Shown in pieces: positions 1 to 64,000 of a DNA stretch of 64,000 bases. Both the position numbers and the translations under genes were made by a program. How positions within the stretch are numbered: position 1 is the stretch's first letter; each line of letters begins with the position of its first letter. The DNA is from a bacterium. Its GTDB lineage: Bacteria; Patescibacteriota; Minisyncoccia; Phycocordibacterales; Zambryskibacteraceae. The notes under the pieces are model-generated. The model worked only from the letters and a program-made list of their open reading frames with translations, was not told the origin of the DNA and ran no database searches. The stretch is taken from NCBI GenBank assembly GCA_023266935.1, contig JAHFOF010000002.1, forward strand, positions 68,623-132,622. The letters run 5' to 3'.

Positions 1-273
1 TATATCAAGACTAAAATTCATATCCTTCATCCAAAATCCGTGCTTGTCCGCAGAAGGAAAAACAAAAAGCATCGCCTGCCCTTCTTCTAAACCCTTGCGA
101 CCACTCAATCCGAGCGTACGCAGAGCATCTGTATCAGCGATTTGGGCGTTCACTTGTGCATCACCAATAGAAACAGTCGTGGTTTTATATTCATTTTGAC
201 TTTTTGGTTCTGGGAAAATAGCTAAAACAAAAAATAGAACGATAATCGTGATAACAGCTACAAGATATTTCAT
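1..273 (-). CDS. DUF192-family protein (3' end outside window)
   Basis: Manual translation MKYLVAVITIIVLFFVL...IADTDALRTLGLSGR...MLFVF...FWMKDMNFSLDI carries the DUF192 motifs; N-terminal TM segment. Confidence 0.8.
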   Translation of the reverse strand, partial: MKYLVAVITIIVLFFVLAIFPEPKSQNEYKTTTVSIGDAQVNAQIADTDALRTLGLSGRKGLEEGQAMLFVFPSADKHGFWMKDMNFSLDI

Positions 274-314
274 AAATATATTTTAACACATACCTTCGAT
301 CAAATTTAGACAAA

Positions 315-344
315 CAAAAAATCCCGCGTGAGCGAGATTTTTTG
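315..344 (-). terminator. Intrinsic terminator after RRM gene
   Basis: caaaaaatcccgc-gtga-gcgagattttttg hairpin with A/T tracts. Confidence 0.6.
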
Positions 345-379
345 ACCTTAGATTTTTCCTTGCGGATAAATCGTGGAAG

Positions 380-664
380 TTACATAGGACGTCGATTGTC
401 TCGAGGAGCACGAGGCTCAAGCGGACGAGCGATGTTCACAGTAAGTTTTCGACCTTCGAAATCCTGACCATTGAACATGTTGATTGCTGCATCTGCTTCT
501 GCTTCGTTACTCATCTCAACGAATCCGAAACCTTTGCTTCGACCAGTCATACGATCAATGATGATCGATGCTGAAGTGACAGCACCTGCTTTCGCAAATG
601 CGTCTCGAAGTGCTGCTTCTGTCGTAGTATAAGGAATACCACCGACGTAGAGCTTTGTTGACAT
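380..664 (-). CDS. RRM (RNP-1) RNA-binding protein
   Basis: KLYVGGI (RNP2) and SKGFGFVEM (RNP1) motifs. Confidence 0.95.
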   Translation of the reverse strand: MSTKLYVGGIPYTTTEAALRDAFAKAGAVTSASIIIDRMTGRSKGFGFVEMSNEAEADAAINMFNGQDFEGRKLTVNIARPLEPRAPRDNRRPM

Positions 665-811
665 TACATTTTCTTGCCGGCCTTTATGCTAAGTATGTAA
701 GCGCCGGACTTTTCTCTAGAAACGAAACATTGCGGTTTGACCCTATGTGCCTCTTCCACGAGAACTTACATGCACCTAACCTTAGCAAAATTAAAGCCAT
801 TTGTCAACCTA

Positions 812-1180
812 CTATTTTTCTTTTAGATCGAGGCACACAGAATTGATGCAGTATCTTTGTCCAGTCTTCGTGGGTCCATCATTGAATACGTGGCCCAGGT
901 GAGCCCCACAATTCGCACATTCAACTTCTGTTCGATGTGTGCCCATAGAATTATCTTCCTTTAGAATGATGTTTTTGGTGTTCGCTGGATTATCAAACGA
1001 TGGCCAACCAGTACCTGAATCAAACTTTGCATCAGAATCAAACAATTCTGCTCCACAAACTTTGCAGACATATATGCCTTCATCTTTTGTATGCACAAAT
1101 TCTCCAGTAAAAGGTGCCTCAGTCCCTTTTTCTCGAATCACGTGATATTCTTCTGGTGTTAGTTCGTTGTCTTTTTTCAT
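812..1180 (-). CDS. msrB: Methionine-R-sulfoxide reductase
   Basis: [35 protein letters not shown]. Confidence 0.97.
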
Positions 1181-1192
1181 TCAATAATTGTA

Positions 1193-1762
1193 TTACATCT
1201 CGACGTCTGTGCCGAGTGAGCCCCAAAGATGAAGGGAGAAGGCGGTTAATTCCCCTTCATACGGTTTGGCCAACCTTCGCATCGTGCGTTCGGCTGGGCG
1301 AGATTTCAGTTTAAAAACTTTTTGGAAACCTTTCACAATCCCCAAATCTCCTACGGGTAAGATATTTGGACGATTCAAAGCAAAGATGAGAAACATGTCA
1401 GCGGTCCACGGACCGATGCCTTTCACCTTCAACAAATGCTCTTTCACTTCTGCATCATTCATTTTTGAAAAATGTCTAAGATGAATCGTCTCATCCAAAA
1501 ACTTTCGAGCGAGGTCGGTGAGATAAGTTTGTTTTTGAGGAGAAAGTCCGGAGGATTTAAGTTGAAGAGAATTCAAAGTCAGAAAATTTTCGGGCGTCAC
1601 CTTTTTCTTTTCAAACAGAATCAAAAATCTTTTAAGAATCGCGTCTCCTGCCTTTAAAGAAATCTGTTGATAAATAATCGCTCGAGCGAGAGACAAGAAA
1701 GCATTCTTCGTCGGTTCAATTCGTCGAAGTTTCTTTTTGTTTATTTTTATTTTTTTCTGCAT
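1193..1762 (-). CDS. DNA-3-methyladenine glycosylase (AlkA/HhH-GPD family)
   Basis: IIYQQIS, HhH VKGIGPWTADMFLIF, LPVGDLG. Confidence 0.9.
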   Translation of the reverse strand: MQKKIKINKKKLRRIEPTKNAFLSLARAIIYQQISLKAGDAILKRFLILFEKKKVTPENFLTLNSLQLKSSGLSPQKQTYLTDLARKFLDETIHLRHFSKMNDAEVKEHLLKVKGIGPWTADMFLIFALNRPNILPVGDLGIVKGFQKVFKLKSRPAERTMRRLAKPYEGELTAFSLHLWGSLGTDVEM

Positions 1763-2511
1763 TAAGACTCTGGTTGGAGAGTAATGGATTTGATAACCAC
1801 TGGTTCAACCGGCCTGTCGTTCTGATCCGTTGATACAGCATTAATAGCCATCACCACATCCATACCGGAAACCACTTTTCCAAACACCGTGTGTTTAGTG
1901 TCTAAGAAATTATTTGGAGCAGCATTGAAGAAAAATTGGCTACCGTTTGTGTCTGGTCCAGCATTCGCCATCGCAAGTGTGCCTTGATCATTTTTGTTGT
2001 TCGGACCCAACTCATCTTTAAAGGTATACCCCGGACCACCTGTTCCCCATCGAGCCATTTGTGAATCATCTTTTGAAAGAGGATCTCCACCCTGATTCAT
2101 AAATCCTTTAATCACTCTGTGGAACTTGGTCCCATCATAAAAACCTTCGTTAGCAAGTTTAAGAAAGTTTTCAACAGTATTCGGAGTATCAGGATTAAAG
2201 ACGACAGTAATATCTCCTTTGGTGGTATGAAATATGGCGCTCATGATTTTTATGGTTTTAGTGGTAGTTTGCCCCGAATTGGTCGAGGAAGTGGGTTGGT
2301 TATTAATTGGACCAGAGACTACATTGTTCGATGGTGATGAAATGTTGGGTGCTGGCTGGTTAGAAACTGAGTCGTTTGTGGCGGGAGAAACAAGAAGAGG
2401 TTTGTCTGTATTATAAACATTTGCCGTACCCGTGTCCCCCCTCCCGTAGAACCAATACAAACCACCGAGCACCACCACAACTCCAACAAGCATTAACAAT
2501 ACTCTTTGCAT
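1762..2511 (-). CDS. Membrane-anchored cyclophilin-type peptidyl-prolyl isomerase
   Basis: [29 protein letters not shown]; N-terminal TM and low-complexity linker. Confidence 0.93.
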
Positions 2512-2515
2512 CGAA

Positions 2516-3676
2516 CTAGTTTACCACATTCGACATTTTCTTCAGCATCTCTCCGGCTTCGTCGGTGTGGATGACAAAAACTTTTACCTTGCCTCCGTTC
2601 GAAATGTCATCTCCATCTACTGCAGAAATATTTTTCTCATTATTTATATTTAAATCGAGCCAACTCAACTCTTTACAAATTTTTTCTCGGATAATAAAAG
2701 ATCTTTCACCGATGGTACCGGAGAAGACAATCGCCTCTACTCCACCGAGCACCGCAGTATACGCCCCGATATATTTTATAATATGATAAACGAAAGCTTC
2801 TACCGCATCTTTCGCTCCTCCATGACCTTCTTTTTCTGCATCCAAGAGAATTCGCATATCATCTGAAAGTCCGCTGATAGCTAACAATCCACTTTGATTA
2901 TAAAAAATTTCTTCTAATTCGTTCGGAGAATGTTTCCTCGTCAGATTAAGCACCGCGCCTACATCGATGTTCCCCACTCTCGAACTCATGATTAAACCTT
3001 CGAGTGGAGAATAACCCATCGAAGTATCTACGCTCTGACCGTCGAGTAATGCGGTGATACTCGCTCCACTCCCGAGGTGACAGACGATCACCTTGCCTCC
3101 GATTACTTCTTTTAATTTTGGATTAGAAGCAATACTCGAGACGGATAATCCGTGGTATCCGAATCTATACAGATCTTCGTTTTCGACCAAAGCTTTCGGG
3201 ATAGCATAATCTCGAGCCACCTTGAGTAAAGTTGAATGAAAGGCACTGTCCGATACAGCTACTATTTGTATATTCGGGAACAAACTTCGAGTTTTTTCCA
3301 TCTCTTGAATCATCGGTCCAATGTGAACCAAATCGTTCTGGGCTATAGCATTTAATCGTTTTAAAAATTCTTCATCTACTGTTCGATCAACAGCAAAAAA
3401 GACTCCAGGAGCAACGATTCTGAACCCGATATTTTGAATGGGTTTGGCCTCGCTTATTAAAGCTTTCTCTCTGGCTTTTTTTATAAAAGTTTCTAGAGCG
3501 TTTTCAAATATGTCTTGTGTCGTGGATAAAGTCGTTTCGTTTGAATAAGAAAGAGCGAAAGAATCTTTATCTCTTTCAAAATGCGCAGTCAACAATAAAT
3601 TATTTCCTGAATACAAAGAATATTTTTTCGAAGCGCTGCCGATGTTTATGACGAGAATTAATTTTTCCATTGCCAT
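2516..3676 (-). CDS. ackA: Acetate kinase
   Basis: [42 protein letters not shown]. Confidence 0.93.
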
Positions 3677-5985
3677 GAGGTTATGTATTCTGGATCGTCT
3701 CCATTTGTTTCGATATAATCTCGATGCTCGGCCAACAACTTTTCATATTTATTTTTTATCTCATTCGCTTTGTCTTTGCTTATCACTCCTCTCTCACTCA
3801 TAAGATCAACCGCTTCGATAATGAGGTGAAAACGACTAGTTCTGTTTCTCACTTGCATATCGAATGGAGTGGTCGTCGAACCGTGTTCTAAATATCCATG
3901 GATGTAGAAACGCCCAACTGCACTTTCTTCATCGAACAAAATTTGTTTAATCGTTTCTGGATAACCGTGGAAATTCAAAATCACCGGTTTATCTTCAGTA
4001 AAATATTTTTTAAAATCAGACATGAATCCTTTGGGTTTGGTTTCTTCCCTCCCGCTCGAAGAAAGTTCGACGATGTTCACAAAACGAGTTTTGATTTCCG
4101 GAGCGTCTTCTTTTAAAAGAGAAATCGCAGCCAAACATTCTTTGGTCAGATAATCTCCAGCTGAAGAAAAAATGATGTCTGGATTTTCTTCGCTCGCAAA
4201 GTCCCAAATCATCGCTCCTTTATCAAGCGCTTCCTCAGCTTGTTCGAGAGTGAGCCATTCGGGCATATCGGCCTTACCCGAAACCAAAGCATTGATTTGT
4301 TCCTTGGATTCTAAACATTTCTTCAAAGCGACGAGAGTGCTGTTCCTGTCCACGGGGAAATAAACATGAACGAACGAACCGTGTTTCTGAAGTACCGAAT
4401 CGATGAAACCGGGGTTTTGGTGAGAAAAACCGTTGTGCTCTTGTGCCCAACCGGGGCTCGTTAAAATATAGTTAAGCGAAGCCACGTGTCCTCTCCAAGG
4501 TATCTCTCGAGCAACACGAATAAACTTGGCATATTGGTCTGTCATACTGCTCACTATGGGCATAAAGGCTTCATACGAAGGAAAGATAGCGTGTCGACCG
4601 GTCAAAACATATCCTTGCATCAAACCTTGGAGAGAGTGCTCGGAAAGCATCTCTATCACTCGACCGGTACGAGCCATGTCTTCATCTTGATCCAGGTGTG
4701 GCCAAACGAAGGCTCTAGTTGTGGCTTCGAAAATTGCGTTTAATTTATTTGAATAAGTTTCGTCAGGAGAAAAGATGCGAAAGTTTTTTGAAGGTTCGTT
4801 CATATCCAACACTCGTTTGAGATAATGCCCCGCAGATTTCATACTGCTTGCAAGCGTCGCACCAGGAGACGTCACCGCCCCAGCATCTTCGGTCACTTCG
4901 GGCAAAAACAAATCATGGCAAACCTTTTCTCCGCCGAAACATTGTCTGTTGTTTCCTATTCTCCTGTCTTCTTTAGGAATTAATCCTTTGATTTCTTCTA
5001 CGAAACCTTTTTCTTTATCAAAAAGTTCATTGAATTTATACGAACGTAACCAATCTTCAACCGCTTTCAATTCTTCCGGATCACTCTTCGCATTTGTAGC
5101 TACCACTTGATGTGAAGCGAAGTTGCCTTCGATTTTTTTGCCGTGCAATTCTTTTATCCCACTCTCTCCTTTGAGTGTAGTAAGCACAATCATCGGAAAG
5201 TGGGGAGAAACGGGGTTTGATTTTTTAATCTCCAGAATTTCTTCATAGCAATCTTCGAGCGTTTTAGATAATCGTTCGTGCACTCCTTCACCACCTTCGA
5301 CAAAATGCGGTTTGTATCCGTAGCCAACGAACAAAGAATTTAATTCTTCATCAGACATTCGACCAAAAATAGTTGGACCGGAAATTTTATAACCATTCCT
5401 ATGAAGCACCGGTAGAACCGTCCCATTCGTTTTTGGGTCGATGAATTTATTTATATGCCATGCTGTGGCCAAAGGTCCCGTTTCTGCTTCTCCATCACCG
5501 ATGAGAACAGTAGCAATCAAATTTGGATTATCTAAAACTGCTCCATACGCAGTTGAAAGTGAATAACCAAGCTCTCCCCCTTCGAGTATGGCTCCAGGGG
5601 TACCCGGATTAGTGTGGCTAGGAAATCCATACGGCCAGCTGAAAAGCTTTATCATCTCACTAATACCCTTTTCATTCTGCGTGAGGTTCGGGTAATACTT
5701 TGAAAGAGTACCTTCGAGAAAGAGGTTCGCCTGAAGTCCAGCGAAGCCGTGTCCAGGACCCAATACAAAAATCATGTCCAAATCGTGCTTTATCACCAAC
5801 GCATTCAGATGTGCATAGAGAAGGTTCACCCCTGGACAAGTCCCCCAGTGTCCGAGCAAACGGGGCTTTATATCATCAAATGAGAGTGGCCGTTCGAGTA
5901 GAAAATTATCCTTGAGAAATATCTGCGCAGTGGTCATATAGTTCGCCGCCCGAACATACATTTCAAAGTTTTTGTCTTCAATCAT
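3658..5985 (-). CDS. xfp: Xylulose-5-P/fructose-6-P phosphoketolase
   Basis: LGHWGTCPG, GPGHG, EGGELGY, GDGEAETGP, HNGFSHQNPG. Confidence 0.95.
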   Translation of the reverse strand: MIEDKNFEMYVRAANYMTTAQIFLKDNFLLERPLSFDDIKPRLLGHWGTCPGVNLLYAHLNALVIKHDLDMIFVLGPGHGFAGLQANLFLEGTLSKYYPNLTQNEKGISEMIKLFSWPYGFPSHTNPGTPGAILEGGELGYSLSTAYGAVLDNPNLIATVLIGDGEAETGPLATAWHINKFIDPKTNGTVLPVLHRNGYKISGPTIFGRMSDEELNSLFVGYGYKPHFVEGGEGVHERLSKTLEDCYEEILEIKKSNPVSPHFPMIVLTTLKGESGIKELHGKKIEGNFASHQVVATNAKSDPEELKAVEDWLRSYKFNELFDKEKGFVEEIKGLIPKEDRRIGNNRQCFGGEKVCHDLFLPEVTEDAGAVTSPGATLASSMKSAGHYLKRVLDMNEPSKNFRIFSPDETYSNKLNAIFEATTRAFVWPHLDQDEDMARTGRVIEMLSEHSLQGLMQGYVLTGRHAIFPSYEAFMPIVSSMTDQYAKFIRVAREIPWRGHVASLNYILTSPGWAQEHNGFSHQNPGFIDSVLQKHGSFVHVYFPVDRNSTLVALKKCLESKEQINALVSGKADMPEWLTLEQAEEALDKGAMIWDFASEENPDIIFSSAGDYLTKECLAAISLLKEDAPEIKTRFVNIVELSSSGREETKPKGFMSDFKKYFTEDKPVILNFHGYPETIKQILFDEESAVGRFYIHGYLEHGSTTTPFDMQVRNRTSRFHLIIEAVDLMSERGVISKDKANEIKNKYEKLLAEHRDYIETNGDDPEYITSWQWKN

Positions 5986-6047
5986 GTATATAGAATACCA
6001 TTATTTGACCCTAACCCCCATACTCCTTTCCACCATTATTAATGGTT

Positions 6048-6461
6048 TTATTTGTTAAACTCCAGGTTCAAACTCACGAGTTTGTGGAGTTCAACTTTGA
6101 ATGAAATAGGTCTAAGCACGTTAGACATGCTGTTTGCACCTTCACCAATCGTATAGTTTCCAGGGACTAAATCTTGAGAAAAATATCCGCCTGCATCAGT
6201 TCTCACTATGATTTCTTTAGTTCCACTTCTTATCACCAAAGCAGTTTGTTGGGGTTGACCACCTATGGTCACTATCCCTTCTACTCCTGTATCCACTCTA
6301 CCCGGTCGAGCGACAATCACTTCGTTTGGTTGTTCTTGGCTGATAATATAGTCCACAACTTTCGGCACCCAAGTTTTCTGTGTGAGCAACAATCCAATAC
6401 CAATAATAATTAGAATAAAAAGAAAAATCCGGATGAACTTCATTTGTGAAGAATTAATCAT
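6048..6461 (-). CDS. Hypothetical membrane-anchored protein (carboxypeptidase-regulatory-like beta domain possible)
   Basis: N-terminal TM; TDAGGYF...LVPGNYTI pattern. Confidence 0.55.
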   Translation of the reverse strand: MINSSQMKFIRIFLFILIIIGIGLLLTQKTWVPKVVDYIISQEQPNEVIVARPGRVDTGVEGIVTIGGQPQQTALVIRSGTKEIIVRTDAGGYFSQDLVPGNYTIGEGANSMSNVLRPISFKVELHKLVSLNLEFNK

Positions 6462-6535
6462 TCTTATATTTTATCACCAATGTCAACCATTCGACCATTC
6501 GCACAAATTAAAGATGGTTTTTCAAACTTAGAAAA

Positions 6536-6559
6536 AACTCCGTAGGTTTCTACGGAGTT
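6536..6559 (-). terminator. Intrinsic terminator
   Basis: aactccgtag-gttt-ctacggagtt hairpin at the stop of 6558..7181, followed by a U-tract on the minus strand. Confidence 0.6.
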
Positions 6560-7181
6560 ACCAGCGTTTGCGGGTAGTGATAGCTGGGGTAACAACTTTG
6601 CCCTCCTCGGCCAGTTTCTGTCGATACTGGGCTCGTTTGTGACGAGCAATCTTCACATAGAGCTTCATACCCAGAGGCAGTGGGGTATCCCAGTTGCAAA
6701 CAACGAATTTGCGCGTTGGATGTTGGGTCTTGTTCCCACAATACCAGTATCGACTCTTCAGTACCCGCCCGTGGACAACCATCATGAATTCTCCACATTG
6801 CGGACACTTCGGCCGATAACGCACTCGGATTCGAGCAACTCTCGCTTGATTCAGCAAGTTATCCAAAAAGTTCTTCGTCCGATGAATCGGGTGACTCGAG
6901 TAGAGAATCTTGTCATCCCCTACGATGAGCACCCAACCAGCGTCTTCTTCCCTCGCTTCGCCTTCGTCTCGGAGCCAGGTGGTCCAGACATAAACATCCA
7001 GACCGTTGTCCGAATAGACATAGCCGGCTTCCTTGCCCGACCTCTGGCGTGGAGGTTTGAGACCAAACTTCAGGATATCCCTTCCCACTTCTGCAGAAGA
7101 GACTGGCCGAAAACCAAATCCAGTGAGGCGAGATTCAAATATCTCGAACTCGATGGGGTTCGGCAAGATTTTTTTTGGCAC
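6558..7181 (-). CDS. Hypothetical protein with C-terminal Zn-ribbon
   Basis: CPQC...WYC...C motif; GTG start with GGAGG RBS. Confidence 0.6.
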   Translation of the reverse strand: MPKKILPNPIEFEIFESRLTGFGFRPVSSAEVGRDILKFGLKPPRQRSGKEAGYVYSDNGLDVYVWTTWLRDEGEAREEDAGWVLIVGDDKILYSSHPIHRTKNFLDNLLNQARVARIRVRYRPKCPQCGEFMMVVHGRVLKSRYWYCGNKTQHPTRKFVVCNWDTPLPLGMKLYVKIARHKRAQYRQKLAEEGKVVTPAITTRKRW

Positions 7182-7272
7182 TTAAACCTCCGACGAAAAA
7201 ATGAGGAGCAAGATGTGCGTTCCTAAACCATTTATAACCTTTTAAATAAAAAACCACAAGACTAGCTTGTGG

Positions 7273-7494
7273 TTATAACAAATCAATATACGGACGAACT
7301 TTGATGTAGCACTGGAACCACCATGCGACACCACAGAGAACAGTAACGATGCGAAAGTGATTAGCAAACTCCCGTCCGCCGACGGAGAAAAACAGAAATT
7401 CGAACGCTGTGATGATGATGGCCATCCCACCGAACCCGATGAACACAAGATACGTCTTCGGGCGCTGGATGGAGAGAGATCTAAAGAACCCCAT
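7273..7494 (-). CDS. Small hypothetical membrane protein
   Basis: AGGAGG RBS before ATG 7494 (MGFFRSLS...); two hydrophobic segments. Confidence 0.55.
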   Translation of the reverse strand: MGFFRSLSIQRPKTYLVFIGFGGMAIIITAFEFLFFSVGGREFANHFRIVTVLCGVAWWFQCYIKVRPYIDLL

Positions 7495-7511
7495 GTTGTT
7501 TCCTCCTGAAG

Positions 7512-8045
7512 TCACACGGTGATGGTCTGCTTCCCTCGCCTCTGCCTGATTGTTCTCAAACGACCAAACAGAGAAATCGAAGGAATAACAACAAATGTGA
7601 GGACAGCACCAGCAATCAACCAAACCAAGATGAAAGCGATGACCGCCGGACCAAGAATGAAAGCCAGACCGTGCGTGAACCAGAACGAGAAGTGTCCTCC
7701 ATTGAAATCATAGAAGATATCCTCGAAAAGATCCTGTTCGACCGCTTCTTGGTAATTCCAGTTGCGTTTGATGCCGAAAAGATGTCCATTCGAACTATGC
7801 AGTTGCTGGTTTGCCCATCGAATTCGATGCTTCTGACCACCGGGGAGGTAGCATGGAGCGATCTCCCTAAAGCATTCGAAAGCCAAGGTCCATCGCCCAC
7901 GACTGAGTCGGCCACTCCGCAAAGCATAGCCAACGCTCGTCAGAAAGTACCAACCCATAAAACAAATGATTAGGTACCCGATGGTTGAGAGGATGACGAG
8001 CGAGGTGAAAGCCCAGCTGGGCAGATTGAAAATCTGTTCATGCAT
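7512..8045 (-). CDS. Hypothetical membrane protein
   Basis: 177-aa ORF with TM segments; GAGG RBS. Confidence 0.6.
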   Translation of the reverse strand: MHEQIFNLPSWAFTSLVILSTIGYLIICFMGWYFLTSVGYALRSGRLSRGRWTLAFECFREIAPCYLPGGQKHRIRWANQQLHSSNGHLFGIKRNWNYQEAVEQDLFEDIFYDFNGGHFSFWFTHGLAFILGPAVIAFILVWLIAGAVLTFVVIPSISLFGRLRTIRQRRGKQTITV

Positions 8046-8126
8046 CGTGACCTCATGCGTTGTGAGAGAGCGAAAGTCTTAAACCATAAAAGCATCTGAA
8101 GTAAATTTTGTCAAATTTTCCGACTT

Positions 8127-8214
8127 TGGCGGAAGCGGAGAGATTCGAACTCTCGGTGGGTTTCCCCACGCCACGTTTCCAACGTGGTGCACTAGACCAC
8201 TATGCGACGCTTCC
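8127..8214 (-). tRNA. tRNA-Ser(GGA)
   Basis: ggaagcg...cgcttccg-cca acceptor stem, anticodon arm ccacg-ttGGAaa-cgtgg, long variable arm, TTCGAAT loop. Confidence 0.95.
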
Positions 8215-8236
8215 CGATATTAATTTTGAAAGCTTT

Positions 8237-8297
8237 CACTAGACCACCCATCGCCTTTGGCGAGGTCCCGCCGTAGGCGGTGATATGCGACGCTTCC
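8237..8297 (-). repeat. Duplicated 5' 25 nt of tRNA-Ser(GGA) interrupted by a 36-bp double-hairpin element (8248-8283)
   Basis: ggaagcgtcgcata[tcaccgcctacggcgggacctcgccaaaggcgatgg]gtggtctagtg. Confidence 0.9.
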
Positions 8298-8314
8298 AGA
8301 ATACAAATACTATA

Positions 8315-8923
8315 TTATTTGGCGATTTCTGAATACACCACCACTTTATTTCTCCCACTTCTTTTCGCTTTGTATAAACATTTATCCGCACGATCGATGA
8401 TATTTTCAAAGGTTACGCCTTCATCTGTCGAGGCCACTCCTGCAGAAATAGTAACTTTGAATCCATCATCTTCATTAAATGCGAGGCGCTCGATTGCTTT
8501 CCTGATTTCTTCGGCTTTCTTCTTCGCCTGCTTCTCATCTGCTCCGAGGAGAGCGACCACGATTTCTTCCCCACCCCATCTGCATACTACGTCTTCATCT
8601 CGCACGCATTCTTCTATAGTATGAGCGACCACTTTCAACACTTCGTCTCCAGTGAGGTGCCCATGCTTATCATTTATTTTTTTAAAATGATCGATATCGA
8701 AAAAAATAAAACTCATGTTCTTTAATCCAAACCATGCTCGTCTCTGTGAATGTCTTTCACCTTCTATAGAATTAAAGTGATTACGCGCTTCAACATTAAA
8801 AAACGCACGAGTCTTTATATGAGTCAACGAATCATGAATGAGGTCTTGTTGGAGAAGTTTAACCTTGTGCTCCAAATCAACGATGCGTTTCCTCATTTCT
8901 TCTGGAGTCTGAATTTCTTTCAT
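8315..8923 (-). CDS. GGDEF diguanylate cyclase
   Basis: DIDHFKKIND, HGHLTGD, RWGGEE; probable start MKEIQ at 8923. Confidence 0.9.
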   Translation of the reverse strand: MKEIQTPEEMRKRIVDLEHKVKLLQQDLIHDSLTHIKTRAFFNVEARNHFNSIEGERHSQRRAWFGLKNMSFIFFDIDHFKKINDKHGHLTGDEVLKVVAHTIEECVRDEDVVCRWGGEEIVVALLGADEKQAKKKAEEIRKAIERLAFNEDDGFKVTISAGVASTDEGVTFENIIDRADKCLYKAKRSGRNKVVVYSEIAK

Positions 8924-8933
8924 TTTATCTAGA

Positions 8934-9794
8934 TTACCATTTTCCTGAAGACCCGCCACCCCCACTCATGCCTCCACCGAACCCTCCGAAACCTCCACCA
9001 AAACCACCACCCCCACCTCTGCCTCCTCCAATCCACCAGGGAGGATTCGTACCGGATAATTTATGTTTCTCGTATTGTTTAGAAACAAGATAATCCAATA
9101 GGAGACCGAAGGGAATAAGCACGATGCCCGCGATTATCCCCACAGTTAAGGAGGAAACAAACACCAAAATAATACTAATGATTCCCCCAAGTACTCCACC
9201 CATCCACCAAGATTTGGATCGACCCAAAATAGAAATCAAATAAATGATGAAAAATGGAATGTAAATCCATAATCTAGAAAACAGCGAAAAGTTCAATGTT
9301 TGAGGAGGAGGAAGTGCACCCCCGTTTAATAAATTTGTGATCTGATCCGCACCGAGTCCTAACCCCAAAGCATAATTCCCTTTCTTAAACTCTGGAGTAA
9401 TAATCTCATTTATGATTCTCGAAGTGGTGATATCTGTGAGCGTCGACTCGAGTCCGTACCCAACTTCCATTCTCATTTCCCTGTCATCTACTGAAACAAG
9501 AATAAGGGCGCCGTTGTTTTTGTCTTTTTTTCCAATTCCCCAATCTGCGAACAATTTGACCGCAAAGTTTTCTATCGTATCTCCATCGAGAGATTTTATA
9601 ATCACTATAGACACTTCGTCTCCTGTAGATTTCTCTAGAGCCGAAAGTTTATTTTCTAGAAACGATTTATCCTGAACAGAAAGTATTTGAGCAAAATCGT
9701 TCACAAACCCTGTTGATTGACCGGGATTCGTATAAGCGAAAGACAGGATAGGAATTAAAAGCAACCCAAAAACTGGCGCTACAAATTTCCGCAT
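8934..9794 (-). CDS. TPM-domain membrane protein
   Basis: WGIGKKDKNNGAL, EVGYGLE, Gly-rich C-terminus; adjacent to lemA. Confidence 0.9.
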   Translation of the reverse strand: MRKFVAPVFGLLLIPILSFAYTNPGQSTGFVNDFAQILSVQDKSFLENKLSALEKSTGDEVSIVIIKSLDGDTIENFAVKLFADWGIGKKDKNNGALILVSVDDREMRMEVGYGLESTLTDITTSRIINEIITPEFKKGNYALGLGLGADQITNLLNGGALPPPQTLNFSLFSRLWIYIPFFIIYLISILGRSKSWWMGGVLGGIISIILVFVSSLTVGIIAGIVLIPFGLLLDYLVSKQYEKHKLSGTNPPWWIGGGRGGGGGFGGGFGGFGGGMSGGGGSSGKW

Positions 9795-9800
9795 TTGGGT

Positions 9801-10358
9801 TTATTGGAGATTAACCGTCGGAGCTGTAGCCGAACCAGAAGTGGCTTCAAAGTATGTTCGTTCATGAAAACCAAAGAGTCCAACAAATAGGTTTGTTGGG
9901 AATCTTTTCACCACGAGGTTAAAACTTTTAACCATGTCGTTGTATCTCATGCGTTCTACACTGATTCGGTTTTCTGTTCCTTCGAGCGAAACCATGAGGT
10001 CCTTCACATTGTTTGATGATTGAAGTGCAGGATAATTCTCCATCACAACTAATAATCGTGCGAAAGAAGATTCGACTTGGGTAGCCGCTGCTGCTTTGGT
10101 ATCTGGAGTGGTCGCACCGGCGTATTTAGTACGAGCATCAGCGATATCACCGAAAACTTTTTGCTCTTGAGTCATCATCCCTTTCACTGAATTTACGAGG
10201 CTGGGAATGAGGTCAAAGCGCCTCTGATAATTCGACTCAACTTGCGCCCATTGGGCATCCGCATTTTGGTTTAGAGTGACAAGTTTGTTATACGAAGACC
10301 AAACATACAACACCACGAGTACAGCAACACCTAAAACAATCCATTTTGTTTTACTCAT
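9801..10358 (-). CDS. lemA: LemA family protein
   Basis: YQRRFDLIPSLV, ENYPAL, TENRISVER, FPTNL. Confidence 0.93.
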   Translation of the reverse strand: MSKTKWIVLGVAVLVVLYVWSSYNKLVTLNQNADAQWAQVESNYQRRFDLIPSLVNSVKGMMTQEQKVFGDIADARTKYAGATTPDTKAAAATQVESSFARLLVVMENYPALQSSNNVKDLMVSLEGTENRISVERMRYNDMVKSFNLVVKRFPTNLFVGLFGFHERTYFEATSGSATAPTVNLQ

Positions 10359-10405
10359 ATTTTTAATTATTACTTACCTCGATTATACAGGAATTCGAGA
10401 GAAAA

Positions 10406-12742
10406 CTAGAACTCTTTGAAGGTTGGGTTGAAGTTTAGTTGGATGAGACCTCCTGTTCCTCCACCGTTTGGTGTACCACTACACGAACCAGAATTTGAAT
10501 GACCATCAGTCACATAAGCATCAATAACCTTTTGTCCGATGGTTGAATATTTCATAACGAGAGTACTACCCGTCGGTGCTGGGCCTGTTGGAACATTTGT
10601 CCCAGTCCAAGTGTAGTTGTATGGTCCGCCGTCTCCTCCAGAAGCACTCGCTGTCCAGGTGACATTTTGACCTACGAGAGCTGTGGTCGGAGATGCACTA
10701 CAAGAAACTATGATGCCTGTGTAATTTTGAACGTTCAAAGTAAAGCTGGTCGTTTTACCCAATGGATTTCCGGTAACAGTGATAGTGTATTGACCCGCCA
10801 CTGTAGAAGGATCAACAGTAAGGGTGACAGTCGAGGTACAAGTAGGATTCATCGGTGAACATGTAGAAGCAGAAGTGGAAACTCCCACAGGAGCACCAGA
10901 AACAGTCAGGTTAACAGGTTGAGATGCACCAGAAGTAAGAGTTTCAGTAATACGATTTGTTCCCGATGTTGAGGTTTGTCCTTTCTCTATAGTAGTCGCT
11001 CCAGAATTGGAGAGAGAATAGTTGAAAGACGGATAAACCAGAGTGAAACTTTTCGTCTCTGTTGGAGAAACCACCATGGATGTACTGCCTCCATCAGAAT
11101 TGGTAACTGAAGGATAAGAACCGTTCACTGCACCTGCAGAGATAATGTAAGTTTGTCCATTCTTGGATGGATTGACTGTATAAGATCCATCTGTACCAGA
11201 ACCAGAAATATTTTCTGGACTAATAGTCCAAGAACCTTGAGCGCTATTTGAAGACACGTTGATGATAGCGTGGGATTGAGCCGCCACCACAACCGTCGCA
11301 GCCGAAGCTTGCCCCTGACCATTCGCATTTAAACAAGTCAGAGTGTATGTGTAAGTCTTGGCTGTTGTTAGCACTCCCATTGATTGAGAACCTGAAGCGG
11401 CTTTGGTACCCGACCAATCTCCAGAAGCCGTACAAGATGTTGGATTGTTGGCTACACTCCAATTTATAGTTGGATTGATTGTATCTTTTATTCCACTCGA
11501 AGGATCTGCAGAGATTGTCACCACTGGTGTTGGACCAGAAACCGGCACATCCACAGTGGCAGAGCAATTATATGTTTGGCTATCATCACCGGTACAAGAA
11601 GCAGAATAGTTTGTGGTGCTGTATGGATTTTGAATTTGAGAACCGGATGTGCCCGTCGAACCTCCGAGCCACCAAACTGGACTACACGAAACGATACGAG
11701 AAGAAGAAAGGGCAACGGTAGTATTGCCTCCTGCAGAAACAGTTGTTGGGTTGGCTGTCACAGTACATGATGGACCAGAGGAACCAGCACAGGCAGGAAC
11801 AGGAGCATTTACTGTGACACTCTTTGTATCAGAACTACCTCCCGCCCCAGAACAAGTGATTGAATACAAGGTTGTTCCATTTGGAGTCACACTTTGACTT
11901 CCAGATACTGCTGTAGAATTAGTCCAGGGAGCCGAACATGATGTGGTGTTCTCAGAATTCCAAGTGAGGGTTGTGCCAGTGGAACAAGAATACGGATTGG
12001 CTGAAGCCGAAAGGGTAACAGCTATAGATTTTGGTGAATTAGGTGAACAGGTAATATTAAACGAAGCAGAATCTCCAGGATAAACTATCTGACTTGAAGG
12101 AGAAATAGACACGGTATAACCATTGGCAGTAAATGAAGGAGTATAAGTGGTCCCACTAGAAGATGGATATTCTGTCCATGTTTGAGTTTGTCCTGGGGCC
12201 AAAGGAACTCCATCAGGAGACATCAAACCAGAACCAATCGGGCAGGAATTGTTTACAGCCATAGAAGCCGTGGTTGGAGGAGTGATGACCGGCTGAAGAA
12301 TAGTGACTGGGATAACCCCATAGAGAAAAGCACGGTTTTGATCTGTCCCTTGGTAACTAGTAAACTCTGTTCGAGCATAAAACGTATAATTGCCCGGGGG
12401 CAAGGATATATTGTTTTTAAAGGTTAAACATGCACTGTGACAAAATGGAACTGTTCCACTCCAACCAGAAACTGTTGGCGATGACCCCTTTACCACTACC
12501 ACCCCCTCCCAATCATTGGGGACAGGATCTGTGCCTTCAACATAAAGACTGATTTTTGTCGCAGTAGTGGTCAGTGTGGGTGCTGTTGCAGATGAACCAT
12601 TCATATCTACAACGGTAAAACCTCCTTGCCCATCACTAGCACTAAAATTTGCTGACCAAGCTAAAGCTTTCGATGGAGAAAATGAAAATCCAACTCCAGA
12701 CAACACCAAGGTGACAATAAATAAAGATAAGTATTTTTTCAT
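10406..12742 (-). CDS. Secreted Ser/Thr-rich, Cys-containing Ig/PKD-like repeat surface protein
   Basis: Signal peptide; repeated W...C...W...Y.LTC beta-sandwich-like units. Confidence 0.7.
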   Translation of the reverse strand: MKKYLSLFIVTLVLSGVGFSFSPSKALAWSANFSASDGQGGFTVVDMNGSSATAPTLTTTATKISLYVEGTDPVPNDWEGVVVVKGSSPTVSGWSGTVPFCHSACLTFKNNISLPPGNYTFYARTEFTSYQGTDQNRAFLYGVIPVTILQPVITPPTTASMAVNNSCPIGSGLMSPDGVPLAPGQTQTWTEYPSSSGTTYTPSFTANGYTVSISPSSQIVYPGDSASFNITCSPNSPKSIAVTLSASANPYSCSTGTTLTWNSENTTSCSAPWTNSTAVSGSQSVTPNGTTLYSITCSGAGGSSDTKSVTVNAPVPACAGSSGPSCTVTANPTTVSAGGNTTVALSSSRIVSCSPVWWLGGSTGTSGSQIQNPYSTTNYSASCTGDDSQTYNCSATVDVPVSGPTPVVTISADPSSGIKDTINPTINWSVANNPTSCTASGDWSGTKAASGSQSMGVLTTAKTYTYTLTCLNANGQGQASAATVVVAAQSHAIINVSSNSAQGSWTISPENISGSGTDGSYTVNPSKNGQTYIISAGAVNGSYPSVTNSDGGSTSMVVSPTETKSFTLVYPSFNYSLSNSGATTIEKGQTSTSGTNRITETLTSGASQPVNLTVSGAPVGVSTSASTCSPMNPTCTSTVTLTVDPSTVAGQYTITVTGNPLGKTTSFTLNVQNYTGIIVSCSASPTTALVGQNVTWTASASGGDGGPYNYTWTGTNVPTGPAPTGSTLVMKYSTIGQKVIDAYVTDGHSNSGSCSGTPNGGGTGGLIQLNFNPTFKEF

Positions 12743-12743
12743 T

Positions 12744-13331
12744 TTATTTGCGGGTTACATAAACTAATTGGATTTTGGTACCGCCCGATTCTGGATTGAT
12801 AATGATGTTCAGTTCTTCTCGATCCTTAATTGCTTGATATCTGATTAATGATGCAGATTTGGATTGACTCACAATCGTAAATCCGTTGGTTGATAAATAT
12901 TTACTGTATGCAGAATAAAGTTCTTCTGTTTGTTTTGAAGACATGTACTGCACAGAATACAAGGTTGCTCCTCTGTCTGGATAAGCGAGAACTTCTGATT
13001 TAGAAATATTTTTCGTTTCCACAGGAATGTCTGTTGGGAATCCAGCTGGAAGTTGTTTGACTCCATCGGTGATTTGGACCTTTTCAGTAGTGAAAGATTT
13101 GTTCGGACGATTTGTGTAGTAGAAATATCCAGCCAACAACCCCAAGATGATCGCCAAAACAATAATGGAAATTAAATACGAATGAGGAGTAGGAACATCA
13201 GATGCCTTCTGAGGAGGTGGTGTTGAAATTGGAGCTTGAGGAGGTGGAGTATAAACAGGGGTGGAAGCCACCGCATTTTGCGGGGTCCCGCCAGAGGCGG
13301 TGATTGGGTTTTGGTTTAAATTTGGAGGCAT
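12744..13331 (-). CDS. Hypothetical membrane protein with in-frame palindrome insertion near N-terminus
   Basis: Pro-rich N-terminus, one TM; contains ITASGGTPQNAVA. Confidence 0.7.
   Translation of the reverse strand: MPPNLNQNPITASGGTPQNAVASTPVYTPPPQAPISTPPPQKASDVPTPHSYLISIIVLAIILGLLAGYFYYTNRPNKSFTTEKVQITDGVKQLPAGFPTDIPVETKNISKSEVLAYPDRGATLYSVQYMSSKQTEELYSAYSKYLSTNGFTIVSQSKSASLIRYQAIKDREELNIIINPESGGTKIQLVYVTRK
13268..13303 (-). repeat. 36-bp double-hairpin element, in frame
   Basis: tcaccgcctctggcgggaccccgcaaaatgcggtgg; 35/36 identical to 18359-18394. Confidence 0.9.
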
Positions 13332-13434
13332 ATAAAATGTTTATGACAAATAATCTATGCGTATAAGTGTAGCATTAAAATACCTAGGTCATATATAGAG
13401 TTATTAACACATAAAGATGGGGATTGTTTAAAAC

Positions 13435-13464
13435 TTGACTTTTTACCCATAACTATGGTATAAT
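13435..13464 (+). promoter_or_regulatory. Sigma70 promoter
   Basis: TTGACT-18bp-TATAAT with TG extension. Confidence 0.7.
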
Positions 13465-13526
13465 ATTGACAGGTCGGCATAGATGTGCCGAATATGTTCC
13501 TCGTCAACTTCAATTCTGGAGGTCGC

Positions 13527-14924
13527 ATGCGTACCAATCTTTCCCGCCTTGGGCAGGTGGTCGCTCTTGTGACCTCCGTGCTCTTCACTTCGGGCTGTAA
13601 CAAAAAGCCCACCGAACCAATTGTAGTGCCACCTCCCCCGACACCCGAAACGGTGTCTGTGAGTGCGGTGGCTCCTGCGTCTGTAAACCAGACACCGAGC
13701 ACCTTCCCCTTCGCGCCTATCACCATCGTGGTGACGGCATCGAGCACCAAGAAGGATGCCACTGTGACAGTCACTTGCACGGTGGATGGACAGAATGCTC
13801 CGTGTTCGACGAATATCCCTGTTGGCACCCATTCGTGGTGTGGCATCGGGACTTCATCGACCGGCATGACCGCGAGTAATTGCGGATCGTCCGTCGTCAA
13901 CCTGATGCTCGACACGAAGAAAGTAGTCGGCTTCGATGCGAACGGGAACGAATATGTTCCTGCCGGATCGTGGGTCATCTACGGAGAAGGAAATGGCAAG
14001 GATTCGACACAAGTCGGGGTTGATGGCTCATACAGCATCAACACTCGATACGTCGGCATGGGCAATGTCCCCGTGGAATTCCGCGGAGACAATGTCATTC
14101 GACCGTCGTTCGGTCGAACGAGTGCAGAGTTCTTCGCTTCCCCAAGCATTATCATGGGTTCGAAGGTCTCGAACACTCCGGTGTGTGCCACGACTGGTCC
14201 GTCGAAAGCGATTTCGATAGATTTGGAAAAGGCATACACTCCGGCTCCAGGTTCGACTCCAGACAACATCCCCTTCTACTATCGCAAGGTAGTGAATGGA
14301 AGTTGGGCTTACGCTGTGGGTGGATACAAAAGCTGGCCAGTGAAAGAAGCTCTCGACCACACCACGAGTTCGAGCCCAATCACAGCGAGTGATTCGACGA
14401 AGAGTTTCACCAACTTGGATTCTCTGACCAAAGCTTTCTGCACGCAGGTTTTCATTCCTGCAAACGAGAGCGATGTACGAGCCAACGGTGGAGTGCTCCT
14501 CGGAGTACACGCAGATGCTGGATACAGTGGAAATACACCCCAACTTTATCAAGGAGATTATCTTTCTGGTCAAGTTGGTTTCGGGAGCAATAACGGCTTC
14601 AATTTCTTTGTTTTTGCTCCACACGAAAGCATTCACGCTCTTGGATTCGGACACACGTGTAGTTGGGTGAGCATCATGCGCTCCAGCTGTCCGTTTGCCA
14701 CCGAAGACAAGATCATGCCCGAGGACGTCGCATACATCCTCTACATGAAACGGGTACGCGAGCTTGAACGCAAGTACAACACTCGCCTCTCGCTGTCGTG
14801 GATGCATCAGGGCGAACGTCGAGCGAAGTTGCTCACCGAAGAGTCAGTCGTGTTTGTCGGCGCCGATGGTTCGTTCGAGACTGCATCAGTCCCCGGCGGA
14901 GCATACGTCGTCCTCAAACCGTAG
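13527..14924 (+). CDS. Lipoprotein with metzincin-type Zn protease domain
   Basis: GGAGG RBS before ATG 13527; lipobox-like FTSGC; HESIHALGFGH (HExxHxxGxxH) and SIM Met-turn. Confidence 0.75.
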   Translation: MRTNLSRLGQVVALVTSVLFTSGCNKKPTEPIVVPPPPTPETVSVSAVAPASVNQTPSTFPFAPITIVVTASSTKKDATVTVTCTVDGQNAPCSTNIPVGTHSWCGIGTSSTGMTASNCGSSVVNLMLDTKKVVGFDANGNEYVPAGSWVIYGEGNGKDSTQVGVDGSYSINTRYVGMGNVPVEFRGDNVIRPSFGRTSAEFFASPSIIMGSKVSNTPVCATTGPSKAISIDLEKAYTPAPGSTPDNIPFYYRKVVNGSWAYAVGGYKSWPVKEALDHTTSSSPITASDSTKSFTNLDSLTKAFCTQVFIPANESDVRANGGVLLGVHADAGYSGNTPQLYQGDYLSGQVGFGSNNGFNFFVFAPHESIHALGFGHTCSWVSIMRSSCPFATEDKIMPEDVAYILYMKRVRELERKYNTRLSLSWMHQGERRAKLLTEESVVFVGADGSFETASVPGGAYVVLKP

Positions 14925-14969
14925 GCCAAGGGTCCTGAGAGAAGTCGAAGGAATTGAAGTTATAAGTTT

Positions 14970-15000
14970 GCCCCGTTCCGCTAGCGGAACGGGGCTTTTT
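14970..15000 (+). terminator. Intrinsic terminator
   Basis: gccccgttccgc-ta-gcggaacggggc followed by TTTTT. Confidence 0.8.
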
Positions 15001-15006
15001 CTTTGT

Positions 15007-15765
15007 TTATAAATTATTATTGTTGATTAATTTCTTTAACTCCAGTTCCAAAGCAGAAAGATGTCCACTACCATAAACAATGAAAACACTTTTCTGTGAT
15101 TCCCAAGCTTTTTTTATTTCCAACAATATAAATTCGTTCCTGATTTTTGTTCGACTAGAGACTATGTTGTTTATTAGTGTGTCACCTCTTCGTGGATCTG
15201 ATATTAAATCGAGGAATTGTTTATCTTCTAGAGATTGTTCACCAAATATTTTTTTATGCTGATTCAAAAACCAAGATCCATCAACTACAAACTTATAAAT
15301 GTCCGAAAACTTTGATTCTCTTTCTGTCGATTTATTAATAGCTTCTTCGAACGTAGATTGTCTAATATGACGAAACCATCCGGCAAGGCTCTGAACAATC
15401 ATAGTATAAGCGACATCATTTGTATCGTATAAGCCACAGAGCAATTCACGTTGTTTCCTATCGTCTGGTTCTGGACGTAGCATCTCTATGTCTGACTGTC
15501 TTGCCAACCATTGTATTCCTCCTCCTTCGCCGTATTGATTAATTGATTCTTCATAAGTTGAGAGAGTTTTTTGTATTCGACCCTCAACAAAAACAATCCT
15601 CTCACCTTTAGAATCATTCAAAAACTCTGTCCAGAGTTTTTGAATTTGTTCAAACTGAGGGTGTTTTGGGTTGTTGGTGTGACTAACACCAAAAAAATAC
15701 AAAACTTGATTGTTTGATGTTGGCCCGAGTTTGAAAGTTAAAATTTCTTTGTGTTCACCTTCCAT
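15007..15765 (-). CDS. Hypothetical protein
   Basis: 252-aa AT-rich ORF; C-terminal VYGSGH resembles TraB/GumN-like folds (weak). Confidence 0.65.
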   Translation of the reverse strand: MEGEHKEILTFKLGPTSNNQVLYFFGVSHTNNPKHPQFEQIQKLWTEFLNDSKGERIVFVEGRIQKTLSTYEESINQYGEGGGIQWLARQSDIEMLRPEPDDRKQRELLCGLYDTNDVAYTMIVQSLAGWFRHIRQSTFEEAINKSTERESKFSDIYKFVVDGSWFLNQHKKIFGEQSLEDKQFLDLISDPRRGDTLINNIVSSRTKIRNEFILLEIKKAWESQKSVFIVYGSGHLSALELELKKLINNNNL

Positions 15766-15837
15766 TGATTAGTGGTAATTATATAAAAAAACCGGAACTA
15801 AGCTAATTTTTGATTGTGAGCTTTTTGTTAATTTAAC

Positions 15838-15866
15838 TTGACAAAAAGATTTAATGGGTGTATAAT
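15838..15866 (+). promoter_or_regulatory. Perfect consensus sigma70 promoter
   Basis: TTGACA-17bp-TATAAT. Confidence 0.85.
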
Positions 15867-15906
15867 GCGAACAGACTGAAACATGAACCTATGCCCGGGA
15901 GGGCGT

Positions 15907-16275
15907 ATGAAAACCTTGGTGCGGATGCTGTTCGCCTGCTTCATCGTGGTATTCGCCACAGCCTGTAAGAAGAGCGAGATGGTCTCCATCTACAACGGAT
16001 GCATCGGTTCGTGGATGCGCATCACCGATGGACAAAATCGAATCGTCACGGAGAAGCTCACATTCGGCGCTCGGATTTCGGTCGAGTATCCTCGACCGCC
16101 CGAAGGTAGTTACAACCAAAGAGTGCTGAACGCCGACGGATTTCGACTCGACAACAACGAGCCCCTCGGTGCGACAAGCTACACCTTCTCCCTCTACGGT
16201 GATGCGAACATCACCGGTCCAAGGGAAAACGCTTGGAACATCACCAGCCTTCCCCGTGGGTGTCCGACGAAGTAG
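15907..16275 (+). CDS. Hypothetical lipoprotein
   Basis: GGAGG RBS; lipobox-like FATAC-KK. Confidence 0.7.
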   Translation: MKTLVRMLFACFIVVFATACKKSEMVSIYNGCIGSWMRITDGQNRIVTEKLTFGARISVEYPRPPEGSYNQRVLNADGFRLDNNEPLGATSYTFSLYGDANITGPRENAWNITSLPRGCPTK

Positions 16276-16355
16276 TCGGCGCCAAAGAAAAACAAACGCG
16301 TTACCATCCAGTAGCGCGTTTTTCTTTTTTTAGTATAATGGAGAACTGTAAAGCA

Positions 16356-16583
16356 ATGGTTCAAATCCTTCCGTATATCCAAATCATCCTCTCCCTCCTC
16401 CTCATCGGAGGGGTACTTCTCCAACAATCTGAAGCCGGACTCGGTTCAGCTTTTGGAAGTGGTTCAGAGAGTTCGATGCACCATACTCGCCGAGGTTTCG
16501 AGAAGTTTCTTTTTTATTTCACCATCCTCGTCTCGATTCTCTTCGCCGTGACTGCTTTCATGAATCTACTTTTCTCTCGATAG
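16356..16583 (+). CDS. secG: Preprotein translocase subunit SecG
   Basis: VLLQQSEAGLGSAFG, TRRGFEKFL, two TMs. Confidence 0.9.
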   Translation: MVQILPYIQIILSLLLIGGVLLQQSEAGLGSAFGSGSESSMHHTRRGFEKFLFYFTILVSILFAVTAFMNLLFSR

Positions 16584-16596
16584 AATTCACTACTAA

Positions 16597-18336
16597 ATGA
16601 AATATTCAGAACTACGCTCCCTCTTGGTGAAGCGTTTCAACATTCCCAAAGAACGACCAGTCAGGAATGCGATTCGACATTTTACTATTGCCGAGAATGC
16701 CGTCTTTTGGTTTTTTGTTTTTATTTTTGTCTTATCTGGAGTAGCTCTTTTGTGGCAAGTGAACAATGCGTTTCTCGTTTCTGTTCCTCTTCGTGGAGGT
16801 AGTCTGACCGAAGGAGTGGTCGGTACCCCTCGTTTCATCAATCCCGTACTCGCCTTCTCTGATGCGGATAAAAACCTTACTGCCCTCGTTTATTCTGGTC
16901 TCGTTCATAACACTTCAGAAAACCAAACAGAAAACGACCTCGCAGATGATGTTTCTTTGTCTCCAAACGGTTTAACTTATACCGTTCATATTAGATCGAA
17001 CGCGAAGTTTCAAGACCAAACTCTGGTTACCGCAGACGATGTCTTGTTCACCATTCAAAAGATTCAAAACACTAATCTAAAAAGTCCCCTATTCGGAAAT
17101 TGGAGCGGTGTGGCGGTGAACAAAATAGATGATCATACTGTCTCTTTCACTCTAAAGAAACCTTATACTCCATTTATGAATAACCTGACGATCGGAATAC
17201 TACCAAAGCATATTTGGAAAAATGTTTCAGATGAAGAATTTTCTTTTAGTCAGTTCAATGTTCTGCCCGTCGGTTCTGGCCACTACAAAATAAATACTGT
17301 TCAAAGAAACTCTGGTGGTATTCCCGACTATTATGACCTTGTTTCTGCAGACAGTGCATATATAGAACATTTTATCTTTAGATTTTATTCGAATAAACAA
17401 GATTTGTTAGATGCTTATTCTAATGGTGAAGTCGGAAGCATGGGAGGCATCTCTCCAGAAGAAGCCATCGCTTTAAAGAAAAATGGATCGAACATTGTCT
17501 CTGTTCCTCTCACCAGAGTGTTTGGAGTTTTCTTTAACCCCAACCATTCTAAAACACTGCTCGACAAAACGACTCGACAAGCTCTCGACCTTGCCACTCC
17601 ACGAGAACAAATAGTAAAAGATGTTCTCCATGGATACGGGACTCCGATTACTGGGCCACTTCCTCCTGGATTATTTAGTTGGACGAATCCAACGAACATT
17701 TCTTCTTATGAAGACAGGGTGAATCAGGCCAAAACTATTTTGAAAAAAGCTGGATGGACTACAAATACTCAGAGCGGGATGCTTGAAAAAAAGACAAAGG
17801 GTGCTACACTAACTTTGTCGTTTACTATCTCTACCGGTGACACCCCAGAACTCAAAGCCGTGGGCAAAGTATTAGTGGATGCCTACAAGCAAATCGGGGT
17901 TAAAGTAGATTTGCTCGTATTTGAAACGGGTGATCTAAACCAAAATGTCATCAGGCCGAGATCCTTCGACGCACTACTTTTCGGAGAAGTAATAGGTCGA
18001 GATGCAGATGTTTATCCGTTCTGGCACTCTTCAGAAAGGAATGCTCCAGGATTAAACATCGCTCTATATGCGAACAGTAAAGTAGACAAACTGCTCGACA
18101 CAGCGAGAACCACCTCGAACGATTCAACTAGAGAACAAAGCTATAAATCATTTGTTTCAGAAATTAAAAATGATGTCCCAGCAGTGTTCCTATATTCTCC
18201 GAGCTTCTTGTATGTCGTTCCCAAATATGTCAACAATATTTCTCTCGGCGAACTGTCAGCTCCTCAAGACAGATTCCTCGGAGTGAAAGATTGGTATATA
18301 GAGACAAATAAAGTTTGGAAACTATTTGTAAAATAA
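16597..18336 (+). CDS. ABC transporter substrate-binding protein, family 5 (OppA/DppA-like)
   Basis: VTADDVLFT, PVGSG, RQALDLA, YPFWHSS. Confidence 0.88.
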   Translation: MKYSELRSLLVKRFNIPKERPVRNAIRHFTIAENAVFWFFVFIFVLSGVALLWQVNNAFLVSVPLRGGSLTEGVVGTPRFINPVLAFSDADKNLTALVYSGLVHNTSENQTENDLADDVSLSPNGLTYTVHIRSNAKFQDQTLVTADDVLFTIQKIQNTNLKSPLFGNWSGVAVNKIDDHTVSFTLKKPYTPFMNNLTIGILPKHIWKNVSDEEFSFSQFNVLPVGSGHYKINTVQRNSGGIPDYYDLVSADSAYIEHFIFRFYSNKQDLLDAYSNGEVGSMGGISPEEAIALKKNGSNIVSVPLTRVFGVFFNPNHSKTLLDKTTRQALDLATPREQIVKDVLHGYGTPITGPLPPGLFSWTNPTNISSYEDRVNQAKTILKKAGWTTNTQSGMLEKKTKGATLTLSFTISTGDTPELKAVGKVLVDAYKQIGVKVDLLVFETGDLNQNVIRPRSFDALLFGEVIGRDADVYPFWHSSERNAPGLNIALYANSKVDKLLDTARTTSNDSTREQSYKSFVSEIKNDVPAVFLYSPSFLYVVPKYVNNISLGELSAPQDRFLGVKDWYIETNKVWKLFVK

Positions 18337-18348
18337 AAAAATAATAAA

Positions 18349-20202
18349 ATGAATCCAATCACCGCCTCTGGCGGGACCCCACAAAATGCGGTGGCTCCTG
18401 CTCCTACACGCACACATGCTCCGCGTTCTCCACTCATGTCTCGTTCTCTAAAACAAAGAGGGATGAGAAGGGACAATGATCGCCCGATTCCGATGAAAAA
18501 ACCGCACGACATCATTCCCCCACTGGCTCCAGGTAATATTCGCATTGTGCCCTTAGGAGGAGTCGAGGAAGTTGGACGAAACATGACTGCGATTGAATAT
18601 GGAGGAGACATCATCGTTGTCGATTGTGGGATTCAATTCACCGATGCAGAAACTCCAGGAGTAGATTATATCCTCGCAAATACAAAATACCTTGAAGATC
18701 GAGTAAACATGATTCGAGCACTCGTTATCACTCACGGTCACCTCGACCACATAGGTGCGATTCCTTACCTCATCACTCGCCTCGGCAATCCTCCTATATA
18801 TACACGCGAGTTTGGAGCTTTGATGATTAAAAAAAGGCAAGAAGAATTCCCACATCTTCCTCCATTGAATTTTCGAATTGTAGAAACCGCAGACAAGGCG
18901 TCGATTCCCATTACTCCGAATCTGAAAGTGAGGTTCTTTGGTTTGACCCACTCGATCCCTGATTCAACTGGCATTATTATCGAGACTCCATTCGGAGATA
19001 TCGTGAACACCGGGGATGTGCGTGTAGAAAACGAAGATGGCGTGCCTGTAGAAAAAGAAGTTGAACAATACAAAATGTTTAAAGACAGAAATGTTTTACT
19101 CTTCACCATGGATTCGACTGGTATAGAGAAGCCGGGTTTCTCTCCGTCCGAAGCTCATATCCTTAAAAACATAGACAAAATTGTAGCCGAAGCTCCTGGA
19201 CGAGTAGTCATCGCCACCTTCGCCTCTCAAGTCGAACGCATTATCGAATTCATCAACACAGCCAGGAGATATGGCAAGAAAGTGGTGATAGAAGGTCGAA
19301 GTATGCGAAACAACGTAGACATCATCAAACATCTTAACCTCGTGGATACAAGTGGAGTGATCGGGATCGAAGACATCACCAAATTCCCCGAAAACAAAAT
19401 ATTGATGATAGCCACTGGTGCCCAAGGTGAAGAATTCGCTGCTTTGATGCGAATGTCAAACAACACTCACAAATTTATTAAACTCAACCGCACAGATACT
19501 ATCATCCTTTCCTCATCTGTCATCCCCGGCAATGAACGAGCGATAGCCAAACTAAAAGACAACCTCTTTAGACACGATTCACGTATTATCACTTATCTAG
19601 ATTCTGATGTGCATACAAGTGGACACGGCAAACGTGGAGAACTCGAATGGGTTCATAAACAAATTCCTTATAAATTTTTCATGCCTGTGCACGGACATCA
19701 CTACATGTTAAAGCAACACGCAGAACTCGCTCGCTCTCTCGGCACACCGGCAGAAAACATCATCGTGCCAGACAACGGTTCGATTATTGAAATTCGAGAT
19801 GGAGGTAAAACCTTTATTAAACTCTCAGAAAAAGCTCCAAGCGGAGATGTGGTTGTAGAAGGATTCAATGTTGGAGATGTATCCGAAGTATTGATTCGTG
19901 ATAGGAAAATGCTCGCTGAGGATGGGATGTTCGTCATCATCGCGATGGTCAACACTCAAACAGGCCGATTAAAGAAATCTCCAGACATCATTAGTCGAGG
20001 ATTTATTTATCTCCGAGAATCTCAAGAACTGTTGAACGAAGCTCGACACATCATCAAACGTTCGATTGAATCTACAACTGTAGGTATGAACCCAATCAAT
20101 TTTGATTATGCGAAGAATGCTGTAAACGAAGATATCTCTCGTTGGCTCTTCCAAAAGACTGCCAAGAAACCAATAGTTATCCCCGTCATCTTGAGTGTTT
20201 AA
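18349..20202 (+). CDS. rnj: Ribonuclease J
   Basis: PLGGVEEVGRN, THGHLDHIG, HTSGHG, PVHG. Confidence 0.95.
   Translation: MNPITASGGTPQNAVAPAPTRTHAPRSPLMSRSLKQRGMRRDNDRPIPMKKPHDIIPPLAPGNIRIVPLGGVEEVGRNMTAIEYGGDIIVVDCGIQFTDAETPGVDYILANTKYLEDRVNMIRALVITHGHLDHIGAIPYLITRLGNPPIYTREFGALMIKKRQEEFPHLPPLNFRIVETADKASIPITPNLKVRFFGLTHSIPDSTGIIIETPFGDIVNTGDVRVENEDGVPVEKEVEQYKMFKDRNVLLFTMDSTGIEKPGFSPSEAHILKNIDKIVAEAPGRVVIATFASQVERIIEFINTARRYGKKVVIEGRSMRNNVDIIKHLNLVDTSGVIGIEDITKFPENKILMIATGAQGEEFAALMRMSNNTHKFIKLNRTDTIILSSSVIPGNERAIAKLKDNLFRHDSRIITYLDSDVHTSGHGKRGELEWVHKQIPYKFFMPVHGHHYMLKQHAELARSLGTPAENIIVPDNGSIIEIRDGGKTFIKLSEKAPSGDVVVEGFNVGDVSEVLIRDRKMLAEDGMFVIIAMVNTQTGRLKKSPDIISRGFIYLRESQELLNEARHIIKRSIESTTVGMNPINFDYAKNAVNEDISRWLFQKTAKKPIVIPVILSV
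18359..18394 (+). repeat. 36-bp double-hairpin element in frame in rnj
   Basis: tcaccgcctctggcgggaccccacaaaatgcggtgg. Confidence 0.9.
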
Positions 20203-20209
20203 AATGCTA

Positions 20210-20239
20210 TTGACATTTGGTCATTAAGTGTGCTATACT
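20210..20239 (+). promoter_or_regulatory. Sigma70 promoter
   Basis: TTGACA-18bp-TATACT with TG extension. Confidence 0.7.
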
Positions 20240-20284
20240 AGAAGTAGTCTAAGTTGTACAAACCTTCACCAGTTGGAGCAACAC

Positions 20285-20518
20285 ATGAGCACATCGGAGA
20301 AACCCGAGAAAATGATCCACGGAATCGCTTCACCTGGGAAGTTCCAAGTGGTCACCGAATGGCCACTGGATGACAACGAAGAGTCCATCGAGGGCGAGAA
20401 AAATTCTCTCGAAGAAGCCATCGCTTTCGCTAACGGCTTCGTGGAACAGAACCCTTGCACGAACGTAACCATCTACAACGATCGTGGTATGTGTGTCCAC
20501 ATGGCCGGCACGTTCTAG
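20285..20518 (+). CDS. Small hypothetical protein
   Basis: GGAG RBS, own promoter, downstream hairpin at 20535-20561. Confidence 0.65.
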   Translation: MSTSEKPEKMIHGIASPGKFQVVTEWPLDDNEESIEGEKNSLEEAIAFANGFVEQNPCTNVTIYNDRGMCVHMAGTF

Positions 20519-20590
20519 TAACCCCGTCGCAAGCAAAAGCCCGCTTGTTCACGGGGCTTTTTGTTTATTTTGTTTGGTATAATTATTTAA

Positions 20591-21763
20591 ATGCAAGTTC
20601 GTTCTCATATCAGGAGAAAAAGTAGAAAAATATTTCCGATTTATCTCGCGACACTTTTTGTCTCATTTCACTATGCAGCGGTTATCTATATCGGTTCTTC
20701 AAACCTAGAGAGATTTTTCTCCAAAGACATAGTAAGTCTCTTGTTTATTCTTGGGGCAACGATAAACATTTTCCTATTTGTCCTTACCCCCAAAATTTTA
20801 AAAAAAATGAGCGATCGCACGCTCTTGTTTGCTTTTATTTTGCTTGAGATATTGGCTGTGTTTGGTTTGGCCATCTCTCATTCCCCAACCACAATAGCTT
20901 TTATGTTCTTAATACACGAAAGTGTAGTACCAATGATTTATTATTGTCTTGATTTGTTTCTAGAAGATGCCACTCCGGAAAACGAAACTGGTGAAGTTAG
21001 AGGTATTGATTTAACTGTAGTCAATATAGCCATAGCTTGTGGACCGCTCCTCGTTTCGTTCTTGACTCCAGATGGAGACTTTTCTTTACTCTACTTCGCC
21101 TCTACCCTTCTCCTCGTACCCATGCTTTTTGTGGTCTTTTTCTCATTTAGAAAATTAAAAATTGAACCACCAAAGTTGGGCAAATCTGTTTTTGAATTTA
21201 AATTGTGGCTTAAATCTATCGATATCCGTCGAGTCACTATAGCCAGATTAATTTTGCAAATTTTTTATGCCGTGATGGTGATTTATACTCCGATTTATCT
21301 GCACAACACAATGATGTTCAGCTGGAGTCAGATTGGTTTAATCTTCACCGTGATGCTTCTACCTTTTATTTTATTTGAACTTCCTGCAGAAGAGGTGGCC
21401 GAGCATTGGAGTGGAGAGAAAGAGGTTATGACCGTTGGGTTTTTTATTATGGGCATGTCTCTCTTAATCATGCCATTTTTATCTGCAAACATTTTCTCAT
21501 GGATGATTGTACTTTTTGTTTCTCGCATAGGCGCAAGTTTCGTGGAGGTCACCACCGAAGCCTACTTCTTCAAACGTGTTTGGAAAACAGACACAGGTCT
21601 TATTTCTATATTCAGAATCACTGCTCCGGTCTCGATTGTTCTCGGCTCCATGCTCGGAGTGATTGTTTTATCTCTTTTGCCGTTTAAGGCGATTTTCCTC
21701 GTGTTGTCTATCCTCGTTTTCTTCGGGACTCAAATGAGCGCGATTTTGAAGGAAGTTCGTTAA
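20591..21763 (+). CDS. MFS transporter
   Basis: ~12 TM segments in two repeats. Confidence 0.8.
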   Translation: MQVRSHIRRKSRKIFPIYLATLFVSFHYAAVIYIGSSNLERFFSKDIVSLLFILGATINIFLFVLTPKILKKMSDRTLLFAFILLEILAVFGLAISHSPTTIAFMFLIHESVVPMIYYCLDLFLEDATPENETGEVRGIDLTVVNIAIACGPLLVSFLTPDGDFSLLYFASTLLLVPMLFVVFFSFRKLKIEPPKLGKSVFEFKLWLKSIDIRRVTIARLILQIFYAVMVIYTPIYLHNTMMFSWSQIGLIFTVMLLPFILFELPAEEVAEHWSGEKEVMTVGFFIMGMSLLIMPFLSANIFSWMIVLFVSRIGASFVEVTTEAYFFKRVWKTDTGLISIFRITAPVSIVLGSMLGVIVLSLLPFKAIFLVLSILVFFGTQMSAILKEVR

Positions 21764-22355
21764 CTACTTCCCCTGCTTTCCTCTCTATTAAATCTGCTCT
21801 GCGTAAATTCTTTATTTGTTTGTTTGAGATAATCTTTATATGGGGAGATTTGTCCAACATTTCTACTAATTTAAACAAATCTTTTTCTGAGTTTCTCCAA
21901 TCTATTTTGATTTTGGACAAATCGAAGGGTTTAGAATAACTCCTTAAGGTTTTTTCTCCATTGGATAAAAAATATTCGTGAAAATAAGATAGGGCCAGCT
22001 CACGGATGGTTTTATAAATCGGCTCTCTGTATCTTAGAACTGCATGGTTGGTTTTGGATATGGCTCCCCAGTATCCCTGCCTACCGGCAGGCAGGCATCT
22101 TTCTCTAAACAAAGTTACTACATGGTCCACATCTTTATCTTCTGTGGTTTTTAAATCAAGTAAAAGTGGTTTGTATCCTTGTTTTTCTAGAGCCAACGCT
22201 GCGATGAGTGCTCCTTCAAAACAATGCGCCCTATTAATTTTTAAAGCTTTAGTCGGAGACATATATGTCTCACCGTCTTTTTCAAAATTAAAAGGTATTT
22301 GATTTATAAAATCCTGAATCTTCTTTGGCGTATTAAGATTAGAAAGTTTAAACAC
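21708..22355 (-). CDS. Conserved hypothetical protein (transglutaminase-like Cys/His) with LPAGRQ insertion
   Basis: AHCFEGAL, DHVV, WGAISKTNH. Confidence 0.7.
   Translation of the reverse strand: MFKLSNLNTPKKIQDFINQIPFNFEKDGETYMSPTKALKINRAHCFEGALIAALALEKQGYKPLLLDLKTTEDKDVDHVVTLFRERCLPAGRQGYWGAISKTNHAVLRYREPIYKTIRELALSYFHEYFLSNGEKTLRSYSKPFDLSKIKIDWRNSEKDLFKLVEMLDKSPHIKIISNKQIKNLRRADLIERKAGEVVNELPSKSRSFESRRKRG
22076..22095. repeat. 20-bp palindrome (LPAGRQ element)
   Basis: cctgcctaccggcaggcagg. Confidence 0.85.
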
Positions 22356-22971
22356 CTTGGAAAAATGTCATGCGATCTTTTTTGAACCAAACCTCCGCAA
22401 TGCAAAATATACTATAAGTGATGAAGAAAGCTGAAACCACGTCTATGGTGTAGTGCAGATGAGAAAGCAAGACAACAACGGCGAAAGTTAAAGATAAAAT
22501 AATAAAGAAAATTCTCAAATATAAATCTTCCCAAAAAAGTAGGGCCATGAGAAATGGCAGGCCAGTATGACCGGAGAAGAATAAATCAGCTCCAAACATA
22601 AAATAACGCAGAAGACTGGTCGGATCTATAGTTATTTGATTTGGAAATGGAGCCAAATGGGTCAAAGTTAAAAAAACCGAACGAATAAAAACAAACAGAG
22701 CTATAGATTTGAGAACAAAAGGCAATCTCTTTGGATGAAGAACGCAGAGAGCAATAATGACCAAAACCAAAAACCAAGTGCCATAAACAAATATTTGATC
22801 TAAATCATAAACCTGTGTATTAGAGAGGACTATATCCGTGACAGAATTTGAAGCGCGTTCGTTCGCATAAACACCAGCATAAAAGTTCACTAGCAAGCTT
22901 CCAAAAAGTAAAACAAAACCAAAAAAGACTGATGTGAGAAAATCTTTATTTTTAAATGGTGAATTTTTCAT
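22348..22971 (-). CDS. PAP2-superfamily / sphingomyelin-synthase-like membrane protein
   Basis: DLFFSGHT and HYTIDV motifs, ~6 TMs. Confidence 0.8.
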   Translation of the reverse strand: MKNSPFKNKDFLTSVFFGFVLLFGSLLVNFYAGVYANERASNSVTDIVLSNTQVYDLDQIFVYGTWFLVLVIIALCVLHPKRLPFVLKSIALFVFIRSVFLTLTHLAPFPNQITIDPTSLLRYFMFGADLFFSGHTGLPFLMALLFWEDLYLRIFFIILSLTFAVVVLLSHLHYTIDVVSAFFITYSIFCIAEVWFKKDRMTFFQGV

Positions 22972-22980
22972 TCGACATAA

Positions 22981-25143
22981 TTATAGCACCTCTTCGTATA
23001 CCCCCATGAGCTTTTTTGAGAGTGATTCTATGCTTTCCTTTTGGGCTAATTCAAGCGATCCACGACTAAGTTTGTCTCTTAAATTCTTATCTTCTAGTAA
23101 CCTCCCAAGTTTAATCTCAAACTCTTCGTCGTTTTTGGCTTTTAGACAATTTTCTCCATCGATTAACCATCCATTATAGACTGGTATATCTCGCACAAGG
23201 ATAGGTAACCCGACCGCTGCGGCCTCTAGAATAACCATGCCCTGATTCTCTTCGTATGAAGGAAAGATGAATATGTCTAAAGAATTAAAAGCTTCTAAAA
23301 CATCTTTGACATACCCGGTGAATTTTATGTTCGCCGATAAGTCTGTGGGCAAAGATTCTACAAGTGCTCCACTATAAATTTTGCCAAACCATCTGAACTG
23401 ATTAGGAAAAAACTTTTGAGCCAGTTTTAAAAAAGTATCTATACCCTTGCGCGGGATAGCTAGGGCCACCGTCCCCACCACTAACCCATCGAGTTTATAA
23501 TCACTTCGTCCAACTTGTCTCTTCTCTTCGCTTTTATAAAACTTTTTTAAATCTACACCATTAGACTGAACTCTGATCTTATTAGGATTAATTTTATAGT
23601 TGATAATTAATTTTCTAGTATATTCACTGGGGCAAAAAATGATGTCTGCTTGGTTATAGGCATAAGCCAAATATATTTTCATAATCGGCGAAAAGATACT
23701 ACTAAATCTAAACACTCCTCTGATATCTTCCGCAGTCACATGAGCCCAAACAATGATTGGCTTGCTCATCCTTCGAGCTTTCCTCATTAGATACAGTGAT
23801 TTGAGCCATGGAGTGTTGGTTTGAAAAATATCACAACTATCATCCCATTTTTCTGTATAACTAATATTCATATGCTCGAGCATAATTTTCTGATTTTTAT
23901 ATGAAGAAAGTAACCCCGTGCCAATATTCTTGAACAAGGCCCCTTTATTAAAATGTAGAAATTCGAGATACAAACAAACCTTTAACTTTTTCTTCGTTAA
24001 TTCAGTATAAATCTCTGCCAACTCCCTCCCCACCCTTTCGTATGAATACTCTAAAGCCAACCCACGAGAAGCGCGGTTCATATCACTCCACAACTTTTTA
24101 TCTTCTTTTAATTTCAATATATTTTTAGCTAAATCAAAAACATCATCTGCTTTGGACAAAAAACCACTTTCTTTCTTCACAATCTCAGATACACCCTTTT
24201 CTCCCACAGCTACTGTTGGGAGCCCAGCACTCATCGCCTCGAGGATAGTCAAAGGCATGTTTTCACTCTTGGAAGCAGTGATGAAAATGTCAGAGGCTTG
24301 ATAGGCTTCGAGCCACTCTTTACCCCTAATAAAACCTGTAAATCTGGCCTTATTTGAAATCTCTAAATCTTTGGCCAAGGTCTCAAGCCTGTCTCTATCT
24401 GGTCCATCTCCACCGATGAGCAGAGTTGTGTCCGGGCTCTCTTTGTGAACTAAAGAAAATGCTCTGAGCACCACGTCCACACTCTTCTCATAGCTCAATC
24501 GTCCAACATAAACGAGAGAAAAATCAGAAAGACCGAGTTTGTGTTTAAGGATTTTTTTATTTTCAGAAGAAGTTTCTACGAAAAAATCTGTATCTATGGC
24601 GTTCGCAAAAATCTTTGTTGGTTTTTTTAGCCCGTTTTTAATAAGTTCATCGGCCAAAGATTGAGACGGGCATAAAACCAAATCACAAAAATTGTAGTAC
24701 CAAACGGTATACTTCCAACTCAAATTTTTCCCAAATGAGTTGTCGAGAGCCACATACTTTAAATAATGGTCGTAGAAAGTATGGTGAGTACCCACGAGTG
24801 GTACTCTGAGTTTTTTTGAAGCCAACACCGCACTCCAACCAACAGAAAACGGAGTATGAGAATGGATGATGTCTGGTTTAAATTTTCTTAATTTGGCCAA
24901 AACTATTGGATCTAGAGGCATAGCCATCCTTTCTCCAGGATAAAATCCTAAAGGTATGGACGGAGAAAAGATAACTTTAAATTTATTATTCTTTTTTAAT
25001 ATTTTTTTATTCTTCTCACTCATCGCTGTCACGACCAATACTTCATGTCCTTGTTTGGTTAAAAATTCAGCCGAATGATACACTCCATAAGCTACTCCGT
25101 TTATTTGAGGAAACAATGTATCTGTGAAAATGGCTATTTTCAT
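22981..25143 (-). CDS. Two-domain GT4 glycosyltransferase fusion
   Basis: Domain 1 FTDTLFPQINGVA...ENMPLTILEA; domain 2 SYEENQGMVILEA. Confidence 0.88.
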   Translation of the reverse strand: MKIAIFTDTLFPQINGVAYGVYHSAEFLTKQGHEVLVVTAMSEKNKKILKKNNKFKVIFSPSIPLGFYPGERMAMPLDPIVLAKLRKFKPDIIHSHTPFSVGWSAVLASKKLRVPLVGTHHTFYDHYLKYVALDNSFGKNLSWKYTVWYYNFCDLVLCPSQSLADELIKNGLKKPTKIFANAIDTDFFVETSSENKKILKHKLGLSDFSLVYVGRLSYEKSVDVVLRAFSLVHKESPDTTLLIGGDGPDRDRLETLAKDLEISNKARFTGFIRGKEWLEAYQASDIFITASKSENMPLTILEAMSAGLPTVAVGEKGVSEIVKKESGFLSKADDVFDLAKNILKLKEDKKLWSDMNRASRGLALEYSYERVGRELAEIYTELTKKKLKVCLYLEFLHFNKGALFKNIGTGLLSSYKNQKIMLEHMNISYTEKWDDSCDIFQTNTPWLKSLYLMRKARRMSKPIIVWAHVTAEDIRGVFRFSSIFSPIMKIYLAYAYNQADIIFCPSEYTRKLIINYKINPNKIRVQSNGVDLKKFYKSEEKRQVGRSDYKLDGLVVGTVALAIPRKGIDTFLKLAQKFFPNQFRWFGKIYSGALVESLPTDLSANIKFTGYVKDVLEAFNSLDIFIFPSYEENQGMVILEAAAVGLPILVRDIPVYNGWLIDGENCLKAKNDEEFEIKLGRLLEDKNLRDKLSRGSLELAQKESIESLSKKLMGVYEEVL

Positions 25144-25144
25144 T

Positions 25145-25978
25145 TTAGAGTGAGTTAATCGAACTGTTGATTAAAAATTTTATCACTGCTTCGGCTGTGT
25201 TTTGTTGATAATGTGTGGCTACATAATGACCCTCGCCGATTCGAACTGTCTCTGAATTTTTAATATTTGTTCGCATATCGTTCACTTCTTTATCCGAAAT
25301 AAAATTATCATCCGCGCCGACTACAATAAGGGTTGGACAGTTTATTTTATAAATTGTGGCTCTATAATCCATCTTAAAAACCTCGGAGAGCATCCAGTAA
25401 TTTATTGATATGGGCATAGTGGCCAAGCCAGAGAAAGTACTCCTCCAGTATCCGGCATTTGTCTTGGGATTAAAGTAATAATACTTTTTCCTCGTTTGCC
25501 AAACCATAAACCAGCCAAACAAGTTTGTAATAAATCGAATAACTGGATTTAAAGGACCGAGCCAATGATACAGAAACTGGCTAGCATGATTCGTCGAGAT
25601 GAGTACCAACTTTTCTATTAAGTCAGGATTATTTATGGCCAAATCGATACCGATGTATCCACCATACGAATACCCCACTATAATCGCCTTTTCTAATCCT
25701 TCTTTTTTAATGATTTCTACTACATCATTCTTTAATACACCTATTTTGTATAAATTTCTTTTTCTTGTTTTATCAGATACTCCGTGACCGCGCAGATCTA
25801 TGGTCAAGATGTTAAACCCGGCTGATTTATAAAGGGCCAATGTTTCATCCCAAGTAGTGTGGTTTGAAGAAAGTCCGTGCAAAAAAACTATTGTTGATTT
25901 ATTTGTCTGTGGTGAGTTCGTCGAATCCGTCCAATAATAAATTTTGCCGTTTTGAGTTTCTAAATAATGCTCTGTCAT
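25145..25978 (-). CDS. Alpha/beta hydrolase
   Basis: HGLSS, DLRGHG, GYSYGG nucleophile elbow, C-terminal GH. Confidence 0.9.
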   Translation of the reverse strand: MTEHYLETQNGKIYYWTDSTNSPQTNKSTIVFLHGLSSNHTTWDETLALYKSAGFNILTIDLRGHGVSDKTRKRNLYKIGVLKNDVVEIIKKEGLEKAIIVGYSYGGYIGIDLAINNPDLIEKLVLISTNHASQFLYHWLGPLNPVIRFITNLFGWFMVWQTRKKYYYFNPKTNAGYWRSTFSGLATMPISINYWMLSEVFKMDYRATIYKINCPTLIVVGADDNFISDKEVNDMRTNIKNSETVRIGEGHYVATHYQQNTAEAVIKFLINSSINSL

Positions 25979-26544
25979 GGCTGTTCTTCTTTTTTATTGT
26001 AAAAATATATCCAAGCGAAGATAGAGAGCACTGCGAGGATAATAAAGACTGATGCTATAACATCCATAATGGATTTAATTCGAGTAATAGCATTTGCAAA
26101 GTAAAACCCAATGATGAGGAGACCGAGGGTTTTAGGCAACGTCCCAACTGTGTTCCAATAAATAAATTTTTTAAAAGGCATTTTCACCAGACCAGCAGCC
26201 ACGAGTAATGCTCCCCCAACTCCATGAGCCAGTTTACCCAAGAGAATTGATTTGCCTGGATGAGTATTTAGAACTTTCTCAAGTCTTTCTACATGACTTT
26301 CTTTTATCCTAAAATATTTACCCCAACGACGAACAAAAGGTTCTCCTCCCCATCGACCTATATAATAGTGCAAAGCATCAGACACGAGGTCTCCAAATAC
26401 TATGACCAAGTAAGCCGGCCACCAAGCCAGATAGCCCAAGGATACCCCCGCACCGGCGATAACTGTGATAATAGGCCCTTCTACGAAGGCCGCAAGAAAA
26501 AGCAACCAATACATAACCCCATTGTATGCTACACTCTGAATCAA
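25975..26544 (-). CDS. DedA family membrane protein (start may be ATG 26514)
   Basis: FVEGP, GDLVSDALHYYIGRWGG, AGLVKMPFKKF. Confidence 0.85.
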   Translation of the reverse strand: MIQSVAYNGVMYWLLFLAAFVEGPIITVIAGAGVSLGYLAWWPAYLVIVFGDLVSDALHYYIGRWGGEPFVRRWGKYFRIKESHVERLEKVLNTHPGKSILLGKLAHGVGGALLVAAGLVKMPFKKFIYWNTVGTLPKTLGLLIIGFYFANAITRIKSIMDVIASVFIILAVLSIFAWIYFYNKKEEQP

Positions 26545-27245
26545 TGAAAGACGTCTACCCCATGAGGATAAATAAATATTTGGCTATGAAAAATCACTCC
26601 ACCAGACGAGGGGCTGATGAGCTAATCAAGAAACATCTAGTTTTAATAAATGGTCGCTTCGCTGTCCTTGGAGATAAGGTAGAGGAAGCGGACACTGTAG
26701 AAGTCAGAGCGAATAAAAAAGCATTAATTTATGAATACTATGCTTATAACAAACCAGTTGGCACAGTCACTCTCGCTCCAACATCAGGGCAAAAAGATAT
26801 TAAGGGTTCAATCAACCTCGCTGGAGTATTCCCCGTTGGACGACTTGATAAGGATTCACACGGATTGATTATCCTCACCAACGACGGACGCATCACCGAC
26901 AGACTTTTAAATCCGAAACACACCCACGAAAAGGAATATGTTGTAACTGTGAAAGAAAAACTGCGTGCAAATTTTAAAAATAAAATAGAACCGGGGGTGC
27001 AGATTGAAAATGAAAAAACTCTCCCATGTAAAGTCCAAATCCTCGGCGAGAAAAAATTTAGTATTGTTTTAGGTGAAGGCAAGAAACATCAAATCCGCAG
27101 GATGTGTTCGGCCTTGTTCGCCGAAGTCGAAGATCTGGAGCGAGTGCGGATTATGAATATTAAACTCGGTAAATTGGGTTCAAATCAATATAAAAAGATC
27201 GAAGGTGAAGAACTGGCTATATTTTTAAAATCTTTGGGGCTATAA
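26544..27245 (+). CDS. rRNA pseudouridine synthase (RsuA/RluB/RluF family)
   Basis: S4 domain RINKYLA, GRLDKDSHGL, EGKKHQIRRM. Confidence 0.92.
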   Translation: MKDVYPMRINKYLAMKNHSTRRGADELIKKHLVLINGRFAVLGDKVEEADTVEVRANKKALIYEYYAYNKPVGTVTLAPTSGQKDIKGSINLAGVFPVGRLDKDSHGLIILTNDGRITDRLLNPKHTHEKEYVVTVKEKLRANFKNKIEPGVQIENEKTLPCKVQILGEKKFSIVLGEGKKHQIRRMCSALFAEVEDLERVRIMNIKLGKLGSNQYKKIEGEELAIFLKSLGL

Positions 27246-27247
27246 AT

Positions 27248-27691
27248 TTATCTGCTTAAATCTTTAAAAACTTCACCCGGTCTCATGTATTCATCTGTAA
27301 TTTGAGTAATCTTTAAATCATCACCAATATCAAAATTGTGTGTGGCATCTGTCATCACATCATCCAGGTGAGGACCGCATTCCTCTCGAACTTGAACAGT
27401 AAGCGGAATCATTCTTACCCCATGTTTATGAAAAAGTTGAATACGATGGTTGCCAGCTTCTAGGCGAAATTTTTTGTTTTTTAAACCGACGCGCATTATA
27501 AGTGGTTGATGCAATCCTTCTTCTAAAATATTTTCCCAGAGAGTATCCATATCTACAATCGTGCCGTCCATCAAATCCGCTTCTGGAGAAACGTCTCTCC
27601 CCCAATATTTCCAAACCCAATCGGTCGGAACAAGTTCAACCTTACCTTGTTTATATAAAGGATGCTTTTTCCAAAGTTCTCTGATTTCCAT
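27248..27691 (-). CDS. ParB/sulfiredoxin-like domain protein
   Basis: GLHQPLIMRV...LEAGNHR. Confidence 0.6.
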   Translation of the reverse strand: MEIRELWKKHPLYKQGKVELVPTDWVWKYWGRDVSPEADLMDGTIVDMDTLWENILEEGLHQPLIMRVGLKNKKFRLEAGNHRIQLFHKHGVRMIPLTVQVREECGPHLDDVMTDATHNFDIGDDLKITQITDEYMRPGEVFKDLSR

Positions 27692-27699
27692 ACAAATTT

Positions 27700-27759
27700 T
27701 TATTTCGCCTTCTTTGCTTTCTTTTTTTCTTTTTTGGGATGGGTATTTCCTTTGGCCAT
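27700..27759 (-). CDS. 19-aa Lys-rich microprotein
   Basis: MAKGNTHPKKEKKKAKKAK*, directly upstream of 27691. Confidence 0.5.
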   Translation of the reverse strand: MAKGNTHPKKEKKKAKKAK

Positions 27760-27818
27760 AAATTTAAAATATTTTAACGTCTTTATTATATCAAAAAATA
27801 TGATACATTGAGTATAGA

Positions 27819-28062
27819 GATAGCTGAAATACGCTTCAACTATCCGTTCACCTCTGATAAGGTCATGCGATGGAACCTGTCTTGGTCAGCCGATCGGAGT
27901 CTCCGAGCAAACCCTCGGGTACTGCCCCCTTTCCCACGCCCCAGAAGGGATCAGCCCCTTCCACCCCAACCGAGACCTCTTTCGAGGCCAAACTCGATTT
28001 CCTGCGCATGGCAGGAGTCGGAGCCTCATAAAGTTTCCCCACAGGAAGCAGCAATGCTTCCT
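27819..28062 (-). ncRNA. Unassigned structured RNA candidate
   Basis: GC-rich intergenic island with several hairpins whose mismatches become G-U pairs only on the minus strand; GAAA tetraloop. Confidence 0.6.
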
Positions 28063-28071
28063 TTTTTATGC

Positions 28072-28100
28072 TTGACATTATTATAATAATTTGATATAGT
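28072..28100 (+). promoter_or_regulatory. Sigma70 promoter
   Basis: TTGACA-17bp-TATAGT. Confidence 0.7.
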
Positions 28101-28138
28101 GGTGGCAAGTGCTCTTTCACTCATACGAGGACACAGAC

Positions 28139-28645
28139 ATGTCAATCAAGTGGATGCCGAACGCAGTGACAATCCTGCGCTTCGTGCTGTCGATTGTAGT
28201 CCTCTTCTATGCCCTACAAGCAGAGTGGACTACGGCAGCAATCTATTCAGCCATTGCTCTTGCGACCGATCCGTTCGACGGATGGCTTGCGGTCAAGCTC
28301 GATGCTCGGAGCAAGTTCGGGATCATCGCAGACCCAATTGCCGACTTTATGCTCACTGCGATGCAAATCGCTGGAGCAGTCTTCACCGAAGTCATCAATT
28401 GGACTACTGTTGGTGTGCTTTGCTTCTTCTTCCTCGCGACATGGCTCCCGGTCGTGCTCACGACTGGCGGAAGCAAGCTGAACAAGCTCGCACTAGGCAT
28501 TAACCGAACATACTATGTGGGAGTGGCGCTATGGTTCATCGGGCTCTACTTCTACATCGCATTCGGTACGGGTGCCTTGTGGCTCGTAGCCCCCGCCCTC
28601 CCGCTTGTGTGGTGGGGTGCTCGAATCAGCATAAGTCATCACTGA
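28139..28645 (+). CDS. CDP-alcohol phosphatidyltransferase family protein
   Basis: PNAVTILR, DPFDGWLA...SKFGIIADPIAD (DxxDGxxA...GxxxDxxxD). Confidence 0.85.
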   Translation: MSIKWMPNAVTILRFVLSIVVLFYALQAEWTTAAIYSAIALATDPFDGWLAVKLDARSKFGIIADPIADFMLTAMQIAGAVFTEVINWTTVGVLCFFFLATWLPVVLTTGGSKLNKLALGINRTYYVGVALWFIGLYFYIAFGTGALWLVAPALPLVWWGARISISHH

Positions 28646-28657
28646 ACAATTTGTACC

Positions 28658-28689
28658 AAACGCGGAGGTCACTACGACTCCGCGTTTTT
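28658..28689 (+). terminator. Intrinsic terminator
   Basis: aaacgcggag...ctccgcgttttt. Confidence 0.7.
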
Positions 28690-28739
28690 CATTTCATATT
28701 CTTGAATAAAGCCCAATTCTGGGCTATTCTGTCCCCATC

Positions 28740-28810
28740 TGCCGGATCGTCTAATGGTAGGACACATCCCTCTGGAGGATGTTATCTTGGTTCGAGTCCA
28801 AGTCCGGCAA
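28740..28810 (+). tRNA. tRNA-Gln(CTG)
   Basis: tgccgga...tccggca acceptor; catcc-ctCTGga-ggatg; TTCGAGT; CCA not encoded. Confidence 0.93.
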
Positions 28811-28811
28811 C

Positions 28812-29375
28812 ATGAAATTTATATATATAATAAAAAATTTCTTATTGGGACATGACTTTCAGGTTTCTTTTTGGTCAAGTATTGTTGTATCTGCACTTGT
28901 TGGTTTGGTTGTATATCAGTATACTGACGTTTTTAAATCACCAAATCTTAGTTTTGTAGTAAAACAAAATGGATTTTACAGAAATACCATTCTACTTACT
29001 GCAGATGGAGAAAATTATAAAGCAAGGTTTCAATTTGCAATCAAAAATAATGGGAATAAACCATTAAAATCAGGCGAGGGATACTGGCATTTGTATGTTC
29101 AAACAGATTCTCCGACACAATTTTCTGCACCTGAGGAAGAAAATCATAACAGAGGTATAATTTCTGGTACAATTTATCCAAACTCATTCTTAGATATTAA
29201 TCTTGTATACGAATTAATTATAAAAAAAGAAGATGTTAGGAAAAGAGAAATTCCGTATTTCTTTAGTACTGATTACGGGCAATATCCAAAAACAGCGAAA
29301 CTAGATCCAGAATCAGGTAAGGTATTTTTAAAAGATATGAACTATATTAGATTTGAAATACCAGAATCGAAATAG
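28812..29375 (+). CDS. Hypothetical membrane-anchored protein
   Basis: AT-rich ORF whose ATG lies 1 nt after the tRNA-Gln discriminator. Confidence 0.65.
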   Translation: MKFIYIIKNFLLGHDFQVSFWSSIVVSALVGLVVYQYTDVFKSPNLSFVVKQNGFYRNTILLTADGENYKARFQFAIKNNGNKPLKSGEGYWHLYVQTDSPTQFSAPEEENHNRGIISGTIYPNSFLDINLVYELIIKKEDVRKREIPYFFSTDYGQYPKTAKLDPESGKVFLKDMNYIRFEIPESK

Positions 29376-29383
29376 TTATTACG

Positions 29384-29725
29384 ATGAAGAACTATACTCT
29401 CCGATTCAAAGCGGTTGATAAGAAGAATTTTGATGAAGTTAAGAATGGTTTGAAAATAGTTGAAACTCGTGCAGCAACTGTAAAATATCAACCGATTGAA
29501 GTTGGAGACACTTTAGTCTTTGTTTGTGGAAAATACAGGCTGAAAAAGAAAATTACTAAAAAAGCTCGTTTTAAAAGTATAAACGCAATGGTAAAAAAGA
29601 TTCCATTTAAGAAAATTATGCCTTCAATCAAATCCGTGGCTGAAATGAAGCACGCATATTCATCATATTCAGGCTATGATGAAAAAATAAAAAAGTTTGG
29701 AATACTGGCTTTTTGGATTAAATGA
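29384..29725 (+). CDS. ASCH-domain protein
   Basis: GLKIVETR...VGDTLVF. Confidence 0.8.
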   Translation: MKNYTLRFKAVDKKNFDEVKNGLKIVETRAATVKYQPIEVGDTLVFVCGKYRLKKKITKKARFKSINAMVKKIPFKKIMPSIKSVAEMKHAYSSYSGYDEKIKKFGILAFWIK

Positions 29726-30297
29726 AAATTTATTTTATAATTTTTGGACTATTGAATCTTTGCGCTCTGCTTGTTCAGTTTGTTCATTCACCCGATATAG
29801 TCGGATTTTTTAGTTTCTTCACTATCCTCGCGAACGCTTGTGCGACGGGGATACTGCTTTATCTTGGACTAAGCCACAAGAAAACTATCTCTATAAAAAC
29901 TGAAAGTTTTTTCGGAGCCACAACAGCTTATATGGTTCTCGTCGGGTTTGGATATTGGATGTTTCTTAGTAATGTGAAATACCCCATGATGCTTCCATTT
30001 GTGAATATTATGATTCATGCGGTCATGCCCATAGTCGTGATTATCGGCTGGTTCTTATATGAACATCAACACCGCCTTAACTTCAAACGAGCCACCAACT
30101 GGCTGATCTTTCCCTTCGTCTGGTTAATCTACACCTTTGTTCGTGGACCACTCGCTCATTGGTACCCTTATCCATTCTTCGACCCTCGAGGAATAAACGG
30201 ATACTCCGGAGTTTTTGAATACATATTAATCTTTACTCTCGTTCTTTACTTTGTCAGTTTGTTTATTATTTGGATTGGAAACAAAAAACAAAATTAA
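29722..30297 (+). CDS. Pr6Pr/FAR-17a-AIG1-like membrane protein
   Basis: FFTILAN, HAVMP, RGPLAHWYPYPFFD. Confidence 0.8.
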   Translation: MKIYFIIFGLLNLCALLVQFVHSPDIVGFFSFFTILANACATGILLYLGLSHKKTISIKTESFFGATTAYMVLVGFGYWMFLSNVKYPMMLPFVNIMIHAVMPIVVIIGWFLYEHQHRLNFKRATNWLIFPFVWLIYTFVRGPLAHWYPYPFFDPRGINGYSGVFEYILIFTLVLYFVSLFIIWIGNKKQN

Positions 30298-30714
30298 CTA
30301 TTTGTTTTGAGCTGGGCGAATTTGGATTGATGATGCGTTCACTGTACCATCAGAGTTGGCTGGCCCAGAAACAGAAACACTTTCGTTTGTAGTAAGGTCA
30401 TCAACCGAACCAGGAACACTTTTTATAATTGGGGTTGAGGAGCCGAAGAAAACAATTCTCGAACTACCATCGGTCAATTTTATGGTTAGACTCTTGTCAT
30501 CTTTAGATAAAATATTACCAGAAACAAATCCCCCACCTACCCGACCAGCAAATCTGGTTCCAGACATTTGTCCATTTGTTCCACGAACCGATGTGGTTGC
30601 CGTTGTTCCAGCTGTTTTTGATCCAATAAAAAAGGCTATTACTGCAAGTACTATCGCTCCGACAATTAATTTTTTGTTCATTTGATTATTCATGATTTTT
30701 ATAATAGCCTGCAA
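30298..30714 (-). CDS. Hypothetical exported protein (DUF5666-like), last gene of efflux operon
   Basis: Signal/TM segment; Gly-rich linker; GTVNASSIQI C-terminus. Confidence 0.65.
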   Translation of the reverse strand: MQAIIKIMNNQMNKKLIVGAIVLAVIAFFIGSKTAGTTATTSVRGTNGQMSGTRFAGRVGGGFVSGNILSKDDKSLTIKLTDGSSRIVFFGSSTPIIKSVPGSVDDLTTNESVSVSGPANSDGTVNASSIQIRPAQNK

Positions 30715-30716
30715 GG

Positions 30717-31925
30717 TTATTCATAACGCAAGGCCTCTATTGGATTTAACCCCGCTGCACGTCGTGCTGGATAATATCCAAAGATTATACCAATAGCTGC
30801 AGAAACCCCAAAAGCCAAGAGAACTGAAGAGAGAGAAATGCTGGTTTCGACAATACCCAGTTTAGTAATGGTGAACGACACTGCCCAACCGAGTATCACC
30901 CCTATGACACCACCAATAAAAGTGAGCATCACTGCCTCGATGAGAAATTGTGTATTTATATCTTTCCTTTTGGCTCCGATGGCTTTTCTCAAACCTATTT
31001 CTCTTGTGCGTTCGGTCACAGTAGTAAGCATCATGTTCATAATCCCTATTCCTCCAACAATAAGAGAGATAGAAGCCACAGCCGCGAGGAACATGGTGAA
31101 AGCTCCAGTCACCTGGTTGAGTGTTCCTAAAATATCGGCTTGAGAGATGATAGAAAAGTCGGCTTCACTCACTCGATGTTTGGTGATAAGAAGATTGGTC
31201 GCTTCATCTTTTATCGTAGCCATCTGATCCTTATCAGCCACAGACACAGCTACAGAAGAAAGATAATCAACCCCCGCGAGAACTTTCTGCATAGTAGAAA
31301 GAGGAACAAAAATCATGTCATCAAGATTCGCAAACCCAGAACCACCCTTGGCTTGTAAAACTCCTACTACTCTGAATATCACATTATTAATTTTTACTGT
31401 TTTCCCCATAGGATCGGTGTCTCCAAACAAATCTGTCGCTGCTGTTTGTCCAAGGATTGCAACTTTATTAAAATTATTTTGACCGGGAGTAATGAAGGAA
31501 CCCTCAGCCAGATTCAAATTTCTCACTACTGCATATTCTGGTAGGGTTCCTATAACCGTAGAGTTTGTGTTATTACCCGTAGAAGAAACTATCTGAAATC
31601 GCCGATCTAGCTCGGGTGCCACTACCGACACTCCTTCTATAGACTTTAAAACATCCACATCTTCATTCTTTAAACTTTGAGCTGCCCCTCGTCCAGACGA
31701 AACGATTCCTCTACCCGGTTGAACTGCACCAGGATAAATAGTTAAAAGATTTGAACCCAATCCTTCTATAGAAGTTTGAATTGCATTTTGAGCTCCTTGA
31801 CCAATAGAAACCATGGCGATCACAGAGCTTATACCTATGACAATACCTAGAACAGTCAAAACCGAACGAACTTTGTTCGCTGAGAGGGCGGTATATGTTT
31901 CTTCAAGGATATCTTTAGTGGTCAT
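30717..31925 (-). CDS. MacB/FtsX-type ABC permease
   Basis: RSVLTVLGIVIG, GGIGIMN, ERTREIGLRKAIGA, PIEALRYE. Confidence 0.93.
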   Translation of the reverse strand: MTTKDILEETYTALSANKVRSVLTVLGIVIGISSVIAMVSIGQGAQNAIQTSIEGLGSNLLTIYPGAVQPGRGIVSSGRGAAQSLKNEDVDVLKSIEGVSVVAPELDRRFQIVSSTGNNTNSTVIGTLPEYAVVRNLNLAEGSFITPGQNNFNKVAILGQTAATDLFGDTDPMGKTVKINNVIFRVVGVLQAKGGSGFANLDDMIFVPLSTMQKVLAGVDYLSSVAVSVADKDQMATIKDEATNLLITKHRVSEADFSIISQADILGTLNQVTGAFTMFLAAVASISLIVGGIGIMNMMLTTVTERTREIGLRKAIGAKRKDINTQFLIEAVMLTFIGGVIGVILGWAVSFTITKLGIVETSISLSSVLLAFGVSAAIGIIFGYYPARRAAGLNPIEALRYE

Positions 31926-32634
31926 GTTTTGTATGGTGAATTACTCTTTTTTGATGAGATTTTGAATCTTCAACCAATCGTCCATCTCGAATAAAAATTA
32001 TTCTGTCTGCGTGTTCAGCCACCTCATGTTCATGGGTGATAAGGATAATGGTTCGTCCAAAATCCCGATTAAGTTTTTGAAATGTCCCGAGCACAATTTC
32101 TCCAGTCTTTGTATCCAGATTTCCTGTTGGTTCATCGGCGAGAATAAGGGTTGGATTATTTACTAGCGCCCTAGCAATAGCCACACGTTGAATCTGTCCT
32201 CCAGAAAGTTGATTCGAAAGGTGAGAAAAATGTTCTTCTTCTAATCCTGCAGCAATCAAAGATTCTTCGGCTCGTTTTTCCCTCTCATGTTTACTCACAT
32301 CAGCATAGACTAGAGGCAACATCACATTGCGAAGGACTGTGGTTCGGGGCAAGAGATTAAACGACTGAAAAACAAATCCAATTTTATCTCTTCGGATATC
32401 AGCGAGCTCATCATCAGAAAGCTTCGAGACATCTTTATTGTCCAAAAAATATTCCCCTGAAGTTGGTGTGTCGAGGGCACCAAGAATATGCATCAAGGTA
32501 GATTTACCCGAACCAGACGGACCCATAATAGCCACAAACTCTCCGTTGTCTATTTTGAAGTTAACATCCTTGAGTGCTTCAAAGGGTGCGGGACCATTCG
32601 TATAAATTTTGCCTACATTTTTTACTTCAATCAT
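31915..32634 (-). CDS. ABC ATP-binding protein (MacB/LolD family)
   Basis: [24 protein letters not shown]. Confidence 0.95.
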   Translation of the reverse strand: MIEVKNVGKIYTNGPAPFEALKDVNFKIDNGEFVAIMGPSGSGKSTLMHILGALDTPTSGEYFLDNKDVSKLSDDELADIRRDKIGFVFQSFNLLPRTTVLRNVMLPLVYADVSKHEREKRAEESLIAAGLEEEHFSHLSNQLSGGQIQRVAIARALVNNPTLILADEPTGNLDTKTGEIVLGTFQKLNRDFGRTIILITHEHEVAEHADRIIFIRDGRLVEDSKSHQKRVIHHTKHDH

Positions 32635-32642
32635 ATTTATGA

Positions 32643-34364
32643 TTAACGACCTGTTGCTCCAGTCACCCTTACGTTTCCTGTTCCAGTTCCTGTTCTTGCC
32701 CCACCCGTGGTTGCCCCGAAGATACTTGGAGCTTGAGTGGTGGCGGTAGTTGGATTTATGGTTCGAGTGACGACCTGATCTCCTTCTGAAAGACCGGATT
32801 TTATCTCTGTAGAAGTATCATTTGAAGCTCCTATTTCTACTGATTTAGAAGTTGGAGGCACAGCAGAAGGGGTGCCTGTATTCATCGGATTAGAAAGAGG
32901 AGGGTTGAAAACTAACACATACGAACCTTGGTCATCGGTCTTCACCGCACTTGAAGAAACATACAAAACATCAGTCAAAACGTTGGTGATTATTTCTGCG
33001 CTTGTACTCATGCCCGAACGAACCCGAATATCGTTTGTATCAAAAACAATTTTAGCTCCATAGTTCACCACACCTTGGTTTGTTGTGCCGACTAAATCAA
33101 GATCCGAAACTACTCCGGTCAGAGTCAATCCTTCGACGGCATCGAACGTCAAAGTAGCCTTGTCACCAACCTTTACCTTGGCTGCATCAACTTCGTTTAA
33201 AGAAACATCGGCCATTTGTTCTTTGGTAATAATGGTAGCCATAACCGTGCCGTTCGAAGCGCTGTCACCAACCTTAACCGGAATCCTCCCTATCACTCCA
33301 TCGAATGGAGCGACAATCGTGTAATCTGAATAAGTTTTATATTTTATATCAACAGCCAATTGTGCTGATTCAATATCTAAAGGATCAGCTCCACGAATAA
33401 GTTTGGCCAAAACAGCTTGTTTATCTGCAATGTTCCCCGAGGATTGAGATAAATCGCTTTTATCTGAGAGCAAAGAAGCCAAACGTGGATTTATTTTGTC
33501 TGTCCAAGTACTTAGATTCGTACTAGCAGAATCCATGGCACTAATTTGGGAAGCTGTCTGATTTGAGTTTTGATTTTTAATATAATCCAAAGCACCTTTA
33601 GTATCCTTTAATGCTTGGGAAACAGCTTTGGCCATATCATAAGTGTGAGAAACCAAAGCTACGACTGAACTGGAGGCGCTGGTTCGAGAAACGGTTTTAT
33701 ATTCAGAAAGGAGAGAATTGTATTTATCCTTGGCCAGATTAAACGACGTTCCCGCTTGGTCACGATACTGTCTGGCTGTGTCTCCAAAATACAAAACATT
33801 GTTTGAAGAAAGGAAACCACCAAGTCCGCCGAGCATAGAATCTAAGCCAGTGATGACATCGGGCACAACCAGAAACGCGCTCGCCACATCATTTAACCCA
33901 TTATCATACGCTTGGCTGTCTGAATTAATCGCATCCGAAAGAGAATTTTGAGCTTGAATCATGTCTGTCTCATCGGCTGCTTGGGTCAATTTTTCTAAAG
34001 ATATTTGAGATGAACGAAGAGCATTATAAGCATCAGTCGAATCTATACGGGCGATAACCTCACCCTTTTTGACCTCTTGGCCACTCTTCACAACGATGCT
34101 GATAATATCTCCAGAAACTTTGCTTTTTAAATCAACCTGGTCTGAAGAAGAGACCGTTCCTGTGCTTGAGACAGAAGACAGGAGGTTCCCCTTCTCCACC
34201 GTACCCACAACATATTTTATTTCCCCACTTGTGTTCCCTAAACCAGAAATTATTTTATATCCAATAAAAATAATTATGAGGAGAACAACCACGCTGATAA
34301 CCTTGTGGGCTAAAACATATGTCTTTATTTTGGGAAAATTAATTTTGGAAATAAATTTTTTCAT
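32643..34364 (-). CDS. Efflux periplasmic adaptor (MacA/HlyD-like)
   Basis: Lipoyl-like halves SKVSGDI/APFDGVI around a long coiled coil. Confidence 0.85.
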   Translation of the reverse strand: MKKFISKINFPKIKTYVLAHKVISVVVLLIIIFIGYKIISGLGNTSGEIKYVVGTVEKGNLLSSVSSTGTVSSSDQVDLKSKVSGDIISIVVKSGQEVKKGEVIARIDSTDAYNALRSSQISLEKLTQAADETDMIQAQNSLSDAINSDSQAYDNGLNDVASAFLVVPDVITGLDSMLGGLGGFLSSNNVLYFGDTARQYRDQAGTSFNLAKDKYNSLLSEYKTVSRTSASSSVVALVSHTYDMAKAVSQALKDTKGALDYIKNQNSNQTASQISAMDSASTNLSTWTDKINPRLASLLSDKSDLSQSSGNIADKQAVLAKLIRGADPLDIESAQLAVDIKYKTYSDYTIVAPFDGVIGRIPVKVGDSASNGTVMATIITKEQMADVSLNEVDAAKVKVGDKATLTFDAVEGLTLTGVVSDLDLVGTTNQGVVNYGAKIVFDTNDIRVRSGMSTSAEIITNVLTDVLYVSSSAVKTDDQGSYVLVFNPPLSNPMNTGTPSAVPPTSKSVEIGASNDTSTEIKSGLSEGDQVVTRTINPTTATTQAPSIFGATTGGARTGTGTGNVRVTGATGR

Positions 34365-34365
34365 T

Positions 34366-34803
34366 TTATTTAATATTAGCGGTTATCTTCTTGTTTAGTT
34401 TATAAAATTGTTCAAACTCTTGGTTGTTCAGAACCTTTAGAATATGAGTCATATCTTGGAAAGCTTTTTTCTTCATCATTTCCATATGTTTTCTGCTCTT
34501 GAGCGAAAGGACGAGGGTTGATTCTCTACGGTCTTTAAGGTTTACTTTTTTCGAAACGTAGTTATTTTTAACCAAAGCTTCGACGAGTTGGGACACCGCG
34601 GGCGAAGACATCCGCAGAATATGAGCGACATCCTTCACTGTGGTCTCCTTGAGGTTACCCACGAGACCAAGCACTGCCCACTGCGAAGGAGTTATTTCTA
34701 GCATGTTTGGACGGAACTTTTTCTTCAAGAAAAGCGCTCGACGTAAAGACTGAAAGTTATTAAAGATTTCCTCTATCCGTTCCTTGCGTTTATTATAAGT
34801 CAT
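34366..34803 (-). CDS. MarR family regulator
   Basis: ITPSQWAVL, wHTH, DRRE motif. Confidence 0.88.
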   Translation of the reverse strand: MTYNKRKERIEEIFNNFQSLRRALFLKKKFRPNMLEITPSQWAVLGLVGNLKETTVKDVAHILRMSSPAVSQLVEALVKNNYVSKKVNLKDRRESTLVLSLKSRKHMEMMKKKAFQDMTHILKVLNNQEFEQFYKLNKKITANIK

Positions 34804-34808
34804 AATGT

Positions 34809-34821
34809 GTAAGTATCTTAC
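34809..34821. promoter_or_regulatory. Candidate MarR operator
   Basis: gtaag-tat-cttac inverted repeat just upstream of the marR start. Confidence 0.45.
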
Positions 34822-34861
34822 CTAATTTTAGAATATAAAGCAAACAGGCTTATCAACAAGA

Positions 34862-35797
34862 CTAGACTCTGAGGTATCTGCGGATAGCAAGGAAACTTGA
34901 AACAGCACCGAGGAGGACTCCTGAACCGACGATAATGATAAATATTTGTGGGAAGTGAACAAGGTAATAGCTAAACAAATTCAATCCAATGAAAAAGTTC
35001 TGTGTAGTCTGCCCTAACCAATAAGTAATAGGGAGAAAGAGAATCAGAGTCAGTAAACCTGCGACCAATCCATAGATAACTCCCACAACCACGAACGGCC
35101 CTTGGATATAAGTCGTAGAAGCTCCAACGAGACGCATCACCCCTATCTCTTCTTTAGACATATATATGGTGAGACGAACGGTATTAAAAGAAACGAGTAA
35201 AGAAAGAGCGATGAACGCGAGGGTAATAGCAAACCCGAGAGTGTGGGCCGTGTTGATAATTTTTATTAATTTATCTATGGCTGTTTTGTTCTGATAATAG
35301 TTTATGTGGTCAACGATAGTGAGATTATTCGCACTCAAAATATTTTGGCCTTGGAGATAATCGGCCACAGAACCGTACTGTGAAGGGTCCTTCGCCTTCA
35401 CATTTAAGACGGCACCGAGTGGGTTATCGTTTAACTCCCCCAACGCAGCGAGGATTGATTGGTCATCTGCATGCCTTTGTTTAAAAGCTTCTAAAGATTG
35501 TTCGCGAGAAACATAAGTGACCAAAGAAACTTCGGGCAAAGATTCTAGGGATTTTTTTATGTGCAAAATGTCTGATTCTTGGGCATTTGGGATAAAGGTC
35601 ACATTGATATCAACCTTGCTTCGAAGTTCGGTGAGAGATGTGTTGAGGATAGCACTACCAAACAAAATAAATCCGATGACCACGAGAGTGACCATCATAA
35701 TCAAAACTGAAGCGAGTGAAACCGTGCCGTTTCTCCAAAAATTAAAAAGCCCGGTCCTTGAAACTCGTTTTAATTTTGTTTGAAAATTGGCTTTCAT
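34862..35797 (-). CDS. ftsX: Cell division permease FtsX
   Basis: NTVRLTIY..EEIGVMRLVGAS; follows ftsE. Confidence 0.9.
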   Translation of the reverse strand: MKANFQTKLKRVSRTGLFNFWRNGTVSLASVLIMMVTLVVIGFILFGSAILNTSLTELRSKVDINVTFIPNAQESDILHIKKSLESLPEVSLVTYVSREQSLEAFKQRHADDQSILAALGELNDNPLGAVLNVKAKDPSQYGSVADYLQGQNILSANNLTIVDHINYYQNKTAIDKLIKIINTAHTLGFAITLAFIALSLLVSFNTVRLTIYMSKEEIGVMRLVGASTTYIQGPFVVVGVIYGLVAGLLTLILFLPITYWLGQTTQNFFIGLNLFSYYLVHFPQIFIIIVGSGVLLGAVSSFLAIRRYLRV

Positions 35798-35800
35798 GTT

Positions 35801-36481
35801 TTAACTAAAATATTTGCCCTCCTTATCATCTCTAATAATCCTGCCTTTATCCATGGCTATCACTCTCTTGCCCAAGGAGTCTATCACCCCTTTGTTGTGA
35901 GTGGTCAGGATAACTGTTGTGCCCAAATCGTTTATTCTTTTTAAAATTTGCACGATATCATGAGTGTTCACTGGATCAAGGTTCCCCGTTGGTTCATCAG
36001 CGATGATGATGTCTGGGTTGTTCACAATCGCCCGGGCAATAGCCACGCGTTGTTTCTCTCCTCCAGAAAGTTCGTGGGGAAAATTCCAAACCTTGTCTGC
36101 TAATCCGACGAGGTCGAGGACGTGAGGCACATCGGCTTCTATCTCTTCGTCACTTCGACCTGCGGCCTCCATAGTGAAGGCGATGTTTTCATAAACCGTT
36201 CTGTCTGGGAGAAGACGAAAATCTTGAAAAATCATCCCTACTCGTTGACGAAATTTGTTTATATCTTGTTTGTGAAGAGAATGAACATCAATTGATTCAT
36301 AAAAAACCCGACCTTTCGTCGGTTTCTCTTCGGCTAGAAACATTTTAAGTAAAGTGGTCTTGCCTGCACCAGATTGACCGACGATAGAGACAAATTCTTT
36401 TGGTTCTATAGAGAAAGTAACATCCTCGAGAGCAACGGAAGAATCCGGATATACCTTGGAGACTTTATCAAAGAAAATCAT
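35801..36481 (-). CDS. ftsE: Cell division ATP-binding protein FtsE
   Basis: [24 protein letters not shown]. Confidence 0.92.
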
Positions 36482-36568
36482 TGTTCAATTTTATCATATT
36501 TTATCTCCCTGAGCCAAGAATTTTATAAGAAAAAGATTCCGCGATACTTTGCGGAATCTATTAAATCA

Positions 36569-37198
36569 CTAACTTGCGAGAACAACAGACGGGCCGTGGG
36601 CGCTCCACACGCTGCCGAGCCAGCTGCAGCTCCAATCCCACCGACCATCGCGCCAGCACAGGCAGAGGACATACCGGCGGCCATCCGGGCGCCGAAGGAC
36701 AGTTCCATCGAAGTAGATGGAGGTTGTGTTGCCGTTCGTCTTCTCCTTCCACTGCTCGGGGATGAGGTGCTTGTTCTCCCAGAGAGTCTGCAAGACCTTC
36801 GCATCCAGACGGATGTGGCCTGCGTTCTTCAGGCGTTGAAGCTTGTCCTCGCCTTTGACCCACGACTCACTTGACTTGAGCATGTGCTCGAAACGAATGG
36901 ACCCAAGATTGACCTCGAAGAGAGCGATTGAACGCTCATCTTGTTCCGCGATCGACCAACCCGAACCGATGAATTCGACTGGGTTGAATGGGGTGGCGCG
37001 GTCAACGGTGACTCTTTCGTAGCTGACCGGCTTGTCCGGTTTCCACGAATTCACGAACACCGACAGATCACGATGGAACTCATCGGCGTTCTCTACGTCC
37101 TTGTTCAACTTGTTCACAACACGCTGAACTGGAACGAGTCGTTCCTGTGGAACACCAACAAGTGCCCGAACGATTCCTGCTAGCTTGTCCTGTGCCAT
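36569..37198 (-). CDS. Hypothetical protein (GC-richer solitary gene)
   Basis: AAGGAG RBS, promoter 37282-37309, hairpin 36534-36559. Confidence 0.7.
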   Translation of the reverse strand: MAQDKLAGIVRALVGVPQERLVPVQRVVNKLNKDVENADEFHRDLSVFVNSWKPDKPVSYERVTVDRATPFNPVEFIGSGWSIAEQDERSIALFEVNLGSIRFEHMLKSSESWVKGEDKLQRLKNAGHIRLDAKVLQTLWENKHLIPEQWKEKTNGNTTSIYFDGTVLRRPDGRRYVLCLCWRDGRWDWSCSWLGSVWSAHGPSVVLAS

Positions 37199-37340
37199 AA
37201 GAATTTCTCCTTAGACTGGGAGCCAGGTTGCTAGAGGACGACGGAATGTCGCCATAACAAGGTACTTCTACTTCTTCTTTAATCATACACCTTTTGAGGA
37301 AAAAGTCAAGGAGATTATAAGGACATCAAAACAGCTTTAT

Positions 37341-38243
37341 TTATAGCTCTTTTTCAGCCTCTATAAATTCATCCAAATCACCATTTAGGACTTTTTCTAT
37401 TTGAGAAGTTTCAACGTTGGTTCGGTGGTCTTTGACCATTTTGTATGGATGCAGAACGTACGAACGGATTTGGTTTCCCCATTCAATCTGCGTTGTTTTA
37501 GAAATATACATCCCCTTTTCTTTCGCCTTCCTCTCTTCGTCTCGAAGTTTATAAAGTTTGGCCGAAAGCATCATGAGAGCTTTCTCTTTATTCTGCGCTT
37601 GACTGCGTTCTGTCTCTACATGCACGGCGAGGTTCGTGGGGATGTGGACCACACGCACGGCTGTCTCTCGTTTGTTCACATTTTGTCCACCCGGACCAGA
37701 TGATTTAGAAGTCTCAACTCGAATTTCTTCTGGAGGAATCTTTAGTTCATCTGGTGTTTCAAATTCGGGTATCACTTCAACCATAGAGAAAGATGTGTGT
37801 CGCAAATCCTTGGCACTAAATGGAGAGATACGCACGAGTCGATGCACGCCGGATTCATTCTTCAATGTCCCGTATGGACCTTTTGCCTCCTGCCTGCCGG
37901 CAGGCAGGTCAATCTCAATCGTGATGTTTCTGTATCCACCATGGTCATTCGTATTTTTGTGCAGAGTTTTAAAACTCCAACCTTTCTTCTCTATATATTT
38001 CATATACATTTCTAAAAGTATCCTAGAGAAATCTTCAGCGTCATCTCCACCAGCTCCAGAAAATATAGTCATCACTGCACTGCCCTTGTCATACTTTCCT
38101 CCTCCTTCCTTTTCATCTTTTAAATTTTGAATTTCTCGAATAATCGCTTGGGCCTTATCTTTGTCCAACCAAAAATCCGCCGAGCTCATCTCCGCTTCTA
38201 GTTCCTGAATTTTCTTATCTATTTCATTATTTGAAATTGTCAT
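37341..38243 (-). CDS. prfB: Peptide chain release factor 2 (short form) with LPAGRQ insertion
   Basis: SPF tripeptide (RISPF), GPGGQNVNK, WGNQIRSY. Confidence 0.93.
   Translation of the reverse strand: MTISNNEIDKKIQELEAEMSSADFWLDKDKAQAIIREIQNLKDEKEGGGKYDKGSAVMTIFSGAGGDDAEDFSRILLEMYMKYIEKKGWSFKTLHKNTNDHGGYRNITIEIDLPAGRQEAKGPYGTLKNESGVHRLVRISPFSAKDLRHTSFSMVEVIPEFETPDELKIPPEEIRVETSKSSGPGGQNVNKRETAVRVVHIPTNLAVHVETERSQAQNKEKALMMLSAKLYKLRDEERKAKEKGMYISKTTQIEWGNQIRSYVLHPYKMVKDHRTNVETSQIEKVLNGDLDEFIEAEKEL
37889..37908. repeat. 20-bp perfect palindrome (LPAGRQ element)
   Basis: cctgcctgccggcaggcagg. Confidence 0.9.
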
Positions 38244-39123
38244 GCTGTTTTTTCTTCAATATTGTTATTTTATCTTCATGAACACCATTTGTTCCAATAA
38301 ATGATTTTTCTTCTATCTCAAATAATCCCAAATCTCTAACTCGTTTTGTTGTTTCAGGTCTTGATGCTGGAGGTACAGTGCCTTCACTGTATATTGTGGG
38401 TGAATAAGAATAGTAAAACAACAATCCATCAGGAGTCATAGTTTTATATAATACCTTAAGTAAATCTAACATATCGGCCGTTCTTTCATCTTTTCTGCCA
38501 ACAAAATAATTAAATACATTAGACATATTAATTACATCATAATTTTCTGTTAGAAAACTTGGGGCAATATCTATTATGTTTCCAACAATATATTGTGGCC
38601 CAACATCAAGGAGAATGCGTCTCATTTTTAAGTAAGAGTCTTCATTTATCAAATATGCATTTATATCTGATATGTTAGGTTTAAGAAAAGCTCGATCCCT
38701 GAAATACTCTGATTTTACAATATTACCTCCTGTCGCTTCCCCATAAATCTTATCGAAAAAAGTTTTTGTATTATCCTGCAAACTATTTCTAAATTTTAAA
38801 TATGTATTATGATCTAAATTTCCATTTGCATGAGTATCACCAAAAAACCCTAAAAATACCCCGTAATCCAAATTTTTTATTGCTTGAATCTTTAAATCCA
38901 CAAAAAATGGCGATCTGGTATTTATATCAAAACCCGTAACACTTTCTGCTCCATAAAAATATGCATTTAATATCTGATCTCCTGAACCAATTATTGTCAA
39001 AACTTTCTTGTTTTTAAGATCTAAAAGAGAATAGTAACTACTGACCATCTCAGTGGCATACACATATATTCTTGATTCTGGAGTCATAGACCCCGATTCT
39101 TTTTTTGTAATGTCTATTTTCAT
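38227..39123 (-). CDS. SAM-dependent transferase, DUF3419/BtaA-like
   Basis: VLTIIGSGDQ, GFDIN, MSNVFNY; AT-rich. Confidence 0.6.
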   Translation of the reverse strand: MKIDITKKESGSMTPESRIYVYATEMVSSYYSLLDLKNKKVLTIIGSGDQILNAYFYGAESVTGFDINTRSPFFVDLKIQAIKNLDYGVFLGFFGDTHANGNLDHNTYLKFRNSLQDNTKTFFDKIYGEATGGNIVKSEYFRDRAFLKPNISDINAYLINEDSYLKMRRILLDVGPQYIVGNIIDIAPSFLTENYDVINMSNVFNYFVGRKDERTADMLDLLKVLYKTMTPDGLLFYYSYSPTIYSEGTVPPASRPETTKRVRDLGLFEIEEKSFIGTNGVHEDKITILKKKQHDNFK

Positions 39124-39127
39124 GCGG

Positions 39128-39200
39128 AGCCAAAGGCCAGGATCGAACTGGCGACCTACCCCTTACGAAGGGGTTGCTCTACCAACTGAGCTACTTTGGC
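39128..39200 (-). tRNA. tRNA-Thr(CGT)
   Basis: gccaaag acceptor; acccc-ttCGTaa-ggggt; TTCGATC. Confidence 0.93.
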
Positions 39201-39224
39201 ATTAAGTAATCATACCAAATACGG

Positions 39225-39297
39225 AGCCAACAATCGGGATCGAACCGATGACCTCTTCCTTACCATGGAAGTGCTCTACCAGCTGAGCTATGTTGGC
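39225..39297 (-). tRNA. tRNA-Thr(GGT)
   Basis: gccaaca acceptor; cttcc-atGGTaa-ggaag. Confidence 0.93.
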
Positions 39298-39370
39298 ACG
39301 AATAAACGTCTCCGAATAATAATACATCAAATAAGCTTTATCAATTAAGCTTTAATTAGAGATCTAAGTG

Positions 39371-39441
39371 TTGCGGGTATCCGATTTGCACGGATGCCTA
39401 CAGGTTATGAGCCTGTCGAGGTACTGCTCCTCCAACCCGCT
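39371..39441 (-). tRNA. Atypical tRNA(CAT), initiator-like
   Basis: acagg-ctCATaa-cctgt; unpaired A1:A72; A11:U24; T-loop TGCAAAT. Confidence 0.75.
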
Positions 39442-39505
39442 ATTCTTCATATTATACGTCTTTATATTCCCAAAAGCAAGATTTAATATTATAGTGTTGT
39501 TTATT

Positions 39506-39577
39506 GCCGGTGTAGTTCAATGGTTAGAACGAAGGACTCATAAGCCTTAGACGGTGGTTCGATTCCACCCATCGGCA
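39506..39577 (+). tRNA. tRNA(CAT), elongator Met or Ile2
   Basis: gccggtg...catcggc acceptor; ctCATaa loop; TTCGATT. Confidence 0.88.
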
Positions 39578-39627
39578 CAAATTGATAAAGAACCAAAAAT
39601 CTGCTACTTTGTATCGGTAAGAAACAT

Positions 39628-39690
39628 TTGCGGCTGTACCCGCCCGAACGTGCCGAAGCACCTTCGGTACGGGCGGGGCTCAACGGTAGA
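39628..39690 (+). repeat. Duplicated 5' end of tRNA-Asp interrupted by a 39-bp palindrome (39639-39677)
   Basis: ttgcggctgta[cccgcccgaacgtgccgaagcaccttcggtacgggcggg]gctcaacggtaga. Confidence 0.9.
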
Positions 39691-39695
39691 TCAAT

Positions 39696-39935
39696 ATGCA
39701 CATTGTATACGTTTTACAAGACGAAAAGGGTAAGTTTTACAAAGGACTTACAAATAACCTTGCAAGACGTTTCAGTGAACATAAAAGAGGAGAAACAATT
39801 ACAACTTCAAAAATGAGTGGGTTGAAAATTGTTTATACTGAAGAATATGACTCCTTCGAAAAAGCCCGAGCAAGAGAAGTGTACCTAAAAACTGCTGCGG
39901 GACGAAGGTTTCTGAAAAATAAATTGCGGCTGTAG
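39696..39935 (+). CDS. Stand-alone GIY-YIG nuclease
   Basis: VYVL...FYKGLTNNLARRFSEH...AREVYLK; stop codon lies inside tRNA-Asp. Confidence 0.9.
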   Translation: MHIVYVLQDEKGKFYKGLTNNLARRFSEHKRGETITTSKMSGLKIVYTEEYDSFEKARAREVYLKTAAGRRFLKNKLRL

Positions 39936-40000
39936 CTCAACGGTAGAGCACTCCCCTGTCACGGGAGAGGCCGTGGGGTCAGCACCCATCAGCCGCGCCA
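39926..40000 (+). tRNA. tRNA-Asp(GTC)
   Basis: gcggctg...cagccgc-g-cca; ctccc-ctGTCac-gggag; non-canonical T-loop GTCAGCA. Confidence 0.9.
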
Positions 40001-40004
40001 AACC

Positions 40005-40170
40005 AAAAAGTCCAGATTTATTCTGGTCTTTTTTATACCTTTGCCGAGCTGAAGAAATGTTTAAATGACATTTCGTTGGGTGCTGAGGGCGCAGGCCGAC
40101 GGGCCGAGCCGGGGTCGCGCAAATCCCGACCACGGGATTATGTGTGATCAGACCACCCATCATCCGCGCA
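40005..40170 (+). repeat. Structured repeat R, copy 1
   Basis: Differs from 40848-41012 by 3 substitutions and 1 indel; ends in a copy of the tRNA-Asp 3' end. Confidence 0.95.
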
Positions 40171-40244
40171 TCTGAAAAGACCCTTAGAAATACGGGTCTT
40201 TTTCTGTAGAGAAATGAGACGTTAGAAATGATACACTCAATTAT

Positions 40245-40814
40245 ATGGAAAAAGTACCAGGACAATATGAAACCGAAGGTTTTATACCATTTGAACAATC
40301 CCTTCAAATGGCTCGAAAACTCATGGAAGATCATGAAGACGAATTGATAAATATCCGCGCTGCACTTCCCGAAGAAGATCGAGAGGCAATTAGATTTAAT
40401 GGAAGTTCCATTGAACACCACTTGAATAAGTTTCCTAAAGAAACACTAAAAAGATTTTGGGGACATGGAATTTTCAGAGGCGACGCAGAAAAAAATCTTG
40501 CGGCGCTGATTAATGTTATCCAAAATAAAAGTATAAAAGGTTCTATTGCCACCCTTGTTGATAGTGGTTATTATGATGCCGCAAAGGATGGCGATTTTTT
40601 AGTTCTTTCACACGCAGACACCACGCTCGCTGTGTTGAATGAAAACGGCAAACCTATCTTTAATGAAATCGGTTTAGTTATTAACGCTGGAGCCTATGTG
40701 GTAAATGCGAAGCTTTATCCAATAATTGATGATTTGAAGGTTCTTTTTCCTGATGCAAATATTCTCATGGCAAATGAAGTTCCTGAGTATGTGAATAGTG
40801 AAACTGGAGTTTAG
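40245..40814 (+). CDS. Hypothetical protein (array gene 1)
   Basis: 189-aa ORF between R1 and end motif E1. Confidence 0.7.
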   Translation: MEKVPGQYETEGFIPFEQSLQMARKLMEDHEDELINIRAALPEEDREAIRFNGSSIEHHLNKFPKETLKRFWGHGIFRGDAEKNLAALINVIQNKSIKGSIATLVDSGYYDAAKDGDFLVLSHADTTLAVLNENGKPIFNEIGLVINAGAYVVNAKLYPIIDDLKVLFPDANILMANEVPEYVNSETGV

Positions 40815-40841
40815 TTCTCACTTCATACACTAGCCCGCGCT
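40813..40841 (+). repeat. End motif E, copy 1
   Basis: agttctcacttcatacactagcccgcgct. Confidence 0.85.
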
Positions 40842-40847
40842 AGGTTA

Positions 40848-41012
40848 AAAAAGTCCAGATTTATTCTGGTTTTTTTATACCTTTGCCGAGCTGAAGAAAT
40901 GTCTAAACGACATTTCGTTGGGTGCTGAGGGCGCAGGCCGACGGGCCGAGCCGGGGTCGCGCAAATCCCGACCACGGGATTATGTGTGATCAGACCACCC
41001 ATCAGCCGCGCA
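40848..41012 (+). repeat. Structured repeat R, copy 2
   Basis: Near-identical to copy 1; ends cacccatcagccgcgca. Confidence 0.95.
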
Positions 41013-41033
41013 AAACTTGGTATAATTCAAAGA

Positions 41034-41735
41034 ATGATACCTCTGAAGTTTGTTTATCTCGTCGGTCTTGTTCCCATAGGAATTGCATGGCTCGTTCTTT
41101 ATTTTCAGCGCAGTGATTTAAGAAAGGAAATGCTCTGGATGAGTTCTCTGATGGCATTCGGAAGCTTTGTCACTTCGTATTACTTTTGGACAAAAGATTG
41201 GTGGAGGCCGTTAACGATAACTGGTACTAGAGTTGGTATTGAGGATATTCTGCTCGGGTTTGCTATTGGTGGAATTGAGGCGGTTATATATGAGGTGGTA
41301 TTTAAAAAGAAATATTATAAAAGAAAACTTCATCCTCATAATTTTTTGTTGCCGCTTCTGCTCTTAATCCAGCTTATTACTTTTTTATTCTGGGGTGTAG
41401 GGCTAACATCTTTTTGGTCCTGTGTATTGTCCTTAATTTTGGTTTCTACGGGTGTATTTATTATAAGAAGAGATTTGTTAATGAACGGAATCTTATCTGG
41501 AATACTAACTATGTTAATTGCCATGTTAGATTACTACTTCATCATGCTCATTTCTCCCCAATGGATAGATCACACTTATCTTTCATCTTTAAGTGGCGTT
41601 AGAATAACGGGAATACCAATAGAAGAACTAATATTCTGGTTTTTGGCTGGATTGCTGTTTGGCCCTTTATATGAATACTGGCAGGGTAAAAGATTGGTTG
41701 GCATTAAGAAATCCAGTTCCAACTTCATACACTAG
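41034..41735 (+). CDS. Lycopene-cyclase-domain-like membrane protein (array gene 2)
   Basis: Two repeats VGIEDILLGF / GIPIEELIFWF; multi-TM. Confidence 0.7.
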   Translation: MIPLKFVYLVGLVPIGIAWLVLYFQRSDLRKEMLWMSSLMAFGSFVTSYYFWTKDWWRPLTITGTRVGIEDILLGFAIGGIEAVIYEVVFKKKYYKRKLHPHNFLLPLLLLIQLITFLFWGVGLTSFWSCVLSLILVSTGVFIIRRDLLMNGILSGILTMLIAMLDYYFIMLISPQWIDHTYLSSLSGVRITGIPIEELIFWFLAGLLFGPLYEYWQGKRLVGIKKSSSNFIH

Positions 41736-41743
41736 CCCGCGCT
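41715..41743 (+). repeat. End motif E, copy 2
   Basis: agttccaacttcatacactagcccgcgct; its TAG is the ORF stop. Confidence 0.85.
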
Positions 41744-41804
41744 TCCATAATTTAAAACAGAAAAGCCCCACGCAGGTAAGCTATGAGGCTTCTCTGCTTG
41801 GGGC

Positions 41805-42005
41805 TCAAACCGATCGACCAACTGATGCAACTTCGAGCTTCCAGGTGTGTTTCTTGTCTGGAACGAACATATGACTCACGTGTGCACCTCCAGCAAGAGC
41901 AACCGTCCGAACAAGCCAGCCACCAGGAACCTTCAAGCGATGCGAGAAGGACCTGGAATCCTGGAAGTTTTGGACATCGTCCATCACTTGAATCCTTTCC
42001 CACAT
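41805..42005 (-). CDS. Small hypothetical protein (array gene 3)
   Basis: AAGGAG RBS; promoter TTGACT-17-TATCAT at 42052-42080; RLKVPGGWLV. Confidence 0.65.
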   Translation of the reverse strand: MWERIQVMDDVQNFQDSRSFSHRLKVPGGWLVRTVALAGGAHVSHMFVPDKKHTWKLEVASVGRSV

Positions 42006-42105
42006 AGAGGCTCCTTTTGTCTGAAGTTGTAGTTGAGAACTGACTTTTTATATGATATCACACAATTATTATATAGTCAAGCGTATTGCTAAATCTTTAA
42101 CCTAA

Positions 42106-42157
42106 TTCCAACCTCATACACCCTCGGCCATAGTCTATAGACGAGGCTGACCCGCGC
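42106..42157 (+). repeat. End motif E, degenerate copy 3 with 26-bp hairpin insertion
   Basis: ttccaacctcataca[ccctcggccatagtctatagacgagg]ctgacccgcgc. Confidence 0.7.
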
Positions 42158-42158
42158 A

Positions 42159-42809
42159 TTAAATAACCTTAAACTCTTTAAACACTGCCTCGTATTGGGC
42201 GATGGTTCCTTTTGCCTCGCGGTCATTCAACTGAAAACTTGCACCATCATGAGCAATGCGATTTCTGATCTTATGAGCATCCCAAGCAGATTGGAGGGAA
42301 AGGAAATCACTTGGTTCAACCGACTGCAGTTTGTCCCCTATTGAACCTTCGTGGTGTCCTGATGCAGTGAGAAGTTCGTCGAGCATGATATCTGCTTCGA
42401 GTATCGCCTGTCTCCAATCTGATTCGTTCGTTGAATTAATAAGTCTTTGGATATTTTCCCACCTTAAATTCTTTACTTCCAATTCAGCTTCACCTGATAA
42501 TGTTTCTGGTTTGCCAAATGTGGTTTCTTCTGTCTTCTCAATCTCCTTTAATTTTTTAGAATTATAATAAATCCCTACAAGACAGAGAACCCCCACAACC
42601 ACCGACAAGATTTTTATAATCGGCCATAGGTAAGTCAAAAAATAATCCACCACCGCAGACCAAATCATAGAAAACGTGTCACCAGTATAAAAAGCTAGAA
42701 GTTGTTGGATACGAGAAATAACCAGCCAGATAAAAAACACCATGAGGACTAGAACCAAAACCTCTATCATTCTATCTGGGCCAACTGCTTTCTTTTTGTC
42801 TTTATCCAT
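42159..42809 (-). CDS. Conserved hypothetical membrane protein
   Basis: Two TMs; WRQAILEAD...AWDAHKIRNRIAH. Confidence 0.75.
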   Translation of the reverse strand: MDKDKKKAVGPDRMIEVLVLVLMVFFIWLVISRIQQLLAFYTGDTFSMIWSAVVDYFLTYLWPIIKILSVVVGVLCLVGIYYNSKKLKEIEKTEETTFGKPETLSGEAELEVKNLRWENIQRLINSTNESDWRQAILEADIMLDELLTASGHHEGSIGDKLQSVEPSDFLSLQSAWDAHKIRNRIAHDGASFQLNDREAKGTIAQYEAVFKEFKVI

Positions 42810-44199
42810 AAAATTCTTTGCTAGCTTTGAAAATATTATCCTCTCGACCAAGATCTCCTATTAATTCTATACCCAAAGGCAAATCGTTTTCCTTTCCGAA
42901 AGGGAGAGTAATACACGGACACCCCGTCACATTCGCAGGCACGGTAAAAATATCTTCAAGATACATATCAAGCGGAGACGACCTCTCTCCAAATTTAAAG
43001 GCACTAGACGGAGTAGTTGGGAGCAAAATCAAATCCACTTTTTTAAACGCTTCCCTAAATTCTTTTCTAATCAAACTCCGAACATTTTCAGCCGTCCCAT
43101 AATACGCATCATAGTATCCAGAAGAAAGCACATATGTGCCGAGAATAATTCTTCGACGAACCTCTTTACCAAATCCAACTCCGCGAGTTTTAAAATAATC
43201 ATCTATCCCATTTTCTCCTCCCACTCGAAGTCCATATTTCACTCCATCAAACCGGGCCATGTTTGAAGAAATTTCTGCTGGCACGATAACATAATAAACA
43301 GCCAATGAGTATTCTATAGTCGGAAATTCGAGGTCTATGACCTTGTATCCGAGAGATTCAAATCTTTTTATAGCTTCCTCCACATTCTTCTTTGTATTTT
43401 CACTGGCTTTGTTTATAAACATCCTCGGCACTCCGATGGTTTTATCAAAATTCTTTTGTTTGGGATAAATTTCTTCGGTGATGGTTGTGCTGTCTAGTGA
43501 ATCAGGGCCTCTTAAAACTTCATATATTAATTCAGCATCTTCAACAGTCTTAGAAAATGGACCAATCTGGTCAAATGAAGAAGTCATGGCCATAAGTCCC
43601 GAACGAGAAATTCGCCCATATGTGGGCTTGAACCCCACCAAACCACAGAATGAGGCAGGTTGTCTGATAGAACCCCCCGTATCTGAACCTAGGGCTCCGA
43701 GGACCATTCCTCCAGCCACAGCGGCTGCCGAACCACCAGAAGAACCCCCAGAAACACGAGTTTGATCCAGTGGATTTTTGGTAGGACCGAAGGCGCTGTT
43801 TTCTGTAGAAGAACCCATCGCAAATTCATCACAATTCGTTCTTCCAAAAATAATTGCTCCAGCTTCTTGAAGTTTATTCACTGCTGTAGAATTCGTCGGA
43901 GAAACAAAATTTTCAAGAATTTTTGAACTCGCGCTCGCATGTTCTCCGGCGACAGTGATGTTGTCTTTCAGGGCGATTGGGATACCGAGGAGAGGTAAAT
44001 CAATTCCCTCTTTGATTTTCTTGTCTGCTTCATCTGCTTGATCCAAAACATTTTTAAAAATTTCTAGGAAGGCATGAATGTTTCCATCCTTATCCTTAAC
44101 TGCATCAATACAAGCTTGAGTTAATTCTCTAGATGAAAACTTTTTGGCTTTCAGAGCTTCTCTGGCCGACTGAATAGTAAGTGTTGAAAGGTCAATCAT
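42802..44199 (-). CDS. gatA: Glu/Asp-tRNA amidotransferase subunit A
   Basis: Amidase signature GGSSGGS, GSDTGGSIRQPA. Confidence 0.96.
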   Translation of the reverse strand: MIDLSTLTIQSAREALKAKKFSSRELTQACIDAVKDKDGNIHAFLEIFKNVLDQADEADKKIKEGIDLPLLGIPIALKDNITVAGEHASASSKILENFVSPTNSTAVNKLQEAGAIIFGRTNCDEFAMGSSTENSAFGPTKNPLDQTRVSGGSSGGSAAAVAGGMVLGALGSDTGGSIRQPASFCGLVGFKPTYGRISRSGLMAMTSSFDQIGPFSKTVEDAELIYEVLRGPDSLDSTTITEEIYPKQKNFDKTIGVPRMFINKASENTKKNVEEAIKRFESLGYKVIDLEFPTIEYSLAVYYVIVPAEISSNMARFDGVKYGLRVGGENGIDDYFKTRGVGFGKEVRRRIILGTYVLSSGYYDAYYGTAENVRSLIRKEFREAFKKVDLILLPTTPSSAFKFGERSSPLDMYLEDIFTVPANVTGCPCITLPFGKENDLPLGIELIGDLGREDNIFKASKEFYG

Positions 44200-44486
44200 A
44201 GAATTTTCTTCACTTTTATATAATCACCTTCTCGAGCTGGAGCATTTTCCAAAATTTTTTCTGTATGAATACCAGAATCATGAGCGTTTTCATCTGCACG
44301 CAAAACGTTTTTTAAAGCATAATCTTCTGAATTTTTATCTTTCAGACTTTCTAACTTTGAGACTTGTTTAATTTCCCCAACATAGCCTAAAATGGCTTCG
44401 AATTCGGTCGAAAGTTCCTCCGCTTCTGCATCAGAGATTTCTATGCGCGCCAGCTTGGCCAATTTAAGCACTTCTGCCTTATTCAT
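44196..44486 (-). CDS. gatC: Glu/Asp-tRNA amidotransferase subunit C
   Basis: KLAKLARI, LRAD, NAP; upstream of gatA. Confidence 0.9.
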   Translation of the reverse strand: MNKAEVLKLAKLARIEISDAEAEELSTEFEAILGYVGEIKQVSKLESLKDKNSEDYALKNVLRADENAHDSGIHTEKILENAPAREGDYIKVKKIL

Positions 44487-44490
44487 ATGG

Positions 44491-46984
<2,494 letters not shown>

Positions 46985-46985
46985 T

Positions 46986-47510
46986 TTAGTGCCAATTTAA
47001 AATATTCTCTCTAATCTGAAATTGTCTAGACAAAAGGCCTTGACTCCAACTCATTCTAACCGTAACTGAAATTTCATTGGCATTTATTTGCTCGAGTTGG
47101 ATTTCTCTTCTGAACGGTGTGTTGGCCCACGAGGCTGTATATCCATAAAAACCCGTCCCACTATCCTCTTTCAAGATCGCACAACTTCCGAAGTCTCCTG
47201 AACAAGCGAGGACCTGATTATTAACTGCATCAATAGTACAAGTTTTACCAAAATAGCATGGGTCATTGGAAGTAGAAGCAAATCCGGTCAACCAATTTTG
47301 CTTTTTTAGACCGTTTTCATCTCGCATATTTCTGATTTGTTCTACTCCTTCACCGGCCAAATAGAAAGCGATAATCTGATCCCTAGAAAGAGTAGACAGA
47401 GAAATACCACTTTGAGCTGCACTGAAAGCAGCCGTAATGATAGTAATAAGAATAGTAATAGCTACTAAAGTTTCAATTAAAGTAAAGCCGTTGTGCAGGG
47501 ATTTTTTCAT
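46986..47510 (-). CDS. Minor pilin (PilV-like)
   Basis: GFTLIETLV N-methylation motif. Confidence 0.85.
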   Translation of the reverse strand: MKKSLHNGFTLIETLVAITILITIITAAFSAAQSGISLSTLSRDQIIAFYLAGEGVEQIRNMRDENGLKKQNWLTGFASTSNDPCYFGKTCTIDAVNNQVLACSGDFGSCAILKEDSGTGFYGYTASWANTPFRREIQLEQINANEISVTVRMSWSQGLLSRQFQIRENILNWH

Positions 47511-47511
47511 A

Positions 47512-48096
47512 CTAGTTGTCTATTAATCTTTGGGAGGCCATGGATTCCAAGGTAAAACTCGTTCGGGTATTAGATTTGGTTCCAGCATCTCCACTAATCT
47601 TGATCAAAGCCTTCGGTTGTAGTGTGTCAGCTGGATAAGAATTCGCCCCGATAACATAAAATGTGAGGCTACTGATATTTATTTCTGGTGCAGTGACTGC
47701 CACATAAGTATTTCCTCCGTCCACTGATTTTTCCATAGATGAACCGTTTAATCTATATACAGTTTGCACTCCTTCACTCGACAGGAAACTAATGAAAGAA
47801 TCTCCAAGTGAACAATTTTGAGGAAGAGACAAAGAACCAGTAGAACCACAATGGTAGTTTCTACCAAAACGAATTTCTCTGGTCATCGTTTCCACAGCAA
47901 AGTTTAGATTATCCATCACAGTCTTCGCTGATTCGGCTTTTTTATTCGCATCAAAGATTCCCAGAAGCGCGCCCATACTAATCATCATCACCACCATAAA
48001 AACCGTGAGGGAAGTCATCATTTCAATAAGAGTAAATCCCTGCCTGCCGGCAGGCAGGCTTTTTTCATTCTTTGGTTTTAAAAATTTTATTTTCAT
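47512..48096 (-). CDS. Minor pilin with LPAGRQ insertion in leader peptide
   Basis: SLPAGRQ-GFTLIEMM. Confidence 0.85.
   Translation of the reverse strand: MKIKFLKPKNEKSLPAGRQGFTLIEMMTSLTVFMVVMMISMGALLGIFDANKKAESAKTVMDNLNFAVETMTREIRFGRNYHCGSTGSLSLPQNCSLGDSFISFLSSEGVQTVYRLNGSSMEKSVDGGNTYVAVTAPEINISSLTFYVIGANSYPADTLQPKALIKISGDAGTKSNTRTSFTLESMASQRLIDN
48039..48058. repeat. 20-bp perfect palindrome (LPAGRQ element)
   Basis: cctgcctgccggcaggcagg. Confidence 0.9.
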
Positions 48097-48737
48097 TTAA
48101 CTGATATTTGTCCAGTGGTATAAACCGTCACCGAATGCGTAGCCGCTACGGATAAAAGATCTATCTCTGCTCCCAATACACCAAACGCATTAATGATACC
48201 CCCACCAGCATTAAAAAAAACCATCGTAGCTGAAGTGCTCGGACGAAGAAAGGTAATATCAACACGCTTTACCGTACAATCTTTAGTACCGTTGCTATAC
48301 AAAAGACAAAGTTGATTAATGGTATTCCCGTATGAAGTATTTATTTTCTCTAAACATTCAGAAGAACCTCCAACTGGACAATCCCAAGTCCCATCATAAT
48401 ATCCATTCTTTGAAACTCCTCGATCAGCGAAGAAAAGATAAGAACTATTTGAACCTGTCTCAGAAATATTAAAATCAACCCCATAAGCACTAGTGAAATC
48501 TCCTGAACCCGTTTGCAATTCCTTCACACTCACCCCATATATCTGAGCTTGGCGAATAGAAAGGCTGATGTCGTTAGCCAAATTAGCAATGGAAATACTT
48601 TCTGAATAAGAAGACTGATTAAATAAAACAATAGAAGTAATTACCAGCATAATACCAATAGACATCATCAATTCAATAAGAGTAAAGCCCGTTCGACGGA
48701 GAATCAAAGACTTTTTATTTAAATAAAGAGAGGACAT
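48093..48737 (-). CDS. Minor pilin (FimT/GspH-like)
   Basis: GFTLIELMM. Confidence 0.85.
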   Translation of the reverse strand: MSSLYLNKKSLILRRTGFTLIELMMSIGIMLVITSIVLFNQSSYSESISIANLANDISLSIRQAQIYGVSVKELQTGSGDFTSAYGVDFNISETGSNSSYLFFADRGVSKNGYYDGTWDCPVGGSSECLEKINTSYGNTINQLCLLYSNGTKDCTVKRVDITFLRPSTSATMVFFNAGGGIINAFGVLGAEIDLLSVAATHSVTVYTTGQISVK

Positions 48738-49464
48738 GAAATAAATCGAGATTTAAAATGAGACTTAGCCATGCGCCCACAATTAAAAACGGTGCAAACG
48801 GTATCTCGCTCTTCATTGTAAGCTTTTTTACCCCTTTGAACAAAGGACTAAACGCCCAGACAATAAACATATAACCCAAACTAACTACACTTCCAATCAC
48901 GAATGCCAACACTAGGGTTGAGAAAGCATTCGGAGCTCCTAAAAGCACTCCGATGGATAACGCGAGCTTCGCATCACCCAGCCCCATGGCTCGACCTCTA
49001 GAAATTAACCAGATTAAACCGAAAAAACCAAACAAGATGGGCCCAGCAAGCCAATCAAGTGTCGTAGAATTTCCAAGCGAGAATCTATAAATCAAAGCGA
49101 TAATCAAAGCTGAATAAGACAAGGCATCAGGGATAACTTTGTGTCGAGCGTCATAAATGGTGATGACCACATAAATACAAAAAACAATTAAAGCGAGATA
49201 ACTGGAGATAGAAATAAAAAGAAATGCGGTCCACAATTCAACCAGTGGATACTGCCAAGAAATTTTGGTTTTGCATCCACTACATTTGCCATTCAAACCA
49301 ATAAAACTAATCACGGGGATTAATTCCCACCAACGAAGTTGTTTATGGCAAGCAACACAAAAAGACCTGCCCCCAATAGTCACGCCCGAATTCCATCTAA
49401 GACCTAGCACATTAAGAAAACTCCCAACGATAAGTCCGAAAACAAAGAGAAATAATATAATCAC
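48715..49464 (-). CDS. pilD: Prepilin peptidase
   Basis: GSFLNV, two CxxC, GLGDAKL, IPFAPFL. Confidence 0.93.
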   Translation of the reverse strand: MIILFLFVFGLIVGSFLNVLGLRWNSGVTIGGRSFCVACHKQLRWWELIPVISFIGLNGKCSGCKTKISWQYPLVELWTAFLFISISSYLALIVFCIYVVITIYDARHKVIPDALSYSALIIALIYRFSLGNSTTLDWLAGPILFGFFGLIWLISRGRAMGLGDAKLALSIGVLLGAPNAFSTLVLAFVIGSVVSLGYMFIVWAFSPLFKGVKKLTMKSEIPFAPFLIVGAWLSLILNLDLFHVLSLFK

Positions 49465-49478
49465 GAATTAATTATAGC

Positions 49479-49505
49479 AAAAAAGCCCCGATTCGGGGCT
49501 TTTTT
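49479..49505 (-). terminator. Terminator after major pilin
   Basis: aaaaaagccccga-t-tcggggctttttt. Confidence 0.75.
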
Positions 49506-49521
49506 GAAAACCAAATTGATT

Positions 49522-49956
49522 TTAGTTTTGAAGACAAGGAGTCGCATCCGATGCAGGAGCATCAGCTACTTTTCTTGAGGCACCAAGAGAGTCAACACAC
49601 CAATGTCCTCCTTCAAATGGAAGGTTTCCAGACATCTTGAACGCAGTCGCTGTTGAATGACAAACGAGAGTTACTCCCGTTGGATAGTTAGTAGCCAAAG
49701 TGTACTGGTACATACCAGAAGTGACATCTGCAAACATACCTGTTGCACAGTCATTAGCTACACTGTAGCCACCATTGTTCCCATAATAAATTTCAGCTGA
49801 TCCACGAGCTGAAGAAAGTTGAGCCTTAACCTTTGAGTCATTTCCCTTACCACGAGCAGAGTTAAGCGATGCAAGAACCACTGACGAAAGAACTCCGATA
49901 ATAGCGATAACCACAAGGAGTTCGATGAGGGTAAAACCTTTTTTGTTTGATAACAT
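49522..49956 (-). CDS. Type IV major pilin
   Basis: KGFTLIELLVVIAIIGVL; own terminator. Confidence 0.9.
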   Translation of the reverse strand: MLSNKKGFTLIELLVVIAIIGVLSSVVLASLNSARGKGNDSKVKAQLSSARGSAEIYYGNNGGYSVANDCATGMFADVTSGMYQYTLATNYPTGVTLVCHSTATAFKMSGNLPFEGGHWCVDSLGASRKVADAPASDATPCLQN

Positions 49957-50032
49957 GATTATTTTAATTTTTACTTAACTCGTAAATTATATACCCAAAC
50001 TGCCTATAGACCCTAATATCTGTGGATAACAG

Positions 50033-51235
50033 CTAAGCTGCGTTGGCGATGTTGTAGATAGGGATAAGCACCGAAGCGAGGAGTGTACCAACCCCAAGCC
50101 CCAAAAGGACAATCATCACAGGTTCGATCAAACCGACGAGGGTATCAACAGCATTTATAACTTCTCGTTCATAAAAGTGGGCCATGGTTTTCAAAATACT
50201 ACCAAGCTCCCCCGTTTCTTCTCCCACTCTAATCATTTGAACCAACAATCCTGGAATTTCTGGATATTCGGCGAGAGATTGAGAAAATGAGCTTCCGCTT
50301 TTAACTGCCACCACACTGTTATCCAGTATTTCTTTGTAAACATCGTTACCGACCACCGAAGCGGTCACTTCAATCGCCCGAACCATAGGGATACCAGAGA
50401 GAACCATCGTGTTCATATTGCCAGAAATAATAGAGAGATAAAGTTTTCTATAAAGATCTCCGATATAAGGGATACTCAATTTTAATCGAGCAAAGGCTTT
50501 CTTGCCCTCTGGGGTTCGCAGGAAACGAACCATAAAGAAAACAACCACTACCAAACCGATCAAAATAAATATCCCATAATTTACAAAAAGATTTGAGATG
50601 GCAAAAACTATGGCCGTATAAAACGGCACCGGTTGACCAGAGTCAAGAAGAATAATACTAATTTTAGGAATGATTACCGTAAACATCAATATCATCACCG
50701 CAAAAAACACTCCGATAACGAAAGAAGGATAAATAAGGGCATTCTTGGCTTTGGAAACAACTTCATAAGTACGATCAAGGTGATCCGCGAGGTAAGCAAA
50801 GGTTTCATTTAATTTTCCTGTTTCTTCACCGGCTTTGACCATGTTCACATAAAAATCAGAGAAAATATCTGGATGTTTGGCCAGAGCTTTTGAGATCGAA
50901 CTTCCTGCTTGTAAATCATCAGCTACTTCTGTGAGGGCTCGACGAAGAAATTGGTTTTCTATTTCACTCGAAAGGAGTGAAAAAATTTTCAACGCCGAAA
51001 CCTGAGCATTGAAAAGAGTGGACATCTGCCTCGAGAGGACGACGATATCTTTGTTCGAAACTTTCGCACCAATAGAAAAATTAGTCATCCATGATTCCTT
51101 CTCGGCCGGATCTATTTCGGTAATAATCAGTCCGCGTTTTTGGAGCGAATCAACAGCCACCTCCATGGAGACAGCTTCGATGGTGCCCTCTTTCTTGGCA
51201 CCATTGTTTTCTAGGGCTTTGTATATATAAAGCAT
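50033..51235 (-). CDS. pilC: Type IV pilus platform protein
   Basis: Two T2SS-F repeats, GEETG, LIEP. Confidence 0.92.
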   Translation of the reverse strand: MLYIYKALENNGAKKEGTIEAVSMEVAVDSLQKRGLIITEIDPAEKESWMTNFSIGAKVSNKDIVVLSRQMSTLFNAQVSALKIFSLLSSEIENQFLRRALTEVADDLQAGSSISKALAKHPDIFSDFYVNMVKAGEETGKLNETFAYLADHLDRTYEVVSKAKNALIYPSFVIGVFFAVMILMFTVIIPKISIILLDSGQPVPFYTAIVFAISNLFVNYGIFILIGLVVVVFFMVRFLRTPEGKKAFARLKLSIPYIGDLYRKLYLSIISGNMNTMVLSGIPMVRAIEVTASVVGNDVYKEILDNSVVAVKSGSSFSQSLAEYPEIPGLLVQMIRVGEETGELGSILKTMAHFYEREVINAVDTLVGLIEPVMIVLLGLGVGTLLASVLIPIYNIANAA

Positions 51236-51241
51236 AAAATA

Positions 51242-52303
51242 TTAAATCATTCGTTCCAAAGTTTTTGGATTATTTGAAAATAGAATCGCATTTTCTGCAG
51301 TAATCTCTCCTGCCCGAACGAGGGTAGCGAGAGAACGATTCAAATCTATCATCCCTTCTGCTGAACTGGTTTCTATGACCGAATCAATCTCGTGAGTTCT
51401 CTTTTCTCTGATGAGATTCCCCACCGCATTATTGTTGATGAGAAGTTCATAGGCAGGAATCAATCCTCCAGAAATTCTCGGGATGAGTCGCTGAGAAAAG
51501 ATTCCTAATAGTGAAGTAGAGAGTTGAATGCGTATCTGATCTTGTTGGTCTGCGGGGAATGAATCTATAATACGATTCACAGTTTGAGAAGCAGTATTGG
51601 TGTGGAGGGTAGAAAGGATAAGGTGCCCAGTTTCAGCTGCAGTTACCGCTGTGGCTATAGTATCTGGTTCTCGCATTTCTCCGATCATCACCACATCGGC
51701 ATCTTGTCTGAACACTCCCCAAAGTGCAGTGTGGAAATCCGGAGTATCTGTCTTCACTTCTCGTTGATCAATCAAAGATTTCTTCGGTTCAAAAATATAT
51801 TCGATTGGATCTTCGATGGTCACAACGTGTTCGAGGCGTTGTTGGTTTATGGCCTCAACCATTGTCGCGAGAGTGGTAGATTTCCCCTGCCCCGCTGGAC
51901 CCACTACTAGGAAAAACCCTTGTTGACGCATTGCGAATGATTCTAGAATCGGAGGAAGATTAAGTTCAGCGAAAGTTTTTATGCTTTGAGGAACTAAACG
52001 CAGAGCAATGGAGATTTTGCCGAGTTCGGTAAAGGCGTTGCCACGAAAACGATCTTTGACTTTGTGGCTATAAGCAAAGTTGACTTCTTTTTTCTCTTTT
52101 AATTCTTTTAAATTTTCTGGAGTCAAGAGAATGGAGAGGAATCCTTCCATATCTTCCTTCGAAGGAGAAGGAATCTTTAAAAGAGGAATAAGAAACCCAG
52201 CTACTCTAATAACCGCTGGACGACCTTCAGAAAGGTGCAGGTCAGAAGCTCCTTCTTTGTCTACTATATCGACGAGTGCATTTAAAATATCTTGAACTGC
52301 CAT
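51242..52303 (-). CDS. pilT: Pilus retraction ATPase
   Basis: GPAGQGKSTT, TIEDPIE, GEMR, ETGHL, STLHT. Confidence 0.92.
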   Translation of the reverse strand: MAVQDILNALVDIVDKEGASDLHLSEGRPAVIRVAGFLIPLLKIPSPSKEDMEGFLSILLTPENLKELKEKKEVNFAYSHKVKDRFRGNAFTELGKISIALRLVPQSIKTFAELNLPPILESFAMRQQGFFLVVGPAGQGKSTTLATMVEAINQQRLEHVVTIEDPIEYIFEPKKSLIDQREVKTDTPDFHTALWGVFRQDADVVMIGEMREPDTIATAVTAAETGHLILSTLHTNTASQTVNRIIDSFPADQQDQIRIQLSTSLLGIFSQRLIPRISGGLIPAYELLINNNAVGNLIREKRTHEIDSVIETSSAEGMIDLNRSLATLVRAGEITAENAILFSNNPKTLERMI

Positions 52304-52318
52304 AAATTAATGTATCTA

Positions 52319-54037
52319 TTATAGCGTATTTACTTCTTCAATAGGAATAATCCTGTTGAAAGCTTTGATAATAGCGTCTTCTTTCATCGTCAACATACCT
52401 CTCGAACGAGCCACTTTAAGCAGAGCTTGTTCTGTAGGATCTTTGAGGATAACGGCTTCAACTTCCTTGTCCATCGCGAGCACTTCCATCACCGCCACAC
52501 GACCGATGGTACCATTTGGGAATTCTTTGGTCGGCTGAATTTGGTAAACTTCTTTTCCAAATTCAATTTTCTTTTTAAACTCATCGGGTAAATCAGCAAA
52601 ATTTTTCTCGAGCATGAGTTTCAAACTATCAACCACTGGGACAGGTTTACCTCCATCCTTTGGAAGAGTTCGAACCAAACGTTGAGCGATGGCCAAGATA
52701 AGAGTTGGGGCAATCAAGAATGGATCGACGCCCATGTCTATTAAACGAGGGATAACTCCCAATGCATTGTTGGTGTGAATAGTAGAAAGGACAAGGTGAC
52801 CGGTAAGAGCGGCTTGAACAGCGAGTTGGGCTGTTTCTTTGTCTCTAATCTCCCCAACCATGATGATGTCCGGATCTTGTCTAAGGGTGGTACGAAGACC
52901 TGTGGCAAAGGTATAGTCTATCTCTGGCTGAACTTGAGATTGAGAAACCCCTTTCATGTTGTATTCGATTGGGTCTTCAAGAGAAAGAACGTTTTTGTGA
53001 TCTTTATCTACTTCATTCAACATCGAATATAGAGTGGTAGATTTCCCTGAACCAGTTGGCCCCGAAATCAAAATTAATCCGAAAGGTCTTTTGATAGCTG
53101 AACGAATGAGAGAAAGATTTAGTTCTGAAAGGCCAATATCGTCCAAAGATTTCACTCCCTTGGCTTGATCCAAAATACGCATCACCACCTTTTCTCCATA
53201 GTATGTTGGGAAAGTAGAAACACGAAAATCTATTCTTCGATCATCAATTTTGGTTGAGAATCTTCCGTCCTGAGGTTTGCGTTTCTCGTCCAAACGCATG
53301 TTCGACATAATTTTTATACGAGCGACTACCGCCGAATGCACTTTGGTCGGAAGCACTATCGAAGTATTTAAAACACCATCTACACGGAAACGGACTCTGA
53401 TGTCATCTAACATCGGTTCGATGTGTATGTCCGAAGCGTTACCATCCGAAGCATAAGAAAGGATAGTGGCGACAATTTTTGTTACTGGAGCATCTTCAAC
53501 AATTTTTTGTTCGAGCTTCACACTGCCATCATCGGTTTTTTCCTTGGCTATAATGTTGTCTTTTTCTGAAAGCTCTGTTTCCAAATCAGAAAGGGCCTTG
53601 CTCACTTCTCCAGAAATACCTTTATAAGATTCTATAATTCTGTTGAAATCTTCTTCGGTGATAAGAAAAAGTTTATAAGGTAGTCCAATCCTCGAAGAAA
53701 TAAAATTCAACGCATCTTTGGCTTCTATATCATTTGGATCCACGATGCCCACTTCGAGCACTCCATCTTTTACTTGAATAGGTATGACTTTATAGTGTCT
53801 GGCGGATTCTTCTGGGATATATTGAAGGATTTTGCCTGGAATGGCTGTGCCTTTTAAATCTTTGGTGGGAATATCCAAACTAGAACCCTTGCTCTCTAAA
53901 ATAGCTTCTGGGGAAATTCCTCTAGAAACCAAAACTTGTTCAAGAGAAAGGCCAGAGCTTTCGGCTTCGGCGATAATATTTTTCGCATCAGCCGGTTTGA
54001 GGACTTTTTTCTCTACTAGAGTATCGAGGATGCTCAT
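52319..54037 (-). CDS. pilB: Pilus assembly ATPase (PilB/GspE)
   Basis: ASDIHIEP, GPTGSGKSTT, RQDPDIIMVGEIRD. Confidence 0.93.
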   Translation of the reverse strand: MSILDTLVEKKVLKPADAKNIIAEAESSGLSLEQVLVSRGISPEAILESKGSSLDIPTKDLKGTAIPGKILQYIPEESARHYKVIPIQVKDGVLEVGIVDPNDIEAKDALNFISSRIGLPYKLFLITEEDFNRIIESYKGISGEVSKALSDLETELSEKDNIIAKEKTDDGSVKLEQKIVEDAPVTKIVATILSYASDGNASDIHIEPMLDDIRVRFRVDGVLNTSIVLPTKVHSAVVARIKIMSNMRLDEKRKPQDGRFSTKIDDRRIDFRVSTFPTYYGEKVVMRILDQAKGVKSLDDIGLSELNLSLIRSAIKRPFGLILISGPTGSGKSTTLYSMLNEVDKDHKNVLSLEDPIEYNMKGVSQSQVQPEIDYTFATGLRTTLRQDPDIIMVGEIRDKETAQLAVQAALTGHLVLSTIHTNNALGVIPRLIDMGVDPFLIAPTLILAIAQRLVRTLPKDGGKPVPVVDSLKLMLEKNFADLPDEFKKKIEFGKEVYQIQPTKEFPNGTIGRVAVMEVLAMDKEVEAVILKDPTEQALLKVARSRGMLTMKEDAIIKAFNRIIPIEEVNTL

Positions 54038-54044
54038 AGTTTGT

Positions 54045-54335
54045 TTATTGGCCTATGATATCAAATGGATTTTGTCTGCCTGTGGGCTGTGTTGGTATAG
54101 CCGCGCTAAAATCCATGAGACCTCTGTATATTTGAGAGCTGAACAGACTCTGGTCGAGGGTGGCTGATTGTAAACTTTTATATAAAGCCACGACATCGTT
54201 GCCCACTCCCTCTGTGGCCAGACCTTGATTAATCGTTGTTTGAGTTGGTTTAAGGAAAAAATTGTAAGCCAGAATCGCGATGATAAAAATCACAATCGCG
54301 ATGATCAAACCTTTATTATTTTGGATAGCTTTCAT
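54045..54335 (-). CDS. Hypothetical pilus-cluster membrane protein
   Basis: TM segment, GRQNPF C-terminus; cluster position. Confidence 0.65.
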   Translation of the reverse strand: MKAIQNNKGLIIAIVIFIIAILAYNFFLKPTQTTINQGLATEGVGNDVVALYKSLQSATLDQSLFSSQIYRGLMDFSAAIPTQPTGRQNPFDIIGQ

Positions 54336-54336
54336 A

Positions 54337-54879
54337 TTATTTTAACCAATAGGTCTTTATAGTAATTTGATATTCATAAAATCCATTGAGAGTTGATTGG
54401 AACGAAACAGCTTGGATATCTGTGATGCGGAGACTGCGTTCTATATCAGACATAAACTTGCGAAAATTTGGGTAAGTCGAAACAAAACTAAAAACAAAAG
54501 ATATAGAATCGTATGTTTTTGTAGAAGCTCCAACTACTATGGTCGAAGAGTTGTTCACATTTTCTTTAACCGTCTGAATACTTTTGAGCGAGATGCCATA
54601 TTTGCTGGCAATAGAATCAAGATTCATAGCCAAGCTGACCGTATCAACGTTGTCTGGGAGAACTTTAGAAAGATCGTCGATTCGTTGTTTGGGAATGTTT
54701 TGGTATTTGACTAAAAGTTCGTCGCGCTTGGCTTCGAGAGCAGAAACATTTTCTAGGATGTTTTGGTATTGAGTTTGAGAGTCTTTGAGTGCGCCGATTT
54801 TGTTGTATTGAGGCAAGATAAAAACATAAAGCAGTCCGGCAGAGATGAGTATTAGGATAAATGCAGTGGAGCCTTTCAT
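54337..54879 (-). CDS. pilO: PilO-like protein
   Basis: TM + coiled coil; LPD; TYPNFRKFMSDIERSLR. Confidence 0.75.
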   Translation of the reverse strand: MKGSTAFILILISAGLLYVFILPQYNKIGALKDSQTQYQNILENVSALEAKRDELLVKYQNIPKQRIDDLSKVLPDNVDTVSLAMNLDSIASKYGISLKSIQTVKENVNNSSTIVVGASTKTYDSISFVFSFVSTYPNFRKFMSDIERSLRITDIQAVSFQSTLNGFYEYQITIKTYWLK

Positions 54880-54880
54880 A

Positions 54881-55576
54881 TCATTGTTTTTTAGTTGAAG
54901 TAGCTGTTGAAGTTGAAACGATAGGGGTAGAAACGATAGAAGTTGAAGTCGAAGTTGAAACCACTGGAACCATTATCGCTGGGGTGCTCTCTAAGGATTT
55001 TTTATAGGACACTATGGACGGATCGAGTGTAGCAAAGAAGGCGAAGGTGACATTGCCTTTGTCATCCAAAATGAGGTTAGAGAAAAGTGGTGATTTGATG
55101 TATTTTGTTTTGTTAAAGATTTCTGCTTGGAGGGCGAGGGCCGAGTAACCACGAGCTTGACCTTCCATGATGAGAGAGAGTCCGTCTTTGGTTGTCGCAT
55201 ATTTGAAACTCGTCCAACGCAAAGATTTTAAAGTTGAACTTTCGAGGAAATCAAAGAACGGAGAAAGGATGGTGTGTTTGGATATTAATTCTTGGGTAGA
55301 GATAATGCGTGAATTTAAACGAGAAATTTGGTTTATGACATCTGGGTCAAGCGAAGCTCGAGCGGTAGTGAGGTCGCTCCCCATCTTCGCGATGTTTGAG
55401 GAGAGATAAAGGTTATAACCAAAGACAGCCAGAGCAGTCACTATGGCCAAAATGAAAATAACCGTAGCTAAAAAGCCGAAAAATCCTCGGCCTTTTTTCT
55501 TTTCGGCAAGACTGGCTACGCCCGAGGTCGTCACTGGGCCTTTAGGTATAAATGATGATTGAAATTTCGGATCCAT
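54881..55576 (-). CDS. PilN-like protein
   Basis: SSFIPK N-terminus, TM; lies between pilM and pilO. Confidence 0.65.
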   Translation of the reverse strand: MDPKFQSSFIPKGPVTTSGVASLAEKKKGRGFFGFLATVIFILAIVTALAVFGYNLYLSSNIAKMGSDLTTARASLDPDVINQISRLNSRIISTQELISKHTILSPFFDFLESSTLKSLRWTSFKYATTKDGLSLIMEGQARGYSALALQAEIFNKTKYIKSPLFSNLILDDKGNVTFAFFATLDPSIVSYKKSLESTPAIMVPVVSTSTSTSIVSTPIVSTSTATSTKKQ

Positions 55577-55656
55577 TAGGATTTCTCCTTATAATTATAT
55601 GCCAAGCCTGCAAATAAAACGAGGCGAGATGTGTTTATAACTCAAAGGTATCAAAC

Positions 55657-56769
55657 TTACTCTGATTCTTGGAGTTCCCTCAAAGCGATGCCGATAGCCA
55701 CAGCGAATTCAGGACCCGTTTCGTTCAAAACTTTCTCAAGGAATGCGGGAGTAGCTACTTTGCCGAACGGATTTCCAGCTACAGTCTCAGTATTAAAATT
55801 ATTTTTAGCCAAATCTGAGAGACCTTTCAGCGCCGCTCCCCCACCGACGAGGATAACTTTAGAAACTGTTTTATTAAATTTCTTTTCGAACGAAAGTAAG
55901 GCTCTGTTCGCTTCAGCGAAAATATAATCAAGGGTAAGCACGATCACATCGGTAAATTTTTGGTCTGTTCCTACGAGGCCCACAGACCTTTTCATCGTTT
56001 CGGCTTTATCCAAAGGGAGAGTGAGAGATTTAGAGAGGGTTTGGGTGATGTCTTGTGAACCGCGGTTCACCGTGTGCGAGGCTTTGATCACTCCCCTTTC
56101 AACAATATAAAGTTTGGTCGAAGCTGCACCGAAATCCATAATCATCACCGGAGCAAGGGCTTCGTCGAGTACAGCTCGCATCGTGCTGAATATTTCTATC
56201 TCAAAAAAGCTTGCATCGAGTCCTGCTCCGGTCACCACAGAGTTGTATCGAGCGATAGTGTCTTTATGGATGGCCACGATCATCACATCAATCTTGGGTA
56301 AAGTGGTTTGGGGTTGTTCGCCTTCTGGTTTGTCTTCCATCTTTACTTCTGTTTTGGGGATGACCGACCAATCGAGCATCACTTCAGAAATTGGTACGGG
56401 AATATATTTGCGAGCTTCGAGCGGAACCATGGTCTCGAGTTGTTTAGATGAAACTTGAGGAATCTCTATTACTGATAAGAGGGACGAAGCGAAAGGAATA
56501 GAAATCCCACATTTTTTGGTGGTGATGTTCACTTCTTTCTCTTTCATCAAATCTTTTAGAGCCGTGGCAATTTTGTCTGGGGGTAAAACGGTCGCTTGGC
56601 CAACAGTCGCTCCGGCGTATGGGCCCAGAGCCAATTCACCATAAGTTTCGAGGACGGCTTGACCGTTCTTTCTTTTTAACTGAACTATTTTTATGGCCGA
56701 AGAACCGATGTCTATGCCGAGGACAGAACCTTCTTCTTTCTTGGTAAAAAGATTAGAGAAAAATGACAT
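55657..56769 (-). CDS. pilM: Pilus assembly protein PilM
   Basis: GIDIGSSAIK, DFGAAST, VGGGA, AVAIGIALR. Confidence 0.92.
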   Translation of the reverse strand: MSFFSNLFTKKEEGSVLGIDIGSSAIKIVQLKRKNGQAVLETYGELALGPYAGATVGQATVLPPDKIATALKDLMKEKEVNITTKKCGISIPFASSLLSVIEIPQVSSKQLETMVPLEARKYIPVPISEVMLDWSVIPKTEVKMEDKPEGEQPQTTLPKIDVMIVAIHKDTIARYNSVVTGAGLDASFFEIEIFSTMRAVLDEALAPVMIMDFGAASTKLYIVERGVIKASHTVNRGSQDITQTLSKSLTLPLDKAETMKRSVGLVGTDQKFTDVIVLTLDYIFAEANRALLSFEKKFNKTVSKVILVGGGAALKGLSDLAKNNFNTETVAGNPFGKVATPAFLEKVLNETGPEFAVAIGIALRELQESE

Positions 56770-56789
56770 AATAGAATTATAACATTTCT

Positions 56790-57449
56790 ATGAACCTAAA
56801 AACATTCGGCGCGTATTGTTTGGATTTTATTTTTCCTAAAAGTGATACGATTTTCGAACTCGAATCGATGCCCATCGGTGAACTTTTGAAGAAACTGCCC
56901 CCGGCTCGAGAAATAGAAGATGAACGATTGGTCGTGTTGTTTGATTATAAAGACGAGAATGTTCGTTCGATGATTTGGGAGTTGAAATATAAAGGTAACA
57001 GAAAAATCGGCAGTCGGTTCGCTGAGATTCTCCTAGATATCCTTCGACACGAACTGGCTGAACGAGCCCTGTTTGAAAAATTTATTAATCCAATATTGAT
57101 CCCCATGCCCATCTCAAACCAACGCAGGAGAGAACGCGGGTGGAATCAGACAGAAATACTTTGTGAAGAAATGCTGAAACTTGAACCAGAAAACTTATTC
57201 ACTTATACACCTTCGTTACTTATTAAACTTGTCCATACTGACAGTCAGGCGCGCACTCATGCGACCAAACGCGAAAGATTGGAAAATTTAAATAATTCTA
57301 TGTCCGTGTGTGAGTCAGAAAAAATTCGTGGTCGATGTATTATCCTGTTGGATGATGTCACCACATCTGGTTCAACTTTCAAAGAAGCGAATCGTGCTTT
57401 AAAAGAAGTTGGAGCAAAAAAGATTTTATTCGTCGCCTTGGCGCATTAG
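56790..57449 (+). CDS. comF: ComF-family phosphoribosyltransferase-like protein
   Basis: RGWNQ, LLDDVTTSGST. Confidence 0.85.
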   Translation: MNLKTFGAYCLDFIFPKSDTIFELESMPIGELLKKLPPAREIEDERLVVLFDYKDENVRSMIWELKYKGNRKIGSRFAEILLDILRHELAERALFEKFINPILIPMPISNQRRRERGWNQTEILCEEMLKLEPENLFTYTPSLLIKLVHTDSQARTHATKRERLENLNNSMSVCESEKIRGRCIILLDDVTTSGSTFKEANRALKEVGAKKILFVALAH

Positions 57450-57484
57450 AAAAAAGGTCAAAAATGTGTTAATTTCATAGGATT

Positions 57485-57573
57485 GGAGACGTGTCAGAGT
57501 GGTCTAACGTACCTCTTTGCTAAAGAGGCAAGCCTCTTAAAGGGCTTCGAGGGTTCGAATCCCTCCGTCTCCG
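57485..57573 (+). tRNA. tRNA-Ser(GCT)
   Basis: ggagacg...cgtctcc; cctct-ttGCTaa-agagg; long variable arm. Confidence 0.95.
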
Positions 57574-57585
57574 CATTAAAACTAT

Positions 57586-58491
57586 ATGGATAAAGATAAA
57601 TTTGTAATATATTTTACTGGTGGCACAATGCGGGGAGTATTCGGAGTAGGAGTTGCCAAAGCATTTGAAAATAATAATCTTTATCCAAAAATAAGTGTTG
57701 TTTATGGCGCATCTGCTGGAGTGATGACCGGGGCATATTTTCTCGCAAAACAAACTGAGTTAGGGGCGTCTATCTACTGGGAAGATTTAAGAAAAAAATT
57801 TATATCCCGCAAAGATTTTTTCATTGGCGTGTGGCAACGTTTTCAAGACGAATTTATCAAGACTGTCCCACAAGATGAGTTGCATGACGCCCTAAATATT
57901 GAATATTTAATGAAGGTTGTAAAAGATGAAAAAAGTCTTGATACTCAAAAAATAATTTCACAGGAGATACCTTTAAATGTAAAACTTTTTGATTTAGATA
58001 CTCACGACATAAAATATATTGATGCACGTCGCCCCGATATTTTAGAAATACTCAGGGCCGGTGTTAATGCATTTCCTTATGTTCATGAAATTTCTATGAT
58101 TGACAACAAGAAATATATTGATGCCGCTATTATCGATATTGTCGGCTTTGATTACTTGAGACAAAAGCACCCTACCGAAAAAATAATTATTGTCATGAAC
58201 GGACAAATTGATAGGAAATTTCGTTATAGAGCTAAAAATATTCTTGAAGGGAAGTTTATGCAGTGGATGTTTGATGACCCCGCACTTTATAATTTATATG
58301 CTACTGCAGAAGATAAATTGGCAAAAGATATAGAAAAAATAAAATGTGATTCTAATTCTTTACTTATTACTCAAGACAAAGATGTTTTAGTTCGGTCACG
58401 AACAACAGATGCCAAATTACTTTTAGAGATGTATAATTTAGGTATTAAAGCAGGAAATCGAGCATTACAGAGTTCTTTTATGAACTCTTAA
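57586..58491 (+). CDS. Patatin-like phospholipase
   Basis: GGTMRG, GASAG, YIDAA (DGG-like). Confidence 0.8.
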   Translation: MDKDKFVIYFTGGTMRGVFGVGVAKAFENNNLYPKISVVYGASAGVMTGAYFLAKQTELGASIYWEDLRKKFISRKDFFIGVWQRFQDEFIKTVPQDELHDALNIEYLMKVVKDEKSLDTQKIISQEIPLNVKLFDLDTHDIKYIDARRPDILEILRAGVNAFPYVHEISMIDNKKYIDAAIIDIVGFDYLRQKHPTEKIIIVMNGQIDRKFRYRAKNILEGKFMQWMFDDPALYNLYATAEDKLAKDIEKIKCDSNSLLITQDKDVLVRSRTTDAKLLLEMYNLGIKAGNRALQSSFMNS

Positions 58492-58580
58492 TGTCGCCAA
58501 AGAAAAACCTGAAATCGTCCATTCTCCTGCGCCTTAATTCATGGAAAGTGTTAGAATACAAAAATAGCTTTTAACACACC

Positions 58581-58997
58581 ATGCAGAACAATACATACAA
58601 CTGGTACAGCACTTTAATCAAGCCCACTTGGGCACCGCCCTCTTGGCTCTTTGGCCCAGTATGGTCGGTGCTTTATACCATCATCGCGGTGACCTATGGA
58701 GCGGTATTTTATAAAGCGTATACAGGGAAACTTTCATGGGTCGTCGCTCTGCCATTTGTCCTCAACCTCATCTTCAACTTCTCCTTCACCTATTTTCAAT
58801 TCGGGCTCAAAAACAACCTCCTCGCCTCCATCGACATCCTCCTCGTCCTCGGCACCCTCATCTGGGCGTTTACCCGAATTCACTTATTGGGAAGTGAAGG
58901 CGGGCTCCTGTGGATTATTTACGCCAACATCCCTTATCTCCTCTGGGTCTCTTTCGCAACGGTGTTGCAACTGACGATAACGTATTTGAATAAATAA
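58581..58997 (+). CDS. TspO/MBR family protein
   Basis: WYSTLIKPTWAPPSWLFGPVW, PYLLWVSFA. Confidence 0.92.
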   Translation: MQNNTYNWYSTLIKPTWAPPSWLFGPVWSVLYTIIAVTYGAVFYKAYTGKLSWVVALPFVLNLIFNFSFTYFQFGLKNNLLASIDILLVLGTLIWAFTRIHLLGSEGGLLWIIYANIPYLLWVSFATVLQLTITYLNK

Positions 58998-59001
58998 ATT
59001 T

Positions 59002-59814
59002 ATGGCAAAACCCTATTATAAAAAAGATAATTTTAAACTATACCAAGCTGATTGTTTGGATATTCTAAAAGAAATACCAGAAAATTCTGTTGATATGGTC
59101 TTTGCTGATCCTCCATATTTACTTTCAAACGGAGGTTTTACCGTACACGCTGGAAAAATGGTAAGTGTAAATAAGGGAGAATGGGACAAAAGCAACGGTT
59201 TAAAAAAGGATTTTGAGTTTCATCTCGAGTGGATTCGAGCAGTTAGACGTGTTCTTAAACCCTCCGGCACACTTTGGATTAGTGGAACATACCATTCAAT
59301 CTATCAATGTGGTTTTGCACTTCAAGTTGCTGGATTCCACGTGCTCAATGATATTGCGTGGTTTAAACCAAATGCATCACCGAATTTAAGTTGTCGTTTT
59401 TTTACCGCAAGCCACGAAACCCTTGTTTGGGCGAGAAAAGACAAAAAAGCAAAACATATTTTCAATTACGATTTAATGAAAAATGGTACTTGGCCAGAAG
59501 ACGCATTGAAAAAGCCGGGGCTCCAAATGCGCTCGGTTTGGTCAATGGGAACACCAAAACCAATTGAAAAGAAATTTGGAAAGCATCCAACCCAAAAACC
59601 AGAAGATTTGCTAAAACGGGTTGTTCTTGCTAGTACTAATAAAGGGGATATCGTGCTGGATCCATTTACAGGTAGTTCTACCACTGGGATTGCTGCACAT
59701 TTATTCGGTAGAAAATTTATTGGTATTGATTTAGATAAGAAATTTTTAGATGTTTCAATAAAAAGATTTGAAGAATTAGATAAAAATATTAGAAATAAAA
59801 GAGCAAAAATATGA
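59002..59814 (+). CDS. DNA adenine/N4-cytosine methyltransferase, beta class (DpnA-like)
   Basis: FADPPY, HPTQKP, LDPFTGSSTT. Confidence 0.92.
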   Translation: MAKPYYKKDNFKLYQADCLDILKEIPENSVDMVFADPPYLLSNGGFTVHAGKMVSVNKGEWDKSNGLKKDFEFHLEWIRAVRRVLKPSGTLWISGTYHSIYQCGFALQVAGFHVLNDIAWFKPNASPNLSCRFFTASHETLVWARKDKKAKHIFNYDLMKNGTWPEDALKKPGLQMRSVWSMGTPKPIEKKFGKHPTQKPEDLLKRVVLASTNKGDIVLDPFTGSSTTGIAAHLFGRKFIGIDLDKKFLDVSIKRFEELDKNIRNKRAKI

Positions 59815-60332
59815 TAGAAAAAGGTAAAGGAGGAGGGAACACCATAACGGGTTTGAATTTTGAAAAGGAAACGGATATCCTGTCACTTCTTAAAAATCAA
59901 AAAGGATACAAAATAAAAGAAAATATTATTTTTTATGACGGAAAAGAAGTCGCAAGGAGCTATAAAAAGAATGGTTTGTATAAATTCTTAGAATCAAAAA
60001 AAGTAGATTATAAAAAAATAATTTCAAAAAAATTACTTCCAGATGAAGCTTTATATGTAATCGTGAACAACACTCTATTTGTTATTGAAGTTAAATTTCA
60101 AAAAGTCGCAGGCTCTGTTGATGAAAAGCTTCAAACATGCGATTTTAAAAGAAAACAATATGCCAAACTTATGGCCCCGCTCAATATTGAAGTTGAATAC
60201 ATTTATATATTAAGCGAATGGTTTAATCATCCAACATATAAAGATGTACGGGATTATATAATTTCAGTTGGATGTCAGTATTATTTTAAATATCTACCGC
60301 TTCAGAAGTTGGGATTACCCATTCCAAAATAA
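59811..60332 (+). CDS. PD-(D/E)XK nuclease, probable restriction endonuclease
   Basis: LPDEAL...IEVKFQ...GSVDEK; overlaps MTase stop. Confidence 0.75.
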   Translation: MIEKGKGGGNTITGLNFEKETDILSLLKNQKGYKIKENIIFYDGKEVARSYKKNGLYKFLESKKVDYKKIISKKLLPDEALYVIVNNTLFVIEVKFQKVAGSVDEKLQTCDFKRKQYAKLMAPLNIEVEYIYILSEWFNHPTYKDVRDYIISVGCQYYFKYLPLQKLGLPIPK

Positions 60333-60336
60333 TAAA

Positions 60337-60540
60337 ATGTTAAGGCAAGGAGTTAAATCATCGGATCTGCTATCAGTAGGTTACCATTCTGGTACTTTGG
60401 AAATAGAGTTTAAAAATAATTCAATATATCAATATTTAGATGTTCCAGAATATATATATCATGAATTAGTAAACTCAGATTCTAAGGGGAAATATTTCAA
60501 TCAGAATATCAGAAATATTTTTAGATGTATGAAAATATGA
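60337..60540 (+). CDS. KTSC domain protein
   Basis: SVGY...LEIEF...YQYLDVP...SKGKYFNQNIR. Confidence 0.85.
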   Translation: MLRQGVKSSDLLSVGYHSGTLEIEFKNNSIYQYLDVPEYIYHELVNSDSKGKYFNQNIRNIFRCMKI

Positions 60541-62693
60541 AGCAAGTAAATATTAATCTAGAAAATTGTTATGGAATAACAAAATTAAAAAAGGATTTTG
60601 ATTTTTTAAATGGAAACGTTTATGCCATTTATTCTCCAAATGGAACGATGAAGACTTCATTTGCTAATACTTTTAAAGATATAAGTAAAGTTTTATTAAC
60701 TACGGATAGGGTGTTTCGTAGACCAAATGTGCGTGATATAAAAAAAGAGAACAATGTTGATCTTTCTCCAGAAGAAATTTTCGTAATCGAACCATATAAC
60801 GAATACTTCGTTTCGTCTAGAATTTCCACTCTTCTTGTAAATAAGAGATTAAAAAACGATTATGAAAATATTTATATAAAGATTGATGAAGCAAAAGAAA
60901 AATTATTTAAGAAAATATCTAAAATGTCTGGTCTGAAATCTTCGTTAGAGGAAGAAATTTCTATTTCTTTTACCGGGGAAGAGGGTAATTTTTTCGATGT
61001 TTTAGAAACTATTAAACCCTATGTGGCAGATTTATCTGAACCAGTATATTCTCAAGTATCTTATAAGGAAATTTTTAACGAAAAAGTTTTAAATTTTTTG
61101 AACATGGAAAATGTCAAAGAAAATATTTCTAGTTATATAACAAAATACAATGAATTAATTGAATCATCTACCTATTTCAAAAAAGGTGTTTTTAATCATA
61201 ATAACGCATCTGCAGTTTCAAAAAATTTAAAGGATAATGGTTTTTTTGAAGCGGAACATTTCATTTCGTTACATGGTCAAAGCGAAGATCAAAGAGTTAA
61301 TAACAAAGAAGAATTCGATAGGATTATAGAACAAGAGAAAAATATTATTTTAAACAATACAGAATTATTAGCTTCCTTTGAAAACATAGATAAAATTCTT
61401 ACTAAAAATGAAGAGTTACGTAGTTTCAGAGAATTTTTAACAAATAATACGGGTATTATTCTAGAACTACTTGAAATTGAAGAACTTAAGAAAAAAATAT
61501 GGTTATCATATTTTAAAACTCACAAAGATTTATATATAAATCTGATTACAGAATATGAAGAAGCTAAAGAAAATTTAAAAAATATAATTGCTCAAGCAAA
61601 ATTGGAAATAACTCGATGGAGAAAGGTGGTTGATATTTTTAACAAAAGATTTTTTGTACCATTTAAGTTAGAAATAGCAAACCAAGAGGACGTTATCTTA
61701 AAGCAAGTGGCTCCATTTATATCATTTGTTTTTAAGGATTTTATTTCTGAGACTCCAATTGAACAAGCCGAGTTAGTTACGATATTAAGTACTGGAGAAA
61801 AGCATGCTTTATATATACTTAACGTAATTTTTGAATTTGAAGGGAGAATTGAAACGGGACAAGAAACACTTTTTATTGTGGATGATATCGCTGATTCTTT
61901 TGATTATAAAAACAAGTATGCAATCATAGAATATTTAAAAGAAATTTCTAATATTAATATATTTAATCAGATTATTCTAACTCACAATTTTGATTTCTTT
62001 AGAACTATACAGAGTAGGCTTAATCTATCTCGAGATACAAAAGTTTTAATGGTTGAAAAAACTCTCAGCGGCGTGAATCTAGTCAAAGCAGAATATTTCA
62101 ACCCTTTTAATTACTGGATGGATCATTTGAACGAGGATAAAAAATTTATAGCATCTATAGCTTTTTCAAGAAATATTATTAATTATATAGTTGGAGAGGA
62201 TGATCAGGACTATCTTAAACTGACGTCTCTTCTACATATAAAATCAGATACAGATTCAATAACCAAAATAGATGTAGAAAGTATATATAAAAAATTTTTT
62301 CCAAAACAATCAAACTTAAATCTATTGAAACCAAACGATAAAATTATAGATTTGATATTTTCATTGGCTGAAGTTTGTTTATTAGATCCAGAAGGAATAA
62401 ATCTTGAAAATAAAATAATTCTTTCTATTGCAATAAGACTCAAGGCCGAAAAGTTCATGCTAAGCAAACTAACAGATAAGAATTATGCAAATAAAAATCA
62501 AACTAGAGAATTTTTTGATAGATATAATGTAGAGTTTGGGAATACAGAACTAGAGAAAGTTAAAATTCTAGAGAGAGTTAATTTGATAACTCCTGAAAAT
62601 ATACACCTGAATTCTTTTATGTACGAGCCAATTCTAGACATATCAGATGTTCATCTCAAGGAATTGTATAATGATGTTAAGGTGATGCAATGA
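60525..62693 (+). CDS. ABC-type ATPase with long coiled coil (AAA_13/RloC-like)
   Basis: Degenerate Walker A YSPNGTMKTS, signature LSTGEK, Walker B FIVDD, LTHNFDF. Confidence 0.7.
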   Translation: MYENMKQVNINLENCYGITKLKKDFDFLNGNVYAIYSPNGTMKTSFANTFKDISKVLLTTDRVFRRPNVRDIKKENNVDLSPEEIFVIEPYNEYFVSSRISTLLVNKRLKNDYENIYIKIDEAKEKLFKKISKMSGLKSSLEEEISISFTGEEGNFFDVLETIKPYVADLSEPVYSQVSYKEIFNEKVLNFLNMENVKENISSYITKYNELIESSTYFKKGVFNHNNASAVSKNLKDNGFFEAEHFISLHGQSEDQRVNNKEEFDRIIEQEKNIILNNTELLASFENIDKILTKNEELRSFREFLTNNTGIILELLEIEELKKKIWLSYFKTHKDLYINLITEYEEAKENLKNIIAQAKLEITRWRKVVDIFNKRFFVPFKLEIANQEDVILKQVAPFISFVFKDFISETPIEQAELVTILSTGEKHALYILNVIFEFEGRIETGQETLFIVDDIADSFDYKNKYAIIEYLKEISNINIFNQIILTHNFDFFRTIQSRLNLSRDTKVLMVEKTLSGVNLVKAEYFNPFNYWMDHLNEDKKFIASIAFSRNIINYIVGEDDQDYLKLTSLLHIKSDTDSITKIDVESIYKKFFPKQSNLNLLKPNDKIIDLIFSLAEVCLLDPEGINLENKIILSIAIRLKAEKFMLSKLTDKNYANKNQTREFFDRYNVEFGNTELEKVKILERVNLITPENIHLNSFMYEPILDISDVHLKELYNDVKVMQ

Positions 62694-62760
62694 TCCTACT
62701 TATATGAATCAAATCAAACTCGGTTTATACAAACATACAAAGGAAATAAAATAAAAAATT

Positions 62761-63099
62761 ATGCGCGTTTGGGACATTCATCCAAAACATTTGTGTAGGA
62801 AACATCTACTCGCCGAACATCGCGAGCTTCATGGGTTGTGGAACATTCTGACCAAACACAAGGCGAAGGGTGGATATTCAAGGCATCCGGAGACCTTGCG
62901 CTGGGTGGGCAAAGAGCGCGCACTCTACGAGAGGCACGAGGCCTTGGTGAAGGAGTTCATGAAGCGGGGATACAAGCACCACACTCCACTGGATAAACGG
63001 CTGGCCAAGGGTGTGGGTGGTCAGAAAGTTTTCATAAACACCGTAGCCGAGCAAAGAATAATTTTAAGAGCCAAGCCGTGCGAGTGTTTTATGGATTGA
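62761..63099 (+). CDS. Pyrimidine-dimer DNA glycosylase (DenV-like)
   Basis: MRVWDI...LLAEHRELH...HPE...EFMKRGY. Confidence 0.8.
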   Translation: MRVWDIHPKHLCRKHLLAEHRELHGLWNILTKHKAKGGYSRHPETLRWVGKERALYERHEALVKEFMKRGYKHHTPLDKRLAKGVGGQKVFINTVAEQRIILRAKPCECFMD

Positions 63100-63123
63100 A
63101 CCGTAGTCGGTGAGTAAAAAATT

Positions 63124-63624
63124 ATGCAAAATAATATGATTAAAAAAATAGTATTGGCAGGTGGTTGTTTTTGGGGACTGGAGGATTTAATCAGAAAACA
63201 ACCCGGAGTGGTGAACACTACGACCGGCTACACCGGCGGAGCGGTCATTAACCCAACATACGAGAACCATGAGGGTCATGCAGAAGCAGTAGAAATAGAA
63301 TACGACCCGCTCGAAACCTCCCATAAAAAATTGTTGGATTTTTTCTTTCAGATTCATAACCCCACGACCTTGAATCAGCAGGGTAATGACCGAGGCACTT
63401 CCTATCGTTCAGCTATTTTTTATGGGAGCAATGAAGAAAAGAAGGAAGCCGAGGATTTTATTGTGCTGGTAAATGAATCCAAACGCTGGAAGGACCCTGT
63501 GGTGACCACACTCGAACCACTAGGAAAGTTTTACCCCGCAGAGGAATATCATCAAGATTATTTACAGAAAAACCCCGGCGGATATACGTGCCACGCCATA
63601 TATTTTGACAGCTATCTAAAATAA
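63124..63624 (+). CDS. msrA: Methionine-S-sulfoxide reductase
   Basis: [14 protein letters not shown]. Confidence 0.95.
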
Positions 63625-63650
63625 TCTTCACAACTTCGTCGTCAGCTTAA

Positions 63651-63902
63651 TCATCTCCCCCACCTCCACTTCGGCTTCTCGCCTTTCAAATAACAAATAA
63701 TAATTAATGGGATGGAGAGAATAATAAAATAAAATCCAAAGTTGATAAGAAAATCGCTCCCAGAATGAGACCAAACATTAAAATACATCCCAACCTTTAA
63801 TAGAGCGAGAACATACAGCAAGATTATAACCCAGCCTTGCCAGGAAACCGGGTACCACCCCCAACCATACATCTTCGCCCTAAACCAAAGTTTGTTTTTC
63901 AT
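63651..63902 (-). CDS. Small hypothetical membrane protein
   Basis: WFRAKMYGWGWYPVSWQGW, two TMs. Confidence 0.7.
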   Translation of the reverse strand: MKNKLWFRAKMYGWGWYPVSWQGWVIILLYVLALLKVGMYFNVWSHSGSDFLINFGFYFIILSIPLIIICYLKGEKPKWRWGR

Positions 63903-64000
63903 AGATTAATCATACCAAATAGAAAAGTGTAGAATGGGTATATGAATTTAAATGACAATCTCTCTAGTGCCTTTAGGATTTTGCCGACCCAAGAGAAAGC

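Follow-up and report, generated by a model that had tools for sequence, protein, structure and literature searches.

The window analysed here is a stretch of 64,000 nt from a bacterium of the Patescibacteriota (assembly GCA_023266935.1, contig JAHFOF010000002.1, positions 68,623 to 132,622 of the forward strand). In this window, a gene-less, tightly folded element of about 170 bases, here named R, is located 3′ of a tRNA-Asp gene, and it is present in two copies that are 98% alike. The element is composed of a copy of the end of its target, a hairpin, an antisense arm, a fixed two-hairpin core and a junction, in this order. The features of the locus are as follows (a slash marks the junction in the intact site).

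39630-39935, + strand: GIY-YIG nuclease cassette, separate from R; the gene follows a copy of the tRNA-Asp 5′ end that is split by a hairpin
39926-40000, + strand: tRNA-Asp(GTC), the target gene (ARAGORN and Rfam)
39977-39980, + strand: intact site in tRNA-Asp, G39977-G-T/C39980 (register from site-rule scoring)
40005-40170, + strand: R1, the first copy of R (base-by-base check)
40005-40033, + strand: terminator-like spacer hairpin of R1, with an A-run and a T-run (terminator score on both strands)
40043-40087, + strand: antisense arm of R1 (acceptor-side part 40043-40052, looped-out 8-bp hairpin 40054-40074, T-arm part 40077-40086)
40088-40148, + strand: conserved core of R1 (covariation; covariance model, 77.7 bits, R1 itself being in the training alignment of the model)
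40149-40170, + strand: displaced tRNA-Asp 3′ end, a copy that runs from T-loop position 56
40245-40814, + strand: cargo ORF1 of 189 aa, outside all Pfam and NCBIfam families, with one relative (50% identical)
40813-40840, + strand: attR-like end of a mini-island of the serine-recombinase type (RGLVYEVRT on the minus strand)
40848-41012, + strand: R2, the second copy of the whole of R, downstream of the attR-like end (repeat comparison, covariance model)
41034-41735, + strand: cargo ORF2, which encodes a membrane protein whose domain is of the lycopene-cyclase type (PF18916); its longest frame starts at 40986
41715-41742, + strand: another attR-like island end, the second (RGLVYEVGT on the minus strand)
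42104-42157, + strand: presumed third attR-like end, degenerate and broken by a small hairpin (RVYEVGI on the minus strand)

The arm of R1 was verified base by base. As claimed in the preliminary description, gctga (40048-40052) and tgggtgctga (40077-40086) together are the exact reverse complement of a 15-nt sequence, TCAGCACCCATCAGC, that is present in tRNA-Asp, and they are split by 24 nt (40053-40076) consisting of an A, an 8-bp hairpin (GAAATGTT paired with GACATTTC, loop TAAAT) and GT. The last pair of this looped-out hairpin is T-G in R1 (T at 40061) and C-G in R2, also as described, and the opening hairpin scored as terminator-like on both strands. A contiguous antisense match of 10 nt was obtained by chance in 9 of 5000 mononucleotide shuffles. 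The 3′ end quoted for R, ...cacccatcagc, was found in the second copy; the first reads ...cacccatcatc (G>T at 40163). Over 40029-40170, the two copies differ only at 40061, 40066 and 40163.

The core of R1 contains, in order, a GGC/GCC stem, a GCA/GA internal loop, a GACG hairpin, a GG linker and a long hairpin with an ACCA loop and a bulged A, and it ends in GTGAT (GTGAC in the family). The 3′ end of the R1 arm is one base shorter than that of its relatives (ctg-AG vs ctg-AC-A/G), and the displaced tRNA-Asp end carries one substitution and a 2-nt insertion. Judging by the shortened arm end and this insertion, R1 and R2 may be slightly decayed. In the best-matching read run, which may be the source of the window itself and hence not independent of it, the assembly depth of the repeat piece was 16.9, compared with 9.9 and 6.5 for the unique flanks; the repeat depth is about the sum of the two flank depths, so the two copies of R are no assembly artefact. 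The covariance model matched R1 and R2 only in the host genome (544 kb, 94% complete).

The element family and its covarying fold

The exact 28-letter pattern of the core was found at 113 places in the genome collection, and a covariance model made from 44 cores revealed the element in 65 of the 71 genomes of the host's family (a tally that takes in the host genome and one unpublished genome), with 0-28 copies per genome and a median of 4. The homologous scaffold that the preliminary description had proposed to look for is thus present in other genomes. Among the 80 pattern matches listed, the named titles belonged to the Patescibacteria group, except for one Woesearchaeota and one WS2. Across the phylum, at least 4 of 121 genomes carried the element, the host included, which is a lower bound as 44 candidates were scored per genome; BLAST matches were obtained in 79 of 301 genomes of the order, but as weak matches beyond the core are counted in, this tally was set aside as a measure of prevalence. 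The viral contigs were free of both the core pattern and the pattern of the island ends. When the window was compared with Rfam 15, only tRNAs were obtained, and for the core nothing reached the gathering threshold (best non-tRNA match 20 bits vs 47, E 3.8). The family belongs to Paceibacteria-type CPR bacteria; it is frequent in one large CPR order, lies outside Rfam, and is a source of spurious short ORFs in annotation.

The interior hairpins proposed earlier (GGCC-GACG-GGCC, AATCCCG-ACCA-CGGGATT and a stem with three G-U pairs) were all recovered in the predicted fold. The RNA folding z-scores were -3.45 (copy 1) and -6.15 (copy 2) on the + strand and -0.82 and -3.58 on the - strand; those for DNA folding were -3.33 and -6.82 on the + strand and -1.90 and -4.50 on the - strand. 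Strong covariation of the scaffold was observed. At one pair, the 5′ base of which the search pattern did not constrain, Watson-Crick pairing was found in all 113 loci (AT 43, GC 36, CG 34; null maximum 59). In the 44-row alignment of cores, 97.7% of the cells were paired and 15 pairs were altered on both sides, a pairing level matched by 0 of 500 shuffles; slid controls were paired at 32-44%, a comparison in which the consensus structure has an advantage, being drawn from the same 44 sequences. At one stem position, where the 3′ base was free in the search pattern, G-T was observed 27 times and A-C once, which indicates that the + strand is the functional strand and supports the single-stranded function that had been suggested for it. 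Certain irregularities of the fold were fixed, namely a G-S-A/G-A internal loop, a G-N-C-G loop, a G-T pair, a bulged A and an A-N-Y-A loop (AGCA in 51 of 88 cores). The invariant bulged A and G-T pair suggest that a protein would recognise the core. Templated repair of DNA palindromes can imitate hairpin covariation; such repair would tend to wipe out the fixed irregularities of the core. On the strand of the element, 39 of 59 loci showed a positive GC skew, which is uninformative.

Of the 113 loci, 72 were located 3′ of a same-strand tRNA or tmRNA, 10 were 5′ of one, and 31 were near neither; the loci away from tRNAs include one at the end of rplL and others beside duplicated 5′ fragments of genes. 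The nearest tRNA, where within 200 nt, was on the same strand as the core in 80 of 81 cases, compared with 19 of 30 for more distant tRNAs. A terminator-like site was found between the tRNA and the core in R and in 35 of 89 elements; with 42 of 157 for comparison tRNAs without an element, the excess in element loci is modest. No promoter-like site was found between the tRNA and the core in the window.

This arrangement bears on the possibility that the element works as RNA, which would be freed from a tRNA or mRNA trailer and would act as a guide plus scaffold, much as a bridge RNA does, or as the template with which a reverse transcriptase inserts it. The strand shared with the nearest tRNA is in keeping with this, as are the RNA-like G-U pairs, the G-A-rich internal loop, the A-N-Y-A tetraloops and the two reverse transcriptases of the host genome. 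However, the strand bias follows equally from an oriented DNA target, the terminator-like site lies ahead of the arm with no promoter-like site behind the tRNA, the core has no Rfam match, neither reverse transcriptase locus has a core nearby, and IS110 recombinases are encoded in only 2 of the 71 family genomes (none in the host genome), as against 65 with the core. Overall, we regard a working RNA as unlikely. The contigs of the single RNA run are uninformative here, with none on R and none with the typical core, compared with 18 and 25 for that core in two DNA runs.

Several variants of the element were also observed. At several loci of a mirror class, a fixed hairpin and core lie beside a duplicated 5′ fragment of a tRNA or protein gene; the protein gene is presumably uppP-like, from its N-terminus, and the two copies in this pair differ at synonymous sites. 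A 14-nt insert with GTACTC, which breaks the displaced copy two bases past the junction, recurs in 7 loci. In a variant core (3 loci), the GACG hairpin is kept while the second hairpin and the flanks are different, and these loci are apparently at terminator-like sites and not at tRNA ends.

Matching of the arm to its target

The arm was scored against the tRNA next to it in 66 of the 72 tRNA-trailing elements, the other six being without a readable core end. The mean antisense score for the element's own tRNA was 9.6, compared with a mean of 6.4 and a maximum of 7.2 in 500 shuffles, so that the antisense segment tracks the neighbouring tRNA as had been supposed. An exact copy of at least 10 nt was found 3′ of the core in 29 of the 66 elements (mean expectation 1.1), and the displaced copy starts at tRNA position 56. 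The own tRNA was the top one of 60 candidates in only 28 of 66 elements, which indicates that many arms are short or decayed. Almost no compensatory change was shared between the arm and the displaced copy, and the arm preferred the tRNA over the displaced copy by 18:1, a ratio that is partly trivial, as each of the two can decay on its own. At first a perfect arm seemed to be traded off against a perfect displaced copy, but the effect was gone when alignment scores were used (rho 0.07, n = 67), and the idea was discarded.

To define the register of the arm, 161 distinct elements were collected, of which 70 were scorable, their arm pairing with 4 nt or more of the right-hand copy and their intact site being uniquely located upstream. 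The remaining 91 were left unscored; the scored set is 43% of the elements found, and kin within it are not independent. The arm matched site position -1 in 70 of 70 elements, position -2 in 68 and position -3 in none, and thus in 68 of 70 it reached exactly 2 nt past the junction, in the form G-N-N/target. When the dinucleotide was other than TT, 25 of 26 were matched (shuffle mean 4.9, maximum 12), over eight dinucleotide types (CG, GT, CA, TG, TC, GA, GG and AG). Position -3 was G in 68 of 70 sites, which is trivial in T-loops; away from T-loops it was again G in 18 of the 19 sites listed. Where the arm overruns, the right junction of the element itself reads AC, so the two extra arm bases are unpairable there and the arm is complementary to the uncut site, beyond R's own end. 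The GTGAC end of the junction is partly imposed by the search patterns. Overall, R is a genuine and widespread insertion element without genes, apparently not yet described in print, whose arm matches the target and whose sites follow a precise rule. The target-programmed guide named in the preliminary description holds good in its anatomy, the arm spanning the intact site across the junction; the working molecule may be DNA or RNA.

Among 15 related tRNA-Asp loci, the element was directly 3′ of the gene in 6 and absent in 9 (one more locus was left unplaced). Six tRNA-Asp relatives have the looped-out hairpin at the same register, one of them with other bases in the paired part; three other loci lack it. 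In one relative, two substitutions in the tRNA were mirrored by the arm. At another locus, the displaced end was of another tRNA-Asp type than the host gene, which indicates that the whole unit had moved there. Tandem G-A pairs opposite positions 57/58 were observed in 13 of 67 T-loop elements, with four tRNA types.

Since the arm matches its own target and overruns the junction by exactly two bases, the element likely inserts by base-pairing as folded single-stranded DNA, and we give an even chance to the full reading of R as a non-autonomous, guide-armed insertion element that acts in this form. The covarying fold favours a single + strand, and the terminator-like site before the arm in R and in the 35 elements mentioned above favours action at the DNA level. 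The intermediate would be a circular or looped single-stranded form of the element, the arm of which would pair across the intact G-N1-N2/target. A core-bound protein, presumably provided in trans, would then swap one strand between the N2/target bond and the GTGAC end of the element, by which the tRNA gene would be restored with the element-borne end and the old end would stay on the right.

The 2-nt overrun would be expected just as much if the arm had been copied by fold-back from a cut with a 2-nt stagger. The arm would then be a scar: after such a cut at G-N-N/, the end would fold back at the terminator hairpin and be copied to the cut, and the core would be joined in, so that only the 62-nt core would be mobile and each arm would be built locally at its insertion. 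The target end, the spacer and the arm are often one unbroken inverted repeat centred on the spacer loop, and right-hand copies are sometimes just 4-7 nt, both in line with a scar. The cores also track the host genome, with a mean identity of 0.91 in 9 same-genome pairs against 0.81 +/- 0.07 for all pairs; same-tRNA pairs are no closer (0.80 vs 0.79, p = 0.14), and hairpin 1 groups by genome in four high-copy genomes (0.47 vs 0.35, p = 0.023), although such clustering was not significant for the whole core (p = 0.13) or hairpin 2 (p = 0.47). Against local copying stand the looped-out hairpin, which recurs in register in the six relatives and the window and would not be given by a plain copy, the tandem G-A pairs, and the locus at which the whole unit had moved. 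For these reasons we find a scar rather unlikely; were the arm one, it would still be the record of an unexplained rebuilding of tRNA-gene ends in streamlined CPR genomes.

If, instead, the arm is the guide of a folded single-stranded element, R would be a very compact programmable insertion element with a sequence requirement of one base. A broader form of this guide-armed reading is a reprogrammable insertion system of CPR bacteria, in which the 62-nt core with a free arm would enter any G-N-N/ site by means of a host or trans enzyme of a class new to mobile DNA, with many retargetings; the targets in this case comprise at least 15 tRNA types, tmRNA and protein genes. We put this forward tentatively, as a possible but doubtful extension.

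Search for an enzyme, and comparison with known systems

Genes for candidate enzymes were located and the cores around them were searched for. None of 20 Y1/RAYT-like, 29 serine-recombinase, 1 Xer-like, 2 reverse transcriptase and 29 GIY-YIG loci had a core within about 1.5 kb. The copy number of the element was hardly related to gene counts over 70 genomes (rho 0.11 for Y1, 0.07 for serine recombinases, 0.06 for GIY-YIG); among the 31 genomes with at least 6 copies, 13 were without a serine recombinase and 4 were without both Y1 and serine recombinase, and no Y1 gene was found in the host genome. When 595 ORFs around the 113 loci were clustered (33 of the loci with flanks of only 300 nt), syntenic housekeeping genes and element-derived frames were obtained, and no recombinase cluster. 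Likewise, 42 flanking ORFs from four high-copy genomes gave housekeeping families or nothing in Pfam, and no recombinase. By tblastn, GIY-YIG was near the element at 1 of 113 loci, and an Slx1-like GIY-YIG nick 2 nt into a stem was without support here. An excision joint at R was not seen in the run contigs, which is evidence in neither direction.

The cargo ORFs of the window are best read, from their sequence context, as mini-islands of a serine-recombinase system. The 28-nt motif at 40813 and 41715 was found in 8 of 401 genomes of the order, mostly right after an ORF (one match lies inside a gene and one is of doubtful kind). Large serine recombinases were encoded in 37 of the 71 host-family genomes and none was found in the host genome; in 14 of 29 loci, their frames terminate within the end of an antisense tRNA. 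One relative has a serine recombinase of 549 aa that reads into tRNA-Asp, and an island of about 14 kb there ends at the 28-nt motif. According to PMC4383910 (Islander, 2014), serine integrases were then without known tRNA-gene targets. These mini-islands are best read as entering at the terminal CGCGC, unlike R, whose junction lies in the T-loop. R2 was probably pushed downstream by a mini-island or brought in with one; R would thus ride on, or be displaced by, mini-islands, and this probably explains why R2 lies behind an island end and away from the tRNA. Directly after CCGCGC, the two copies have six different bases, and the island may accordingly have come before or after R. As for the GIY-YIG cassette, similar ones were observed 5′ of tRNA-Lys and tRNA-Ser elsewhere in the host genome, and GIY-YIG genes were found in 69 of 71 host-family genomes.

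The position of R inside an island array, and the recombinase genes that enter tRNA ends, could mean that R is an attachment-site remnant of the serine-recombinase islands. The junctions are different, however (T-loop 55/56 vs terminal CGCGC), there is no core near the 29 recombinase genes, and the 13 high-copy genomes named above lack a serine recombinase. A host signal for tRNA processing or termination is contradicted by a copy number of 0-28, which is too variable. We consider that R is most improbably either of these.

The single-ORF array and the folded single strand with extra-helical bases also recall integrons, in which case R would be an attC site and the ORFs would be integron cassettes; GTTGGGT at 40075-40081 fits GTTRRRY. 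In relatives, this GTT is not conserved (GGT, GTC, TAT or GAT) and has no AAC partner, and the family junction in the site-rule alignment is GTGAC followed by a variable target, with no attC core. The cassette ends derive from serine-recombinase islands. The sole tyrosine recombinase of the host genome scored 122.9 against an IntI cut-off of 265 and passed the XerA-type model, and IntI matches were obtained in 0 of 41 host-family genomes, in a search of which the positive control also gave no signal. An integron origin is thus very hard to credit. The attC-like hairpin of the preliminary description stands as an analogy, for its fold and extra-helical bases, and falls as a membership, for the missing RYYYAAC and GTTRRRY core and integron integrase. 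A folded attP of the CTX type is a further folded single-strand attachment site. Integron attC sites are defined by the conserved RYYYAAC and GTTRRRY core (PMC5027507), and the likeness of the R family to it extends to strand asymmetry and to arrays with chimeric junctions; unlike attC, the R family has a branched core and a long complementary arm that sets the target.

PATE-type miniature derivatives are grouped with IS200/IS605 ends (HUH Y1 enzymes). According to PMC8266576, guides located 5′ of a palindrome select the cleavage sites in IS200/IS605. R resembles IS200/IS605, PATE-type and REP/TnpA-REP sequences in being a gene-less strand-specific hairpin with a conserved bulge and a 5′ sequence complementary to the junction. 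The R-family anatomy fits such junction-guide complementarity in 68 of 70 elements, and a fold-back copy gives the same pattern. The R-family guide is variable, 6-20 nt long and mostly 3′ of the junction, whereas the IS200/IS605 guide is a fixed tetranucleotide; a gene-restoring fragment is carried, unlike in IS200/IS605, and no Y1 gene is adjacent or correlated. REP sequences are palindromes of 20-50 nt after a GTAG-type tetranucleotide, whereas the R core is a 62-nt two-hairpin unit after one purine and a variable arm.

According to PMC4383910, islands restore tRNAs, leave a displaced fragment and use a T-loop subsite. The R family shares with them the restored tRNA, the same-orientation displaced fragment, the T-loop subsite, the 3′ and 5′ fragment types and the tandem stacking. 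It differs in its size (about 150 nt), in having no ORF or integrase aboard, in its antisense arm and covarying core, and in also targeting tRNA 3′ tips and rplL under one G-N-N/ rule. R therefore resembles IS200/IS605, the tRNA-restoring islands and attC, yet departs from each in a defining property.

In IS110 bridge-RNA systems, a DEDD recombinase gene accompanies the RNA, and the target and donor loops are separate. As in IS110/IS1111 bridge or seek RNAs, the scaffold of the R family is fixed, and the target-matching segment, which spans the junction, is variable; the R family differs in having no recombinase adjacent and one contiguous arm, in the rarity of IS110 genes in the host's family given above, and in being known from DNA alone. 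The survey of noncoding clusters in bioRxiv 10.64898/2026.10.21.760802 mentions IS110-type guide RNAs only in passing, and its supplements might list the element; its Patescibacteria cluster was rejected as the same element, being a period-7 array. The accessible part of PMC12884075 holds nothing specific to the element, and no paper describing it was found in a search that most of the subscription literature lies outside.

Other observations were made in and around the window. The T-loop of the tRNA-Asp (39978-39984) reads GTCAGCA instead of TTCRANY, and as this loop was found in relatives of at least three families, it is no sequencing error; nothing on it was found in the accessible literature on CPR T-loops. 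The block of tRNA-Met, tRNA-Met and tRNA-Asp with its islands (39370-42157) appears inverted relative to several relatives, and where the arrangement is opposite, the islands lie between tRNA-Asp and a pair of tRNA-Thr genes; one relative seemingly has the orientation of the host genome. A tRNA-Ile with anticodon TAT, which is rare in bacteria, was identified by ARAGORN on another contig of the host genome (888-964) and likewise in several relatives. A 101-nt direct repeat (32110-32210 and 35972-36072, 77% alike) was found between two different ORFs. Lastly, a short GC-rich palindrome is present in three copies (22073-22103, 37886-37916 and 48036-48066), at least one of which is inside a gene (prfB).
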